Assembly: GCA_051294375.1 (NCBI GenBank)
Contig: CM119264.1
Coordinates: 5,417,197 to 5,481,196, forward strand
Source of the DNA: Paraspadella gotoi
Lineage: Eukaryota; Animalia; Chaetognatha
Reading direction: 5' to 3'
DNA length: 64,000 bases
Below the pieces are notes generated by a model. That model worked only from the letters and a program-made list of their open reading frames with translations. It searched no databases and was not told the DNA's origin. Below, one piece after another: positions 1 to 64,000 of this stretch (position 1 is its first letter; every line of letters begins with the position of its first letter). The position numbers were made by a program, and so were the translations under genes.

Positions 1-400
1 ATTTGATCGATGGCGTCGACGTAACTAATTCCTCGTCCATCTTGACTCAACGTCGTCTCCATCGTCTTGGCGATGTCCCTGTGATTACCATTTTTATATT
101 GATAATGTTAAATATGTTATAATTTACAATTATAACATCGTTGTAGAGAGAAGATTTTTTCTTCTGTTTTTAATAATAATCCGGTTTTTAAACGTCGACC
201 AAAAAAAATAAAAGTTTTAGAATAAGTGTAACTGAACAAAACTATTACATATGTATTTAGTGATATAATGGATAACTTTTATATGGGTTTTACAAATTTC
301 ACATGTTAGGACTGTCTTAAACCACCTGGAGGGTGTAGCTCGACCCCCCCCCCCGTTCTTTGGATGCAAGAAAAGAACGTCTTCAGCCCACTTATCAATA

Positions 401-438
<38 letters not shown>

Positions 439-690
439 CCGGCTTCAATTCCGAACACAGTTCACTTCACTCATGCTCTTTCTCCACTCACCTCGGCGTC
501 CGACCCTCCGAATCACGAAAGGCAACTTGTGAACTTCCCCCGACGGAGAGAAGAACTGTGAAGGAAGAGACTGGAAGGCGATTCTCGACGGCGAAGATGC
601 TGGCCGCTTTGCCTGGAGGAGAGAGAGGGAGATGGAGACGATTGAGTCGGTCTGTCTGTCTCTTTGTGGTATCTTGTTACCGTCTGTCTC

Positions 691-779
<89 letters not shown>

Positions 780-965
780 ATCTCTCAGTAAGTCTGTGGT
801 CCGTCTGTCTCACCTCTATGGACGAGCCGATGCAGGCTCTTCCCGCTCCTCGCCAACCAACTCGTTCAAGGCGAAACTCGTCGTTGATGGAGAGACGCCT
901 GACGCTAACAGGCGAAAAAAGAGCGGAAGTTCGTCGTCGCCTGGAGATCGGGAAACAGGCGTCGT

Positions 966-1009
<44 letters not shown>

Positions 1010-2555
1010 GATGATGATGACCATGACGACGATGAAAATGAAGACGATGATGATGATGATAACTAATCTCCCACCCGTCTCTTCGTCGACCACGCGCGCC
1101 TCGATCTTCGCCCCTCGATCCAAGAGAAGTCGCGCCATCTCCAGGTCGCCGGCCTCGAGGGCGTAGAAAAGAGGCGTGGCCATCGCGTCGCCCATGTTGC
1201 GAAAATCAACCATCACTTCGGAACCGCGTCGCTTAGGGGGTGGGGAGGTTGTAGGAGTGGTGGTGAAAGTTCTAGCTCGAGAAAAAAATTGTACCCTGAA
1301 CTAAGTTAAATATAATATATATATTATAAGCTACACAATTTTCAACTTATTCTCGATCTCAGTCGCTTAGATTTTTCTCATTCCTATTTCTTTCAGTGAC
1401 TTTTATGTTGTAGTAGTTTATTTATTTTAACAACACAAAAAAGCTAATGACGAGGGCTTTTTAAATTCGATTCTCTTCTTCAATCTGAAGCGATCAATTA
1501 ATCAATTAATCAATTAATGCCCGACTCTATCGATCGATTCATCGATCCAAAGAAAACCAATTCGTCTAAAAAAAAATAGCATCACCGAGCATTACCTCCA
1601 TCAATTCCCGCGCGGCGGCCACGTTTCCGGCGAGCACATGATGAGCGAGCGACATCGAGTCGGACACCTGTTTGAGCAGCAACGAGATTTCTGCGTTGCC
1701 CTTTTGTTCGGAGAATTCGATGACGGAGACGCCGTCTCGTGAGGCGTCGACGAAGCAGCACCACGCGTTCACCAGTTTCCTGACGACGATAATAAGTTTA
1801 AAATAAATTTTAAATGTCACACTAATTTTAATAATTAAAATAACAGTTGAAGGAAGACAGAAAATTAATGAAAACAAATCTATTTGCGATTATCTAAGAC
1901 TTATGATCATTAATAAAATAATGAAGAACATTAAGCAACAGCGGTTAGTCACGGACGTGACTTAAATATTATATTCTCTCAGTTTAGTTTATTACTAATA
2001 CTAGTTGGAAAAATTGAATGACAGATCCCGTGATGTGTGCCATTTTAATGTCATTCACTAGAAATAGTTGTGATTAAATATTTTATCTCTTTTCTCATTA
2101 GTCAAGTCCTGCTTAAGATAAACGTCCTTAACAACTATTATCATATTAACTGATTAACATGTTATTATGCTAACTAGTAATGGGTTTAAGGTGTAAATAC
2201 AGATAATATAGAGAAGTATGTTAGACCAAATCGTTTACTACAGTATGTAAATTAGATTTACCTGACGCCCCCGATGTCCCCCAACGCGACGGCCTTCCAA
2301 TATCCGGGTGAGAAGTCGGCCAGAAGGCGTCGCAACGACACGTCGAAGGGCGGCGTCGACGCGGCGCCGCGGGAACGGCGCCAGGCGTCGAGACGGCGCC
2401 AACGGGCGTCGCCGAGTCTCTCGATTCCGTCCAAATCGATGTGAGCGGAATCGAGCGAGGAGACGTCAGCGCCGCAGCGGAGCAGCGCCTGCGGAGTCGG
2501 GGAGAGTTGAGCTGAAGTACTCTCTCACTCTCTCTCTCTCTCCTCTCTTCTCTCT

Positions 2556-2617
<62 letters not shown>

Positions 2618-4837
2618 CGAATCAATTCGAGATCTTCATGCAAAAACGCAGTTTGCAAGGGAGTTCGAAACTCGTCATTCTCCAACTCCAGGACGCTTCG
2701 ATCTGTAGTATGAATGAATGTGATAAGAATAGTTCGTCCTTTTCTCTCTAAAGACTCGTTCATGGTTCATTTTAAAATGACCACTATTTAAAATGACCAT
2801 TTGATTATTTTTACTTTCGTGAGAGCTTGCGATAAGTTTTTTAGTTTCTCTTCAGAGCTCAAACGTTGTACCCGCTTCGAAAACCCGTTTTTACGGGTCT
2901 CCGGTAGAATTTTGACTAATAAAGTTTCACAATAAAATAAGAAACGTCTTTTCTATTCGGGCCCATGTTAAGACAGTCGAACGGGCAACGTTCGAATGTT
3001 TGCCTTCGCGAGCGTGAGACCAAAATATCTCACAGATATGAATGAATGAATGAATGAATGAATGAATGAGATGAATGAATGAATGAATATGAAATGAATG
3101 AATGAATGAATGAATGAATGATTGATATGTAATGAATGAATGAATGAATGAATGAATGATGAATGAATGAATGAATGAATGAATGAATGATGAATGAATG
3201 ATTGATTGATTGATTGATGGATTGAATGGATTGGATTGATTGGATTGATTGATGATTGATATGATTGATTGATTGATTGTTGATTTGATTGATTGAATGA
3301 ATGAATGAATGAATGAATGAAAGAAAGAATAAAGGATCGAAATAATACTTGGATAATTGAATAAATTGATAAATTAACGGAAATAAAAGAGCCTTCTTTC
3401 TGTAACCTGCGTCGCAGATGGCGTAGGCTATTCTTTCTCGCCTCCGATCAGGAGCCGGACAATCGATGCTCAACAAGTGCAAGAGAGTTTCGCCATTCGA
3501 GCCGTAGGTCAAAGAGACGTCGGCACCTGGAAATGACTCAAAAGTTTATTACAAATATAAATAAATATTTTACCCAAATAGCGTCCCTACCAATATTTTT
3601 TATCACCTGCTTTTAGACATGTCCGGACACGTTCAATGTCCAAGTCGAGGGTCGCGTGATAAATCTTTTGTTTCAGAGAGTCTTCTTCTTGATTCATCTT
3701 TTTTTAATCCACAGATGTCGCTTTCGTTTGACTTCATTCGTTAGTTTATCAATTAAAAAAAGTTGTCAGTATTGTTTGATTGTAAATTTAATTGTTTGAT
3801 CGTCTTTCGTTTGAGTTTCCGACGAATTGCGCATCAAGATTCGAATGTGTCGTTGAGCGATGGAATGTTTTGCACGTGACCCGTTCCAAGATACATCCGG
3901 TTGGCGTGGAGGCACAACGATCTGGAGATTGAAAATCGCAACGATGCGTCGCTTAAAACCATTTAATTTTTATTACTAAAATTTATTAATAGTTAATATT
4001 TAAATTACTGATGTTGGCATATCATTTCGTATGAACGTGACCTAACATCTTGACAAACAGTCAAACGACGTGGACTCAATTCCTGACCTGACGTTGTCCA
4101 CGAAAATCTGGATGAGGTGAGTGATGACGACGACGGAGAGCGCGCAGAGAAAAATACAGAGGACGACGATCTGAAAATTAAGAATTTAAATATGTAAAGA
4201 ATGAGCAAGGTTAGAATTTAGTCGAAGGAATACGTATATTGTGCGGATGGTTTGGCTGCTTGCTCTCGTCTTTCATTCATTTTTATTCAGATAAACCTTT
4301 GACAGCGATTAACTAAAACACATCTAATTTAAGCGCAACCGCGTACGAAGATTATCTACTCACCTTCTTCAGGAATATTCTTCATATATACAATATACAT
4401 ATCAATTCTCCCGTCGATCTCGACCTCGACCCGCCCCCCTTCCATTTACTTGCGTGTACAGCCTCCTCTTTTGATCGGCGAAGCACGGCGCCCTCAGAAT
4501 TCGGGGCAGCCACCCGCCGCGAGGCGTCAGGGAAGGGGCGCGCCCCCAGGACGCGCGTTGACCGGAAACGGGCGCCGCGGCGTCGGGGGGCGTGACTGGA
4601 TCGGCGACGGCGTCCTCGTTGATCGCGTCGGAGGAGGAGGAGCGTTGGGCGCAAGAGGGCGAAGTCCAAGAGACGACGGAATTGAAATCTGGAGGAAAAA
4701 CAAAATGACAACCGATAGTCGGAAACTGACAGGAATATTCTAAAAAGTGATTAGAAGAAAATCTTAAAAATTAATTGAATAAAGTGAAATAAGAAATGGT
4801 TTCATCTCTTACCTTTCTTTCGATGAATCTTAGCCAT
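1..4837 (-). CDS. Multi-exon ankyrin-repeat protein with probable N-terminal transmembrane helix; 3' end runs off the window. Exons approx. 4837-4813, 4688-4450, 4170-4088, ~3921-3607, 3526-3407, 2702-2617, 2488-2262, 1779-1596, ~1272-1075, 940-814, 612-492, 78-<1
   Basis: GT-AG exons with mostly matching phases give ankyrin-type motifs: CLKAGADVSLTYGSNGETLLHLL, ENDEFRTPLQTAFLHEDLELIRALLRCGADVS, ATPLFYALEAGDLEMARLLLDRGAKIE, RDSEGRTPRDIA. A few single-base frameshifts are needed (3700-3900, ~850, ~1270), consistent with assembly error. The link of the three 5' exons is less certain. Confidence 0.8.
3037..3320. repeat. (ATGA)n/(ATTG)n tetranucleotide microsatellite in an ankyrin-gene intron
   Basis: Directly visible tandem tetramers. 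Confidence 0.95.
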
Positions 4838-5542
4838 ATGAAATATCGTTGGTCGGAATCATAAGTAACGTTTTTCGTTGCAATTTCAGTTTCGACAGAA
4901 AATGAGGATGAGGTTGCGTGCCACGACGATATTGATGATCAAGATGACGACGACAAAGACGACGATTCGTGTGAGAAGTTATGGGAGAGCGAGAGTGAGA
5001 CAATGACAGAGAGAGATTCTGCAAAAAAAAAAAAAAAGATCGATCGAGGAAGTGAGATGAGAGAGCGGAATCTCAGATAATGATATTGCAAATTTCTCTG
5101 CAATTTCTATTGCGGTTACCTTTGCGAAAAATAGTAAAAATAACAAATGCTAAATATTATTCAAAATACTATCATAAAATTGGTATAACAAAAGAGTGAA
5201 AAAATCTACAAAAAATAGCTTTAAATAATAGTGAAAAAATTTGAATTTGCATTTGAAAAAAAATTAAACAAATTTGGATTTTTCTTCGCCATTTTTCCTT
5301 CTCCAGTCTCTGTCCGTTATTCCGACGTCAAAGTTACGAGGCCCGAATCGCGCAATACGAGTTATATTAACTGGAAAGAGCAGAGAGTGAAAGAGCACCG
5401 AGTTGCAAGCCCTAGGACGTTTTTGCGAAATTCGCGCTCGCGTGCAAAGAGCTTCTGCATCAACGGCGTCTGGCGGAAGAAGCGGAGAAACACGAGAGAA
5501 CCAGAGCAGTAGACAAAAGGAGAGGAGAAATGAGAGAGCAAT

Positions 5543-5628
<86 letters not shown>

Positions 5629-7708
5629 TTGTTTTTGAAACTCGGTCTTTATTTTATAGCCAAAGTATCTTAGAGAAATAGATTGCATGAAATTACGCTA
5701 ATCGTAAAAAGTTATTTCTTTGTTTTCGTTTCCCCTGAACGCGCAATGTCAATGTTGCCAACCATAAATCCGTCGGATCAGACAAATATCAGGGTGAACG
5801 ATTTTAAAAAGACTTTTTTGTGGCGGAAATTCAAATATTTAATATCTATACGAAAATTTTGGAGCGAAGTGTGACGTCACGAAAGTTGAAACTGGGCGCT
5901 CGAGGGAAAGGGGAATGAAAATAAATAAACAATTAGATGTTCTCACTTGAATCTCCTTTTATTCTAATGTTAAAATTGTGTTAAAATTATTAAAAATTAA
6001 GCAACATGACAGACTATCAAAAATTGTCTTCTTTAGTTAAACGACTAAAAAAAAATATCCGAAAAAGAGCGAGAAAGAAAACAAAGAAAACAAAGAAAAC
6101 AAAGAAAACAACGACGATTCACTTTTCTTTCGTCTCACCATCGATTTTCCTTTCGAGGTCTCATCTGTTTCTCGAGTCGAGGACAAACTATTATTTTTAT
6201 GATCGATGCAACTTGTAATGTACAATTACTAACAGTAGGTAATAGTATGAAATAGATAAAAGAGATAATACATAGAGGTAGGCGTTTGCAGGTTAGAGAA
6301 GTCCCTCTGATTTAAAAAGAAGAAAAAATTCAATCAAAGTTGACAGTCGAATTGACAATTAAATTAATCCAGGATTTATGTACTACTCAGGCAAAAACTC
6401 CAATTTGGACATTTGACATTCGATGTCTCGATCTCTGACGGTTCCGAAAGCAAAAACATTCACAGCAACATCAATCACAACATCAAATTTTACGACAACA
6501 CCAACAACAACAACAACAATTGTTACCCTAACGTCGACTGCATCACAACCATCACGGTGTCAACAAATCTGCATCAGCGAGGACAACAACAACGACGACA
6601 ACAAAGAGGAGGACTACGTTTGACGACGACGACGACGACGACGACCACGTCCACGACAACGACGACGACGACGATTCCTAACGACCCTCCCCATAATAAA
6701 TATAAAGCATTTTACGGTCTTTTTTTCCCTCGCCTGGCCGACGCCTGCTTTCCATTTATCATATTCGTTTTTACAACGGAAAACGTTATTCGGAACCTGA
6801 CGGGGATTCTGCGCAGAGATCTCGATTCTGAGGTCGATTGAGAGGGGGGCGGTAATGGGGGGTTCCGTGTGGGGCGAGGGATGCGAGGATGGTGGAAATT
6901 GTGGGAGGAGAGGGAGTAATAAAGAAACCGAGGAACTAAAGGGTCTATAAGAGAAAAGAGAGGATGACCAGCGTAAAAGAAAAAAAGGGAAGTGTGAAAA
7001 ATAATAAAAATCCTTTAGAAAATGTAAAAAAAAAACAGTAAGAGAAGATTGCGAATAATTTATAGAGAGAGCTATACAGAATAAAATTTAAAAAATAGAG
7101 AAAGAGAGAAAAGGAAAGAAAGGGAAAGGAAAGGATGGTAAGTAAAAGAAGAGCAAAATAAAAGGAGAAATTATAAGGAGCGTAAGTAAAAAGCGGGGAA
7201 AACTAAAAGAGAAAATAAACTAAGTGAAAAGTGGGGAAGGTTAAAAGAGAAAATAGTAGTAAGTGAAAAGCGGGGAAAGTAGAAAAACGAAAGGAAACGG
7301 GAAGAGAAGTGTCGTTAATTTTATGGCGCGATGCCCGAGGCGCGCGAGCCCCGCGCGGGAATTTCACATCTGATAAAAAATAAATAGATAAATATAATTT
7401 TACGTTTTTCTTATTTTGCATACGAACGGTTTTTTTCCCTTTTTCCTCGCGCCCTTCTTTCACAACGTCGGGGTCGTCGTCGTCGTCGTCGTTTATTCTT
7501 CGTCGTCATTTTCGTTTTATTTTTTAAGTTTTCGTCGTCGTCGACATTAGTCGTTAGTTAATTATAAACTTTGACATAAACTTAGTCGTTCGTTTCACCT
7601 TCCCTGTCGTCGTCGGCGTCGTCGTCTTTTTCGTGCGTTAAAAGTCGTAATAAACTTTTTTTTTCATCTGTTGTCGTCACTTTCAGCTTCTCGGTATCCC
7701 GTCCTTGA

Positions 7709-7743
<35 letters not shown>

Positions 7744-7911
7744 TTGACGTCGGGTTTAAATCCTCTTCGTTCATTTCCCGCTTGTTTATATGTTAAAGGG
7801 AAGAGAATCTTTTTTTACTGTGTCTATAATAAGACGGTTTTAGTACCAAAACAAAAGACGGTAGTGGTAAAGCGTGGGACGGCGGGGAACTCGTGGCCTG
7901 CGGAAGTGAGT

Positions 7912-7959
<48 letters not shown>

Positions 7960-8486
7960 TGAACCCTTTTTAAGCTAAACATGTGGAAGAAATAACCAGG
8001 AATCCTCGAAAAGAGAAAAAACGTAATTCGTTAAGAAAAAAAATCGAGAAAAAAATAAACACAAATTAAATTCTACTTTTAACTCTTAGCCCTTTTTTTA
8101 GTTTTTACGTAAGAAGCTTTTAAAAACTTTCTTTTTTTAAAAACTTTCGTTTTTTGTTTTTCTCTTTTTGAATTACGGCTGACGAGATAATTTGCGGGAC
8201 GGTCATTAAAGTTGGGCAGATCCGTTGGTTCATCAGTTTTGATGGGCAGTGGGCAATATTGTTGAAAGTATGATGAAACGAAAAAGGTTTTCAAAGGGGA
8301 TAAAATCAATAATAGGGTAAAAATTAATATTTAAAGAGTAACTATTGGCCTTTTTAAGAACTTTTTAAAATTCTTAATTTGATGAATTTCTCTCTGACTC
8401 GTTGAAGGTCAAATCACAATCAACCAAACAACTCGGGATCTGAAAAAGCAGCGAAAAAACTTCATCTTTGTTTTTATCATTTTAAA

Positions 8487-8521
<35 letters not shown>

Positions 8522-8865
8522 NNNNNNNNNNCTCTCTAACTCAACAGTTGCTCCAGTTTTCAAAATAAAAACGCTAAAAAGACCATTTTTATATTTTTGC
8601 GCATTTTTCAAACGAGTGAACTCGACGTTTAATAACTGCGCTCAAAAAAAGCCAAATGTTTTTTTTTCTCAAATTTTCAGCCAATTTAAAACCTTTCGTT
8701 CGCAGATTTTATTCGATTAAGATTTATGAAAAAAACACGACTGACGATTTCGCTTCTTACAAAAGTTTTTCTTATTTTCTAGACTAAACTAATTGAACAC
8801 AAAAATTTAAACTTGAACAATAAAAATAAAAAACCTCAATAGCGTTTAATTAATATTATTTGTGT

Positions 8866-8867
8866 TT

Positions 8868-8958
<91 letters not shown>

Positions 8959-8975
8959 CTATTTCTTTCTTTCTT
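8866..8975. repeat. (TTTC)n microsatellite
   Basis: Directly visible. Confidence 0.95.
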
Positions 8976-11900
8976 TCCTTCTTTTTTTTCGTTTTTCAAT
9001 TTCTTTTTACATCATTTATTTTTTCCTTACTCTCTTTTTATTTATCTTACTATCTTTCTGTTTTTCTCTTTCAGATTTTTTCATTGCGCCTTTCTCTCTT
9101 GTCACGTTCTCAATTAACGAGAGGCTTTTTTTAGAAAAAAAATTATTCTTCATTCTTTTCTCAATTTTCCTCGATTTATTTTTCCCCTTCCCCCTTCGCC
9201 TCGAATCATTTTAATGCTTAAAACGAAACGTAGGCCGCTTTAAAAGTTAAAACGAATTCGGCATTTGAGTGATTGTCAAATGCCATGTCGAATTCCATGA
9301 GACGCCCGGTAATCAGGCGATTAGAGCAACGAGCGATGCAATTACCTAATGCATTATCAGATTGCCTTCGATGCATTAAGCGATAATTCGACCCTTTTCA
9401 TAAAGAAGATGATTACGCGTTTTAGCTTTGGATATTTCCGTAATCCAGCAGGACGCATTAAGGGGACCCAGTGATAAAAATGATATCATAAGCTTTAAGG
9501 GTCTATCATCAAAGGAATTTGAATGGTGATAGTCATTAATTTTTTCTTTGCACGCGAAAGTGGCAAAAAAATTCCTATCTCTTTTGTAGCGGAAACAAAA
9601 ATTAATAATTATGAAAAAAAAATTTAGTTGACCCTACTAAATATTTATATAATCCATTATTTTATTTTTGCATTTAGAAAGTATTTTTTACTAAATTCAA
9701 TTTTTTTTTTACTGTAACAAACTATAATTTAGGTTTAAGCCTCATTGAACAAAGGCTTTACAAGACTAATATTTTTTTTATTTTTTTATTTACTTAAAAG
9801 CAGACAAATCAAACCTAAATTCTATTCTTTACAGAAATAAAACTGTAATAATTATTAATTAATATTCATATTCATCCCTTAAATGTATAATTAAACTATA
9901 TTGATTCCTAATTATAACAATTAAAAATTTAGCAAAAGTCCAGAATCTTTCTCTTCTTTTTATATTTATATTACTTCAAAGAGTTTTATTTTCATCCAAT
10001 TAACAGAATCATTTGAAAAGAAAAGTTTAAATAAAAATCAGTCGATACCTTAAATTTTGATTCATTCCTAGTTTTTTTTCTTATAAATTTTTGTATAAAA
10101 AGCTGAAAATCTTTTTTAAAATTAGATCTTACCCTTTTTTGGAAAAAAAAATTTTAAACTTGAAAAAGATTTTTTTTTTACGATTTTTTAAGAAAATTAA
10201 GCTCACTGATTTATCGAATTTTTTAACTACTTTCCCAAATGATTATAAAGAAAAAAATTATATGATCAGAACCAGCTTAAGTTAAAGGGTCAAACGTTAT
10301 GTTTTTCAGCTTTTTTACCCCCCCTGTTCACTTGGTCCCCTTAAAGCCTGTGTTAATTTCCTTGAAAAGTTAAATAAATTTCATCGTTTTGATTCTAGTA
10401 CTTTATTTTTCCCCCATAGAACTTTTAATTTTCATATATACATTTTTAGATTTGTTTGTTTGCTTTTTGTAACGAGTGCAGAAAAACTTTTTCACAACTT
10501 CTTTCACATTTTTTCAATTTACGCTTTCGCCCGATTTCTCGTGTTCATCCCGCGTTCATTGGCTCATCCACTCGTATGTCCGTCCGTGCGCCCTTCCGTG
10601 CGTTATTTCCGTACAATCGCGCACGATTTTGCCGGTTCGTCTGGGCGTGTCCGCTCGTACGTCCGCGTGCGACCGTGCGGACATTCGCGCTTGCGTTCGC
10701 CGTTCGCGTTTTCGGCCTTTCTTCACAATTTTTCCCAATGGACGAAATTTTTCACTCCGACGCTGACGTATGTCTATCACGTGATCATTTCATTGGACCC
10801 TCGACTTTCGTTCGTTCCTTCGCAGATTCGCAAACATCCGGGTCGACCAAGCGACCACCAAATACAATCCCTATCCAAGAGCCTCCACCTTTCCCACCCG
10901 TCTCGATCCAAGCCTTTGCCTTCGACAGTCGACCGAATCTAATATGCTTCTCTTGCCTCACATTGAAGATCAGTTTCGATTCTGCGCATTGGAATAAAAA
11001 ACGGAAAGAAAATTGGGAACTCGAATGAAAGAAAAGTTCTCATCAGTTTCACACCTGGATTTCAGCCTGCTGAGAAATTTTGTATAAATTGAAATTAAAT
11101 TTTTTTTCATGAAATAAAAAAAAATCATTATCGTTCACAACTTGATTTTGACAGTATGAACATTTCATACCTCGATCCCCACTTGGTGGATCTTAGGTGT
11201 CCGGAAAAACCCTGATCCTGATTCATTGCCCGTTCCATTGCTGGAGAGGTTTAGCGCCCAGTTAGCCCAGTAAGCCCACTTATCGCCTTATCCAGATATA
11301 AAACAAAAATAATTCATCCAAAAAATGTCAATGGATACAAAGTGTACTGCGCTCCACGACAGATTGTTAAACCTTAACTTAAAGAGTGAAAATGATTTAA
11401 GAGAAAAACTGGTTTTTCCGGTTGTCCAACGCTAGTTTATTATCTGGCTTTCCATTGACGCAAATTGTCTTAATCTAGTAGAAAAACAAAATTAAAAACT
11501 TTTGATCAAGCAACATTTTCATCCTTATTCTAATTCTATCCTAGTAATAAAGAAATATATTCATATCAAGAACGATGGTTACTATTTATGTACGTTCACA
11601 ATATAATTGAAGGAAAATGGATTTTGATTTTCTCTATCATCGATAGAAGATAATCGATATATTGAGGCGGTCGCTGTTATAATGATATCAATTGTGTAAC
11701 TCGGTTTTAAATTCGATAGAGCGCCCAACCGGGCCTACACGTCATATCGTCAAATTCTTTAGATCAAGAAACCTGAAATTGATATTACTGGTTATCGCTT
11801 CTACTAAATTCATTCTTTTCATTTTCGAAAATTTGGCCCCAAGCGGCACAATACAAAGTAAAACCAACGTTCGATAATTAGAGTAGAGTTGATTTTTCCG

Positions 11901-12080
11901 AAGAGGACTCGTCAAACTGTTTTTTTTCTCAAGGCATCAACGGATAATCTCTCGAAAAGTAGGTCTACTCTAGTCAACGTGACGAATTCGGGTAAAAATT
12001 TATTTCTTCGATGAGAAAACGTGACTCTTAAAGAAAGAGGGCATCTCTGAAGACTCGTCCGACTAGATTTTCTAACTTGA

Positions 12081-12095
12081 GGGTATATATTAAAA
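12081..12095 (+). promoter_or_regulatory. Putative TATA box of the CAP gene
   Basis: GGGTATATATTAAAA ~220 bp upstream of the ATG, followed by a likely 5'UTR intron (donor near 12189, acceptor TTTGCCCAG near 12295). Confidence 0.4.
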
Positions 12096-12305
12096 TCTGA
12101 ATAAATAAGGAGTCATTTCCGATCTGGCAGTCCTTGTACGAAGACATACGAATTTGACGAAACGTCGGAAATCATCAATCTAATAAGGTAGTAAGCGTTT
12201 ATTAATTTTAATTGTATCGTAGGGCGAATTGTTGAAAAAAAAATTATGATATAAACAGGTCTCCTGGTCTCCTATGGTCAAATTATTTTGCCCAGCCAAT
12301 TCAAG

Positions 12306-14120
12306 ATGAGAGTTTTCTCGTTGTTTCTATTGGCAACCGGCGTCGTTTTCGTCGCAGCCAACGGAAACGACTACTTTAGCGACGAACTTGTCAAGGAACA
12401 ATTTCTGTTGTATCACAACTTGCTGCGGATGAGACATGTGAACACGCCGTGCATGAAATGGGATGCAAAAATGGCGCAACAGGTAATTTAGATACGATTA
12501 GTGATCTTGTACAGTCGGTAACAGTGCATTGTGTTAATACAACATCTTTGAACCTATTGCGTTCCAGGGTTCTAGCCTATGTTCGGATCCTGAGTTGATG
12601 AGGCCCAGTTAACTTCTCTATCACTCAGCGAAAGCGTTAAGATTTAAAAGCGTCTTAATAAAAATAAGTGCCATTAAATGATTAAATGAATATTTTGTTT
12701 TATTTTTCTAGGCTAAGTCTTACAGCGAAAAATTGGCCGAGAAAGAAAGTCTGGTACACGCCAGTTCATCGGAGCGAAATGGAAATGGCGAGAATCTTGC
12801 CTTTGTTATGAATACGGATGAAAAAAAACTTGTCCTCTCAGTGAAGGATTTTTGTCAGAACTGGTACAACGAGATCGTAGATTGTAAGTTCGTATTAAAA
12901 TTTTTATTTTTAATGTTTTACTTATTCAAAAATATTTTGAGGTGTAATTGTAGGATAAAGAAGACGTTTTATTTGTTTATTGAATTGAAACATAAAAGAA
13001 CTGTTATCGTTTTTAGATACGTCGTAATACTTTAGAAATATTCGAAATAAAGTACAATATAAATATAGTTCCTTTGATTTCTCTTTCCAGACGATTTTGC
13101 CATTCGTTCAGGTAAAGAAATGTATAGAGTGTTCTTTTTTTCTTGATTACGATCGTAATATAACCTCATTTAATTTATTGTAGGATACACAACCGGACAT
13201 TTCACTCAAATGGTTTGGAAGAATTCAGTTACTTTGGGCTGCGGGGTCACCAGAAAGGGACTCATGGTGTTTGGCGTGTGTAGGCAAGTCGTGTAAAAAA
13301 GTCTTAAAATAGAACATTATGGTGGACTAAAATCCACCAACCGTTCATCAGCGGCCATTGGTGCCGGAGGCAAGTCATTCGCCTCCCAACCCAAAGGTCC
13401 GGGGTTCGAGCCCGGTGGTCGCCTAGCAGTTTAGAGGGACGGGGCGCTTAACCCGCCTGTAACTCGGTGTTACAGCCTGATCCGAAGCTTAGGGACTGCT
13501 TATATTGAACGGTTCTGTCACAAACACATAATAATAATAATTACTGTCTCTTCAACATTGAGACGGAGTACAATTCCGTGATCAGATTATTTGAAAACGT
13601 TAACGCAATGCAATGACGATAATTGCCTAAAATTTAATTAATAATACTTAACTTTATAAGGTATTCCCCTGCGGGAAACTTTGTTAATCAGCATTTCAGC
13701 AATGTTGGAAATCGAAAATATTCGCCAAGGTAACATTATGATAATATGATATCGTACCACTGACAAAGGCTATATATTCATGATTTTCTCAATTTATCCT
13801 TTCGTTTGTCAGTCAAGAGCCAATCCAATTCGAAGATTGGGCCAAGAATGAGGTAAGAATAATATATGGTTTAAAGCGTTTTGGTTTAAATTTTAAATCT
13901 TAATTGGTAGTAGAAAAAAAAAATTAGTGTCGTTAAACTTATTTGATTGTGTTACTAATTTCCTTAGGTGGACATCAAATCCTGCCGACAGTCAGAAAAA
14001 TCAGGAACGCTGTCTTGCACCCAGTCCGAGGACCAATGTCCTTTCACTTGCATATATCGGAAAATGGTGGGATATTGCCAGTTGTCCGCAAAAGAAAGCA
14101 GGAGAAAAAGAAGATGGTAG
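12306..14120 (+). CDS. Secreted CAP-superfamily (SCP/PR-1/GAPR-1-like) protein, 243 aa; exons 12306-12482, 12712-12883, 13091-13111, 13184-13283, 13661-13729, 13813-13852, 13968-14120
   Basis: Signal peptide MRVFSLFLLATGVVFVAA; CAP motifs HNLLR..H, GENLA, WYNEIVDYDF, GHFTQMVWKNSVTLGCG, VCRYSPAGNF. All intron phases match and the 732-nt CDS is open to TAG at 14118-14120. Confidence 0.93.
13351..13540 (+). mobile_element. tRNA-derived SINE (tRNA-Gly-like head) in intron 4 of the CAP gene
   Basis: Head GCGGCCA...TGGTCGC forms an acceptor stem, B-box GGTTCGAGCCC in a CCGGG/CCCGG T-arm, TTCGCCTCCCA resembles a Gly(CCC) anticodon region but its stem is broken; ~110-nt body then (TAA)n tail. Confidence 0.75.
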
Positions 14121-14504
14121 AAAAAAATGGAAAAGCAGTAGTAAAAAAATGTTTAGCACTTGTGTGTTTCTCTTATAATTAGATTAATTATTCATCTATT
14201 TGGCTGAATGATCTTTATTTTTGCCAACGTAGTATTTGCTGACTAAGAAAAAACTTTAAAAAACAATTTGCCGATACATTGATTATTATGAAATATATAC
14301 ATACAATGCTCATTTTGATGTAGCAAAGGCAACTACTTTGTTTTCTCTGCGCGCTTTGAAGAAAAATATTTGAATACTTTGTGTTTGATTTTATTCTCAA
14401 GCACACCTGTTAAAATCATTGCATTTGATAATTATTTGTAGGCTAAGAACACTCTTGGAAAGGTATAAAATGCATTTTTGTTAACTGCTTTGGTCAAATT
14501 ATTT

Positions 14505-14510
14505 AATAAA
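14505..14510 (+). terminator. Candidate polyadenylation signal of the CAP gene
   Basis: AATAAA ~385 nt after the stop codon; the region is AT-rich so chance occurrence is possible. Confidence 0.35.
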
Positions 14511-14666
14511 ACTTATTTTGAATCTAAAATATTATTAATGATATCATTATTTAAGTAAATTAGTTACAAACCCCAACCTAACTAACCAACACTAACCTAA
14601 TAGTAAGTTACATATATTTCGATTTTAAACAACTGTCTTAAACCATTACGGAAGTTTGACTCTCTA

Positions 14667-14720
<54 letters not shown>

Positions 14721-15936
14721 CATAACGTCTTCCCTATCTCCCTCATGACCCAGATATGCGACGAGCAGATAAATTGTACGTTCGAATCGAATGAGTAACA
14801 TCAGACTTGGATCTAGCAGAGTCGGCAAAGTCGGCAAAGTCGGCAGAGTCGCCTTAGAGGGCGTCGAAGGATTTTGATTGATGAGAGGGATTTTGACGAA
14901 AAGAAAATCCCAAAGCTGAATGAACACTGGACAGAGAGGGGAGAGAGGCATTAGGAAGGCATTTGAAGGGCATTGGGGTATTGGCTTGAATTGACGGTAG
15001 TTCACGTATCTCGGCGATCGAAAGAGTTTGCGTTCAAATTGCGAGGAGACGTAAAATTATTATCATCGGTTGTGAATTGTAGTTCACGTGCGCATATTTT
15101 TTTTTTTTTTTGGTGAAACAAAAAAGTCGTTGGTCAATATCTTAAGACAAGTTGCTAGTAATCGCATTGAGCGAACAATGATTGTATCAAACACATGAAG
15201 AGGAAACCACAACCACAACAACAACGATAACGACCACAACAACAACGACGACGAACGTAATTAAAACATCTGAATTAACGATTTTCTTTTTCTTTTTTCT
15301 CGCAGAACATTTAACGATCTATTCCGCTGTCCACTCGTCTTCACCGACAACAAACTTACCTCTGCCTCGAAAAATAATCCAACGATTCGCACGCTTACTG
15401 CATGCGATACCTCCGTGATTCGCACGCAATCGGCCGGGAATTGACACAAGGTGCAATCCACGTCGCGCGAATCTTGACCTCTCATAACATCCCTACTCCC
15501 CCCAAGAAAAAAAACAAAACAAAGTGAAACAAAAAAACAGAAACTCGAAAATAGGAAATTCGGCGACGAACGCGCGAGAGGAAGAGAGCGTACGGAACGC
15601 GTGAAACGCCTCACGATTCCAACGGTGAGTTTGTTACGGGGGGGGGGAGTTAGTGGGGTAATTGGTAATTGAGTGAAAAATAGATATAGTATTAGTAATT
15701 CCAAGTCTTTGATCCGAGTTGATTCATCATTGCTTTTTTTACTACTACCGCAAATTGTACATAACGAGTAGGAAAATACGTAATCAGCCGTGAATGATTT
15801 GTATCCCTTTTGCTTTTACCAGTTTTCCAAATTACCGTCAGGTAATAATTAAAACCATCACAACACTTGACTTTTAAGTTGATAATCGGATAATCGGACT
15901 TCGCAATGGGAAAAAGATGATTGAGTGTGAGACGAT

Positions 15937-16042
<106 letters not shown>

Positions 16043-17889
16043 AAATATATTAATATAAACCAGCGACGTTTTTAAGAGGAAAAAAAGAAGTCTCTTTTCC
16101 CCCACAAAAAAAAAAGATTTGAAATCGATTTCTCACTCGACGGGGACTCTCGTGTTTTCCGCTTCAGACTCACACCTTAATAGTTCACATCGGATTCTTT
16201 TCCGCCAAAAATTTCCATTCGTCATGCGTCGACGGAGGTGGAGGGGTGGGGGTGGGGGAGTGGGTAGTATTGGTTTGGGGGTGGGGTAAGGGTAAGTGAA
16301 TAGTTAGGGAAGGAGGGAAGTTTCGAAGGATGAGGAGTTTGAATGCAAAAGGACAAGGAAATATAGGGCAGTTGTCACCAGGAAAATGACTAATGGGCAT
16401 GTTATGGGCCCGTGGAAATGACCATTATGACTCGACCAAGAAAAAAGGACTTTTCGCAAAGAAGGATTTTATTACATGTGGTATGAAATTGGTATCAACA
16501 AAAGAAAAATTATTCATTATATAAAATAAATAAGCTCAGTCACAAGATAATAATAAAACATTTAATCAAAACACTCTCACGGTTCACTTTAATCAGTGAG
16601 TATAATAAAAATATTTTTTTTACAACTGTGTCAACATGAAAAAAAAAACCAAAAAGTTATGACTGTCTAGCGTCTACTTTCCTGATGTTGTCCTTCTTTT
16701 TTCAGCCATGAATGCCTCGCCATCCAAACGTCCCACTCCTATCCCCACCGAAGACTTACCCTCATCGCCCCTTTACTCTGGACTCTCGCCTTTCTCGCAT
16801 CGGCTCACGAATCTAGGGTAAGACATTTTTTTTTCCTTCTTCTTCTTCTTCCGATGTCCGCGGATGTCAAAAGTCAAATGTCAAACGTCAGACGCCGATG
16901 ACCCAATTGAAAAGATCGAATAAAAAAAAAAAATCACGTGACCGAGTTTATCCGTTTCCGATTCCATTTATTGGGCCACCCATTTATTTGATTTGAGTTC
17001 CCCTAGACTTATGAAAAAGTCCATATCTTAACTATGTTAAATATTAAGTAGAAATAATTTTTTGTACTAAGTAATATGCCAAATGATTAAATTTCCTAGG
17101 AGAAATGATAATTGAGCCTAAAAATGCTTGAACCCTAAACAATTATGTAGTAGGCGTTAGATACCACAAAAAACAATGATAATACTTTCATATTTTAACT
17201 ATTTTAGGATCTGGCCTCTAGTTACTAGTGCCATCTATTTTCAAGTTGATTGGAAGAACTTTTTCTTGACATAAATGGACTCAGACATCAAACATCAAAT
17301 ATGAAACGTAAAATTTTTTCTCCAGCATCTTTCCTCGTCGCGAAAGAGACATCCTGTCGGCCGATTTGGGGTCTCGAGCCGAGATGTTCGTCGGCCACAT
17401 CCCCGACGTCGGTCAAGTCGGGCCGCTTCCGTCCGGTCAGAGTCCCGACAAAGTTCTCCACTTACGACACGTCGCGCCAAAGGTTTTTGTTGTTGTTGTT
17501 GTTGTTGTTGTTGTTTTGTTTTGTTGTTGTTGTTGATGATGAACTTTTAGTTTTTTTACTTTGTTGGAGTTGTCGTCTTAATTGTTATTTCGTAGATGAA
17601 AAAAGTGATTATTTTAAAAATACTCGAACTAATGTATTTAATTATGTATTGATTGTTAAATATTGATTTTCGCCCACGCGCTACCGTACGCATAAACTTC
17701 GCGCTCCCGGGTAGTAAAATTAATAATTTTGCGAGAAAAAATATCATTTAACACCAAAAAAAAACCTGAGCTCAATTTCTAAAGAGGGCGAGGTTAACCC
17801 CTCTCGAGGGCTGGGAAGGGATCGAAGGGGTGGGCAGAGGGCGAAAGCTAAGCTGTCTTAGAAATCTCTCCGAAAACGTCAATTCAAGG

Positions 17890-18280
<391 letters not shown>

Positions 18281-19840
18281 GAGTCGGCCGAAAGAAATAG
18301 AAAAAAAGAGAAAGACCGGCGGCATGGTTGAAACGGCTATTTAAATGTGAGGAAAAAGAGAGAAAAGTCAAGGACTCTCTTTTTCGACCCGAATCCTCTC
18401 TTTTTGTCCTTCTTCTCTTTTTCCTTTCTCTCTGTTCTTTTCTTTTCTCTTTTCAGGTCGTTTCTGAGGTTTTTACGCGAACTGAGTGATGATGACTGAA
18501 CTAGGGAGGAAGAAGGGAGGATATTAAAAAAGGGAAGATGGGGTGAGGGATGAAAGATAAAAAGTCGATGGAAGAAGGGAGGTATTAACAGAGAAATATT
18601 TGAATGAGGGGAAATGCGAAAAAAATAGGGTTAGAATAGGATGCGATTTATAGATAAAACTCTTTAGACACGAATGTTTAAGACGTTGAGATAAAAGTAT
18701 TATCAAAGATGTGTCTCCAACTTATAAAAATCTGATTTGGACGGAGCAACTGAAATTTTGTTAAGATTTGAAAAATGAACAAGAAACAGAATCTTTCTCT
18801 CTCTTAATTTCTTTATTCTTTTTTCTACTTGCTGATAATCTCCATTGAACCCTTTGAAGCCGAACAATTGTGTTGAAAAGAAGAGAGAGAGAGGGNNNNN
18901 NNNNNNNNNNNNNNNNNNNNAGCTGCTTAAACATGACGAAATGCAGCCTAAAATACGACAGCTGCAGTTATTAATTTTGGTAATTAGCTAAGCGTCTGCG
19001 GTAACTATATTCTCTACTTCTTCCAAGTGGTAGCGGGCAAAAGCTAACTAAAAAAACAAAAAAAAACAAAAAAAAACACGAAAATAAAAAAGACCAACGC
19101 CAAAGAACACTTGCAATTGCCGCTAAGAGCCGCACGCGTTAGAAAAAAGCTGCACAACCGCCACAAGCGACCGGGAAACAAACACTTCGAAGGGAAAAAA
19201 CCATAAAAACTTAATTGAGTATATATAAGTGATAACATTGACTGGCCGGAGAGACCGGGGAGAGAGCAGAGAGCAGAGAGAGAGAACGCAGGAAGAGAGA
19301 GAGAGAGCGAAGCCACGAATAAGCGCCCATAGGAAGACGAACCACCGGAAAAAAACTAGGAAGGAAGAAAACCGGCTAGCGAAGGAAAGGGAAAACTGGA
19401 GTCAACCTTATGGTGAGTCTCCGGACTTTAGTGTAGACTAATATCAGAAACCAAATAATCTGCTTCGACGTCAGCCCCCCTAAATTTTTTGTAGCTGTTT
19501 GTTACGAAAATGTCTTAGCATATTTGGCGAGCTGACGTTGATCAGTAGGGTGAAGTGAAAGTTTGGACTCAAATATATAGAAGTTTATATCTTGAATAGC
19601 TACCATATATAGTGAATACTGAATCTGTAGTTATTTTTTTTTTACAATATATTTATAAGTGCCCAGTCAGCTTTATTTTGGTATATCCCAGTACTACCCT
19701 TAATATAATGTAAAAATTTCAATATAATGTGATTATATATAATGATATTTGAGAAGCAGATATTCAAATTTACGTAAAGAAAGTTTATAAAAAGAGATAG
19801 CATTTCCATTTCATTTATGTTGGTCTTAGGATATAGATAG

Positions 19841-19930
19841 AAATAAGGTTTTGGAGTTTATTTGCAACAACGATTTATTAGTATTACTAATAAAATCGTT
19901 GTTGCACGAATAAACTCCCAAATCTTATTT
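19841..19930. repeat. ~90-bp near-perfect palindrome (MITE-like hairpin)
   Basis: AAATAAGGTTTTGGAGTTTATTTGCAACAACGATTTATTAGTA / TACTAATAAAATCGTTGTTGCACGAATAAACTCCCAAATCTTATTT. Confidence 0.85.
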
Positions 19931-22048
19931 AACTAATAAAAATAAATATAAATATTTATAAAAATCTATGTCATTAAAAGTAGGGTTAAATGTTTATAAT
20001 ATGTTTTATAATTTTCATTTTATATATATCATATATTATCATTTACATCACGTCTATTGATTAGGGATTATTAAAGATACTAGACGAAAAATTGAATTGG
20101 ATAGATTCAGATGCACAGAAGTCCGCTGCTTATTAAAGTTAAAAAAAAAATAAATTATGGAAACCAAAACATTTTAAAGTAATCTAGTGATAATGTTTTA
20201 AATTAAATACATACATTTGAATTGTGCAAGAGATTCATTGCGCAAGACCTCGATTGTGGGAAAAAAAGATTATAGCAGACGAGCATCTTATTGGCGCAAG
20301 AAGCGACGTCTAACTGCGCTGCCGTTAAAAAATCCAAATCGATTCGCGGAGGCCAGAGCAAATCGACCTGCGCAATGAACCTAGACTTGCCAAATCAGCT
20401 GGTTGTCCCAACATCATTGTATTGCTGTTCTACAAAACATTTGCGACGACATCTATATTCATGGATAAGATTAGATAGATGGAAGATTTAAATGACAATT
20501 TTTTCTTATCTTAAGCAATACGCATATATCATAACAGAGTGGACTGATTATAGTACAATTAACACAGCAATTCGGCAGTACGGACGTCCAAGTGTCTGAT
20601 AGCAGGCTTATTTCAAAACACGCTCTAAAGCATCACTCAGACGCTTCATCAAAGACTTAAACAAAAGTCGACACAGTTTGAGGGTCAAAACCCAAACATC
20701 TCAAAATCAACTAATCTACTCTGCAGTCGCCGGAGAAAAAAAACCTCGTCCGGAAAATCTCGTTCGAAACTAATTTCGAGATAATTCCTCGAATCATCCC
20801 AGAGAAATTTCAACTTCTTTTCACGACGATGGGTCCCGACAATCGGTGCGTTCCACCTCCTCCACCCATTACCTTTCCCTTACTTTTTTTCCCTTTCATT
20901 TCCTTTTTTCCTTCCCCTTCCCCTCGCCCCTCCTTCTCCTCGGGGCGAATGAGAAACGACACTTATTTTGATTTTCCTCGCCTGGGAACGATAAAACGGA
21001 GTGACTCAAAGACTTCATCATTTCTTCATTCAGCTTTGTTATGCATCTAAATACCAAGCACTTTAAAGTAATGGCATATTCGGAGAGAGGGAGAGCCTGC
21101 CCGGCCCGGCCCGGCCCGGCATGCCTGCCGCTTCGCCCGACCAGACCGACGATTCGGGAAGCAAATCGAGTAAAGAAAAAAGAGAGAGTTTCCTCTCTCT
21201 CTAGTCATCTCTCTCATATCTCTCCTCTCTCTCTCTCTCTCCTCGTCTCTATTCTCCTCTCTCCTTCTCTCTTCTCTCTCTCTCTCTCCCCCTTTCTTTC
21301 CTCCAACAATATCCGCACGTCCGCAACGCTCGGGGCCATAATTGAATGCTGTGTAAGCAGAAACAACCTCCGCACCGTTCTCTCTCTCTCTCTCTCATAT
21401 AATGCTCTCTCTCTCTCTGCCTCTTCTCTTCTCTCTCGCCTCTCTCTCTCTCTCGTCTCTCTCTCTCTATTTCTTTCTCACAGAAAAAAACATTTTCCCG
21501 ATAATAAGGCATATCTATTTGGTAGTTAGGATGAGGCATGTGTTATGTATAAGAGCCGATAGTATGAGTTATAGATTTTCAAACAAATCAGTTTTGAAAT
21601 GATAGATAAAATCAGAGTTAATGATATTTAGCAATTCCGCAATCTCAGTATGCTGTTTACTTAATTTCCACCGTCGTTGCCGATTTATCGAGACGGATTA
21701 CTACTTTTTCGCGTGATGGAAATTTCGGGCCGTAGCCTCCAGGGCGCGGCTGCATGAAAATTAAACGAGGCTGGAGACGCGGCCGTCCTGGAGAATGAAG
21801 ATTTAGGGAGGTAGAAGATGGTAACAGATATATTTGAAAAGTTGAATTATGAAAACGCCGGTTGGTTGAATTTCTGTGAATAGTATTCCATAATTCCAGA
21901 ACTTTTAATGTCTCAGCTTCGCCTAATATAATAGTTATTATTTATATATATTTCCGCCTTTGTTAGAGCCAACTCGTCAATGGGTGGGTAGAAGTTGATT
22001 GGAACCTTTCAAAGAAACTTCATACATTTCTGAATATAGAGACTATTC

Positions 22049-22539
22049 AATGGGCAAAATTTTTCTAGAAATGCTAAGAAGCATTAGTAAATTAATTTTT
22101 TAATATTCTCATTTTTAGATAGGAAATGTCAAAAAATTTTTTGTAATTTTTTATTTTTAAAGCAGATTCAAATAGCTTATGAAAAAGTTATACAAGATAT
22201 AAATTCTTTTTTCAAATATTTTGTATGATAAGTGGGTTTAAATTGAGAAAAACCTTAAACATCACATCATCATCATCATCCGATGAATTTTGCGAGTTTT
22301 TATTAACTTTTAGTGAATAAAACATCAAATTTAAAAGTCTGTAATTACATTTTTTGCTTATTATATACTCTATCAGAATATTAAAAAAACTTAAAAATAT
22401 CCAAAAAAATTTTTGACATTATATAGCAATATAATAATATAATTAGCGAATTACTCATGGTTCGGAACATTTTTGCAAAAAAAATATTTTAACACAATAA
22501 TTAATACAATATGATTAGCTTTAATAGCTGTTGCCCATT
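22049..22539. mobile_element. Degenerate MITE-like element with nested inverted repeats
   Basis: AATGGGCAA..TTGCCCATT at the ends and AATGTCAAAAAATTTTTTG (~22125) vs CAAAAAAATTTTTGACATT (~22402) internally. Confidence 0.4.
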
Positions 22540-23539
22540 AACAATTTGAAATTGTCCGGCCATAACTGCTAACCCCTTTGTGGATTAATCTAAGTTTTCT
22601 TAAAATATATTTTCATTTTCGTCAGCTGTTCACCGGGTGTTTATTGTCAGCCGAAGCGAAAACGCCCCGCGCCCTCTTCAGACCTTCCGGTCTAAGATTA
22701 GTCATAATCAGGAATGATCCAGTTGAATAAGAGGAAACGTCGGCTTAGATCTTAAAATATATATCTTCTTAGCAAAAGGTAACATCCGTCAATATACGAT
22801 TACAGAAAATGCGTTTGTGGTCGACGAAATTGTCGGTTGATGTCGGTTGTTATAAAATTAAAAGAATTGCAAAATGATATTAGAAAGAGAGAGAAAGAGA
22901 TTGGTTAAGATGAGCGGATTAAATTCTTTAAGATAAATTAAACTTTGTCGAGGGCGATTAAATTCCTCTTTCTCTCTCTCTCCTCTCTCTCTCTCTCTAA
23001 TCTCATTCTCTCTCTTCTTCTCCAATACCTCATCCTCCCTCTCTCTCTGCTCTCTCTTGTTCCGTGAGCGTTTTCGCTTCGGCTGACATAAACAGGTGAA
23101 CAGCTAACGAAAAATGAAGATATATTTTTATCCACAATGGCGGAATAATAAAAGAAAGTCATTTAATAGGCGAGCTGAGACATTAAAAGGTCTTGGCATT
23201 CAATGGGAATACTATCACAGATTCACCAACCGCGTTTTCAATTCAATTTTCAAAAACTTTACCATCTCTACCTCCGTAAATCTCTTCTTCATNNNNNNNN
23301 NNNNNNNNNNNNNNNNNNNNNNNNNNNNNNNNNNNNNNNNNNNNNNNNNNNNNNNNNNNNNNNNNNNNNNNNNNNNNNNNNNNNNNNNNNNNNNNNNNNN
23401 NNNNNNNNNNNNNNNNNNNNNNNNNNNNNNNNNNNNNNNNNNNNNNNNNNNNNNNNNNNNNNNNNNNNNNNNNNNNNNNNNNNNNNNNNNNNNNNNNNNN
23501 NNNNNNNNNNNNNNNNNNNNNNNNNNNNNNNNNNNNNNN

Positions 23540-24300
23540 AATATCATTAAACTCGTTACTTATCTATCAGTTTAAAACTGATTTGTTAAAATCTAACCAT
23601 TATCGCTAATTACACATGCCTCATCCTAACTACAAATAGAATGCTTATTATCGGAAAATGTTTTTTTCTGGAGAAATTGTTCGCCGCTTCAAAGGGTTCA
23701 ATGGAGATTATAGACAAGTTAGAAAAAGAATAAAGAAATTAAAGAGAGAGAAGAGTTGCTGTTTCATTGTTCATTTTCAATCTCTTAACAAAAATTTCAG
23801 TTGCTTCCGTCCAAATCAAGAATTTTTATAAAGTTGAGACACATCTTTGATAATACTTTTATTTCAAACGTCTTAAACATCCCATTCGTGTCTAAAGAGT
23901 TTTTCTATACATCAGCATCCCTATTCTAACCCGAAATTTTTTTCGCATTTTCCCCTGCATTCAAATATTCTCTGTTAATAGACCTTCCTTTTCCATCGAC
24001 TTTTTATCTTTCCATCCCTCACCCATCTTCCCTTTTTTAATATCCTCCGTTCTTCCTCCCTAGTTCAGTCATCATCACTCATTCGCGGTAAAACGCATCA
24101 GAAACGACCTGAAAAAGAAAAGAAAGAACAAAGGAAAGGAAAAGAGAAGAAGAAGGACAAGAAAGAGAGGTTCCGGGTCGAAAAGAAGAGATCGCTTGCC
24201 TATTCTCTTCTTTTTCCTCACATTAATGCGTGTTCACCTGCGGCCGGTCTTTCTCTTTATTTCTATTTCTTTCGCGGCGACCTCTCTGGTCTATTCTCTC

Positions 24301-24343
<43 letters not shown>

Positions 24344-24354
24344 TCTCTTCTCTC

Positions 24355-24441
<87 letters not shown>

Positions 24442-27400
24442 TCTCTCTCTCTCTCTCTCTCCCTCTCCCTCTCTCTCTCTCTCTTCTCTCTTCGCCTTTG
24501 AATTTGACGTTTTCGGAGAGATTTTCTAAGACTAGTGTATCAGTGGATTCAGTTTTCAAAAAACGTTCACACAAGTGCCACACATATATATACTTTAATT
24601 TAAAAACCTTTTATTCGATTTTGAAATTCTCAAATTGAGAGGATCCGGTCGATTTTATCTGCTCCTAAATTATGCAAAATTAGCTTACGATCGAATTTGG
24701 TCACGAAACGATGACGCTCTTTATTCGCGTAATTTTAAACGTTTTATTATTTTAATATTAATAAATAATTTGAATTTATTACGTTTTAGAATATATTTTT
24801 AAATATAAATAATTTATGGTATTTATATAATATAAATAAGACAAAATGCAATTAAATGAGATTTGAAATGCTTCTTTTCTTACCAAAAATGAAGAATCAA
24901 AGATTTTTTGCATAAATTAAAAATATTAACTATTATTGCTTGTTAAGTCCTGTATTACATATAATATAATATAATTGTATATAAATTGTATAACATTTCA
25001 TTCGTTGTAAGTCTACTACTTATACGTGCTTTAAAATAGGTAAAATATGTGAAAAACTGAATAACAAAGATTAAATAACCAATTAAAAGTAAAATTTAAA
25101 AAAAAATATTAATACTAATATTAATATTAGTTATTTCAATAATTTAAATATAATGATTAAAAAATTATTTAAAAATTACTGCAAGAAGAATTTAAAATTA
25201 TTTTAAAATATAATGAAATATTTTTCTATATTTTTAAAGAATTTTTGTCAACTAGGTGTCATAGGATGTACCCACGTAGGAATACGTGGAGTACGTGGGC
25301 GGAATACTATGGTGCAATTGTATGTGGCCCAATGCTACATGGGTGCAATTCCTAGGGGCGCAATATTTATGGGTCCAATATTAACGTGCGGCCACAATCA
25401 CTTGTACCACCGTTTATACATTAGAGGATAAGTGAAAAGGATCCATTCAATATCATAATCAATGATTTAAGATATATGTTTGAAATGATCAGAAAGAAAA
25501 TTAAATACGATCTAATTAATATTACTAAATTTTGGAATGCAAATACATAGATTGGAGATTGTAGATTGACGATTGGATCCTTTTTGTGTTGAGCAACATT
25601 GAACCGGGACTCATTTTTTGATATGGCTATAAATACTGTCTCTATTAATTTGTTATTTTAGGATCATAATCAAAACCTATCTTCATTTAGTAAAAGAACA
25701 GAGAATTTTGTGAGAGGGAAAACTTAACTTCCAAGATTTTAAAGAATGCTTTTGTTTTATTAAGTTTTTAATCAAAACATGTCAATAGTTATAAAATAAT
25801 CGAACCTATTGTAGCTGTAATATGATTAGATTCTTGTTAATTCTCAATCAACAAATGAAAAATGAGTAACCAAATTTATGATTAAACGAATATGATTAAT
25901 TGATAAATTTTAATTGTTAACAACACGATGGAAGGCTACAATTTAGTTGAAATGTCCATTTTATGTAAAACATATGTCGTTATTGTTAACCATTAAAAGT
26001 TTATTATTTCGTCTCTAAATAAGACACAAATAAAATAATAATACAAGACTTAAAACTAAAAAAAATCCGAGATAATTTTTTATATTGAAAAGAAAATTTT
26101 GGACTATGGATGCTCGAAACCCTCATTCAATCCTTAATTATTGGCCTCATTAATAGTTTAAAAAGGAACTATAGTACATAGGAAAAAGACTTATGAAATA
26201 ATATAATGTTTAGAAGAGGGGATTAAAATTGTAATCAAATCAATCCGTTTTAAGATTATGTTTATTGTATAATATTGTCATTGTTAAAATTCATCTTTAG
26301 TAAATATATTCATAATGTTATTGTATTATCATTTTTACTAGTATAGATCATATTTATATTATTTCTCTTTAAATATTGTTCAGAACTGAATTTCAGGTAC
26401 AGCAAAACAAAAATAGCGATTAATTTCTAAAATGTTTCTATAAAAAAAACAGAAAAACTATTAAAAATTCACAACATGCAGCTACTAAAACTTATAAAAT
26501 TATTAACATTATGAAATTATTATAAAACATAAGAAATATTTTTTAAATACATATGTATTAAAAACTAAACTCATCGTCGATTTCACAGGGAAGAGAGATG
26601 CTCTTTTTATGAAAAATTCGCGATATCCGCCAGGTTCGCTTAGGTACTCTATTGTCTTTTGGACCTTGCTACCGGTCTTAACATAAAAATACTAAATGGA
26701 CGTATTCGATCTCGGGATCTCTTATTTCGATGCATTTAAACTAAATATGTTTTGTGTACGGAAAATTAGTTTATTATACTTGTGCTGATTAAGTGGCAAA
26801 CGTTTTATGAACTCGATGTACTTATATTATAACTTTTGGGTGATCTCTAGACAGCTTAGCTTGCCTCTGCCACCTTCGATTCCACTATCCCAGCCTCGAG
26901 GTTTAACCTCGCCCTTCTTTAGAAATGAGCTCAGGTTTTTTTTTCCGTGTTAAAGTATTTTTTACTCGCAAATTATTAATTTTACTACCGGTGAGCTGCA
27001 AGTTTATGCGTACGGTTCGGCCGGCTGGGGCGAACAATCCATTTATATTTAAACAATCAATACATGAATTAAATACTCATCTCATCAGTTGCTAGTATTT
27101 TTAAATTAATCACTTTCTATTCATCTACGACAATATCAATTAAGACGACAAACTCCACAAAGTAAAAAAATAAACGTTCCTCTATCATTACATACAACAA
27201 ACAAAAACAACAACACGAACCACAACACAATACCTTTGGCGCGACGAGTGCGTAAGTGGAGAACTTTGTCGGGACTCTGCGGTACGGAAGCGGCCGACTT
27301 GGATTCCGAGTCAGGGGATACTGTGCCGCCAGCAGAAATCTCGGCTCACTCTCACAAATCGCCGACGATTTTCTCTTTCGCGCGACGGAAAATAGCTGGA

Positions 27401-30400
27401 AAGAGAAGAAAATTTTTACGTTTCATATTTGATGTTGAGTGCTTGAGTCAATTGTAATGTCTCAAGAAGAAAATGTTCTGTATCTATTCAATCAACTGAG
27501 AATGATGGCATAGATAACTAGAGGCCAGATCCTAAATAGTTAAATACCTGAAGTATTATCAGTTGTTTTTTTGTAGCGATATCTACGCTCTCTCTGACTA
27601 CACAAATAGAGGTTGTTAGGTTGCAGATTTAGGACTCAAGTTATAATTTATCTCCTAGGAACATTCTAATCGTTGATGCAATTACTTAGTAGTTACTGAA
27701 ATATAGTATTACTTAATACTTTAACTCATAGTCCATAAGATATGGTACTTTTTCATAAGTAGGGAGAATCAATTCAAATAAGATCGAGTGGCACCAAAAA
27801 AGGAGATCGGAAACGGGAAAACTCGCGGTAACCAGGTGATTTGTTTTTATTCAGCATTCTTTTCAACTTGGGTCATCGTGCGCTCTGAGTTTGACGATTG
27901 ACTTGTTACATTCCGGGACATCGGAGAAGAAGAGAAGGAAAAAAAAGATGTCTATGTCCCTAGATTTCAGGTGAGCCATGCGAGGAAAGGCGAGAGTCCA
28001 GAGTAAGGGCGAGGAGTGGTAAGTCTTTCGTGGGCGATAGGTGGACGTGTTGTGATGGGCGGCATTCATGGACTGAAAAAAATGAAGGACACACATCAGG
28101 AAAGTAGCGATAGACAGTCATACTTTGTTTTTTTTTTCATGTTGACAAGTTTGTTAAAAAAAAATTTATTTACCACTGATTAAAGTTGAACCGTGGAAGT
28201 GTTTTGATTAAATGTTTCATTGTTTATCTTAGTGACTGAGCTGTATTGTATTATAATAATGAATCATTTTTCTTTTGTGGATACCAATTTCATACAATTT
28301 ATAATCCTTCTTTGCCGAAAATCCTTTTTTCTTGTCGAGTAGTATGGTCATGTCACGGGCCGATTAACATTGCCCATTAGTCATTTTCTGGGACAGATGC
28401 CTATATTTTCCTTGTCCCTTTTCATCAACTCGCTCATCCTTCGAAACTTCCCTCTTCCCTAACTATTCACTTAGCGTTACCCACCCCCAACCATACTACC
28501 CACCCCCCACCCCACCCCTCACCTTCGTCGACGCATGCGGAATGGAAATTTTTGGCGGAAAAGAATCGATGTGAACTATTAGGTGTGAGTCTGAAGCGGA
28601 AACACGAGAGTCCCGTCTGGAGTGAGAAATCGATTTCAGATCTTTTTTTTGTGGGAGGAAAAGAGCTTTTTTTCCTCTTAAAAAGTCGCTGGTAAGTGAT
28701 TAATATATTTACTCTCTCTCTCTCTCTCTCTCTCTCCTCTTCTCATCTCTCTCTCATCTCTCTTCTCTATCTCTACTCTCTTCTCTCCTCTCTCTCTCTC
28801 GTCAATCGTCTCACCACGTCAATATCTTTTTCCCATTGCGAAGTCCGTTATCGATTATCACTTAAAGTCAAGTTTGTGAGGTTTTAATTTCATTACCGAC
28901 GGTAGATTTGGAAACTGGTAAAAGCAAAAGATACAAATCATTCACGGTGTTTAAGTATTTCCTATCGTATATGTACAATTTGCCAGGTAGTAGGTAAAAA
29001 AAGCAATCGATGAATCACTCGGATCAAAGACTGGAAATTACTAATACTATATCTATTTTTCCTCAATGTACCAATTATACCCCACTAACTCCCCCCCACG
29101 TAACCCAAAACTCACGTTGGAATCGTTGAGCGTTATCACGCGTTCGTACGCTTCTTCCTGTCGCGGTTTCGTCGCCGATTCCTATTTCGTGTTTTGTTTT
29201 TTTGTTCACTATTGTTTTGTTTTTCTTGGGGGGAGTAGGATGTCTATTAGAGGTCAGATTCGCCGACGTGGATTGCACCTTGGGTCAATTCCGGCCGAGT
29301 TGCGTGCGAATCACGGACGGTATTCGCCATGCAAAGCGTGGCGAATCGTTGGAATTATTTTTCGAGGCAGAGTAAGTTTGGTTTGTCGGTGAAGACAGTG
29401 GACAGCGTAATAGATCGGTTAAATGTTCCTGCGTAGAAAAAAGAAAAGAAAATCGATTAATCAGTGTTTTATAATTACGTTCCGTCGGTTCGTTGTTGTT
29501 GTGAGTCGTTATCGTTTTTTATGTGGTTGTGGTTTCCTCTTCATGTGTTTGATCAATCAGTTGTTTCGCTCAATGCGATTACTAGCAACTTGTCTAAGAT
29601 TTGACAACGGATTTTTGTCTTCACCAAAAAAAAAAAAAATATGGCACGTGGAACTACAATTCACAAAGTTTGATAATAATTTTACGTCTCTCGCAATTTG
29701 AAACGCAACTCTTTCGACGACCGAGATATGTGAAACTACGTTTCAATGCAAGCCCAATCCCCAATGCTTCACATGCTTCCTAATGCCTCTTCCTCTCTGT
29801 CCCCGTGTCACATTCAGCTTAATGGAGAATTTTCTTTTCGTCAAATCCCCTCGCATCAATCAATACCTTCGACGCCCCTAAGCGAACTCGCCGACTGTTG
29901 CCGACTTTGGCGACTCTGCTGATCAATGTTGATGTTACTCATTCGATTGAACGTACATTTATCTGATCGTCGCATATCTGTGTCATGAGGGAGATAAGGG
30001 AGAGTAGGAGAGAGAGAGAGAGAGAGAGGACGAAGAGAGAGAGATGAGAGAGAGAGGAGAGAGAGGAGATCTCTCTCCTTTTTTTTCTACTCATTTGCTT
30101 CCCCCGATCGTCGGTCTCGGTCGGTAGCGAAGCAGGCTGGCGCAGGGCCCGGGCCGGCCGGGCCGGGCAGGGCGNNNNNNNNNNNNNNNNNNNNNNNNNG
30201 CCCCCGCCGCGAAGCCCATTACTTTAAATGCTTGGTTATTTAGTGCATAACAAGTGAATGAAGAAATGATGAAGTCTGAGTCACTCCGTTTATCGTTCCC
30301 GCGAGGAAAATCAAAATAATGTCGTTTCTCATTCGCCCCGAGGAGAAAGGAGGGGCGAGGGGAAAAGGGGAGGGAAAAAAAAGGAAATGAAAGGGAAAAA

Positions 30401-31782
30401 AAGTAAGGAAAGGGTGAATGGGTGGAGGAGGGGGAACGAGCCGATTGTCGGGACCCATCGTCGTGAAAAGAAGTGAAATTTCTCTGGGATGATTCGAAGG
30501 AATTATCTCGAAATTAGTTTTCGAACGAGATTCCGGGACGAGGTTTTTTTTTCTCCGGCGACTGAGAGTAGTTTAGTTGATTTTGAGATGTTTGGGTTTT
30601 GACTCAACTGTGTCGACTTTTGTTTAAGTCTTTGATTGAAGCGCTGAGTGGATGCTAGAGTGTTTGAAAGTAGCTGCATATCAGACACTTGGACGTCCGT
30701 ACTGCCGAATTGCTGTGTTAATTGTACTATATCAGTCCACTCTGTATGATATATGGTGACTGCTGATAAAGATAAAGAAAAATATTGTCATTTAAATCTC
30801 ATCTATCTAACTTACCATGAATATAGATCTCGCAATGTTGTAAACAGTACAATGATGTTGGGACAACCAGCTGAATTGGCTAGTCTAGTCGGATTGCGCA
30901 GTCGATTTGCTCTGGCTCCGGAATCGATTTGGATTTTTAACGGCAGCGCAGTTAGACGTCGCTCTTGCGCCAATAAGATGCTCGTCTGCAAACCTTTTTT
31001 CCATCGAGGTCTTGCGCAATGAATCTCTGCACAATCAAATGTATGTTTTAAAGCAACATTATCCTAATTACTTTTTAACATGTTTTGGTTTTCCATTATT
31101 TATTTATTTTTTTTAACTTTAATAAGCAGCGGACTTCTGTGCATTTCTGAATCTATCCAATTCAATTTAGTTCTAAAATTTTCTAATCCCTAATCAATAG
31201 AGTGATGTGAAAATGATAAAATAATAGAAAATTAAAATTTAGCATATAAAACATTTTAACCTACTTAATGACATAATTTTGAAAATAGTTTATATTTTTT
31301 TTACTACTATGCCCAAGTAAACACAATCGCAAAAGAAGGAAATTCGCTATTTTTTTATAACTTTTTACTAGGAATCTGAATCTGTTCTCAATAAATTAAT
31401 AAAACATTTTGAAATTTTTACATTATATAAGGGTAGTTACTATATACAAAATAAGCTGATGGGCTATAAATATTAATTGTAAAAAAAAAATAACATCGAT
31501 GTAGTATTCACTAATATGAGTAGTATTCAAGAATATAACTTCTAAATTTTGATTCCAAACTTTCGACTCACCTACTGATCAATCCGGTCAGCTCGCCAAT
31601 TGCTAAAACATTTCGTTAAAAAACAGCTACAAATTAGGGCTGACGTCGAGCAGATTTTTTTGGGGTCGAATTAGTCTCACTAAAAGTCCGGAGACTTCAA
31701 CCATAAGGTTGACATCCATTTCCCTTTCCTCGCATCCGTTTCTTCTCCCTATTTTTTCCGGTCGTTTCCTATGGGGCTTATT

Positions 31783-31823
<41 letters not shown>

Positions 31824-32130
31824 ATCTCTCTCCCCGTTCTCCGGCGTCAATGTTACTCTGATGAGAACTCAATTAAATGTTTATGGTTTTTTCCCCTTCG
31901 AAGTGTTGTTTCCCGGTCGCTGTCGCGGTTGCAGCTTTTGTCTAACGGTGCGGCTGCTACGCGCAATTGCAGCTGTTTCTGCTGTTTTTTTTCGTTTTTT
32001 TGTTTTGTTTTTTAGTTAGCTTTTGCCCGCTACACTTGGAAGAAGTGAGAAAAAGTTACCGCAGACGCTTACTAATTACCAAATTAATAACTGCAGCTGT
32101 CGTAATTTTAGGCTGCATTTCGTGTAGCAG
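23540..32130. repeat. Copy B of the inverted duplication, with altered block order and a 2.3-kb extra insertion
   Basis: Direct reverse-complement matches to 14.7-21.6 kb, e.g. 29930-29990 vs 14740-14800 and 30330-30520 vs 20760-20950. Confidence 0.92.
24532..26851. mobile_element. ~2.3-kb AT-rich insertion, probable degenerate DNA transposon
   Basis: Absent from copy A, whose empty site reads GCTAAGCTG|TCTTAGAAA at ~17855. Flanked by TCTAAGAC / TCTAGAC (possible 8-bp TSD with one indel); contains 15-bp periodic repeats at 25292-25385. Confidence 0.65.
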
Positions 32131-33249
32131 CTGTTATTTTTTTCTTGCAGCCCTTTCTTCGCGTCACGTTCCGGCTTCGGCCACGGAGCGTCGGAGCCGA
32201 GGCGGCGAGGGAGAGAAAACTTCCCACGCAAACTCATTTGCATATTTGCCCCATTTTTTATCACCCGCAAATCGTCAATAATTCATGGGGGAGGCTTATG
32301 GCCCGCGGAGGATTTCGACTGGAGACGAGAGACGCATCCCTCCTTTTTTCTAGTCACGAGGCGTTCAAGTTATTTTTTTAAGACGCGCTCGTCGATCGGT
32401 TCGGTCAGAACTTCTATAACGTTTCTTTCGTCGGTCTGTCAGTAATCGTCCGCTTTTTAAAGCCGAAGTGGTTTATTTTCTACGCGCGGAAAAAATGGCT
32501 TTAAAGTTTAGTGATGATTGAACTTTCGAGGGAAAACGTTTTTAGTTTGTTTCTCATACGTTGGACTACTTTTTGATTTTCGGCGGCTTTCAGAAAATTT
32601 AACAAATTATAAATGCATAATAAACAAAAACGTTTTTACTCCTCACTACTTCTCGTTCTGTTCTTTCCGAGTTTGATACGGTTTTATTTTCTGTTTGCTA
32701 TTCAAACAAGAACAGAACAAATCTTTTTCCCACCGATATCTAAATATCGTAATTCTACCCTATTTCGCAAATATTTTTGCACCGTTTTTTTGTCTATTAG
32801 ATTTGATTTATTGTATTATGTTATCTGAATAAATCTTGATCTCATCATTTTCTCTTCTGTCTGTGTCATGCGCCATCTGACAACTTTACTCTTATTGTTA
32901 TATATTTATATACGTAATTTATGGAACGTTATCAAAAGATTTATTTCTGGGAATTCTTTTTAAGCTTGTACAGGTCAAGAGGAACCTTGAGACTCACCGC
33001 ATTGCATGACGGCAGTAACACGTGTTTTAATAAGGATATAATAAATCTATATAACAACGAAGTTCGAAACGCCAAAAGTCCGAAAGAACGACCAATTACA
33101 TTTTCGTATACTATCATAAACAATTCAAATCAAGTTGACGCAAAGAATACTGGCAAAACTTACCATTAAAAAAGCTGAGAGCCCCCAAATGCATCGTAAT
33201 CAATTAAAACGTTTTTTTTTTGTCTTTTTTAATTCTTTGCCGCTCTAAA

Positions 33250-36200
33250 ATGAATAGAAGAGACGGAATCAGAATGACGCAAATGGCGCCATATTCCATG
33301 GCATCGTCAACCGCTTCGGCAACGTCGCCAGTTGAGTCGATCGCCGACTTGGAATCGGTCTACTTTACGCCACAAGAACCAATCTCGAGTCAGAAAAAAA
33401 GCGATAAAAGATTAAAGAAAAACTCGGGAAAAGGTAATCAATCAGACAGAGGTGATAATTTGCATAATTTAAATTAGAATTTAGTAGATTTGAGAGTGAG
33501 ATTAAATGAAATAAGAATCTCGTTTCAATGGAGACTGCTTGTATCTGTGGATAAGGAGCTTAGTGAGCTGAAGAGTCCTCTGCGCAACTTCTTTAATACT
33601 CTCCAGCAGCAATAGAACGGGTCCTGGGCTTGGAACCAGGCCTGAGGTCCCCAAGGCGGTTTACGGGCATCCTCATACTTCCCGCAGGGTAGGTACCTAA
33701 TGGTCATGAGCTTATGGTTTTACTCAATGAGCCACTGGGTCACGAATGAATATTGAATGGTGTGGTGTTCCATAACGTGCTGATATTGAGGCTTTGGACC
33801 ATCCTTCCATGGGCTTGTTTAATCTGACTATGTCATGCTTGCCTGTGTACTGCAGTGTGTAGCTTTAAACAAAATAAGGATCGATTATTTGTATTCATTA
33901 TTCATAATTATTGGCTAAATCAATAATAGGTAGTGAATCAGAGAATGGAGAGAGCATAGGGCGCATGAAGCGGTTTTAGTTAACAGCCACCGGATCCCAG
34001 CCAGGAGCATCAGCAATTTCAGCATGAATTCTCAGTTTCGAAAGGATTGTCTAAAAAACAATTGCTTTAAAAGCAATTGTCTATAAAGCTATTGTCTAAA
34101 AGGTAATTGTCTAAAAAGCAGGAATGTTCCATTTGAGCGGGGCGCAAATTCACAAGGCCTTTGGAGTTGTAATGTGATTGATTTACGGGTGGGGTTCCCA
34201 TATATTGCAGTTTTTAGGGGAAACGCATGTAGTTAGAGGGCGCCTTGAGAGTCAAGAGCTTCCTCCATTAATAAATAATTTTAAACTATTTTAAACACAA
34301 TTGTCTCTTTTTTTTTTTCCTTTAAGGGATGGCTTGGAATAACGTCTTCCAAGCTTCTATTTTAATTCTGGGCCTCACTGTAGTAGTTCTACTGTCTATA
34401 AATCTTCATATAAACATGAACTGGCAAAGAAAACACTCTGACACACAGTTGACAAAAGCGCCTTTTGAAAGGTTTAAAGAAGAATCAGTTTCTAAAGTTT
34501 CTAAAAGAAACATCTTCTAAAAGTCTCTTCGGGCAACGATCACAATATCCAATCATGATATCCTCAACAGCGGGGAAGGTGGGATAAGACATAATCTANN
34601 NNNNNNNNNNNNNNNNNNNNNNNNNNNNNNNNNNNNNNNNNNNNNNNNNNNNNNNNNNNNNNNNNNNNNNNNNNNNNNNNNNNNNNNNNNNNNNNNNNNN
34701 NNNNNNNNNNNNNNNNNNNNNNNNNNNNNNNNNNNNNNNNNNNNNNNNNNNNNNNNNNNNNNNNNNNNNNNNNNNNNNNNNNNNNNNNNNNNNNNNNNNN
34801 NNNNNNNNNNNNNNNNNNNNNNNNNNNNNNNNNNNNNNNNNNNNNNNNNNNNNNNNNNNNNNNNNNNNNNNNNNNNNNNNNNNNNNNNNNNNNNNNNNNN
34901 NNNNNNNNNNNNNNNNNNNNNNNNNNNNNNNNNNNNNNNNNNNNNNNNNNNNNNNNNNNNNNNNNNNNNNNNNNNNNNNNNNNNNNNNNNNNNNNNNNNN
35001 NNNNNNNNNNNNNNNNNNNNNNNNNNNNNNNNNNNNNNNNNNNNNNNNNNNNNNNNNNNNNNNNNNNNNNNNNNNNNNNNNNNNNNNNNNNNNNNNNNNN
35101 NNNNNNNNNNNNNNNNNNNNCTGGCAAAGAAAACACTCTGACACACAGTTGACAAAAGCTCTTGAAAGGTTTAAAGAAGAATCAGTTTCTAAAGTTTCTA
35201 AAGAAACATCTTCTAAAGTCTCTTCGGGCAACGATCACAATATCCAATATGATATCCTCAGAGAACTGAAATATATCTCGTCTTTGCTCAACACGGAAGG
35301 TGGGATAAGACATAAATCTACTTTGGCCCCGAACAAACAGGATGAGGAAACCAAGAGCACAAGCGAAATCCTTTCTAACGCCACCTTGGTCACTTTGCAA
35401 GACTTTGTTGAATCATTAAAATCTGAAAGATTTGAAGATTTGAAGGAAGAGTTGAAGGAAGTAAGATCAACGCAAACTAATTCCTCGTCAGTTCAAAGGG
35501 AATCACGATCTTCTTCAATAGAATCGTCATTAATTCTAAAAAAGGCGATTGAAGTATTTAAGAAAGTTTTGACACAAAGTAAGTCAAATTTGTGCAATTC
35601 CACAATGATACAGAATGAAATTTTTCAAGTCCAACTCGCTTTGCTAAAATCAAGGTTGAATTGTCCAAATTTTACTTTTGATAACGTCAAATCCCAATTT
35701 GTTCAATCCAAAGAAAAGTCAATGTTTGAGACTTCAAACAGCACGGTGTTGGAAATCAAGGCAGCGGTGCTGGAAATGATGGACAACCTTTCTTACATTT
35801 CCTCAACATCCAAGGAAACACAGGATGTTCTTTCAGAATCCACAAGTTTGATACGGGAATTAAAATTGACGTTGTCCAATCTCTCATCTACCTTGAGCGA
35901 ATCAAGAATTAAATTTGAAACCAGAGATCCTCCAAAAACTGGCAATGATTTTGTTGACTATTCTTTCCATTACTCCTTCATCAACAAATCCCTGCAATTC
36001 CTCGTTTCAAAGACGGATGCCATCTCCGCAACTCTTGACTCAGTGTACCAAAGATCAGCTCGCCACGACTATCGGAGCCCGAGATTTGTCTGCCCGGACG
36101 GCCGCCGCAAGGACTACGATGCCGTTGGTCCACCGGGATCCTGGAACAAGTGTTATTTTTATAAAAAGGAGCCGCCGATGACTCAAACTGCCGCGAATGA

Positions 36201-37722
36201 ATTTTGCGCATCTATTAACGGGCGTCTGCCAGTTATTGAGAATCTGGAAGAGGAAGAGTTCCTGAGGGGAAAAGTCAATGAAAGTTTCTGGATTGGTGCA
36301 GAGAGAACCGGATCTGAGTGGGAGGGCAAGTGGGTTTGGAACAAGACGTTGCCGAGCCAGAGACCAGCATCACTTGATCAAATGTTCCTGCCAATCGCGA
36401 AAGGGTTTTGGAGTGAGGATGAGACCTTCGATTCTCCCTGTGTCATCCATACAGTCAATGGAGGATGGAATACAACCGGGTGTCAAGGAAAGCGTCGGGT
36501 CATCTGTGAAGCGCAGTCGACAAACGACTTCGTGGTTAAGTCTAAAAACAAAGTTGATGAATATTTAGGCCTCGCTGACCAACCTGATTTTTGCCGAAAA
36601 AAATCCTGTTATTGGATTTCGGGACATCGAGCTTCATGGAAAATGGGAGATGAGATTTGCAAAGCGAAGGGAGGGTTTTTGGCACAGATCGGCGGACCAA
36701 AGGAGAATGAGTTTCTTGCCAAGCGGTTGGCCCATCTGGCGGGAGTTTGGGTGGGAGGGAGATGTGTTGGGAGAGGCGGAGGCGAAGGACAATGTAATTG
36801 GAGTTGGGATCAAGGCCAATATCCCATGAAACACAGCTTCACAGACTGGAATACATTCCCAGTCAATGACGTCCAGAACCGTTGCCTAATTTTTAACTCT
36901 ACCGGAAATCCTTCTCACAACTGGAAATATGACTACTGCCGCAAATGGAAAAATTTTATCTGCGAAGTATCCGAAAAATCAAGAGGCGTCTATCCCAACG
37001 TCACCAACTTGGCGATCGAAAATGTCACGAATTCGGACGACTTCGTCTCACAACCAGCCTGCGTCACTCTTTCAATCCGTCACCCGGCTATAATCATACA
37101 AACCAAAAAGTGTTTCCGCTTTGTTCAGACACAAGTGAATGCGAGGAAAGCTAAATATTTTTGCAACAAAGCATTTTCTGGCAAACTTCCGGACGGGACG
37201 GCACTGATGGCGAATGAGACGTGGTTCGTTGCCGCGGTGAAAACATTTTCAAGCAAAGCCACATGGCGGATCAATGAAATAAAAGGATATCCCAAACGTT
37301 CGTCCACTTTAACGTTAAGAGGAGGCTCTACTATTTTCGAAGGAAACGTGTTTGTGAACGGACGACCAGTTTGTGACGACAGTTGGGATTTGAACGACGC
37401 GAAGGTCGTGTGCAGAGAATTCGGTCTCGATGCCAAGGAAGCTACATACGGGTCAAGATTCGGAGGTGTCCCGGATAATTTTCGAATGGATAACGTTAAA
37501 TGCTCTGGGCAAGAATCGAGGCTGTTGTCTTGTCGGTATGATTCCGATGAAAATTGCGATGCGAGCGAAGGAGCCGGCGTCGTCTGCTATCCACGGCCCG
37601 CCGTGCCCGCGTTTAAGCTGAGTAGTTCTAGAATCGTCACTTCGTCATTGGAAGACTCGACGCCATCTTGGTTCATCTGTCAAGAACCTGACGTCGTTAA
37701 AGTAACGAATGTTGATTCTTAA
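33250..37722 (+). CDS. Type II membrane scavenger-receptor/C-type-lectin protein (~959 aa): cytoplasmic tail, TM, coiled-coil-like stalk, CTLD1 (~36091-36510), CTLD2 (~36592-36966), split CTLD3 containing an SRCR domain (~37309-37590)
   Basis: Exon 1 33250-33433 (phase 1) joins the acceptor at 34327; TM ASILILGLTVVVLLSINL; 34421-34598 is a noisy duplicate of 35121-35320 across the gap, so the ORF continues into the 857-aa ORF. CTLD motifs KCYFY..A..FC...GRL, FWIGA, C..WN..C..VICE; SRCR motifs LRGG...EGNV, VCDDSWDLNDAKVVCRE, MDNVKCSGQESRLLSC, AGVVC. Confidence 0.93.
34046..34120. repeat. Five copies of a 15-bp tandem repeat (ATTGTCTAAAAAGCA)
   Basis: attgtctaaaaaaca attgctttaaaagca attgtctataaagct attgtctaaaaggta attgtctaaaaagca, within intron 1 of the lectin gene. 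Confidence 0.85.
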
Positions 37723-38078
37723 ATCAACGTCGATTGTAGAATACTTATATATATATAGATTTATATTTACTTATACTTTCTTATCTGTACATCGATTTGG
37801 AATTTTTGGGAGCTCAAGATTTTTTCTTTCTCGTATGCCCCTGACTCTGGCTTTTCATTCTGTTAATTAATTACTTGGAATTAAATGAATTTTAATTATT
37901 AATTGACATTTTGAATTATTTTTAGCTCTTTTGAGTGAAAAAAGACGTTTTATAGAAGAAACGTACAAAATTGGCAGAGCCACTTTTTCATAAACTTTTT
38001 TGCATATCTCCTTTTACTTTCTCGCATCAATAGCGACTAGGAAGTTTAGTTTAAACACTCGCTATCTGTATGCATCTG

Positions 38079-38113
<35 letters not shown>

Positions 38114-38506
38114 GTCTCCGTCTCTCTCTCTCTCTCTCTCATTTCCTTACTTGTTCGCTTCTATTTTCAATTCTCGTTGTTTCTCTTTTAAACTCTTTTT
38201 TTTTTCCTTTTCTTCTTCCCTGGTATTTTACCCCCTTTTATTTACCCTTGACATTTTTTCCCCTTATTTTCCATTTCTTTATATTTTGATTTTGTAATTA
38301 CGTATCCTTTTTCTCCATACATTCAATCATTTTGTTTCCATATATTATTTTCTTTTCTCACTCTTTCTCCTTTTACTTTTCCCCTTTCCCTCCTTTCCCT
38401 TTAACCCCATAACACCACCTTTTCATTTTATTTTCTTTTCCTTAATTCCCCTCTCCCCTTTTTTTCCCCATTCATTCTCATTACTTTTTATCGTTGGTCT
38501 CGTTAG

Positions 38507-39149
38507 AAAAAATTCCCCGAAACATTTCCCTTGACGGCGGAAATTCGGGGAAGAAATCCGACCTAAGAATTTATGATCGTCATTTTGGGGCTGACCGAAG
38601 CCAGCGTTAAATCTCCTTCTCTCTCTCTCTATTCTCTCTCTCCTCTTCTCAGTCTCTCTATCTCTCTCTCTCTCTATCTCTATCATACTCTATCGTCTCT
38701 CTATCTCACCCATTTTTTATCATCAAATATTATAAGTCAATGATGTTTAATGTTTATTTTTAAAAAATCAAACATTTAAACACAAAAATTTAATGGCGCG
38801 TTTCACCCAACTGTTCTATTAGTTAATATAAATTCCCATACGTATTTAACTCAGAAAGTGGGTAGAATTGCAATATTTTTAAACTCTCCACCTCCCTCGA
38901 CCACCACCCACTAACCACCTTACCTTCCCCCCCCCCAGCTCCAACGGCCTCAAGAATTTTTAACCTTTAGGATTCGACGAATTTTACGATTCTCCTTTGG
39001 AAATCTCAGCCGACGAACGAAAAGGCCACAGTGCGGAGCCGGATGCAGTCCCGGTTGAAGACTCGGTTGCGGAGCCGGATGAGGACCCAGTTAAAGACTC
39101 GGTTGCGGACCAAATTTCGGTCCCGGTTGCGGTCCCGTCGCGCCCGTAA
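38507..39149 (+). CDS. Two candidate terminal exons (38507-38605, 38971-39149) of an unidentified gene, with a 36-bp coding tandem repeat
   Basis: Pyrimidine-rich acceptors, matching phase 1 junction, open frame KIPRNISLDGGNSGKKSDLRIYDRHFGADRSQ/RFDEFYDSPLEISADERKGHS(AEPDAVPVEDSV)(AEPDEDPVKDSV)ADQ...SRP*. Donor GTTAAA is weak. Confidence 0.4.
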
Positions 39150-40024
39150 TCTTTCGGGCCCCGCACCGCCGTCCCGCCTTGAAAAAATAGTCCACGCATC
39201 TCCTTCTCTTGTTAACTTTAAATCTGGTAAATTTTTGATCGTACGATTGTACGACTGTACGCGCAATCTCAACAAAGTCTTAAAAATGGGGAAGGATGGA
39301 CGGAAGCGGAAAGAAGCGCATAGAAGCGGCGAGAAGCGGTGTCTTGATTCGCTTCAGTGAAGTTAGGGAAAGTCAAACTCGTAAATCTTTTTTACACCCC
39401 CCACCCCCCGGGAGGAGAGAATTGGATTATTATTTGAAATAATTTCCGGACAGTGACGGCTTAAAAGAAACCAAACGAGGAGTCGACTTTACAATCTTAG
39501 ACAGGTAATTATTTTCATGATCTCGCAACTTCGGTATGAATTTGAAATTATGCTTTCTGACGATCGTTATTTTAACGACAATAAACTTGTTTTCATCGAG
39601 AAATAACGTAAACCAATTCTTGGAAAAAAAGCAACAATTTAATAATATCGGGTGTTTTCTTNNNNNNNNNNNNNNNNNNNNNNNNNNNNNNNNNNNNNNN
39701 NNNNNNNNNNNNNNNNNNNNNNNNNNNNNNNNNNNNNNNNNNNNNNNNNNNNNNNNNNNNNNNNNNNNNNNNNNNNNNNNNNNNNNNNNNNNNNNNNNNN
39801 NNNNNNNNTTCTCAGTCGGTGAGGTACAGTTCGAAGATTTGGAATCCAAGCTCTCTCTCTCTCTCTCACAGATCCTCTCTCTCTCTCTATTCTCTCTACA
39901 TCTCTCTCTCTCTCTCTCTCTCCTCTCTCTCTTTCAATATCTCTTCTCCCCCCTCTCTCTCTCTCTAATCCTCTCTCTCTCGTCTCTCTCATCTCTCCTC
40001 CGTCTCTTTCACTCTCTCTCTCCC

Positions 40025-40055
<31 letters not shown>

Positions 40056-40118
40056 ATTTTCCCTCTCCTTTTCCTTTTCATTACTCCTTCTCGTTTTCTT
40101 AACAGATCAACTCTTTTC

Positions 40119-40879
40119 TCAGAAATACTTAAACTCTCCTCCCCCCACGTCCGGGGAACAAGAGGAAGAGGAGGAGCGAGAGCCTAAGGGAAGAGGAGGA
40201 GGAAGAGGAGGAACGCGAGGAGGAGATGAGGAGGAGCAGGTGGAGGAGACGAAGGAGGCGACGCCGGCGGAGACGAGATGCGCCGTCGTCATTTGAGCCA
40301 CGCCCTCTCGCGACGCCGCTACGGGCGACGCCCCCGACGAACCGAACGCCATCGACGCCGGCACCGCTTCGTCGACCACGCCCATCGCGGATGGCGTCAA
40401 GCGAGAGAGAAAAGTCTTTCCGGCGCGTTCGGCGGCGTCGTTGACGTAATCCCGTTGACGCTCGTCGTTGACGTACTCGTTTTCGGCGCCGTCGCCCGTG
40501 ACGCGAACGCCCGGCGTCTCTCCAGCCCCGGCGCCACCCGCCGCCAGCTGGTAGTGATGCTGGTCCAGCAGCTGCAGCTGGAGAACGTCGTAATCCGCGG
40601 CGGCGCCGCTGAGTCGCTGCTGCTGGTGCTGTTGGTGCTGCTGGTGCTGCTGGTGCTGCTGTTGGTGATGATGATGCAAGGCATCGCTGAGGTGTTGCTG
40701 TTGCAAAGCGGCGCCGATCTGCTGTTGCTGCTGCTGTTGTTGATGCTGCAGCGCTAGGGCGGCGACGCCATAGGAGGCCCGGGCGACGTCGTAGTTAATG
40801 TCGCAGCGGAAATCCGGCGTCGGCGTCGCGGCGTCATAGTGCCGGAGATCGGCGTCGAATTGGGAAGTGGGGATCAAAT
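40119..40879 (-). CDS. Probable terminal exon of a low-complexity protein (polyQ/H, Pro/Ser-rich, tandem YVND motifs)
   Basis: 252-codon open frame with strong GC3 bias, acceptor CCGCCTTCCAG at 40880, stop at 40119. Confidence 0.75.
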
Positions 40880-41107
40880 CTGGAAGGCGGTGGGGATTGG
40901 GAAATGAGTCGTGGGGATATCAAGGTAGTGAAAGAAGAGAGAAGTGGTGATTTAAATTTGGGAACACAGGAATTTTAAATTGGGGGACAGGAAAGGGTGT
41001 TGGGGACGGGGAAGAGATCTGGAGATCATAAAAGTAATGAGGACGGGGATATGGGGAAAAATCTAAAAGCAACAACAATAACAACAACAACAACAACGGA
41101 TTTTTAC

Positions 41108-41794
41108 CCAAGTCCGTCGTCCTCAAAGGCTGAGAATGAATCGAGGCTGAAGTCGATGCCGGGTGAAGTACGAAAGAGGGATACTGCAGAGGATGCGGGA
41201 TGGTCGAAATACCCTAAAGGAGAATGGAGCATTTTAAGATTTATATATAAATACCCTGACGGGGAATGAAGCATTTAAAAATATACTGATAAGGATGGGG
41301 GATGGTCGAAATGCCCTGAAGGAGAAAGCGATAAAATTTAAAAAATAAGGAATGGATAAGAGATAAGAAAGGATAATAGAGTGATTTAGTATATGCTGCA
41401 ATGCTGTATTGTAGAAATATTGTGAGAGAAAAATAGAATGCCGTGAAGGAAAAAAAAAAGAATCCAGACGTATGCTCCAAAGGATTATGGATATCCCCAA
41501 CGCATCGGGACCCGATGACCGACTCACTGGGTGATCCGCGCTACTTTCCGCCGCGTAGACAGAAGACTCCGCCAGACCCTGTATTCCTCCGCCGTCGTGG
41601 ATCGAAGCGCCTTCCGATAAACTTGATCCTTTTTTTCAGTTTTAAAAACACACCATTGGTGGTATTTTATTGGTTCGAGTCTTGGGTATCAACATCATTT
41701 TTGTGGCAGGACAGTATGAAGGAATGGGTTGTAATTCAGGGCGGATGAAAATAAAATATATAGAGAGAGAGAGAGGAAAGAGAGAAGTATGAGA

Positions 41795-41864
<70 letters not shown>

Positions 41865-42615
41865 TGAAAGAGAAAGAATAAAAGTATTAACGAGAGACAA
41901 GAAGGGGAGGATAAAATTGACCCACACATACAAAGGCTCTTGAAACGGCGTGGAGCGAGTGGAACCCTTTTGGTTGTTCACCCAAAAGAAATTTCCAAGT
42001 TGGACAAAAATCCTCTAAGAACTAATACCGGGAGGACGTCTTTTACATCCCCGTGAACAAGATTGAAGGTGCCACGATTATTGGGTCATTTCATGCAGCG
42101 TTTATGTCCGGTGTAGCCCCTCTCGTGCTGGCGATCGATCTCACGTTTGATACATCCATCAACTCAATCTTCCATTGTGAAGGCACTACTCTAGGCTGAT
42201 CGCAGAAAATAGGCCAGATAAATCCAGCTCGCATTCGTAAATGGCGATTCCATTATTTTTCTAATTCCAGTTTTATAATTATCCACGTTTTTATATTTTT
42301 AATCGTGCGCTGTTTTTATTTATGTCCAAACACAGTCAGCACTTTTTTATGCGTTTCGCGCACTTGTTCGTTTATACTTGCAATTTATCTTCGCAGACCG
42401 CTATTTTCCGGTAGTTTTTATTTTTATTATACTTTTTGCACGATCGAAATCAGTGAATTCCGAAATACAGTTTTTTTTTTTTTTAAAGTTTTTTCCAGTC
42501 AGGCCCGTAGCACGACGTGGTGGTGGTNNNNNNNNNNNNNNNNNNNNNNNNNGTGCCCATATCTCAACCCCTCTAGCTCTCTCTCTCTCTCTCTCTCATC
42601 TCTCTCTTCTCTCTC

Positions 42616-42655
<40 letters not shown>

Positions 42656-43822
42656 ACTTTACTTTTTTTCCCTCGGGTTTTACTCTCTTCCCTAAATTTT
42701 TCCATTAGCCCCTCTCGTAAAAAAAAGTAGATCCTCCGAAGCACTTATTCATTTTATCCTCTTTCGCATTATCATCGTTCCTCCCCTCCTCTTCTTTCTC
42801 TCTCTCTCTCTCTCTCTTCCTCTCTCTCTCTACTCTCTCTCTCTCTCTCTCTCTCCTCTCAAATTTCCATATTCTTTTTTTTCCTTCCCGGCTCTGAGCC
42901 TCTCATCCATCTTTTCCCCTTCTTTTCTCATCTTTCACCGGATGTTGAGCGACTTGTCTTTTGTCTCCACAAACTTACTCCCCATTCTCCTTCCCCCCCC
43001 ACCCCCTCTTCCTGTCCATTAAAAAACTCATTTCTCGACATGAGAAAGTGTAGTAACTAGCTATTCCATTTTATTAAAATATTACTTCACATCGGCGGAC
43101 TCTGCAAGGATTTGGAAAATCAATTGTCAGTGGTGTAATTGATTACGTGTGAATTTGAATACTGATTTCAAAGTCGGCAAGGCTCCTTAAATAGTTTTCG
43201 TTTCTGCGAATACAAAAAGTACATATGCAATGTATATCATATAAAGTAAATATTGCACAATTTCTCTGTCCGACCTGGAACGGACCAATCTGCCTGGTGA
43301 GAAGCCTAACGTTGACTTTCTGTACGAGATAACAAATTTGCCTCGTGAGATAGTCACCGATATCTAACGCCAACAACGCCAACGCCAAATCGACGCGCAA
43401 AGCAGAACGCCTCGCGACGTAAGCGGCGTTCTCCCCCGCGGCGCGACCTTCCCGCTGGCGGCGCCACTAATCTCGATCCAATTTCGATCGGAAGTCGAAT
43501 TTGGGAGAGAATCTCTTTTTCTGCTCGACGGATTCGCGAATTATCGAATTAGCGAGGAACGAGGTTTTAGCCTCGTTTTGGCGTCGCGTGAGTCGGGCGC
43601 GGAGTCGGCGCCTCGCTGGGCGTTGGCGCCTCGGTGGGCGTGGTGGTTGGTGAGCGTCGTTTCATTGGTGAGCTTGTTTGATTTCTGGTTGTGAAATTTT
43701 GGCTGCGTGACTGTTGAAATAAACTTCGATCAACGAGGGATGAGACAAAATATAAGACCCAAATTGGTCAGACCCATGGATTCACATCGCCTTCGGACGG
43801 AAAGAGAGAGAGAGAGGAGGAG

Positions 43823-43916
<94 letters not shown>

Positions 43917-44250
43917 TTGAATATTAAATATTGAACAATTAGGAGTAGAGCTTTAGGCCAGTTTTCAAAACTACCTCAAAAGTACTTTTATCAAATAGAA
44001 TTTAGCACGATCCTGTTACCTGTTAAAACAATTAATTATACTTCTACTACTTTTTTGTACTTCAATTTTACTTTTCAACTATTCTATCAAGATTACAACG
44101 GGTCATATTAACTTAACTGTTAGTTATACTAAGCTTCTATAATCACTTTCAAGTTACATGACGAATGGACTCTTTCTAAATGTACAGGTAAACAGATTGT
44201 TTTTGTTAGAAAGCCCGATGCCCAAGCCGCAACAAAGAGAGAGAGAGAGT

Positions 44251-44321
<71 letters not shown>

Positions 44322-44398
44322 TTGTTAGCCAGCGCTTCTAAATCATTAGTTTCTACGTCGCTCTTGATTTTCAACGACAGCGGCGACGTTGACGACGT

Positions 44399-44431
<33 letters not shown>

Positions 44432-47400
44432 TTGGTCTTTGCGATGGTGCATTTGAGAACGCTTGACTCTGAGTTGGGCAACGCACGTCAATTTGATCCA
44501 CTTCCGGTCAATAAACTTTGGACCTTTCATCAAAAATGGTGTTTGTGTCTTCTTTTTTGTCAACGATGATAGTCAATAAGATGAAACTAGGGTAAATATC
44601 ACGACGAGGACGACGACGAAAACGACGACGACGATTGCAAGGACGACGACGACAACGACGACCACTACGACGTCGACGAGGAAGACATCAACAACTGAAG
44701 CTCTCACCTTTATGTTGTCGTTTATTTCCTCCTCGCATCATGGTGCCGAGATGAAAGATTGGGTTGCCCCGAGATCGCTGTTGGCTCGACGAGACAGGAC
44801 GGCCGCCGCCGCCGCCGCCGCCCCCGCCCCCCGGCATCAAGGTGGAACGCCCGAAGAGATTGGCGGCGCCGCTGCCCGTGAGTCCGCCGCCGCTCTGGCG
44901 GGGAAATGAGCGAAAGGAGATCAAGATTGAGCGGGACAAAGTTATTGAGAGACAAAGAGGGGCAAAGACATTGTAAAAGTGGATGACATAAACTAATGCA
45001 AAGGATTTTACAATGAGAGAAATGAATTTTGCAAACTCTTATTTCTCTGTTTTTTTATTTCAGTCGCTCACTCTCTCCCGTAATTCAATCGAGATTTAAT
45101 CTATAAATATATTGTACAGTACAGTGATACAAAATAAATATGAGGGACGAATTTAAACTTTCAAAAAATTACAGGGGAACAGACAGAAAAAAAAATAGCG
45201 TAAAGAATCCACTTTTCTTTCGGCGAGAACCCCTTGACATTTATTATGGAAAAGTTCAGCCTCTCGTTCCACCCCCAAAGACGCCCCCGTCTCTCTNNNN
45301 NNNNNNNNNNNNNNNNNNNNNNNNNNNNNNNNNNNNNNNNNNNNNNNNNNNNNNNNNNNNNNNNNNNNNNNNNNNNNNNNNNNNNNNNNNNNNNNNNNNN
45401 NNNNNNNNNNNNNNNNNNNNNNNNNNNNNNNNNNNNNNNNNNNNNNNNNNNNNNNNNNNNNNNNNNNNNNNNNNNNNNNNNNNNNNNNNNNNNNNNNNNN
45501 NNNNNNNNNNNNNNNNNNNNNNNNNNNNNNNNNNNNNNNNNNNNNNNNNNNNNNNNNNNNNNNNNNNNNNNNNNNNNNNNNNNNNNNNNNNNNNNNNNNN
45601 NNNNNNNNNNNNNNNNNNNNNNNNNNNNNNNNNNNNNNNNNNNNNNNNNNNNNNNNTATACTCATCCGCCTCCTCCTCTTCCTCCTCCTCCTCGGTAGGA
45701 AAGGGAAACATAATTCTTAAATCTTACCAAGGGTCTTCGCACGGTTCCGAAGATGGATGGTTTGGTTTGGGATGGAATTCCAATTATCACACCTGAAAGA
45801 CGAAAACGATCGATTAAACTCTCTCTCTCTCCCTCTTACCCATCTTCCTCTTCCTCTTCCTCTCTCCTTCTCTATCTCTCTCTCCCTCTCGGTCTCCACG
45901 ATGCCACCATGTGAACTCGTAGCGAGGTTTGTTTGGGTCGACGGATAATTTTACTTTCGAGGGTATGTACTCNNNNNNNNNNAAAATCCCTCTCAGAAAA
46001 GGGATTAGGAGGGAAGCTTCCCCTTCACTGGCTTCCATCATATGCTCTTCAATTTTTTCTTTCTTTTCTTTTTTTTTTTTTGCTTCGCAAAGTAGAAAAT
46101 AAAAGTCTGCGACAAAACTGCCTTCTCACTTCCCTCACAGTTACCTGCGTGAAACCGAACTTAATCCTTCACAGTTTTCGGCGAACCAATCTAAAAGTTT
46201 TAGTCAGTCATCATAAGTTGCTTCAACAAGCTTTGACTTAAGATTTTTATCATCCTAGATTTACGTGACAGCTACTTTTTGCTACATTTTATTTCTGTAC
46301 TGTTAAACGATGTAGTAAATGTTTCTGTCGTATTGAAATATAACTTCCGTTTTTTCCCCAGCACTTTAAATCTTTTTTTTTTCCTCAATTTGGCTCCATA
46401 ACTGTAACCCAGTTTTTCCCGACTCAAAATTCTGATAACATCTCCCGGTTTCTCCATTAACTTCGCCGCTTTAAATCGTCCCTTCCTTTTTCCGCATCCA
46501 CCTACCCGAGTCCCTGCTCCCGTTGATGTATCCCCCGCTCCTGTCGACGACCGACTCCAGCGCCGGGTTCCTGGAGCCGTCGAGGGTGACGTGGCTGTCG
46601 AGGGTGGAGCCTTCGGCGCTCCCTGGGCTGAGGGCGCAGGAGGAGGGACAGTCTTTGAACTCCCAGAAGTAGGTGGTGGAAGGGAGGACGCTGGAGACGG
46701 AGAGCGGGGCGTCGACGGGGTCCTTGGGGATGTTAAGCGGTGGGGAAAGAGAAGAGATCCTATTTTTCGCGACTTTGACTACATAATCAGTCAATCCAAT
46801 CACCCAACCAACCCTCCCACTCAATCGAACCATCCGAATTCTATCCTGCCAACCGATCAATCATCACCTGTCCTCCGAACTTCGCATCTGATTGGCTGCT
46901 CCGTCCGCCGCCGCCATCGAGCAAAAGATGTCGCGATATTTGAGGAGGAGGAAGAGGATGCAAAGGAGGAGGAAGAGGGCGAGGCGACGCGCGATGATGA
47001 GGGATTCGGTAGACGCCTGGGGGGGAGGAAGGGGGGAAGAGGATGGCGGAAGTGGGGAGAGACAGTGAGGGAGGAAGCGAAGGGAAAGGGGGAAAAGATA
47101 GTGAAGGAGGAAAGGAAAAAAGGAGGAAAAGGAAAGAGAGGGGGGAGAGAGAGAGGAGACGTGAAAGGATGGAAAGAAATTGAGGGTAGTAAAAACGTTA
47201 AGGAAGGGGATGAGGGATTGTGGGGGGAAGCAGAGGGTAGGAATTGTGGGAGGGAGGCAGGGAGGAGGGATTGTTGGGGGGAGGCGGGCAGGGATTGTAG
47301 GGGAGGACAGTGGGTGAGGGATAGTGGGGAGGCAGGGGGGAGGGAATTGTGGGGGAGTAGGGGGGGGGAGTGATTGAAGGAGAGAAGAAAGAGAGTGAGT

Positions 47401-49722
47401 GAGAATGGTAGGGGAGTAGGGGAAGAAAAGAGTAAAGAGAGAAGGAATTAAGGAAGGAGAGATTAAGAATATAGGAATGAAGAGGAAAATTAAATGAAGT
47501 AGGAGGGGAAAAGATGGGAAAAGGGAAGGAAGATAAAATAAAGTGGAGGGAAAAGGAAAATAGTGGAAAAAATGTAAGGGAGAGCACGAGGAAACGGTAA
47601 AAAGTGGATCCGGTCTGATCATCACGAGCGACGATTACGACGGACGACGACGACGACGACGACGACGACGCGAAGCGAAAATGAGAGAAAGTCGACGGCG
47701 CGGAAGTATAACCCGCGGTTATATTTTATTTTTAGTTTCCCTTATTTTTATTTTTCGCTTTTTTCATTTCGTCGATGATAAGATGACGCTCCTTTTCCGT
47801 TTGTATTTTGACGACGTGAAAAAGAAGTTGTTTATATTTTCTTCCGCTTCTCATACTATCTTCGAGACTTATCTCGATATTAATTTCTCGACACCGCGCC
47901 GTTTTGTTCTTAACATTGTATTAGCCACATAAGCCATTTTCTTCGTGGGTGATAATCCAATCAGGACTCACCTATGATTCCAGATCTCCCATTGGTCATC
48001 GTCCGCCGTGAGTTCAGTCCCCATTGGCTCGCGGTCCGAACTCCGGGTTTCCAAATCCAACCTGAAAAGCAGAAATCCGGAAATGAGCGGGTGAAGACGG
48101 GCGGGTACCGAGACAATGGCTTGCAAGGAATACAGAGACAGGCGAAAGCGCGTTCAGGCGTTTCAGGTCAACGACAGGCGACGTCGTTACAGGGTCGTAA
48201 CATGTTTTAGACGACGTCGTGGCTTCTGTCTNNNNNNNNNNNNNNNNNNNNNNNNNNNNNNNNNNNNNNNNNNNNNNNNNNNNNNNNNNNNNNNNNNNNN
48301 NNNNNNNNNNNNNNNNNNNNNNNNNNNNNNNNNNNNNNNNNNNNNNNNNNNNNNNNNNNNNNNNNNNNNNNNNNNNNNNNNNNNNNNNNNNNNNNNNNNN
48401 NNNNNNNNNNNNNNNNNNNNNNNNNNNNNNNNNNNNNNNNNNNNNNNNNNNNNNNNNNNNNNNNNNNNNNNNNNNNNNNNNNNNNNNNNNNNNNNNNNNN
48501 NNNNNNNNNNNNNNNNNNNNNNNNNNNNNNNNNNNNNNNNNNNNNNNNNNNNNNNNNNNNNNNNNNNNNNNNNNNNNNNNNNNNNNNNNNNNNNNNNNNN
48601 NNNNNNNNNNNNNNNNNNNNNNNNNNNNNNNNNNNNNNNNNNNNNNNNNNNNNNNNNNNNNNNNNNNNNNNNNNNNNNNNNNNNNNNNNNNNNNNNNNNN
48701 NNNNNNNNNNNNNNNNNNNNNNNNNNNNNNNNNNNNNNNNNNNNNNNNNNNNNNNNNNNNNNNNNNNNNNNNNNNNNNNNNNNNNNNNNNNNNNNNNNNN
48801 NNNNNNNNNNNNNNNNNNNNNNNNNNNNNNNNNNNNNNNNNNNNNNNNNNNNNNNNNNNNNNNNNNNNNNNNNNNNNNNNNNNNNNNNNNNNNNNNNNNN
48901 NNNNNNNNNNNNNNNNNNNNNNNNNNNNNNNNNNNNNNNNNNNNNNNNNNNNNNNNNNNNNNNNNNNNNNNNNNNNNNNNNNNNNNNNNNNNNNNNNNNN
49001 NNNNNNNNNNNNNNNNNNNNNNNNNNNNNNNNNNNNNNNNNNNNNNNNNNNNNNNNNNNNNNNNNNNNNNNNNNNNNNNNNNNNNNNNNNNNNNNNNNNN
49101 NNNNNNNNNNNNNNNNNNNNNNNNNNNNNNNNNNNNNNNNNNNNNNCTGTCTGGTCGTCACAGAATTCTCCATAACGGAAATGGGAGGATGTGTGAAAAT
49201 TTTGTCACTGTCGGTGTCAAAGTAATTGTGAGTCACAGTCCCACGTCAACAAATCATTGTCTCACCAACATGCCTCCGTCCTATTCACAAGAACCAACTC
49301 TATCATTACCGCGCCAACGTCATATTTACCGAGTCAGGGTGACATTCACGGCGCCAAAGTGAAAGTCGACGTGACACCGAAACTCAAAAATTCACCTAAA
49401 GACGTCAACCGACGATAGAGGGAGATGTTGGAGGCGGCGGCGGCGAAGGCGTCCGTGTGAGAGGAGGAAGAGGAGGAGGAGAAGGATGAGGAGGGGGATG
49501 AATCTCATCTCTCCTCTCGAACTCCTCTCTCTCTCTCTTCTCTCTCTTCTCTCTCTCTCCAGACCACCACTATCCTCTCTCTCCCCTTTCAGGTCTCCAC
49601 TCTTCGGAAATCCATCAAATCTCTCGGAGCTTCCTTCCACTCTCTTCNNNNNNNNNNNNNNNNNNNNNNNNNTTTTCCCTTTAAGAGAATCTCTTCTCCG
49701 CCTTTTTGGAGATGGGCCTCTC

Positions 49723-49778
<56 letters not shown>

Positions 49779-50807
49779 ATCTCTCTCTCTCTCTCCAGAC
49801 CACCACTATCCTCTCTTCCCCTTTCAGGTCTCCACTCTTCGGAATCCATCAAATCTCTCGAGCTTCCTTCCACTCCTCTTCTTCATCCCCCCTCATCCTT
49901 CTCCTCCTCCTCTTCCTCCTCTCCACACGGACGCCTCGCCGCCGGCCGCCTCCAACATCTCCCTCTATCGTCGGTTGAGTCTTTAGGTGAATTTTTGAGT
50001 TTCGGTGTCACGTCGACTTTCACTTTGGCGCCGTGAATGTCACCCCTGACTCGGTAAATAATGACGTTTGGCGCGGTAATGATAGAGTTGGTTCTTGTGA
50101 ATAGGAACGAGGCATGTTGGTGATGAACATGATTTGTTGACTGTGGAAACTTTTAGTCTCACTACAACGTGACATTGTGACTCACAATTACTCTGACACG
50201 ACAGTGACAAAATTTTCACACATCCTCCCATTTCCGTTATGGAGAAATTTGTGACGACCAAACAGAAGCCACGCGTCGTCTAAAACATGTTACGACCTGT
50301 AACGACGTCGGCCTGTCGTGACCTGAAACGCCTGACCGCTTTCGCCTGTCTCTGTATTCCTTGCAGCCATGTGTCTCGGTACCCGCCCGTTTCACACCGC
50401 TCATTTCCGGATTTCTGCTTTTTCAGGTTGGATTTGGAAACCCGGAGTTCGGACCGCGAGCCAATGGGGGACTGAAGCTCACGGCGGACGATGACCAATG
50501 GGAGATCTGGAATCATAGGTGAGTCCTGATTGGATTATCACCACGAAGAAAATGGCTTATTGGTAATAAATGTTAAGACAAACGGCGCGTGTCGAGAAAT
50601 ATATCGAGATAAGTCTCGAAGATAGTATGAGAAGCGGAAGAAAATTAAACAAACTTCTTTTTCACTCGTCAAATACAAACGGGAAAAGGAGCGTCATCTT
50701 ATCATCGAACGAAAGAAAACAAGCGAGAAAATAAAAATAAGGAAACTAAAAATAAAATATACCGCGGGTTATACATTCCGCGCCGTCGACTTTCTCTCAT
50801 TTCGCTT

Positions 50808-50842
<35 letters not shown>

Positions 50843-53800
50843 AATCGTCGTCGTTGATGATCAGACCGGATCCACTTTTACCGTTTCCTCGTGCTCTCCT
50901 TACATTTTTTCCAACTATTTTCCTTTTCCCTCCACTTTATTTTATCTTCCTTCCCTTTTCCATCTTTTCCCCTCCTACTTCATTTAATTTTTCCTCTTCA
51001 TTCTATATTCTTAATTCTCCCTCCTTAATTCCTTCTCTCTTTACTCTTTTCTTCCCCTATCCCCTACCATTCTCACTTCACTCTCTTCTTCTCTCCTTAA
51101 CAATCACTCCCCCCACCTACTTCCCCCACAATTCCCTCCCCCCTGCCTCCCCCACTAATCCCTCCCCCTGTCCTCCCCTAACAATTCTGCCCCGCCTGCC
51201 CCCCAACAATCCCTCCATCCCTGCCTCCCTCCCACAATTCCTACCCTCTGCTTCCCCCCACAATCCTTCATCCCTTTTAACGGTTTTCTACTCACCCTCA
51301 ATTTCTTTCCATCCTTTCTTCAGTCTCCTCTCTCTCTCCCCCCTTCTCTTTCCTTTCCTCTTTTTTCCTTTCCTCCTTCACTATCTTTCCCCCTTCCCTT
51401 GCTTCCTGCCCTCAGTCTCTCCCCCACTTTCCGCCATCCCTCTTCCCCCCTTCCTCCCCCCCAGGCGTCTATCGAATCCCTCATCATCGGCGCGTCGCTC
51501 CGCCCTCTTCCTCCTCCTTTGCAATCCCTCCTCCTCCTCAAATATCGCGACATCTTTTGCTCGATGGCGGCGGCGGACGGAGCAGCCAATCAGATGCGAA
51601 GTCGCGAGAGACAGGTGATTATTGATAGCGGTTGCAGGATAATTCGGATGGTTCGATGAGTGGAGGGTGTTGTTGGGTGATTGGATTGACTGATTATGTA
51701 AGCGTGCAAAGTCGATAAGGCGAAAAATAGGATCTCTTCTCTTTGGACTTTCCCAAACAAGGAAGTCTAGAGGAACCGCTTCTTTGATTTCCAAACGAGG
51801 AAAAAAGAAGAGAAGGCTTTAACGAGAAGAAAAAAAGCTGAGGAAAGCGGGAAAGTGGAAAGGAGAAAAAGGAAAAAGAGGAAAGAGAAAAAAAAGGAAG
51901 GAGAAAAAGGAAAAAGAGGAAAGAAAAAAAAGAGGAAGGAGAAAAAAGAGGAAAGAGAAAAGGGAAAAGAGAAAAAAGAAAAAAAGAAGAAAAAAGAAAA
52001 GAGAAAAAAGAGGAAAGAAAAAAANNNNNNNNNNNNNNNNNNNNNNNNNNNNNNNNNNNNNNNNNNNNNNNNNNNNNNNNNNNNNNNNNNNNNNNNNNNN
52101 NNNNNNNNNNNNNNNNNNNNNNNNNNNNNNNNNNNNNNNNNNNNNNNNNNNNNNNNNNNNNNNNNNNNNNNNNNNNNNNNNAAAGAGGAAAGATGAAAAG
52201 AAAAAGGAGGAAAGGGAAAAAGGAAAAAGAGGCAAGAGAAAAAAGAGGAAAGAGAAGAAAGGAGAAAAAGTCAAAAAATGAGAAAACGGGAGAAAAAAAG
52301 TTCAAAAACAACAATTATAAAAAAAGGAAAAAATAGAAAGGCTAAAATTAAAAAAAACGAAACAAAAAAAAATTGAAAATTTGGGGAAAAAAAGAGCAAA
52401 AGTTTCTAATAAAAAAAATAAAAACATGGAGCGCAAAATATCAAAAAATGTATATGAATAACCTAAAAACAAAAAAAGACGCGGCCCCACCAAACTATAT
52501 CAATGACAAAAATGTATTAAAAAGAGTGAAAACGTAAGACAAAAACAGTATTAAAAGCCGGAAAAGGTGAAAGAAATACAACAAATAAAATATGGAATAG
52601 AAAAAAAAAGCCCTAAAGAGAAGAGATCCTATTTTTCGCGACTTTGTAGCTTACATAACAGTCAATCGCAATCGACCCAAACCAAACCCTCCCACATCAT
52701 CGAACCCATCCGAATCTATCCTGCAACCGATCAATCAATCACCTGTCCTCCGAACTTCGCATCTGATTGGCTGCTCCGTCCGCCGCCGCCATCGAGCAAA
52801 AGATGTCGCGAATATTTGAGGAGAGAGGAAGAGGATGCAAAGGAGGAGGAAGAGGGCGAGGCGACGCGCCGATGATGAGGGATTCGTAGACGCCTTGGGG
52901 GGGAGGAAGGGGGGAAGAGGATGGCGGAAAGTGGGGGAGAGACAGTGAGGGAGGAAAGCGAAGGAAAGGGGGAAAAGATAGTGAAGGAGGAAAGGAAAAA
53001 GAGGAAAAGGAAAGAGAGGGGGAGAGAGAGAGGAGACTGAAAGATGGAAAGAAATTGAGGGTAGTAAAAACGTTAAGGAAGGGGATGAAGGGATTGTGGG
53101 GGGAAGCAGAGGGTAGGAATATGTGGGAGGAGGCAGGGAGGAGGGATTGTTGGGGGGAGGCAGGGGCAGGGAATTGTTAGGGGAGGACAGTGGGTGGGGA
53201 TAGTGGGGAGGCAGGGGGGAAGGGAATTGTGGGGGAAGTAGGTGGGGGGGAGTGATTGAAGGAGAGAAGAAAGAGCAGTGAGTGAGAATGGTAGGGGATA
53301 GGGGAAGAAAAGAGTAAAGAGAGAAGGAATTAAGGAAGGGAGAGATTAAGAATATAGGAATGAAGAGGAAAATTAAATGAAGTAGGAGGGGAAAAGATGG
53401 GAAAAGGGAAGGGAAGATAAAATAAAGTGGAGGGAAAAGGAAAATAGTGGAAAAAATGTAAGGGAGAGCACGAGGAAACGGTAAAAAGTGGATCCGGTCT
53501 GATCATCACGAGCGACGATTACGACGACGACGACGACGACGACGACGACCGACGCGAAGCGAAAATGAGGAAAGTCGACGGCGCGGAATGTATTAACCCG
53601 CGGTATATTTATTTTTAGTTTCCTTATTTTTATTTTTCGCGTTTTCATTTCGTCGATGATAAGATGACGCTCCTTTCCCGTTTGTATTTTTGACGAGTGA
53701 AAAAGTAAGTTTGTTTAAATTTTCTTCCGCTTCTCATACTATCTTCGAGACTTATCTCGATATAATTTCTCGACACGCGCCGTTTGTCTTAACATTTATT

Positions 53801-54579
53801 AGCCAATAAGCCATTTTCTTCCGTGGTGATAATCCAATCAGGACTCACCTATGATTCCAGATCTCCCATTGGTCATCGTTCCGCCGTGAGCTTCAGTCCC
53901 CCATTGGCTCGCGGTCCGAACTCCGGGTTCCAAATCCAAACCTGAAAGCAGAAATCCGGAACATGAGCGGGTGAAGACGGGCGGGTACCGAGACAGATGG
54001 CTTGCAAGGATACAGAGACAGGCGAAAGCGCGTTCAGGCGTTTCAGGTCAACGACAGGCGACGTGTTACAGGTCGTAACGATGTTTTTAGACGACGCGTG
54101 GCTTCTGTCTTGGTCGTCACAGAATTCTCCATAACGGAAATGGAGGATGTGTGAAAATTTTGTCACTGTCGGTGTCAGAGTAATTGTGAGTCACAATGTC
54201 ACGTTGTCAGTGAGACTAAAAGTTCCACGTCAACAAATCATGTTCTCACCAACATGCCTCCGTCCTATTCACAAGAACCAACTCTATCATACCGCGCCAA
54301 CGTCATATTTACCGAGTCAGGGTGACATTCACGGCGCCAAAGTGAAAGTCGACGTGACACCGAAACTCAAAAAATTCACCTAAGACTCAACCGACGATAG
54401 AGGGAGATGTTGGAGGCGGCGGCGGCGAGGCGTCCGTGTGAGAGGAGGAAGAGGAGGAGGAGAAGGATGAGAGGGGGATGAAGAAGAGGAGTGGAAGGAA
54501 GCTCCGAGAGATTGATGGATTCCGAAGAGTGGAGACCTGAAAGGGGAAGAGAGAAGTGGTGGTCTGAGAGAGAGAGAGA

Positions 54580-54636
<57 letters not shown>

Positions 54637-56757
54637 GAGAGGCCCATCTCCAAAAAGGCGGAGAAGAGATTCTCTTAAAGGGAAAAGGACTTCCCAAACA
54701 AGGAAGTTAGAGGAACCGCTTTCTTTGATTTCCAAACGAGGAAAAAAAGAAGAGAAGGCTTTAACGAGAAGAAAAAAAAGCTGAGGAAAGCGGGAAGTGG
54801 AAAAGGAGAAAAAGAAAAGAGGAAAGAGAAAAAAAAAAAGGAAGGAGAAAAAGGAAAAAGGGAAAGAGAAAAAAAAGAGGAAGGAGAAAAAAGAGGAAAG
54901 AGAAAAAGGGGAAAAGAGGAAAAGAGAAAAAAAGAGAAGAAAAAGAAAAGAGAAAAAGAGGAAAGAAAAAAAACGAGGAATTAAAAAAAGAGAAAATAGA
55001 AAAAAGAGAAAAATAAAAAGGAAAAAGAGGAAATGGAAAAAAGAGGAAAGATGAAAAGAAAAAAGGAGGAAAGGGAAAAAGGAAAAAGAGGAAAGAGAAA
55101 AAAGAGGAAAGAGAAGAAAGGGGAAAAAGTCAAAAAATGAGAGAACGGAGAGAAAAAAAGTTCAAAACAACAATTAGAAAAAAAAGGAAAGAAATAGAAA
55201 GGCTAAAATTGAGAAAAACGAACCAAAAAAATTTGAAAATTTGGGGAAAAAAAGAGCAAAAGTTTCTGAGTAAAAAGTAAAAAAATATCAAAAAATGTAT
55301 ATGATAACCTAAACAAAAAAAAAGACGCGGTCCCACAAACTATATCAATGACAAAATGTATTAAAAAGAGTGAAAAAATGTAGACAAAACAGTATTAAAA
55401 GCCGGAAAAGGGAAAGGAATACAACAAATAAAATATGGAATAGAAAAAAAAAAGCCCTTTAAAAATGTAGAACTCTAAAAAAAACCGCGTTTANNNNNNN
55501 NNNNNNNNNNNNNNNNNNACGTGAATTGACAGGAGGCGCCGCCAGGAGGGAGAAGGGACGAAGGGCGAAGGCGACGAAGATTTACCTTTGACAGCGGAGA
55601 ATCGAAGGGTGGGACGTGAGATGTCGAGAACTTACCCGGGAAATTCCCAAATTCAAAGGTATGTAGATTTTGGATGGAATGTTGGCCCAATTTTGGAACT
55701 TACTCAAACAGCAGAGGTGAATGAGAAGAGGAAGAAATGAACTTACCCAGGCAGGAGAGAGAAAGAGTGAGATGGTTGAACTGCGACGTTAAAAAGTTGA
55801 AGAGAATCGTTTGATTCAAAGAAATAGATGCCACACTGAAAACGAGTAAAAAGAATGATTGAAAAAAATTAATCAATCAATCAATAAATCAATCAAACGA
55901 ACGAATGAATGAATAAATGAGTACCGCGACCCACCTGAGATTGTCGGTAAATGACGAGAGATGGAACTGAGCGATGTCGGTGGTGAGGTTGACGCCGCCC
56001 GGGATCAACGGCGGCGGCAGCGTTGAAGTAGGTTTCGATGAGACGCGGCTTCGGTTCTGCGGGGAAAAGAAAAAGGTGATTCTTTCATAATGAGTTGCCA
56101 CGAGCCAGTGACCGGTCTGGAACGCGGAACTTCTCGGGCCAATAATGAACTAATTTAATTTCACATCGGGCCTGTAACTCCGCGCGTTTTCTTTTAATTA
56201 TCATTGGCCATACGTTTTTTGTCCATAGTTTTTTTTTTATATCTTAACAAATAACATCTCGCGGATGCGGCAAAAAAAAAAGCGGGGAATTAATTAGCGC
56301 GGAGTATCCCACCGCCGACTCAAAGAAAGAAATATAAGATAAACGACTTTGAAAGGCATCGATTCAGAAATTGTGTTTTAATTAAATGGAAGAAGAAGAA
56401 AGAAAGAAAAAAAAAGGAAAATTCCCCGCGCGGCGCATCTTTTCTCCGCCTTTCATTTCCTTTCCAGTTTTTTTCTTTTACTTTTTCTTTTTTTTTCTAT
56501 CTTTTTTTTTCTTTCTTTCGCTTTTGTTTATCGTTATTGTCGACCTGAATCTACTAATGTATTTTCTATCCTTCTTCTGTCTTTCTTCTGTCTTTAAACC
56601 TTTCGATATTCTCTCATTTTTTTTTTATAATCGAACTTTTACTTCTGATTTTAATGTTTTTTTTTCTTTTATTTATAGTTTTCTTCCGTTATTGGAACTA
56701 GTCTGGATTAAAAGAATATCTTCTTTCATATATACTTAATTACTTATTGCAAATACT

Positions 56758-56792
<35 letters not shown>

Positions 56793-59700
56793 CTCTCTCT
56801 CTCTCTCTGCTCTCTCTCTCTCTCTCTCTCTCTCCCTCTCTCCAGTAAAACTCTTGTTTACTTTCCATCAACATTTACCCGCCGCCCATAATTGCACCAT
56901 AAAGTCGTCGGGAATCTTAGGGAAACACAATATGGCGGCGGCCGTCGAAAAAAAAACTCCGAAAACAAAAGTCTCGCGCCAACGATTTTTTTTTCTAAAT
57001 AAATAATCCGCTCATTTTTTTTTCCAAATCTTTCCCCTTCCAGGCCCCTTTACTTCTTATTTTAAAGTCTTTTTTCATTCAGAAAATCATTAATAAAAAT
57101 AGAAGAAAAAATTACCAGATTTTAATGTTAGTTTTTATTAAAGAAAATGCAATATTTCTAAGACTTTTGTCTTCATCAAGGGCATGTCCTTGATGCCCTT
57201 GATGTCCTTTAATAAAAACTCAGATTAAAATCTTGTCATTTTTTCATCAATTTTTATGGCAAGCCGAGATCCAAAAACTAATGATTTTCTAAACTACAAT
57301 TCTTTCCAAAATGATCACTCTGAATAACTACAGTCCTTTTTAATCTTTTCTCTCTCCATAGCTTAAATTAAAATAAGCCAGATAGCTTATTTATAAAATA
57401 AATGGATAATTTTTAAATCGGTTGTACCAATTTCATAAATACACGAAATTCTTTGTCAGCGATTCCGAGTTTCTATAACTCACCCTATAAATTCTAATTC
57501 GACCCATATTTATTTATTACTCCCAATATTTTCACTCTTTTACCCTTTGCGCCTTTACTTTATCGCCTCCACCCATGAACCATTTCTGCCCTCCCCCCAA
57601 CCTCGCCCCCCCCCACCGCCCCCTCTTCCTCCGTCTTCAAGCACGCACCCTTCCCCGTATTTTTTATGGATGAGTTTTTATGGCGAATTAAAAGGGAGTC
57701 ACGCCTCCCGCATGTCAAACTGGGGGAAATTTTCTTCCGAAAAACTCCTCATAAAAAAAAAGCCACCATAAGGGAGAGGATGAGCGGAAGGGCGGTGGAC
57801 TGAGGAGAGGGCGAAGACAGAATTTTGCTGGTGTACGGGTGGGCGAAGTGGAGGTAGAAGGTGGGACGCGGCGAACAGGCGCTGGGAACAATGGCGAAGG
57901 CGAAGCGGTAGCGAGGGGAGCGAGGCGACAGGCGCAAGGCGAAGGCAGAGGCGAGGGTGGAGTGCCGAGCAGGCGGAGGCGTGAGAGGACGGAGGCGAGG
58001 CGGAGGCGAAGCAGAAAGGCATTGTAGGCTGTGTTTATGGGGGTGGGAGGCGACGGGCGCGGAGGCGAGGGTCGTAGGCTGAAGTGGAGGGCGGTCTGAG
58101 GCGCAAGATGGCAGGCGGCGCGAGGCGCAAGTGGAGGCGGGGAACGAAGAGGAGGCGGAAGATGGAAGATTAAACTAAGATTAACCGGCTTACAGTTAAA
58201 ACTTTCTCTGGACTCACGAGTTCAGGGCTCTCATTAACTCTCGAAATATGGGCTAAAATTTCTTATATTCGAGATCAGACGCCCGGCGGGAATAATCGGT
58301 TTATTGCCCACCTGACGGATTTCAAGAAATTTCAAAATTTTTGCGCTCCAGCCCTAAATTTTTTAAAAAATTATTTCTCATCTAGTCTAAAAGTATTAAC
58401 CCAAAATAAATAAAATTTTTATTGAAAGTCGTCCTAAGTTGAAGCTATAAAATGACGTTAAAAAAATTTAAAAAATTATTTCTAATTTTTATGTTATTTT
58501 TGAAAAGTTGTAAAAAAGCTATGATACCATTGTTCCTTTAAAAAGAGTTCAATTTTAAAAAATTCTTGATACAAACAATTCTCTCTCTCGTGAGATTGCT
58601 GTGTAAGAATACTTTATCATTAAAAAATTTGTTTAATATGAAAATCTTTTTATAATTATCAAAAAAAGGAAAAATGCTAAAATATATTATGTTAAATCTG
58701 AATTGTCTCAATACATTCCAAAAGTAGAAGCTATACTGATTCTAAATATACTAACACATTTAAAAAATATTTTTTACAACCAGAGATATTTATTACAAAG
58801 TGACAAAAAATTGTAAAAATCAACCTTTTAAAGCTTAATAAAAATGATGGAATGAATATTTTATTCAATGAAATTTTGCATTCTATCCAAAAATTAACCA
58901 CATTTTATAGACAACCAAAACTTGCAACACTCACTTTCCCAAAAAAAAGATAACATTGAAAAAAGATATATTTTGGTAATTTGAGAAATCTATTTTTGAA
59001 CATTCAATGAATTTTTGAATCGTTAATTAATTAAAAAATATCGATAATAGATCAGTCAGTCCTGGGATAACTATATACTCAATAGTATTCATTCTGTCGA
59101 GATCCACAGTTAGAATTTTTTTTTTATAAAATAGGCAATGAGTTGGTCAAATAAATGATGGTAGGTAAATTTGGAAGAAAATGGATTGAATTTAATTAAA
59201 TCTTTATGTTTCACCATAGATAGCCCCCTTTCAAAGTTTTCTTGTTCTAAACGTCTGCCTCGCCAAAAGACAAAAGAAGGACCCTGTTATGTAACTTACC
59301 ATAAGGTAAGGTCGACTGTCTTGAAAATTAATCTAACAAAGATCAACAAGACCAAAATATTATTTAAGCGCTTTGCTTCATTAATCATTAACGATTCCCC
59401 AGTTGTTTGTTTGTCAAAGTCTGAAAAATTTGCATCGCTGCTTTTAGTTAAGCTTATTGAGGTTGTTGAAAAGTGGTCATGAGTGTGATAGTAATAAAAA
59501 TAATGAGTGAGAGATTAATGGAAAGAATGAGATTATTCAATGTGAGATTGATGGAGAGAAAGAAAGATTGATTGGGAAAATTGATAAAGAGAAGGAGAGA
59601 GAGTGAGAGTTTTTGATGGAGAGAAAGAAAAATTGAGAAATTTGGAGAAAAAAAATGAATTAAGAAATTGATGTAGAGAGAAAAGATTGATTGAGAGATA

Positions 59701-61362
59701 AATAAAATTAATATTATGGCAACGTGAATAAATTAGACAAAGTTTAAATATTCAAAATTATAACATTTAATATTAATAATATTAATATTATAATAATTAA
59801 AATAATATTTTAAAAATAGATTCTGATAAAGAGTTAAAAAAGTTATATAAAGGTAAGTACTACAAATTTAAAATTATTAATGATAAATGGGTTAAAATTA
59901 GACTTTTACTCACTCTTCATCCCTGTCCTCATCTTCACCGATGTCAAATCTGACCACTGTCCGCTTACTAAATTCTTTGTGTTGGAAACTCTCTCTCTCT
60001 CTCTCCTCTCGTCTCTCTCAGTCATTCAGTCTCTCGTTTATCGACATTCAATGTTTGAAATACATTTACATTTATTGGTTGTCTTGATATTCAAATGCTG
60101 ATGAAGGGCTTGAGAACAAAGCCGAAACATGTCCAAATTTTATGCCTATAAAATTATTTTGTTGTTCCACGAAATTTTTGTTTCTTCTAATTCAACAAAA
60201 CAACAAAATGAAAGGATTATACACAATGTCTATCCAGAGAAAAACCTTAAAAATTATCATGCATCATATGTGTTGAGGAACAGAAGTAGTCACGGCCATG
60301 CCTTGGCAGGTGTATCTACCATCCATTGACCCATCGCGCCATTACTGGGAAGACTGCCGTCACTTCCCTCATTCGCCGGAAGTGGGGCGCGGCCGCATCC
60401 AGCGCCCCTTTTGGTGGCCGGCCGTTGCGAGTGACGCGAGACCCTTTGTCGCGAGGGTGTCAGCCTCTTGTCACTGCCTCAGTCAGTTGTCCAAAGTCCA
60501 TCAGAAGTGTTGGGACACCACAAGTCTATTGCCCACGTTACAAGACGTCATGATCTGCTACAAGTGGTGACAAAAACGTGACTGAGTGGCAACGTGCCTC
60601 AGGCCCTGTAAAAAGGTCGTTTTAGGTATCGTGTTGATGGTCTCATCAGTGTACTGGACATCATCTCTGTGAAACTGTGAAAAGGGTAAATAGTAGCTAA
60701 TTGAGATCACAGGCAGATTAGGCTTGCCCCAGCGTAGAACAAATTGTATTGAAATCACGCATGATCATGATGATGCAAATAACAGAAAATGAGGAACGGC
60801 ATTTCTCTCAACAATATATCATCATCCATTAAATTTTAATAGTTTTTTGTTAATTTTCTAGACAAACAATTAAAATTTCAAAAAGTTTGTAATAATAACC
60901 TTCTTCTAACTTTCAAGCTCTATCAGATCCGTTAAAAAATAGAATTTAATAAAAAAAATTTTGGACCATTATATAGGTATTGGATAATTATAAAATAGCT
61001 TCATGCATTTAACCATTAATAAATTATTAATTTTTTTAAAATTTTACAATCTTTAATAAACACATTCAAATATATTACCAGACTTTTTTGTTAGTTCACT
61101 TACTTATACTCACGTTGTCGGTCCGTCGGTCCTCCCCAACTTATGTTGGTAAACATCATTTTATCATAACTCAGAAAATCGGAATGATGATAAATAAATG
61201 CAAAAAAAAAAAAAAAAGAATTTGATTTTCAACAACAATTTTTTTTGGGATTTATAAACGGACATGTTTGCGGCTTTGTAATTCAAACCATTCAATCTTT
61301 AATGGGTTTCATCAGACATTTGTAAAATTATAGTACGCATAACTATGGCATGAAAAAATGAA

Positions 61363-61398
<36 letters not shown>

Positions 61399-61425
61399 CA
61401 TAGACATAGTACAAGTATTCGATAT

Positions 61426-61474
<49 letters not shown>

Positions 61475-63515
61475 ACTGCTTATCCCTAATACCAACGCTA
61501 ATCCTAAAACCAGATTTCTAATCCTATATCCCTTGCCCTTAATCCTCATCCTTAACCCTAATCCCTAACCCTATCCATAAATATTCCTTCAATCTAAACT
61601 TATCCCTAACCAAAACCCTAACAAAACTTATGAGAACGCGGCCGTAATTTTCATTGGTAAGCTTCAGGCAATAACAACGCGCAACTTTGATTTCTGCCCC
61701 TATCTCTTTTTTCTCACTCACTCACTCACTCACTTGCTAACTCACTTACTCGTCACTTACTTTTTCACAACTCTTTTTCAAACTTATGTCTTTGTCTTGT
61801 TTTTTTCCGCACTGTCCTGTAAATATTGACCCGACGCTGTACTGTTATAAATATTTTTACCCTACAAAAATTAATTTTTCAATCTTAAACTTGTTGTGTA
61901 ACACTGCATCATTTTGGTTAATAACTTTGAACTAATTAAAAATTTTAAAAATCTGTTTTCTTCATTTTAAACTTTAAGTGCTATAAAATTACAGATACAA
62001 ATTTTAATTAATAATTTTTAGGTGGCTAGTTTTTATAAGTGAATTGAAAATTGTGTTTTTTTAGGTATTTTTGACAGTTATTGGGTCATATTACTAAAGT
62101 TAATTTTTAATAGTCTATATTATATACATATATTGGAATCAGCTTGATCCCCTCTTTTGCCTTGGGACAGAAAAATTTAATATAGACTGCATATCTCAAA
62201 AAAAGGACAAAATGTTTTTAATCTTGTAATCCAAGTTTTTCTAATGTGGTAATATTTTTTTTTTAATTTGGGGTTGTCTAGGTTAAAGTGCACGTTTTAC
62301 ATATTTTAAAATCATCACGTAATTTGATTTATTATTTTGACTATTTTAGTAAAAAAAAGTTTAAACTGATTTTATGTGATAACTCCTATGTTTTTTAAAA
62401 TACCTCCCTGAAATTAAATCAATATGTGCGGACATGGTAGTCGATTATATGGACCAAAAATAAAACAAATTAAAAAGAAATAGCTGTTTTAGAAGAAAAC
62501 AAAATTAAAAAATAAAATCAAGACCTAGCGCAAAATTTTTTGAATTGATATTTTCCATCAGGTGGGCAATAGAGCAAATTTTCCTTCATCTTTTTACGAA
62601 ATCTTAGGCTCATTATAACGATAACTTTATGAGTTATTCATTCCTGAATTCGTGGAGTCTAGAGAAAAGGTACTGTAAATTTTCGTCGATTTTTTTTTTT
62701 TTTCTTCTCTTTTTTTTTTTTTCTGAGAATAGACGACGCGATCAAAGTTGGTCGGTCGGTCGGTCATTTTCGTTAGTTTGGTGAGTTGGATGACTGATTG
62801 GGTGCGTTTTTTGATCGTTTGGTTTCTTTTTAGTAAATTTAGAATCTAGGTTGGTTAACGGTTATTAATACGCTCGTTTGGTTGCCTGAAAATATTGCTT
62901 GTTAGTTGACTTTTTGATTGACATATAAGTTTGATTGGGAGAAAAGTCGCTTGTTCAATTATTTCGAAAACAAGAAATTTTAAAAACCTCTATTTTTTTC
63001 CTCTCCCATCTTACAATCTCTTTGTCAATGCTTTAATACCTTTTACTTTCCTCTGGATATTCTCTCNNNNNNNNNNNNNNNNNNNNNNNNNNNNNNNNNN
63101 NNNNNNNNNNNNNNNNNNNNNNNNNNNNNNNNNNNNNNNNNNNNNNNNNNNNNNNNNNNNNNNNNNNNNNNNNNNNNNNNNNNNNNNNNNNNNNNNNNNN
63201 NNNNNNNNNNNNNNNNNNNNNNNNNNNNNNNNNNNNNNNNNNNNNNNNNCTCCCTCTATCCTCTCCTTCCTTCCTCTCTCGCTCCTCACCCTCCTCATCT
63301 TCCCTCCTTTCCTCCCTCCCTTTCTCCTCTCAGCCTTACTCCTCCCTCTCTCCCCCCTCAAAAAAAGGGGGGGGGAATTTCCTCTCGCGTCATAAACGCG
63401 ACGTCACCATCGACGGAGAGATATGAGGCGGAACTCGCGAAGGACGGAGAATCTTACGACTTCGCGTGACGCCGTTGGGGGCGACGAGGCCCCGACCGCG
63501 CATCGCTTTCCGCGC
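41108..63515 (-). CDS. Candidate upstream exons of the same minus-strand gene: 63515-63408, 56056-55935, 55780-55747, 54536-54380, 48061-47972, 47016-46868, 46722-46506, 44894-44708, 43710-~43358, ~41610-41528, 41183-41108
   Basis: GC-rich islands bounded by YAG and GTRAG-like sites, all on the minus strand; phases chain for 48061>47016>46722 (GWIWKPGVRT...GII/GVYRIPHH...FGGQ/DPVDAPLSVSSVLPSTTYFWEFKDC) and 63515>56056>55780. No folded domain recognised; gaps and duplications obscure the model. Confidence 0.5.
46746..55460. repeat. Triplicated ~2-2.9-kb block in +/-/+ orientation plus a direct duplicate of an A/G-rich block
   Basis: 46746-49500 (+), 49673-51745 (inverted), 52615-54686 (+); 51746-52612 repeats at 54687-55460. 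Copies differ mainly by single-base indels. Confidence 0.92.
57081..57290. repeat. ~210-bp imperfect fold-back element
   Basis: Arms AGAAAATCATTA/TAATGATTTTCT, AGATTTTAAT/ATTAAAATCT, AGTTTTTATTAAAG/CTTTAATAAAAACT, with inner hairpin CATCAAGGGCAT-7nt-ATGCCCTTGATG. Confidence 0.75.
57835..58165. repeat. Degenerate GC-rich GGCGA/GGAGGCG minisatellite
   Basis: Dense reiteration of ggcga(a)g and ggaggcg units. Confidence 0.6.
60308..60740 (+). mobile_element. Decayed Ty3/Gypsy-type integrase fragment
   Basis: HFPHSPEVGRGRIQRPFWWPAVASDARPFVA...C..SKVHQ resembles the H2C2 zinc-binding region (H..H.G...I...FWWP.+..D...FV..C..C..K); downstream GK**LIEITGR weakly resembles the integrase-core G..YLL.+.DRF, with stops. 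Confidence 0.5.
61481..61625 (+). repeat. Degenerate (CCCTAA)n telomere-like interstitial repeat
   Basis: 6-bp periodic ccctaa/cctaat/cctaac units. Confidence 0.6.
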
Positions 63516-64000
63516 CTAGAGGGCACCGTCAGGGCACAGTAAGGAATAGGGGGGGGCAGGATGGCACCNNNNNNNNNNNNNNNNNNNNNNNNNNNNNNNN
63601 NNNNNNNNNNNNNNNNNNNNNNNNNNNNNNNNNNNNNNNNNNNNNNNNNNNNNNNNNNNNNNNNNNNNNNNNNNNNNNNNNNNNNNNNNNNNNNNNNNNN
63701 NNNNNNNNNNNNNNNNNNNNNNNNNNNNNNNNNNNNNNNNNNNNNNNNNNNNNNNNNNNNNNNNNNNNNNNNNNNNNNNNNNNNNNNNNNNNNNNNNNNN
63801 NNNNNNNNNNNNNNNNNNNNNNNNNTTAACGACGAATTTTGATCCTTGAGAAAAAGTAGTAAGATTGAAAAGTTGATATTTATGAATTACGAGGAATGAT
63901 AATTGTTGGACAATTTAGAACTGAGAAATAATAGGAATAATTATCCTTTTCGATAGTGATATCTCTTTATAAACCGGAACCAGAAAATTTAAAATTTAAT

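What the first reader, a model, noticed from the sequence alone, without database searches (positions are those of the whole stretch)
37060..37722. SRCR domain apparently inserted inside a C-type lectin domain
Seen: after two complete CTLDs a third begins (C...KKCFRFVQTQVNARKAKYFCNKAFSGKLP...TWRIN), then a complete 6-Cys group-A SRCR follows, and only after it comes a CTLD-style closing strand (PSWFICQE, compare VICE and FICE of CTLD1/2). Known: the CTLD alpha1 Cys pairs with the beta5 Cys and the long-loop region between them carries the ligand site and tolerates loss. Inference: the SRCR replaces the long loop, giving a nested domain-in-domain. I know of tandem CTLD/SRCR proteins but not this nesting; novelty is unverified.
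Basis: partly seen in the sequence, partly recalled or inferred. Interest (0 to 1): 0.8.

Follow-up and report, generated by a model that had tools for sequence, protein, structure and literature searches.

The report
Scavenger domain nested inside lectin domain
An animal gene for a predicted cell-surface receptor ends in a complete scavenger-receptor (SRCR) domain that sits between two pieces which likely fold together as one C-type lectin domain, so one binding module would be plugged in where the other normally carries its sugar-binding loop.

Summary
The ORF encodes two Pfam Lectin_C domains, then a CTLD-like start (β1, α1 with its Cys, probably α2 and β2), a complete 6-Cys SRCR (Pfam E 7e-17) and a tail ending WFICQE. 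A transcript contig covers this without gaps. A splice joint gives a 959-aa type II membrane protein.

For nesting:
- The α1 Cys and the tail Cys are otherwise unpaired.
- At least one diverged paralog transcript keeps the closing peptide at an in-frame spacing about 73 aa longer than a plain CTLD unit.
- An AlphaFold model given no homologues for the tail makes FICQ a strand, and 28 of the 30 structure matches that span both flanks are CTLD folds.

Against:
- The tail adds nothing to any profile score.
- No homologue with both flanks could be retrieved.

Verdict: probably a real SRCR-in-CTLD insertion (about 0.68), unconfirmed structurally. Ten literature searches did not show it. The scan has noted other domains nested in CTLDs, and SRCRs nested in other hosts, on other DNA. 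New variant of a known kind.

The parts
33250..33433 (+). Exon 1 coding part: predicted cytoplasmic N-terminal tail (61 codons, basic cluster at its end)
   Evidence: Contig 1 of run X1 covers 33154-33430 and joins to 34324 across GT..AG; in-frame spliced model
33434..34326 (+). Phase-1 GT..AG intron, the only one seen in the gene
   Evidence: Joint 'skips 893, GT..AG (cut +3)'; sequence
34344..34400 (+). Predicted single transmembrane anchor (residues 68-86 of the 959-aa model), type II orientation
   Evidence: Highest 19-residue hydropathy window, 2.51
34421..35120 (.). Assembly artefact: duplicated error-rich copy plus a 522-N gap, skipped by the transcript
   Evidence: Both gap flanks align; contig joins 34420 to 35121
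35121..36090 (+). Ser/Thr/Glu-rich stalk of about 320 aa with two Cys and many N-glycosylation sequons; helical neck inferred
   Evidence: no Pfam family above cut-off
36091..36510 (+). CTLD1, 6 Cys, no EPN/QPD/WND
   Evidence: Pfam Lectin_C E 2.2e-14; motif scan
36592..36966 (+). CTLD2, 8 Cys, no EPN/QPD/WND
   Evidence: Pfam Lectin_C E 6.8e-9; motif scan
37060..37305 (+). N-half of putative CTLD3: Cys pair, β1 (KKCFRF), α1 ending in Cys at 37162-37164, β1' (GKLP), probable α2 and β2 (TWRIN), short linker
   Evidence: In-script CTLD profiles; model elements E19-22 and H28-38
37306..37587 (+). Complete group-A SRCR (6 Cys) of the short type also seen in copepod proteins; cation-site residues apparently kept
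   Evidence: Pfam SRCR E 7.2e-17; PDB sequence hits; best full-length relatives; PMC7043408 passages
37588..37722 (+). C-half of putative CTLD3: possible β3-β4 hairpin without Cys, closing strand WFICQE (Cys at 37678-37680), short tail, stop
   Evidence: Kept in paralog contigs; strand E205-208 in model; CTLD matches spanning both flanks

Best explanation
The gene is spliced and encodes a predicted type II membrane receptor whose last unit is likely one C-type lectin-like domain with a whole SRCR domain inserted where its long loop normally lies. Shown: sequence order, gap-free transcript cover, intact SRCR, loss of the long loop, of the inner Cys pair and of the EPN/QPD/WND motifs. Inferred: the tail strand WFICQE pairs with β1 and its Cys bonds to the α1 Cys, closing a compact CTLD that serves as a pedestal. 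The SRCR fits because its two ends lie together. Inferred function: the SRCR's cation site supplies the ligand surface at the tip of a stalked scavenger or pattern-recognition receptor, in place of the lost calcium/sugar loop. The insertion would have arisen at DNA level or lost its introns later, since no intron borders it.
For: (1) Cys parity: outside the SRCR's six, the unit has four Cys; read as separate pieces, the α1 Cys and the tail Cys are orphans. (2) The N-flank is CTLD-like: 8.6 bits, E 1.3e-4 for one comparison, 0 of 1000 shuffles. With a 21-row CTLD profile it aligns model 6-62 to residues 11-69 and ranks first of 1931 SRCR-upstream segments. (3) Paralogs: contig 4 of run X1 matches the end of CTLD2 (26 nt, 2 differences) and the closing peptide DSTPSWFICQEPDV (44 nt, 4 differences), 649 nt apart against 691 here, an in-frame difference of 14 codons. 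Nothing between them was laid at 80%. Contig 5 also matches the closing peptide. That spacing is about 225 aa, against 152 for the plain CTLD1-to-CTLD2 unit. (4) The model built with no homologous rows over residues 178-220 makes FICQ a strand. 30 of the 50 listed structure matches span residues ≤17 to ≥207, and 28 of those 30 are CTLD-fold chains (fold assigned from titles and my knowledge), aligned from first to last strand. (5) A [FYWVIL][IVL]C[EQ] motif follows 13 of 570 other SRCRs, mostly inside a next SRCR. (6) α1 is tied to β5 by C1-C4, and compact CTLDs lack the long loop (PMC9630629); SRCR termini come together (PMC7043408). Two bivalve CTLDs carry inserts of about 20 and 100 residues in the long-loop region.
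Confidence: 0.68

Rival explanations
1. The flanks are decayed remains of one or two CTLDs in a tandem array; they no longer fold together, and the SRCR is an ordinary terminal domain with unstructured neighbours.
For: Tail not significant by profile; α2, β2 and β3-β4 not formed in the model; no Pfam CTLD hit.
Confidence: 0.17
2. The two halves do form a CTLD, but in trans: the tail strand of one subunit completes the N-half of another (domain swap), so the SRCR acts as a hinge spacer in a covalent oligomer.
For: Type II lectins oligomerise through their necks (PMC9630629 passage); long-loop swapping in snake-venom CTL-like proteins is recalled, not tested; Cys parity fits equally.
Against: SRCR ends lie together (PMC7043408), which favours closure in cis; the single-chain model closes in cis, at low confidence.
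Confidence: 0.08
3. The tail is not a CTLD strand; it is a conserved Cys-bearing peptide for an inter-chain bond or partner binding, and the N-flank is a truncated or unrelated small domain.
For: The resemblance rests on about four residues; the conserved stretch extends past the strand (DSTPSW...PDV); defensin-like βαβ folds match the same range.
Against: Its motif copies the ends of CTLD1 and CTLD2 (VICE, FICE); a CTLD N-half needs β5 to fold; 28 of 30 spanning matches are CTLDs.
Confidence: 0.07

Closest known systems
Compact CTLDs (Link/PTR modules, e.g. aggrecan G1, 9dff)
   Different: Here the loop is replaced by a 94-residue folded domain, not deleted; no inner Cys pair; membrane-anchored array
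Class A scavenger receptors (SR-A1, MARCO, SCARA5) and collectin-12/SRCL
   Same: Type II anchor, long stalk, terminal group-A SRCR or CTLD; SCARA5 and MARCO are the top structure matches of the SRCR
   Different: No collagen domain; three lectin-type units; the SRCR is not terminal but enclosed
Class E scavenger receptors (LOX-1, dectin-1 type)
   Same: Type II, neck, CTLDs without EPN/QPD/WND
   Different: Defined by CTLDs only (PMC5119243 passage); single CTLD, no SRCR
Bark beetle/SpBark and other tandem SRCR+CTLD proteins
   Same: SRCR and CTLD in one arthropod receptor; SpBark's CTLD also lacks the sugar motifs (PMC6716108 passages)
   Different: Type I, domains in tandem, complete CTLD with both disulfides
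Bivalve SRCR-CTLD-kringle-LDLa-PAN mosaic proteins (P0258, Crassostrea; P0168, Mizuhopecten)
   Same: SRCR next to a CTLD whose long-loop region carries an insert of about 20-100 residues
   Different: The insert is low-complexity, not a domain; the SRCR lies outside the CTLD; both disulfide pairs are kept

Membership tests
Canonical CTLD (Pfam Lectin_C) | Pfam Lectin_C match above cut-off | tested here: not met
   No hit on the 220-aa unit or on the N-flank; the excised form could be scored only against small in-script profiles, where only the N-half matches
Canonical CTLD (Pfam Lectin_C) | C1 (α1) and C4 (β5) cysteines forming the outer disulfide | tested here: inconclusive
   Both Cys present in fitting motifs; weak model closes the sheet; the bond itself is not shown
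Canonical CTLD (Pfam Lectin_C) | C2-C3 inner disulfide | tested here: not met
   Only one Cys after the SRCR
Canonical CTLD (Pfam Lectin_C) | WIGL-type β2 motif | tested here: inconclusive
   TWRIN aligns to the β2 Trp; TWFVAA is an alternative register
Canonical CTLD (Pfam Lectin_C) | Long loop with EPN/QPD and WND calcium/sugar site | tested here: not met
   Motif scan; only 30 residues between the SRCR end and the last Cys
Compact CTLD fold | β1-α1-α2-β2...β5 core with termini paired and no long loop | tested here: inconclusive
Group A SRCR domain | Pfam SRCR match over the whole model | tested here: met
   62 bits against cut-off 26.1, profile 2-99 of 100
Group A SRCR domain | Six conserved cysteines | tested here: met
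Group A SRCR domain | Conserved cation-site acidic residues | tested here: met
   CDD, MDN and NCxxxE fit D1019/D1020, D1058/D1059(N), N1081 and E1086 of SALSA by motif and spacing (PMC7043408); binding not tested
Class A scavenger receptor | Type II single-pass anchor | tested here: met
   Spliced model with one hydrophobic window at 68-86; topology is predicted
Class A scavenger receptor | Collagen domain | tested here: not met
   No Gly-X-Y run or Pfam collagen hit
Class E scavenger receptor | Only CTLDs in the ectodomain | tested here: not met
   SRCR present
Scavenger or pattern-recognition receptor (function) | Binds polyanions or microbes and mediates uptake | not testable with these tools
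   No functional data

The most novel reading that the evidence does not exclude
A lineage-specific receptor family has transplanted its ligand module: an SRCR with an intact cation site occupies the place of the CTLD calcium/sugar loop, the emptied CTLD is kept by selection as a disulfide-locked pedestal, and the CTLD long loop is a general socket for whole foreign domains that Pfam-based annotation hides.
Probability: 0.4. Interest if true: 0.65.

Novelty: new variant of a known kind. Interest (0 to 1): 0.46.

Why it matters
CTLD and SRCR are two of the commonest recognition modules of animal innate immunity and are described as beads on a string. A nested pair would show the CTLD core acting as a scaffold that tolerates a whole domain at its ligand loop, which is of use for domain-evolution studies and for lectin-scaffold engineering. 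It would also mean that profile-based annotation misses such split CTLDs: this protein is read as CTLD-CTLD-SRCR. The impact is limited because nesting as such is known, the family seems narrow and no function is known.

Tried and rejected
No whole genome is held, so paralogs could not be read from DNA; none lies in the window.

Homologue searches:
- Region 630-857 gave 146 hits; the 120 listed are multi-SRCR proteins with coverage 32-64%.
- The 1.84-billion-protein search gave 8078 hits; none of the 150 listed has a best stretch starting before residue 44.
- CTLD2 plus N-flank: 0 of 708 candidates. CTLD1 to N-flank in shorter proteins: 0 of 565.
- Metagenome scans: 0 of 48 and 5 of 99, matching the SRCR only.
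- Viral scans for extra CTLD rows: 0 of 25 and 0 of 13.
- ESM Atlas: SRCR leads only, at 0.79-0.82; no usable hit for the N-flank.
- PDB sequence search of the N-flank: 0.

Structure:
- The two flanks folded as separate chains gave no verdict (score 0.02); this is not evidence either way.
- Foldseek on the seeded model listed 42 rows, all SRCR-containing chains.
- Alignment A3 put CTLD rows on the SRCR helix and was dropped. A4 was picked from 3 of 432 trial row sets in which both anchors aligned; it still misplaces the first 12 residues of the three SRCR rows and the tail of one CTLD row.

Other:
- No run on record as RNA was listed. X2 and X3 laid nothing.
- The joint 36962-37654 was first considered a splice variant that skips the SRCR. 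Rejected: ends CG..AA and 649 other letters between.
- Assembly error, frameshift or an intron around the SRCR rejected.
- Literature: 10 searches (no papers; 66, 72, 88, 95 listings without this nesting in titles or abstract starts). Subscription journals, InterPro architectures and supplements were not seen.

Full report
Observation. The window is eukaryotic draft assembly with many gaps and GA repeats. 35149-37722 (+) is one open frame of 857 residues. Pfam finds two Lectin_C domains and one SRCR. The last 220 residues (P0002) hold, in order: a Cys pair around KKCFRF, a helix ending KYFC, GKLP, a second helix-like stretch, TWRIN, a 10-residue linker, the SRCR (residues 83-176, six Cys), and 44 residues with WFICQE near their end.

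Gene model. Run X1 is only guessed to be RNA, but its contig 1 joins 33430 to 34324 across GT..AG and 34420 to 35121, and most intronic and upstream bins have zero depth. The 522-N gap is false: its two flanks repeat each other. The spliced model has 959 residues, a 67-residue N-terminal tail, one hydrophobic window at 68-86, a long stalk and 16 N-glycosylation sequons, which fits a type II membrane protein. A second contig covers 36834-37877 with no gap and one synonymous change. So the end of CTLD2, both flanks, the SRCR and the 3' UTR are on one piece, and no intron borders the insert. 36680-36833 is not covered by a listed piece.

Is the N-flank a CTLD half? Against a 5-row CTLD profile it scores 8.6 bits (E 1.3e-4 for one comparison), reached by 0 of 1000 shuffles. 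With 21 rows, 15 of them bacterial CTLD stretches from the 17 loci, 0-4 of 1000 shuffles reach the score; with the N-part profile, 12 of 2000. Among 1931 segments upstream of SRCRs it ranks first with the full profile (model 6-62 on residues 11-69) and ninth with the N-part profile. Pfam itself, hhalign (1.2%) and pairwise comparison with CTLD1 and CTLD2 do not detect it. It is a divergent but probable CTLD N-half.

Is the tail the closing half? By profile, no: shuffled tails score as well as the real one. The support is indirect. First, Cys parity: CTLD1 has 6, CTLD2 8, the SRCR 6, and the flanks 4, of which the α1 Cys and the tail Cys would otherwise be unpaired. Both inner Cys are missing together. 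Second, a similar motif follows 13 of 570 other SRCRs, most of them inside a following SRCR. Third, two further contigs of X1 match the closing peptide at about 91-94% in DNA. One of them also matches the end of CTLD2, with 649 other letters between, against 691 here. Chance is negligible under a uniform model. Read by hand, the printed loose ends continue the likeness in frame (SRI..S.LD before the peptide, H.W.YD before the CTLD2 Cys) and reach a stop six codons after the match. The paralog's unit is about 225 residues against 152 for a plain CTLD unit, which fits a kept insert, but its middle was not seen. The two contigs may be one gene or two.

Mechanism. In CTLDs, C1-C4 ties α1 to β5, the long loop carries the calcium sites, and compact CTLDs lack it (PMC9630629, passages). 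[quoted passage not shown] Two bivalve CTLDs carry long low-complexity inserts in the long-loop region. The simplest reading is therefore an SRCR that replaced the long loop, leaving a disulfide-closed pedestal that presents a cation-dependent binding face at the tip of a stalked receptor. CTLD1 and CTLD2 lack EPN/QPD/WND, so classical sugar binding is unlikely anywhere in the protein. Folding in cis, ligand and immune role are all inferred.

Relatives and novelty. No protein with both flanks was found. The SRCR is of a short type whose named closest relatives are copepod proteins; the organism itself is not identified. Ten literature searches did not show this nesting. I read passages of PMC6716108, PMC11797021, PMC5119243 and PMC3927616; they describe tandem SRCR and CTLD combinations or domain mobility, not nesting. 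Supplements, subscription papers and InterPro were not seen. Earlier notes of this scan report a CTLD in a CTLD, a pentraxin in a CTLD and SRCRs in a MAM domain on other DNA; they are unchecked leads and suggest the theme recurs.

Verdict. Real sequence feature. Nested domain most likely (0.68), with decayed remnants (0.17), trans completion (0.08) and an unrelated Cys tail (0.07) as rivals. New variant of a known kind; interest 0.46.

Noticed in passing
window 33500-33750 (intron 1): A repeated element: dozens of related contigs of run X1 lie here at summed depth above 2000. The minus strand has a weak twister-ribozyme-like match at 33624-33667 (16.3 bits, gathering 37.6, E 0.69); folding z-score 0.40. 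Possibly a transcribed mobile repeat; not established.
   Followed up: partly
window 34421-35120: False scaffold gap with an error-rich duplicate of the first 180 bases of the right flank; it would split or truncate the gene in automatic annotation.
   Followed up: yes
window 36592-36966: CTLD2 has an extra Cys pair (RC...QC) just after β2, at the base of the long loop near where the SRCR sits in the third unit.
   Followed up: no
window 36626-36664: A low-depth contig of X1 matches CTLD2's first helix with 6 differences and continues with a CTLD-like motif: another paralog.
   Followed up: no
window 905-1300 (-): Exon-like frame with an ankyrin repeat (Pfam Ank E 9e-5); further pieces probably lie upstream on the minus strand.
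   Followed up: partly
window 40119-40919 (-): Open frame of 266 codons rich in Gln, His, Ala and Ser, with no Pfam family above cut-off.
   Followed up: no
P0168 residues 159-408, P0258 residues 165-334: Bivalve mosaic proteins whose CTLD carries a Lys/Arg/Pro-rich insert of about 100 and 20 residues in the long-loop region, so Pfam sees only the N-half.
   Followed up: partly
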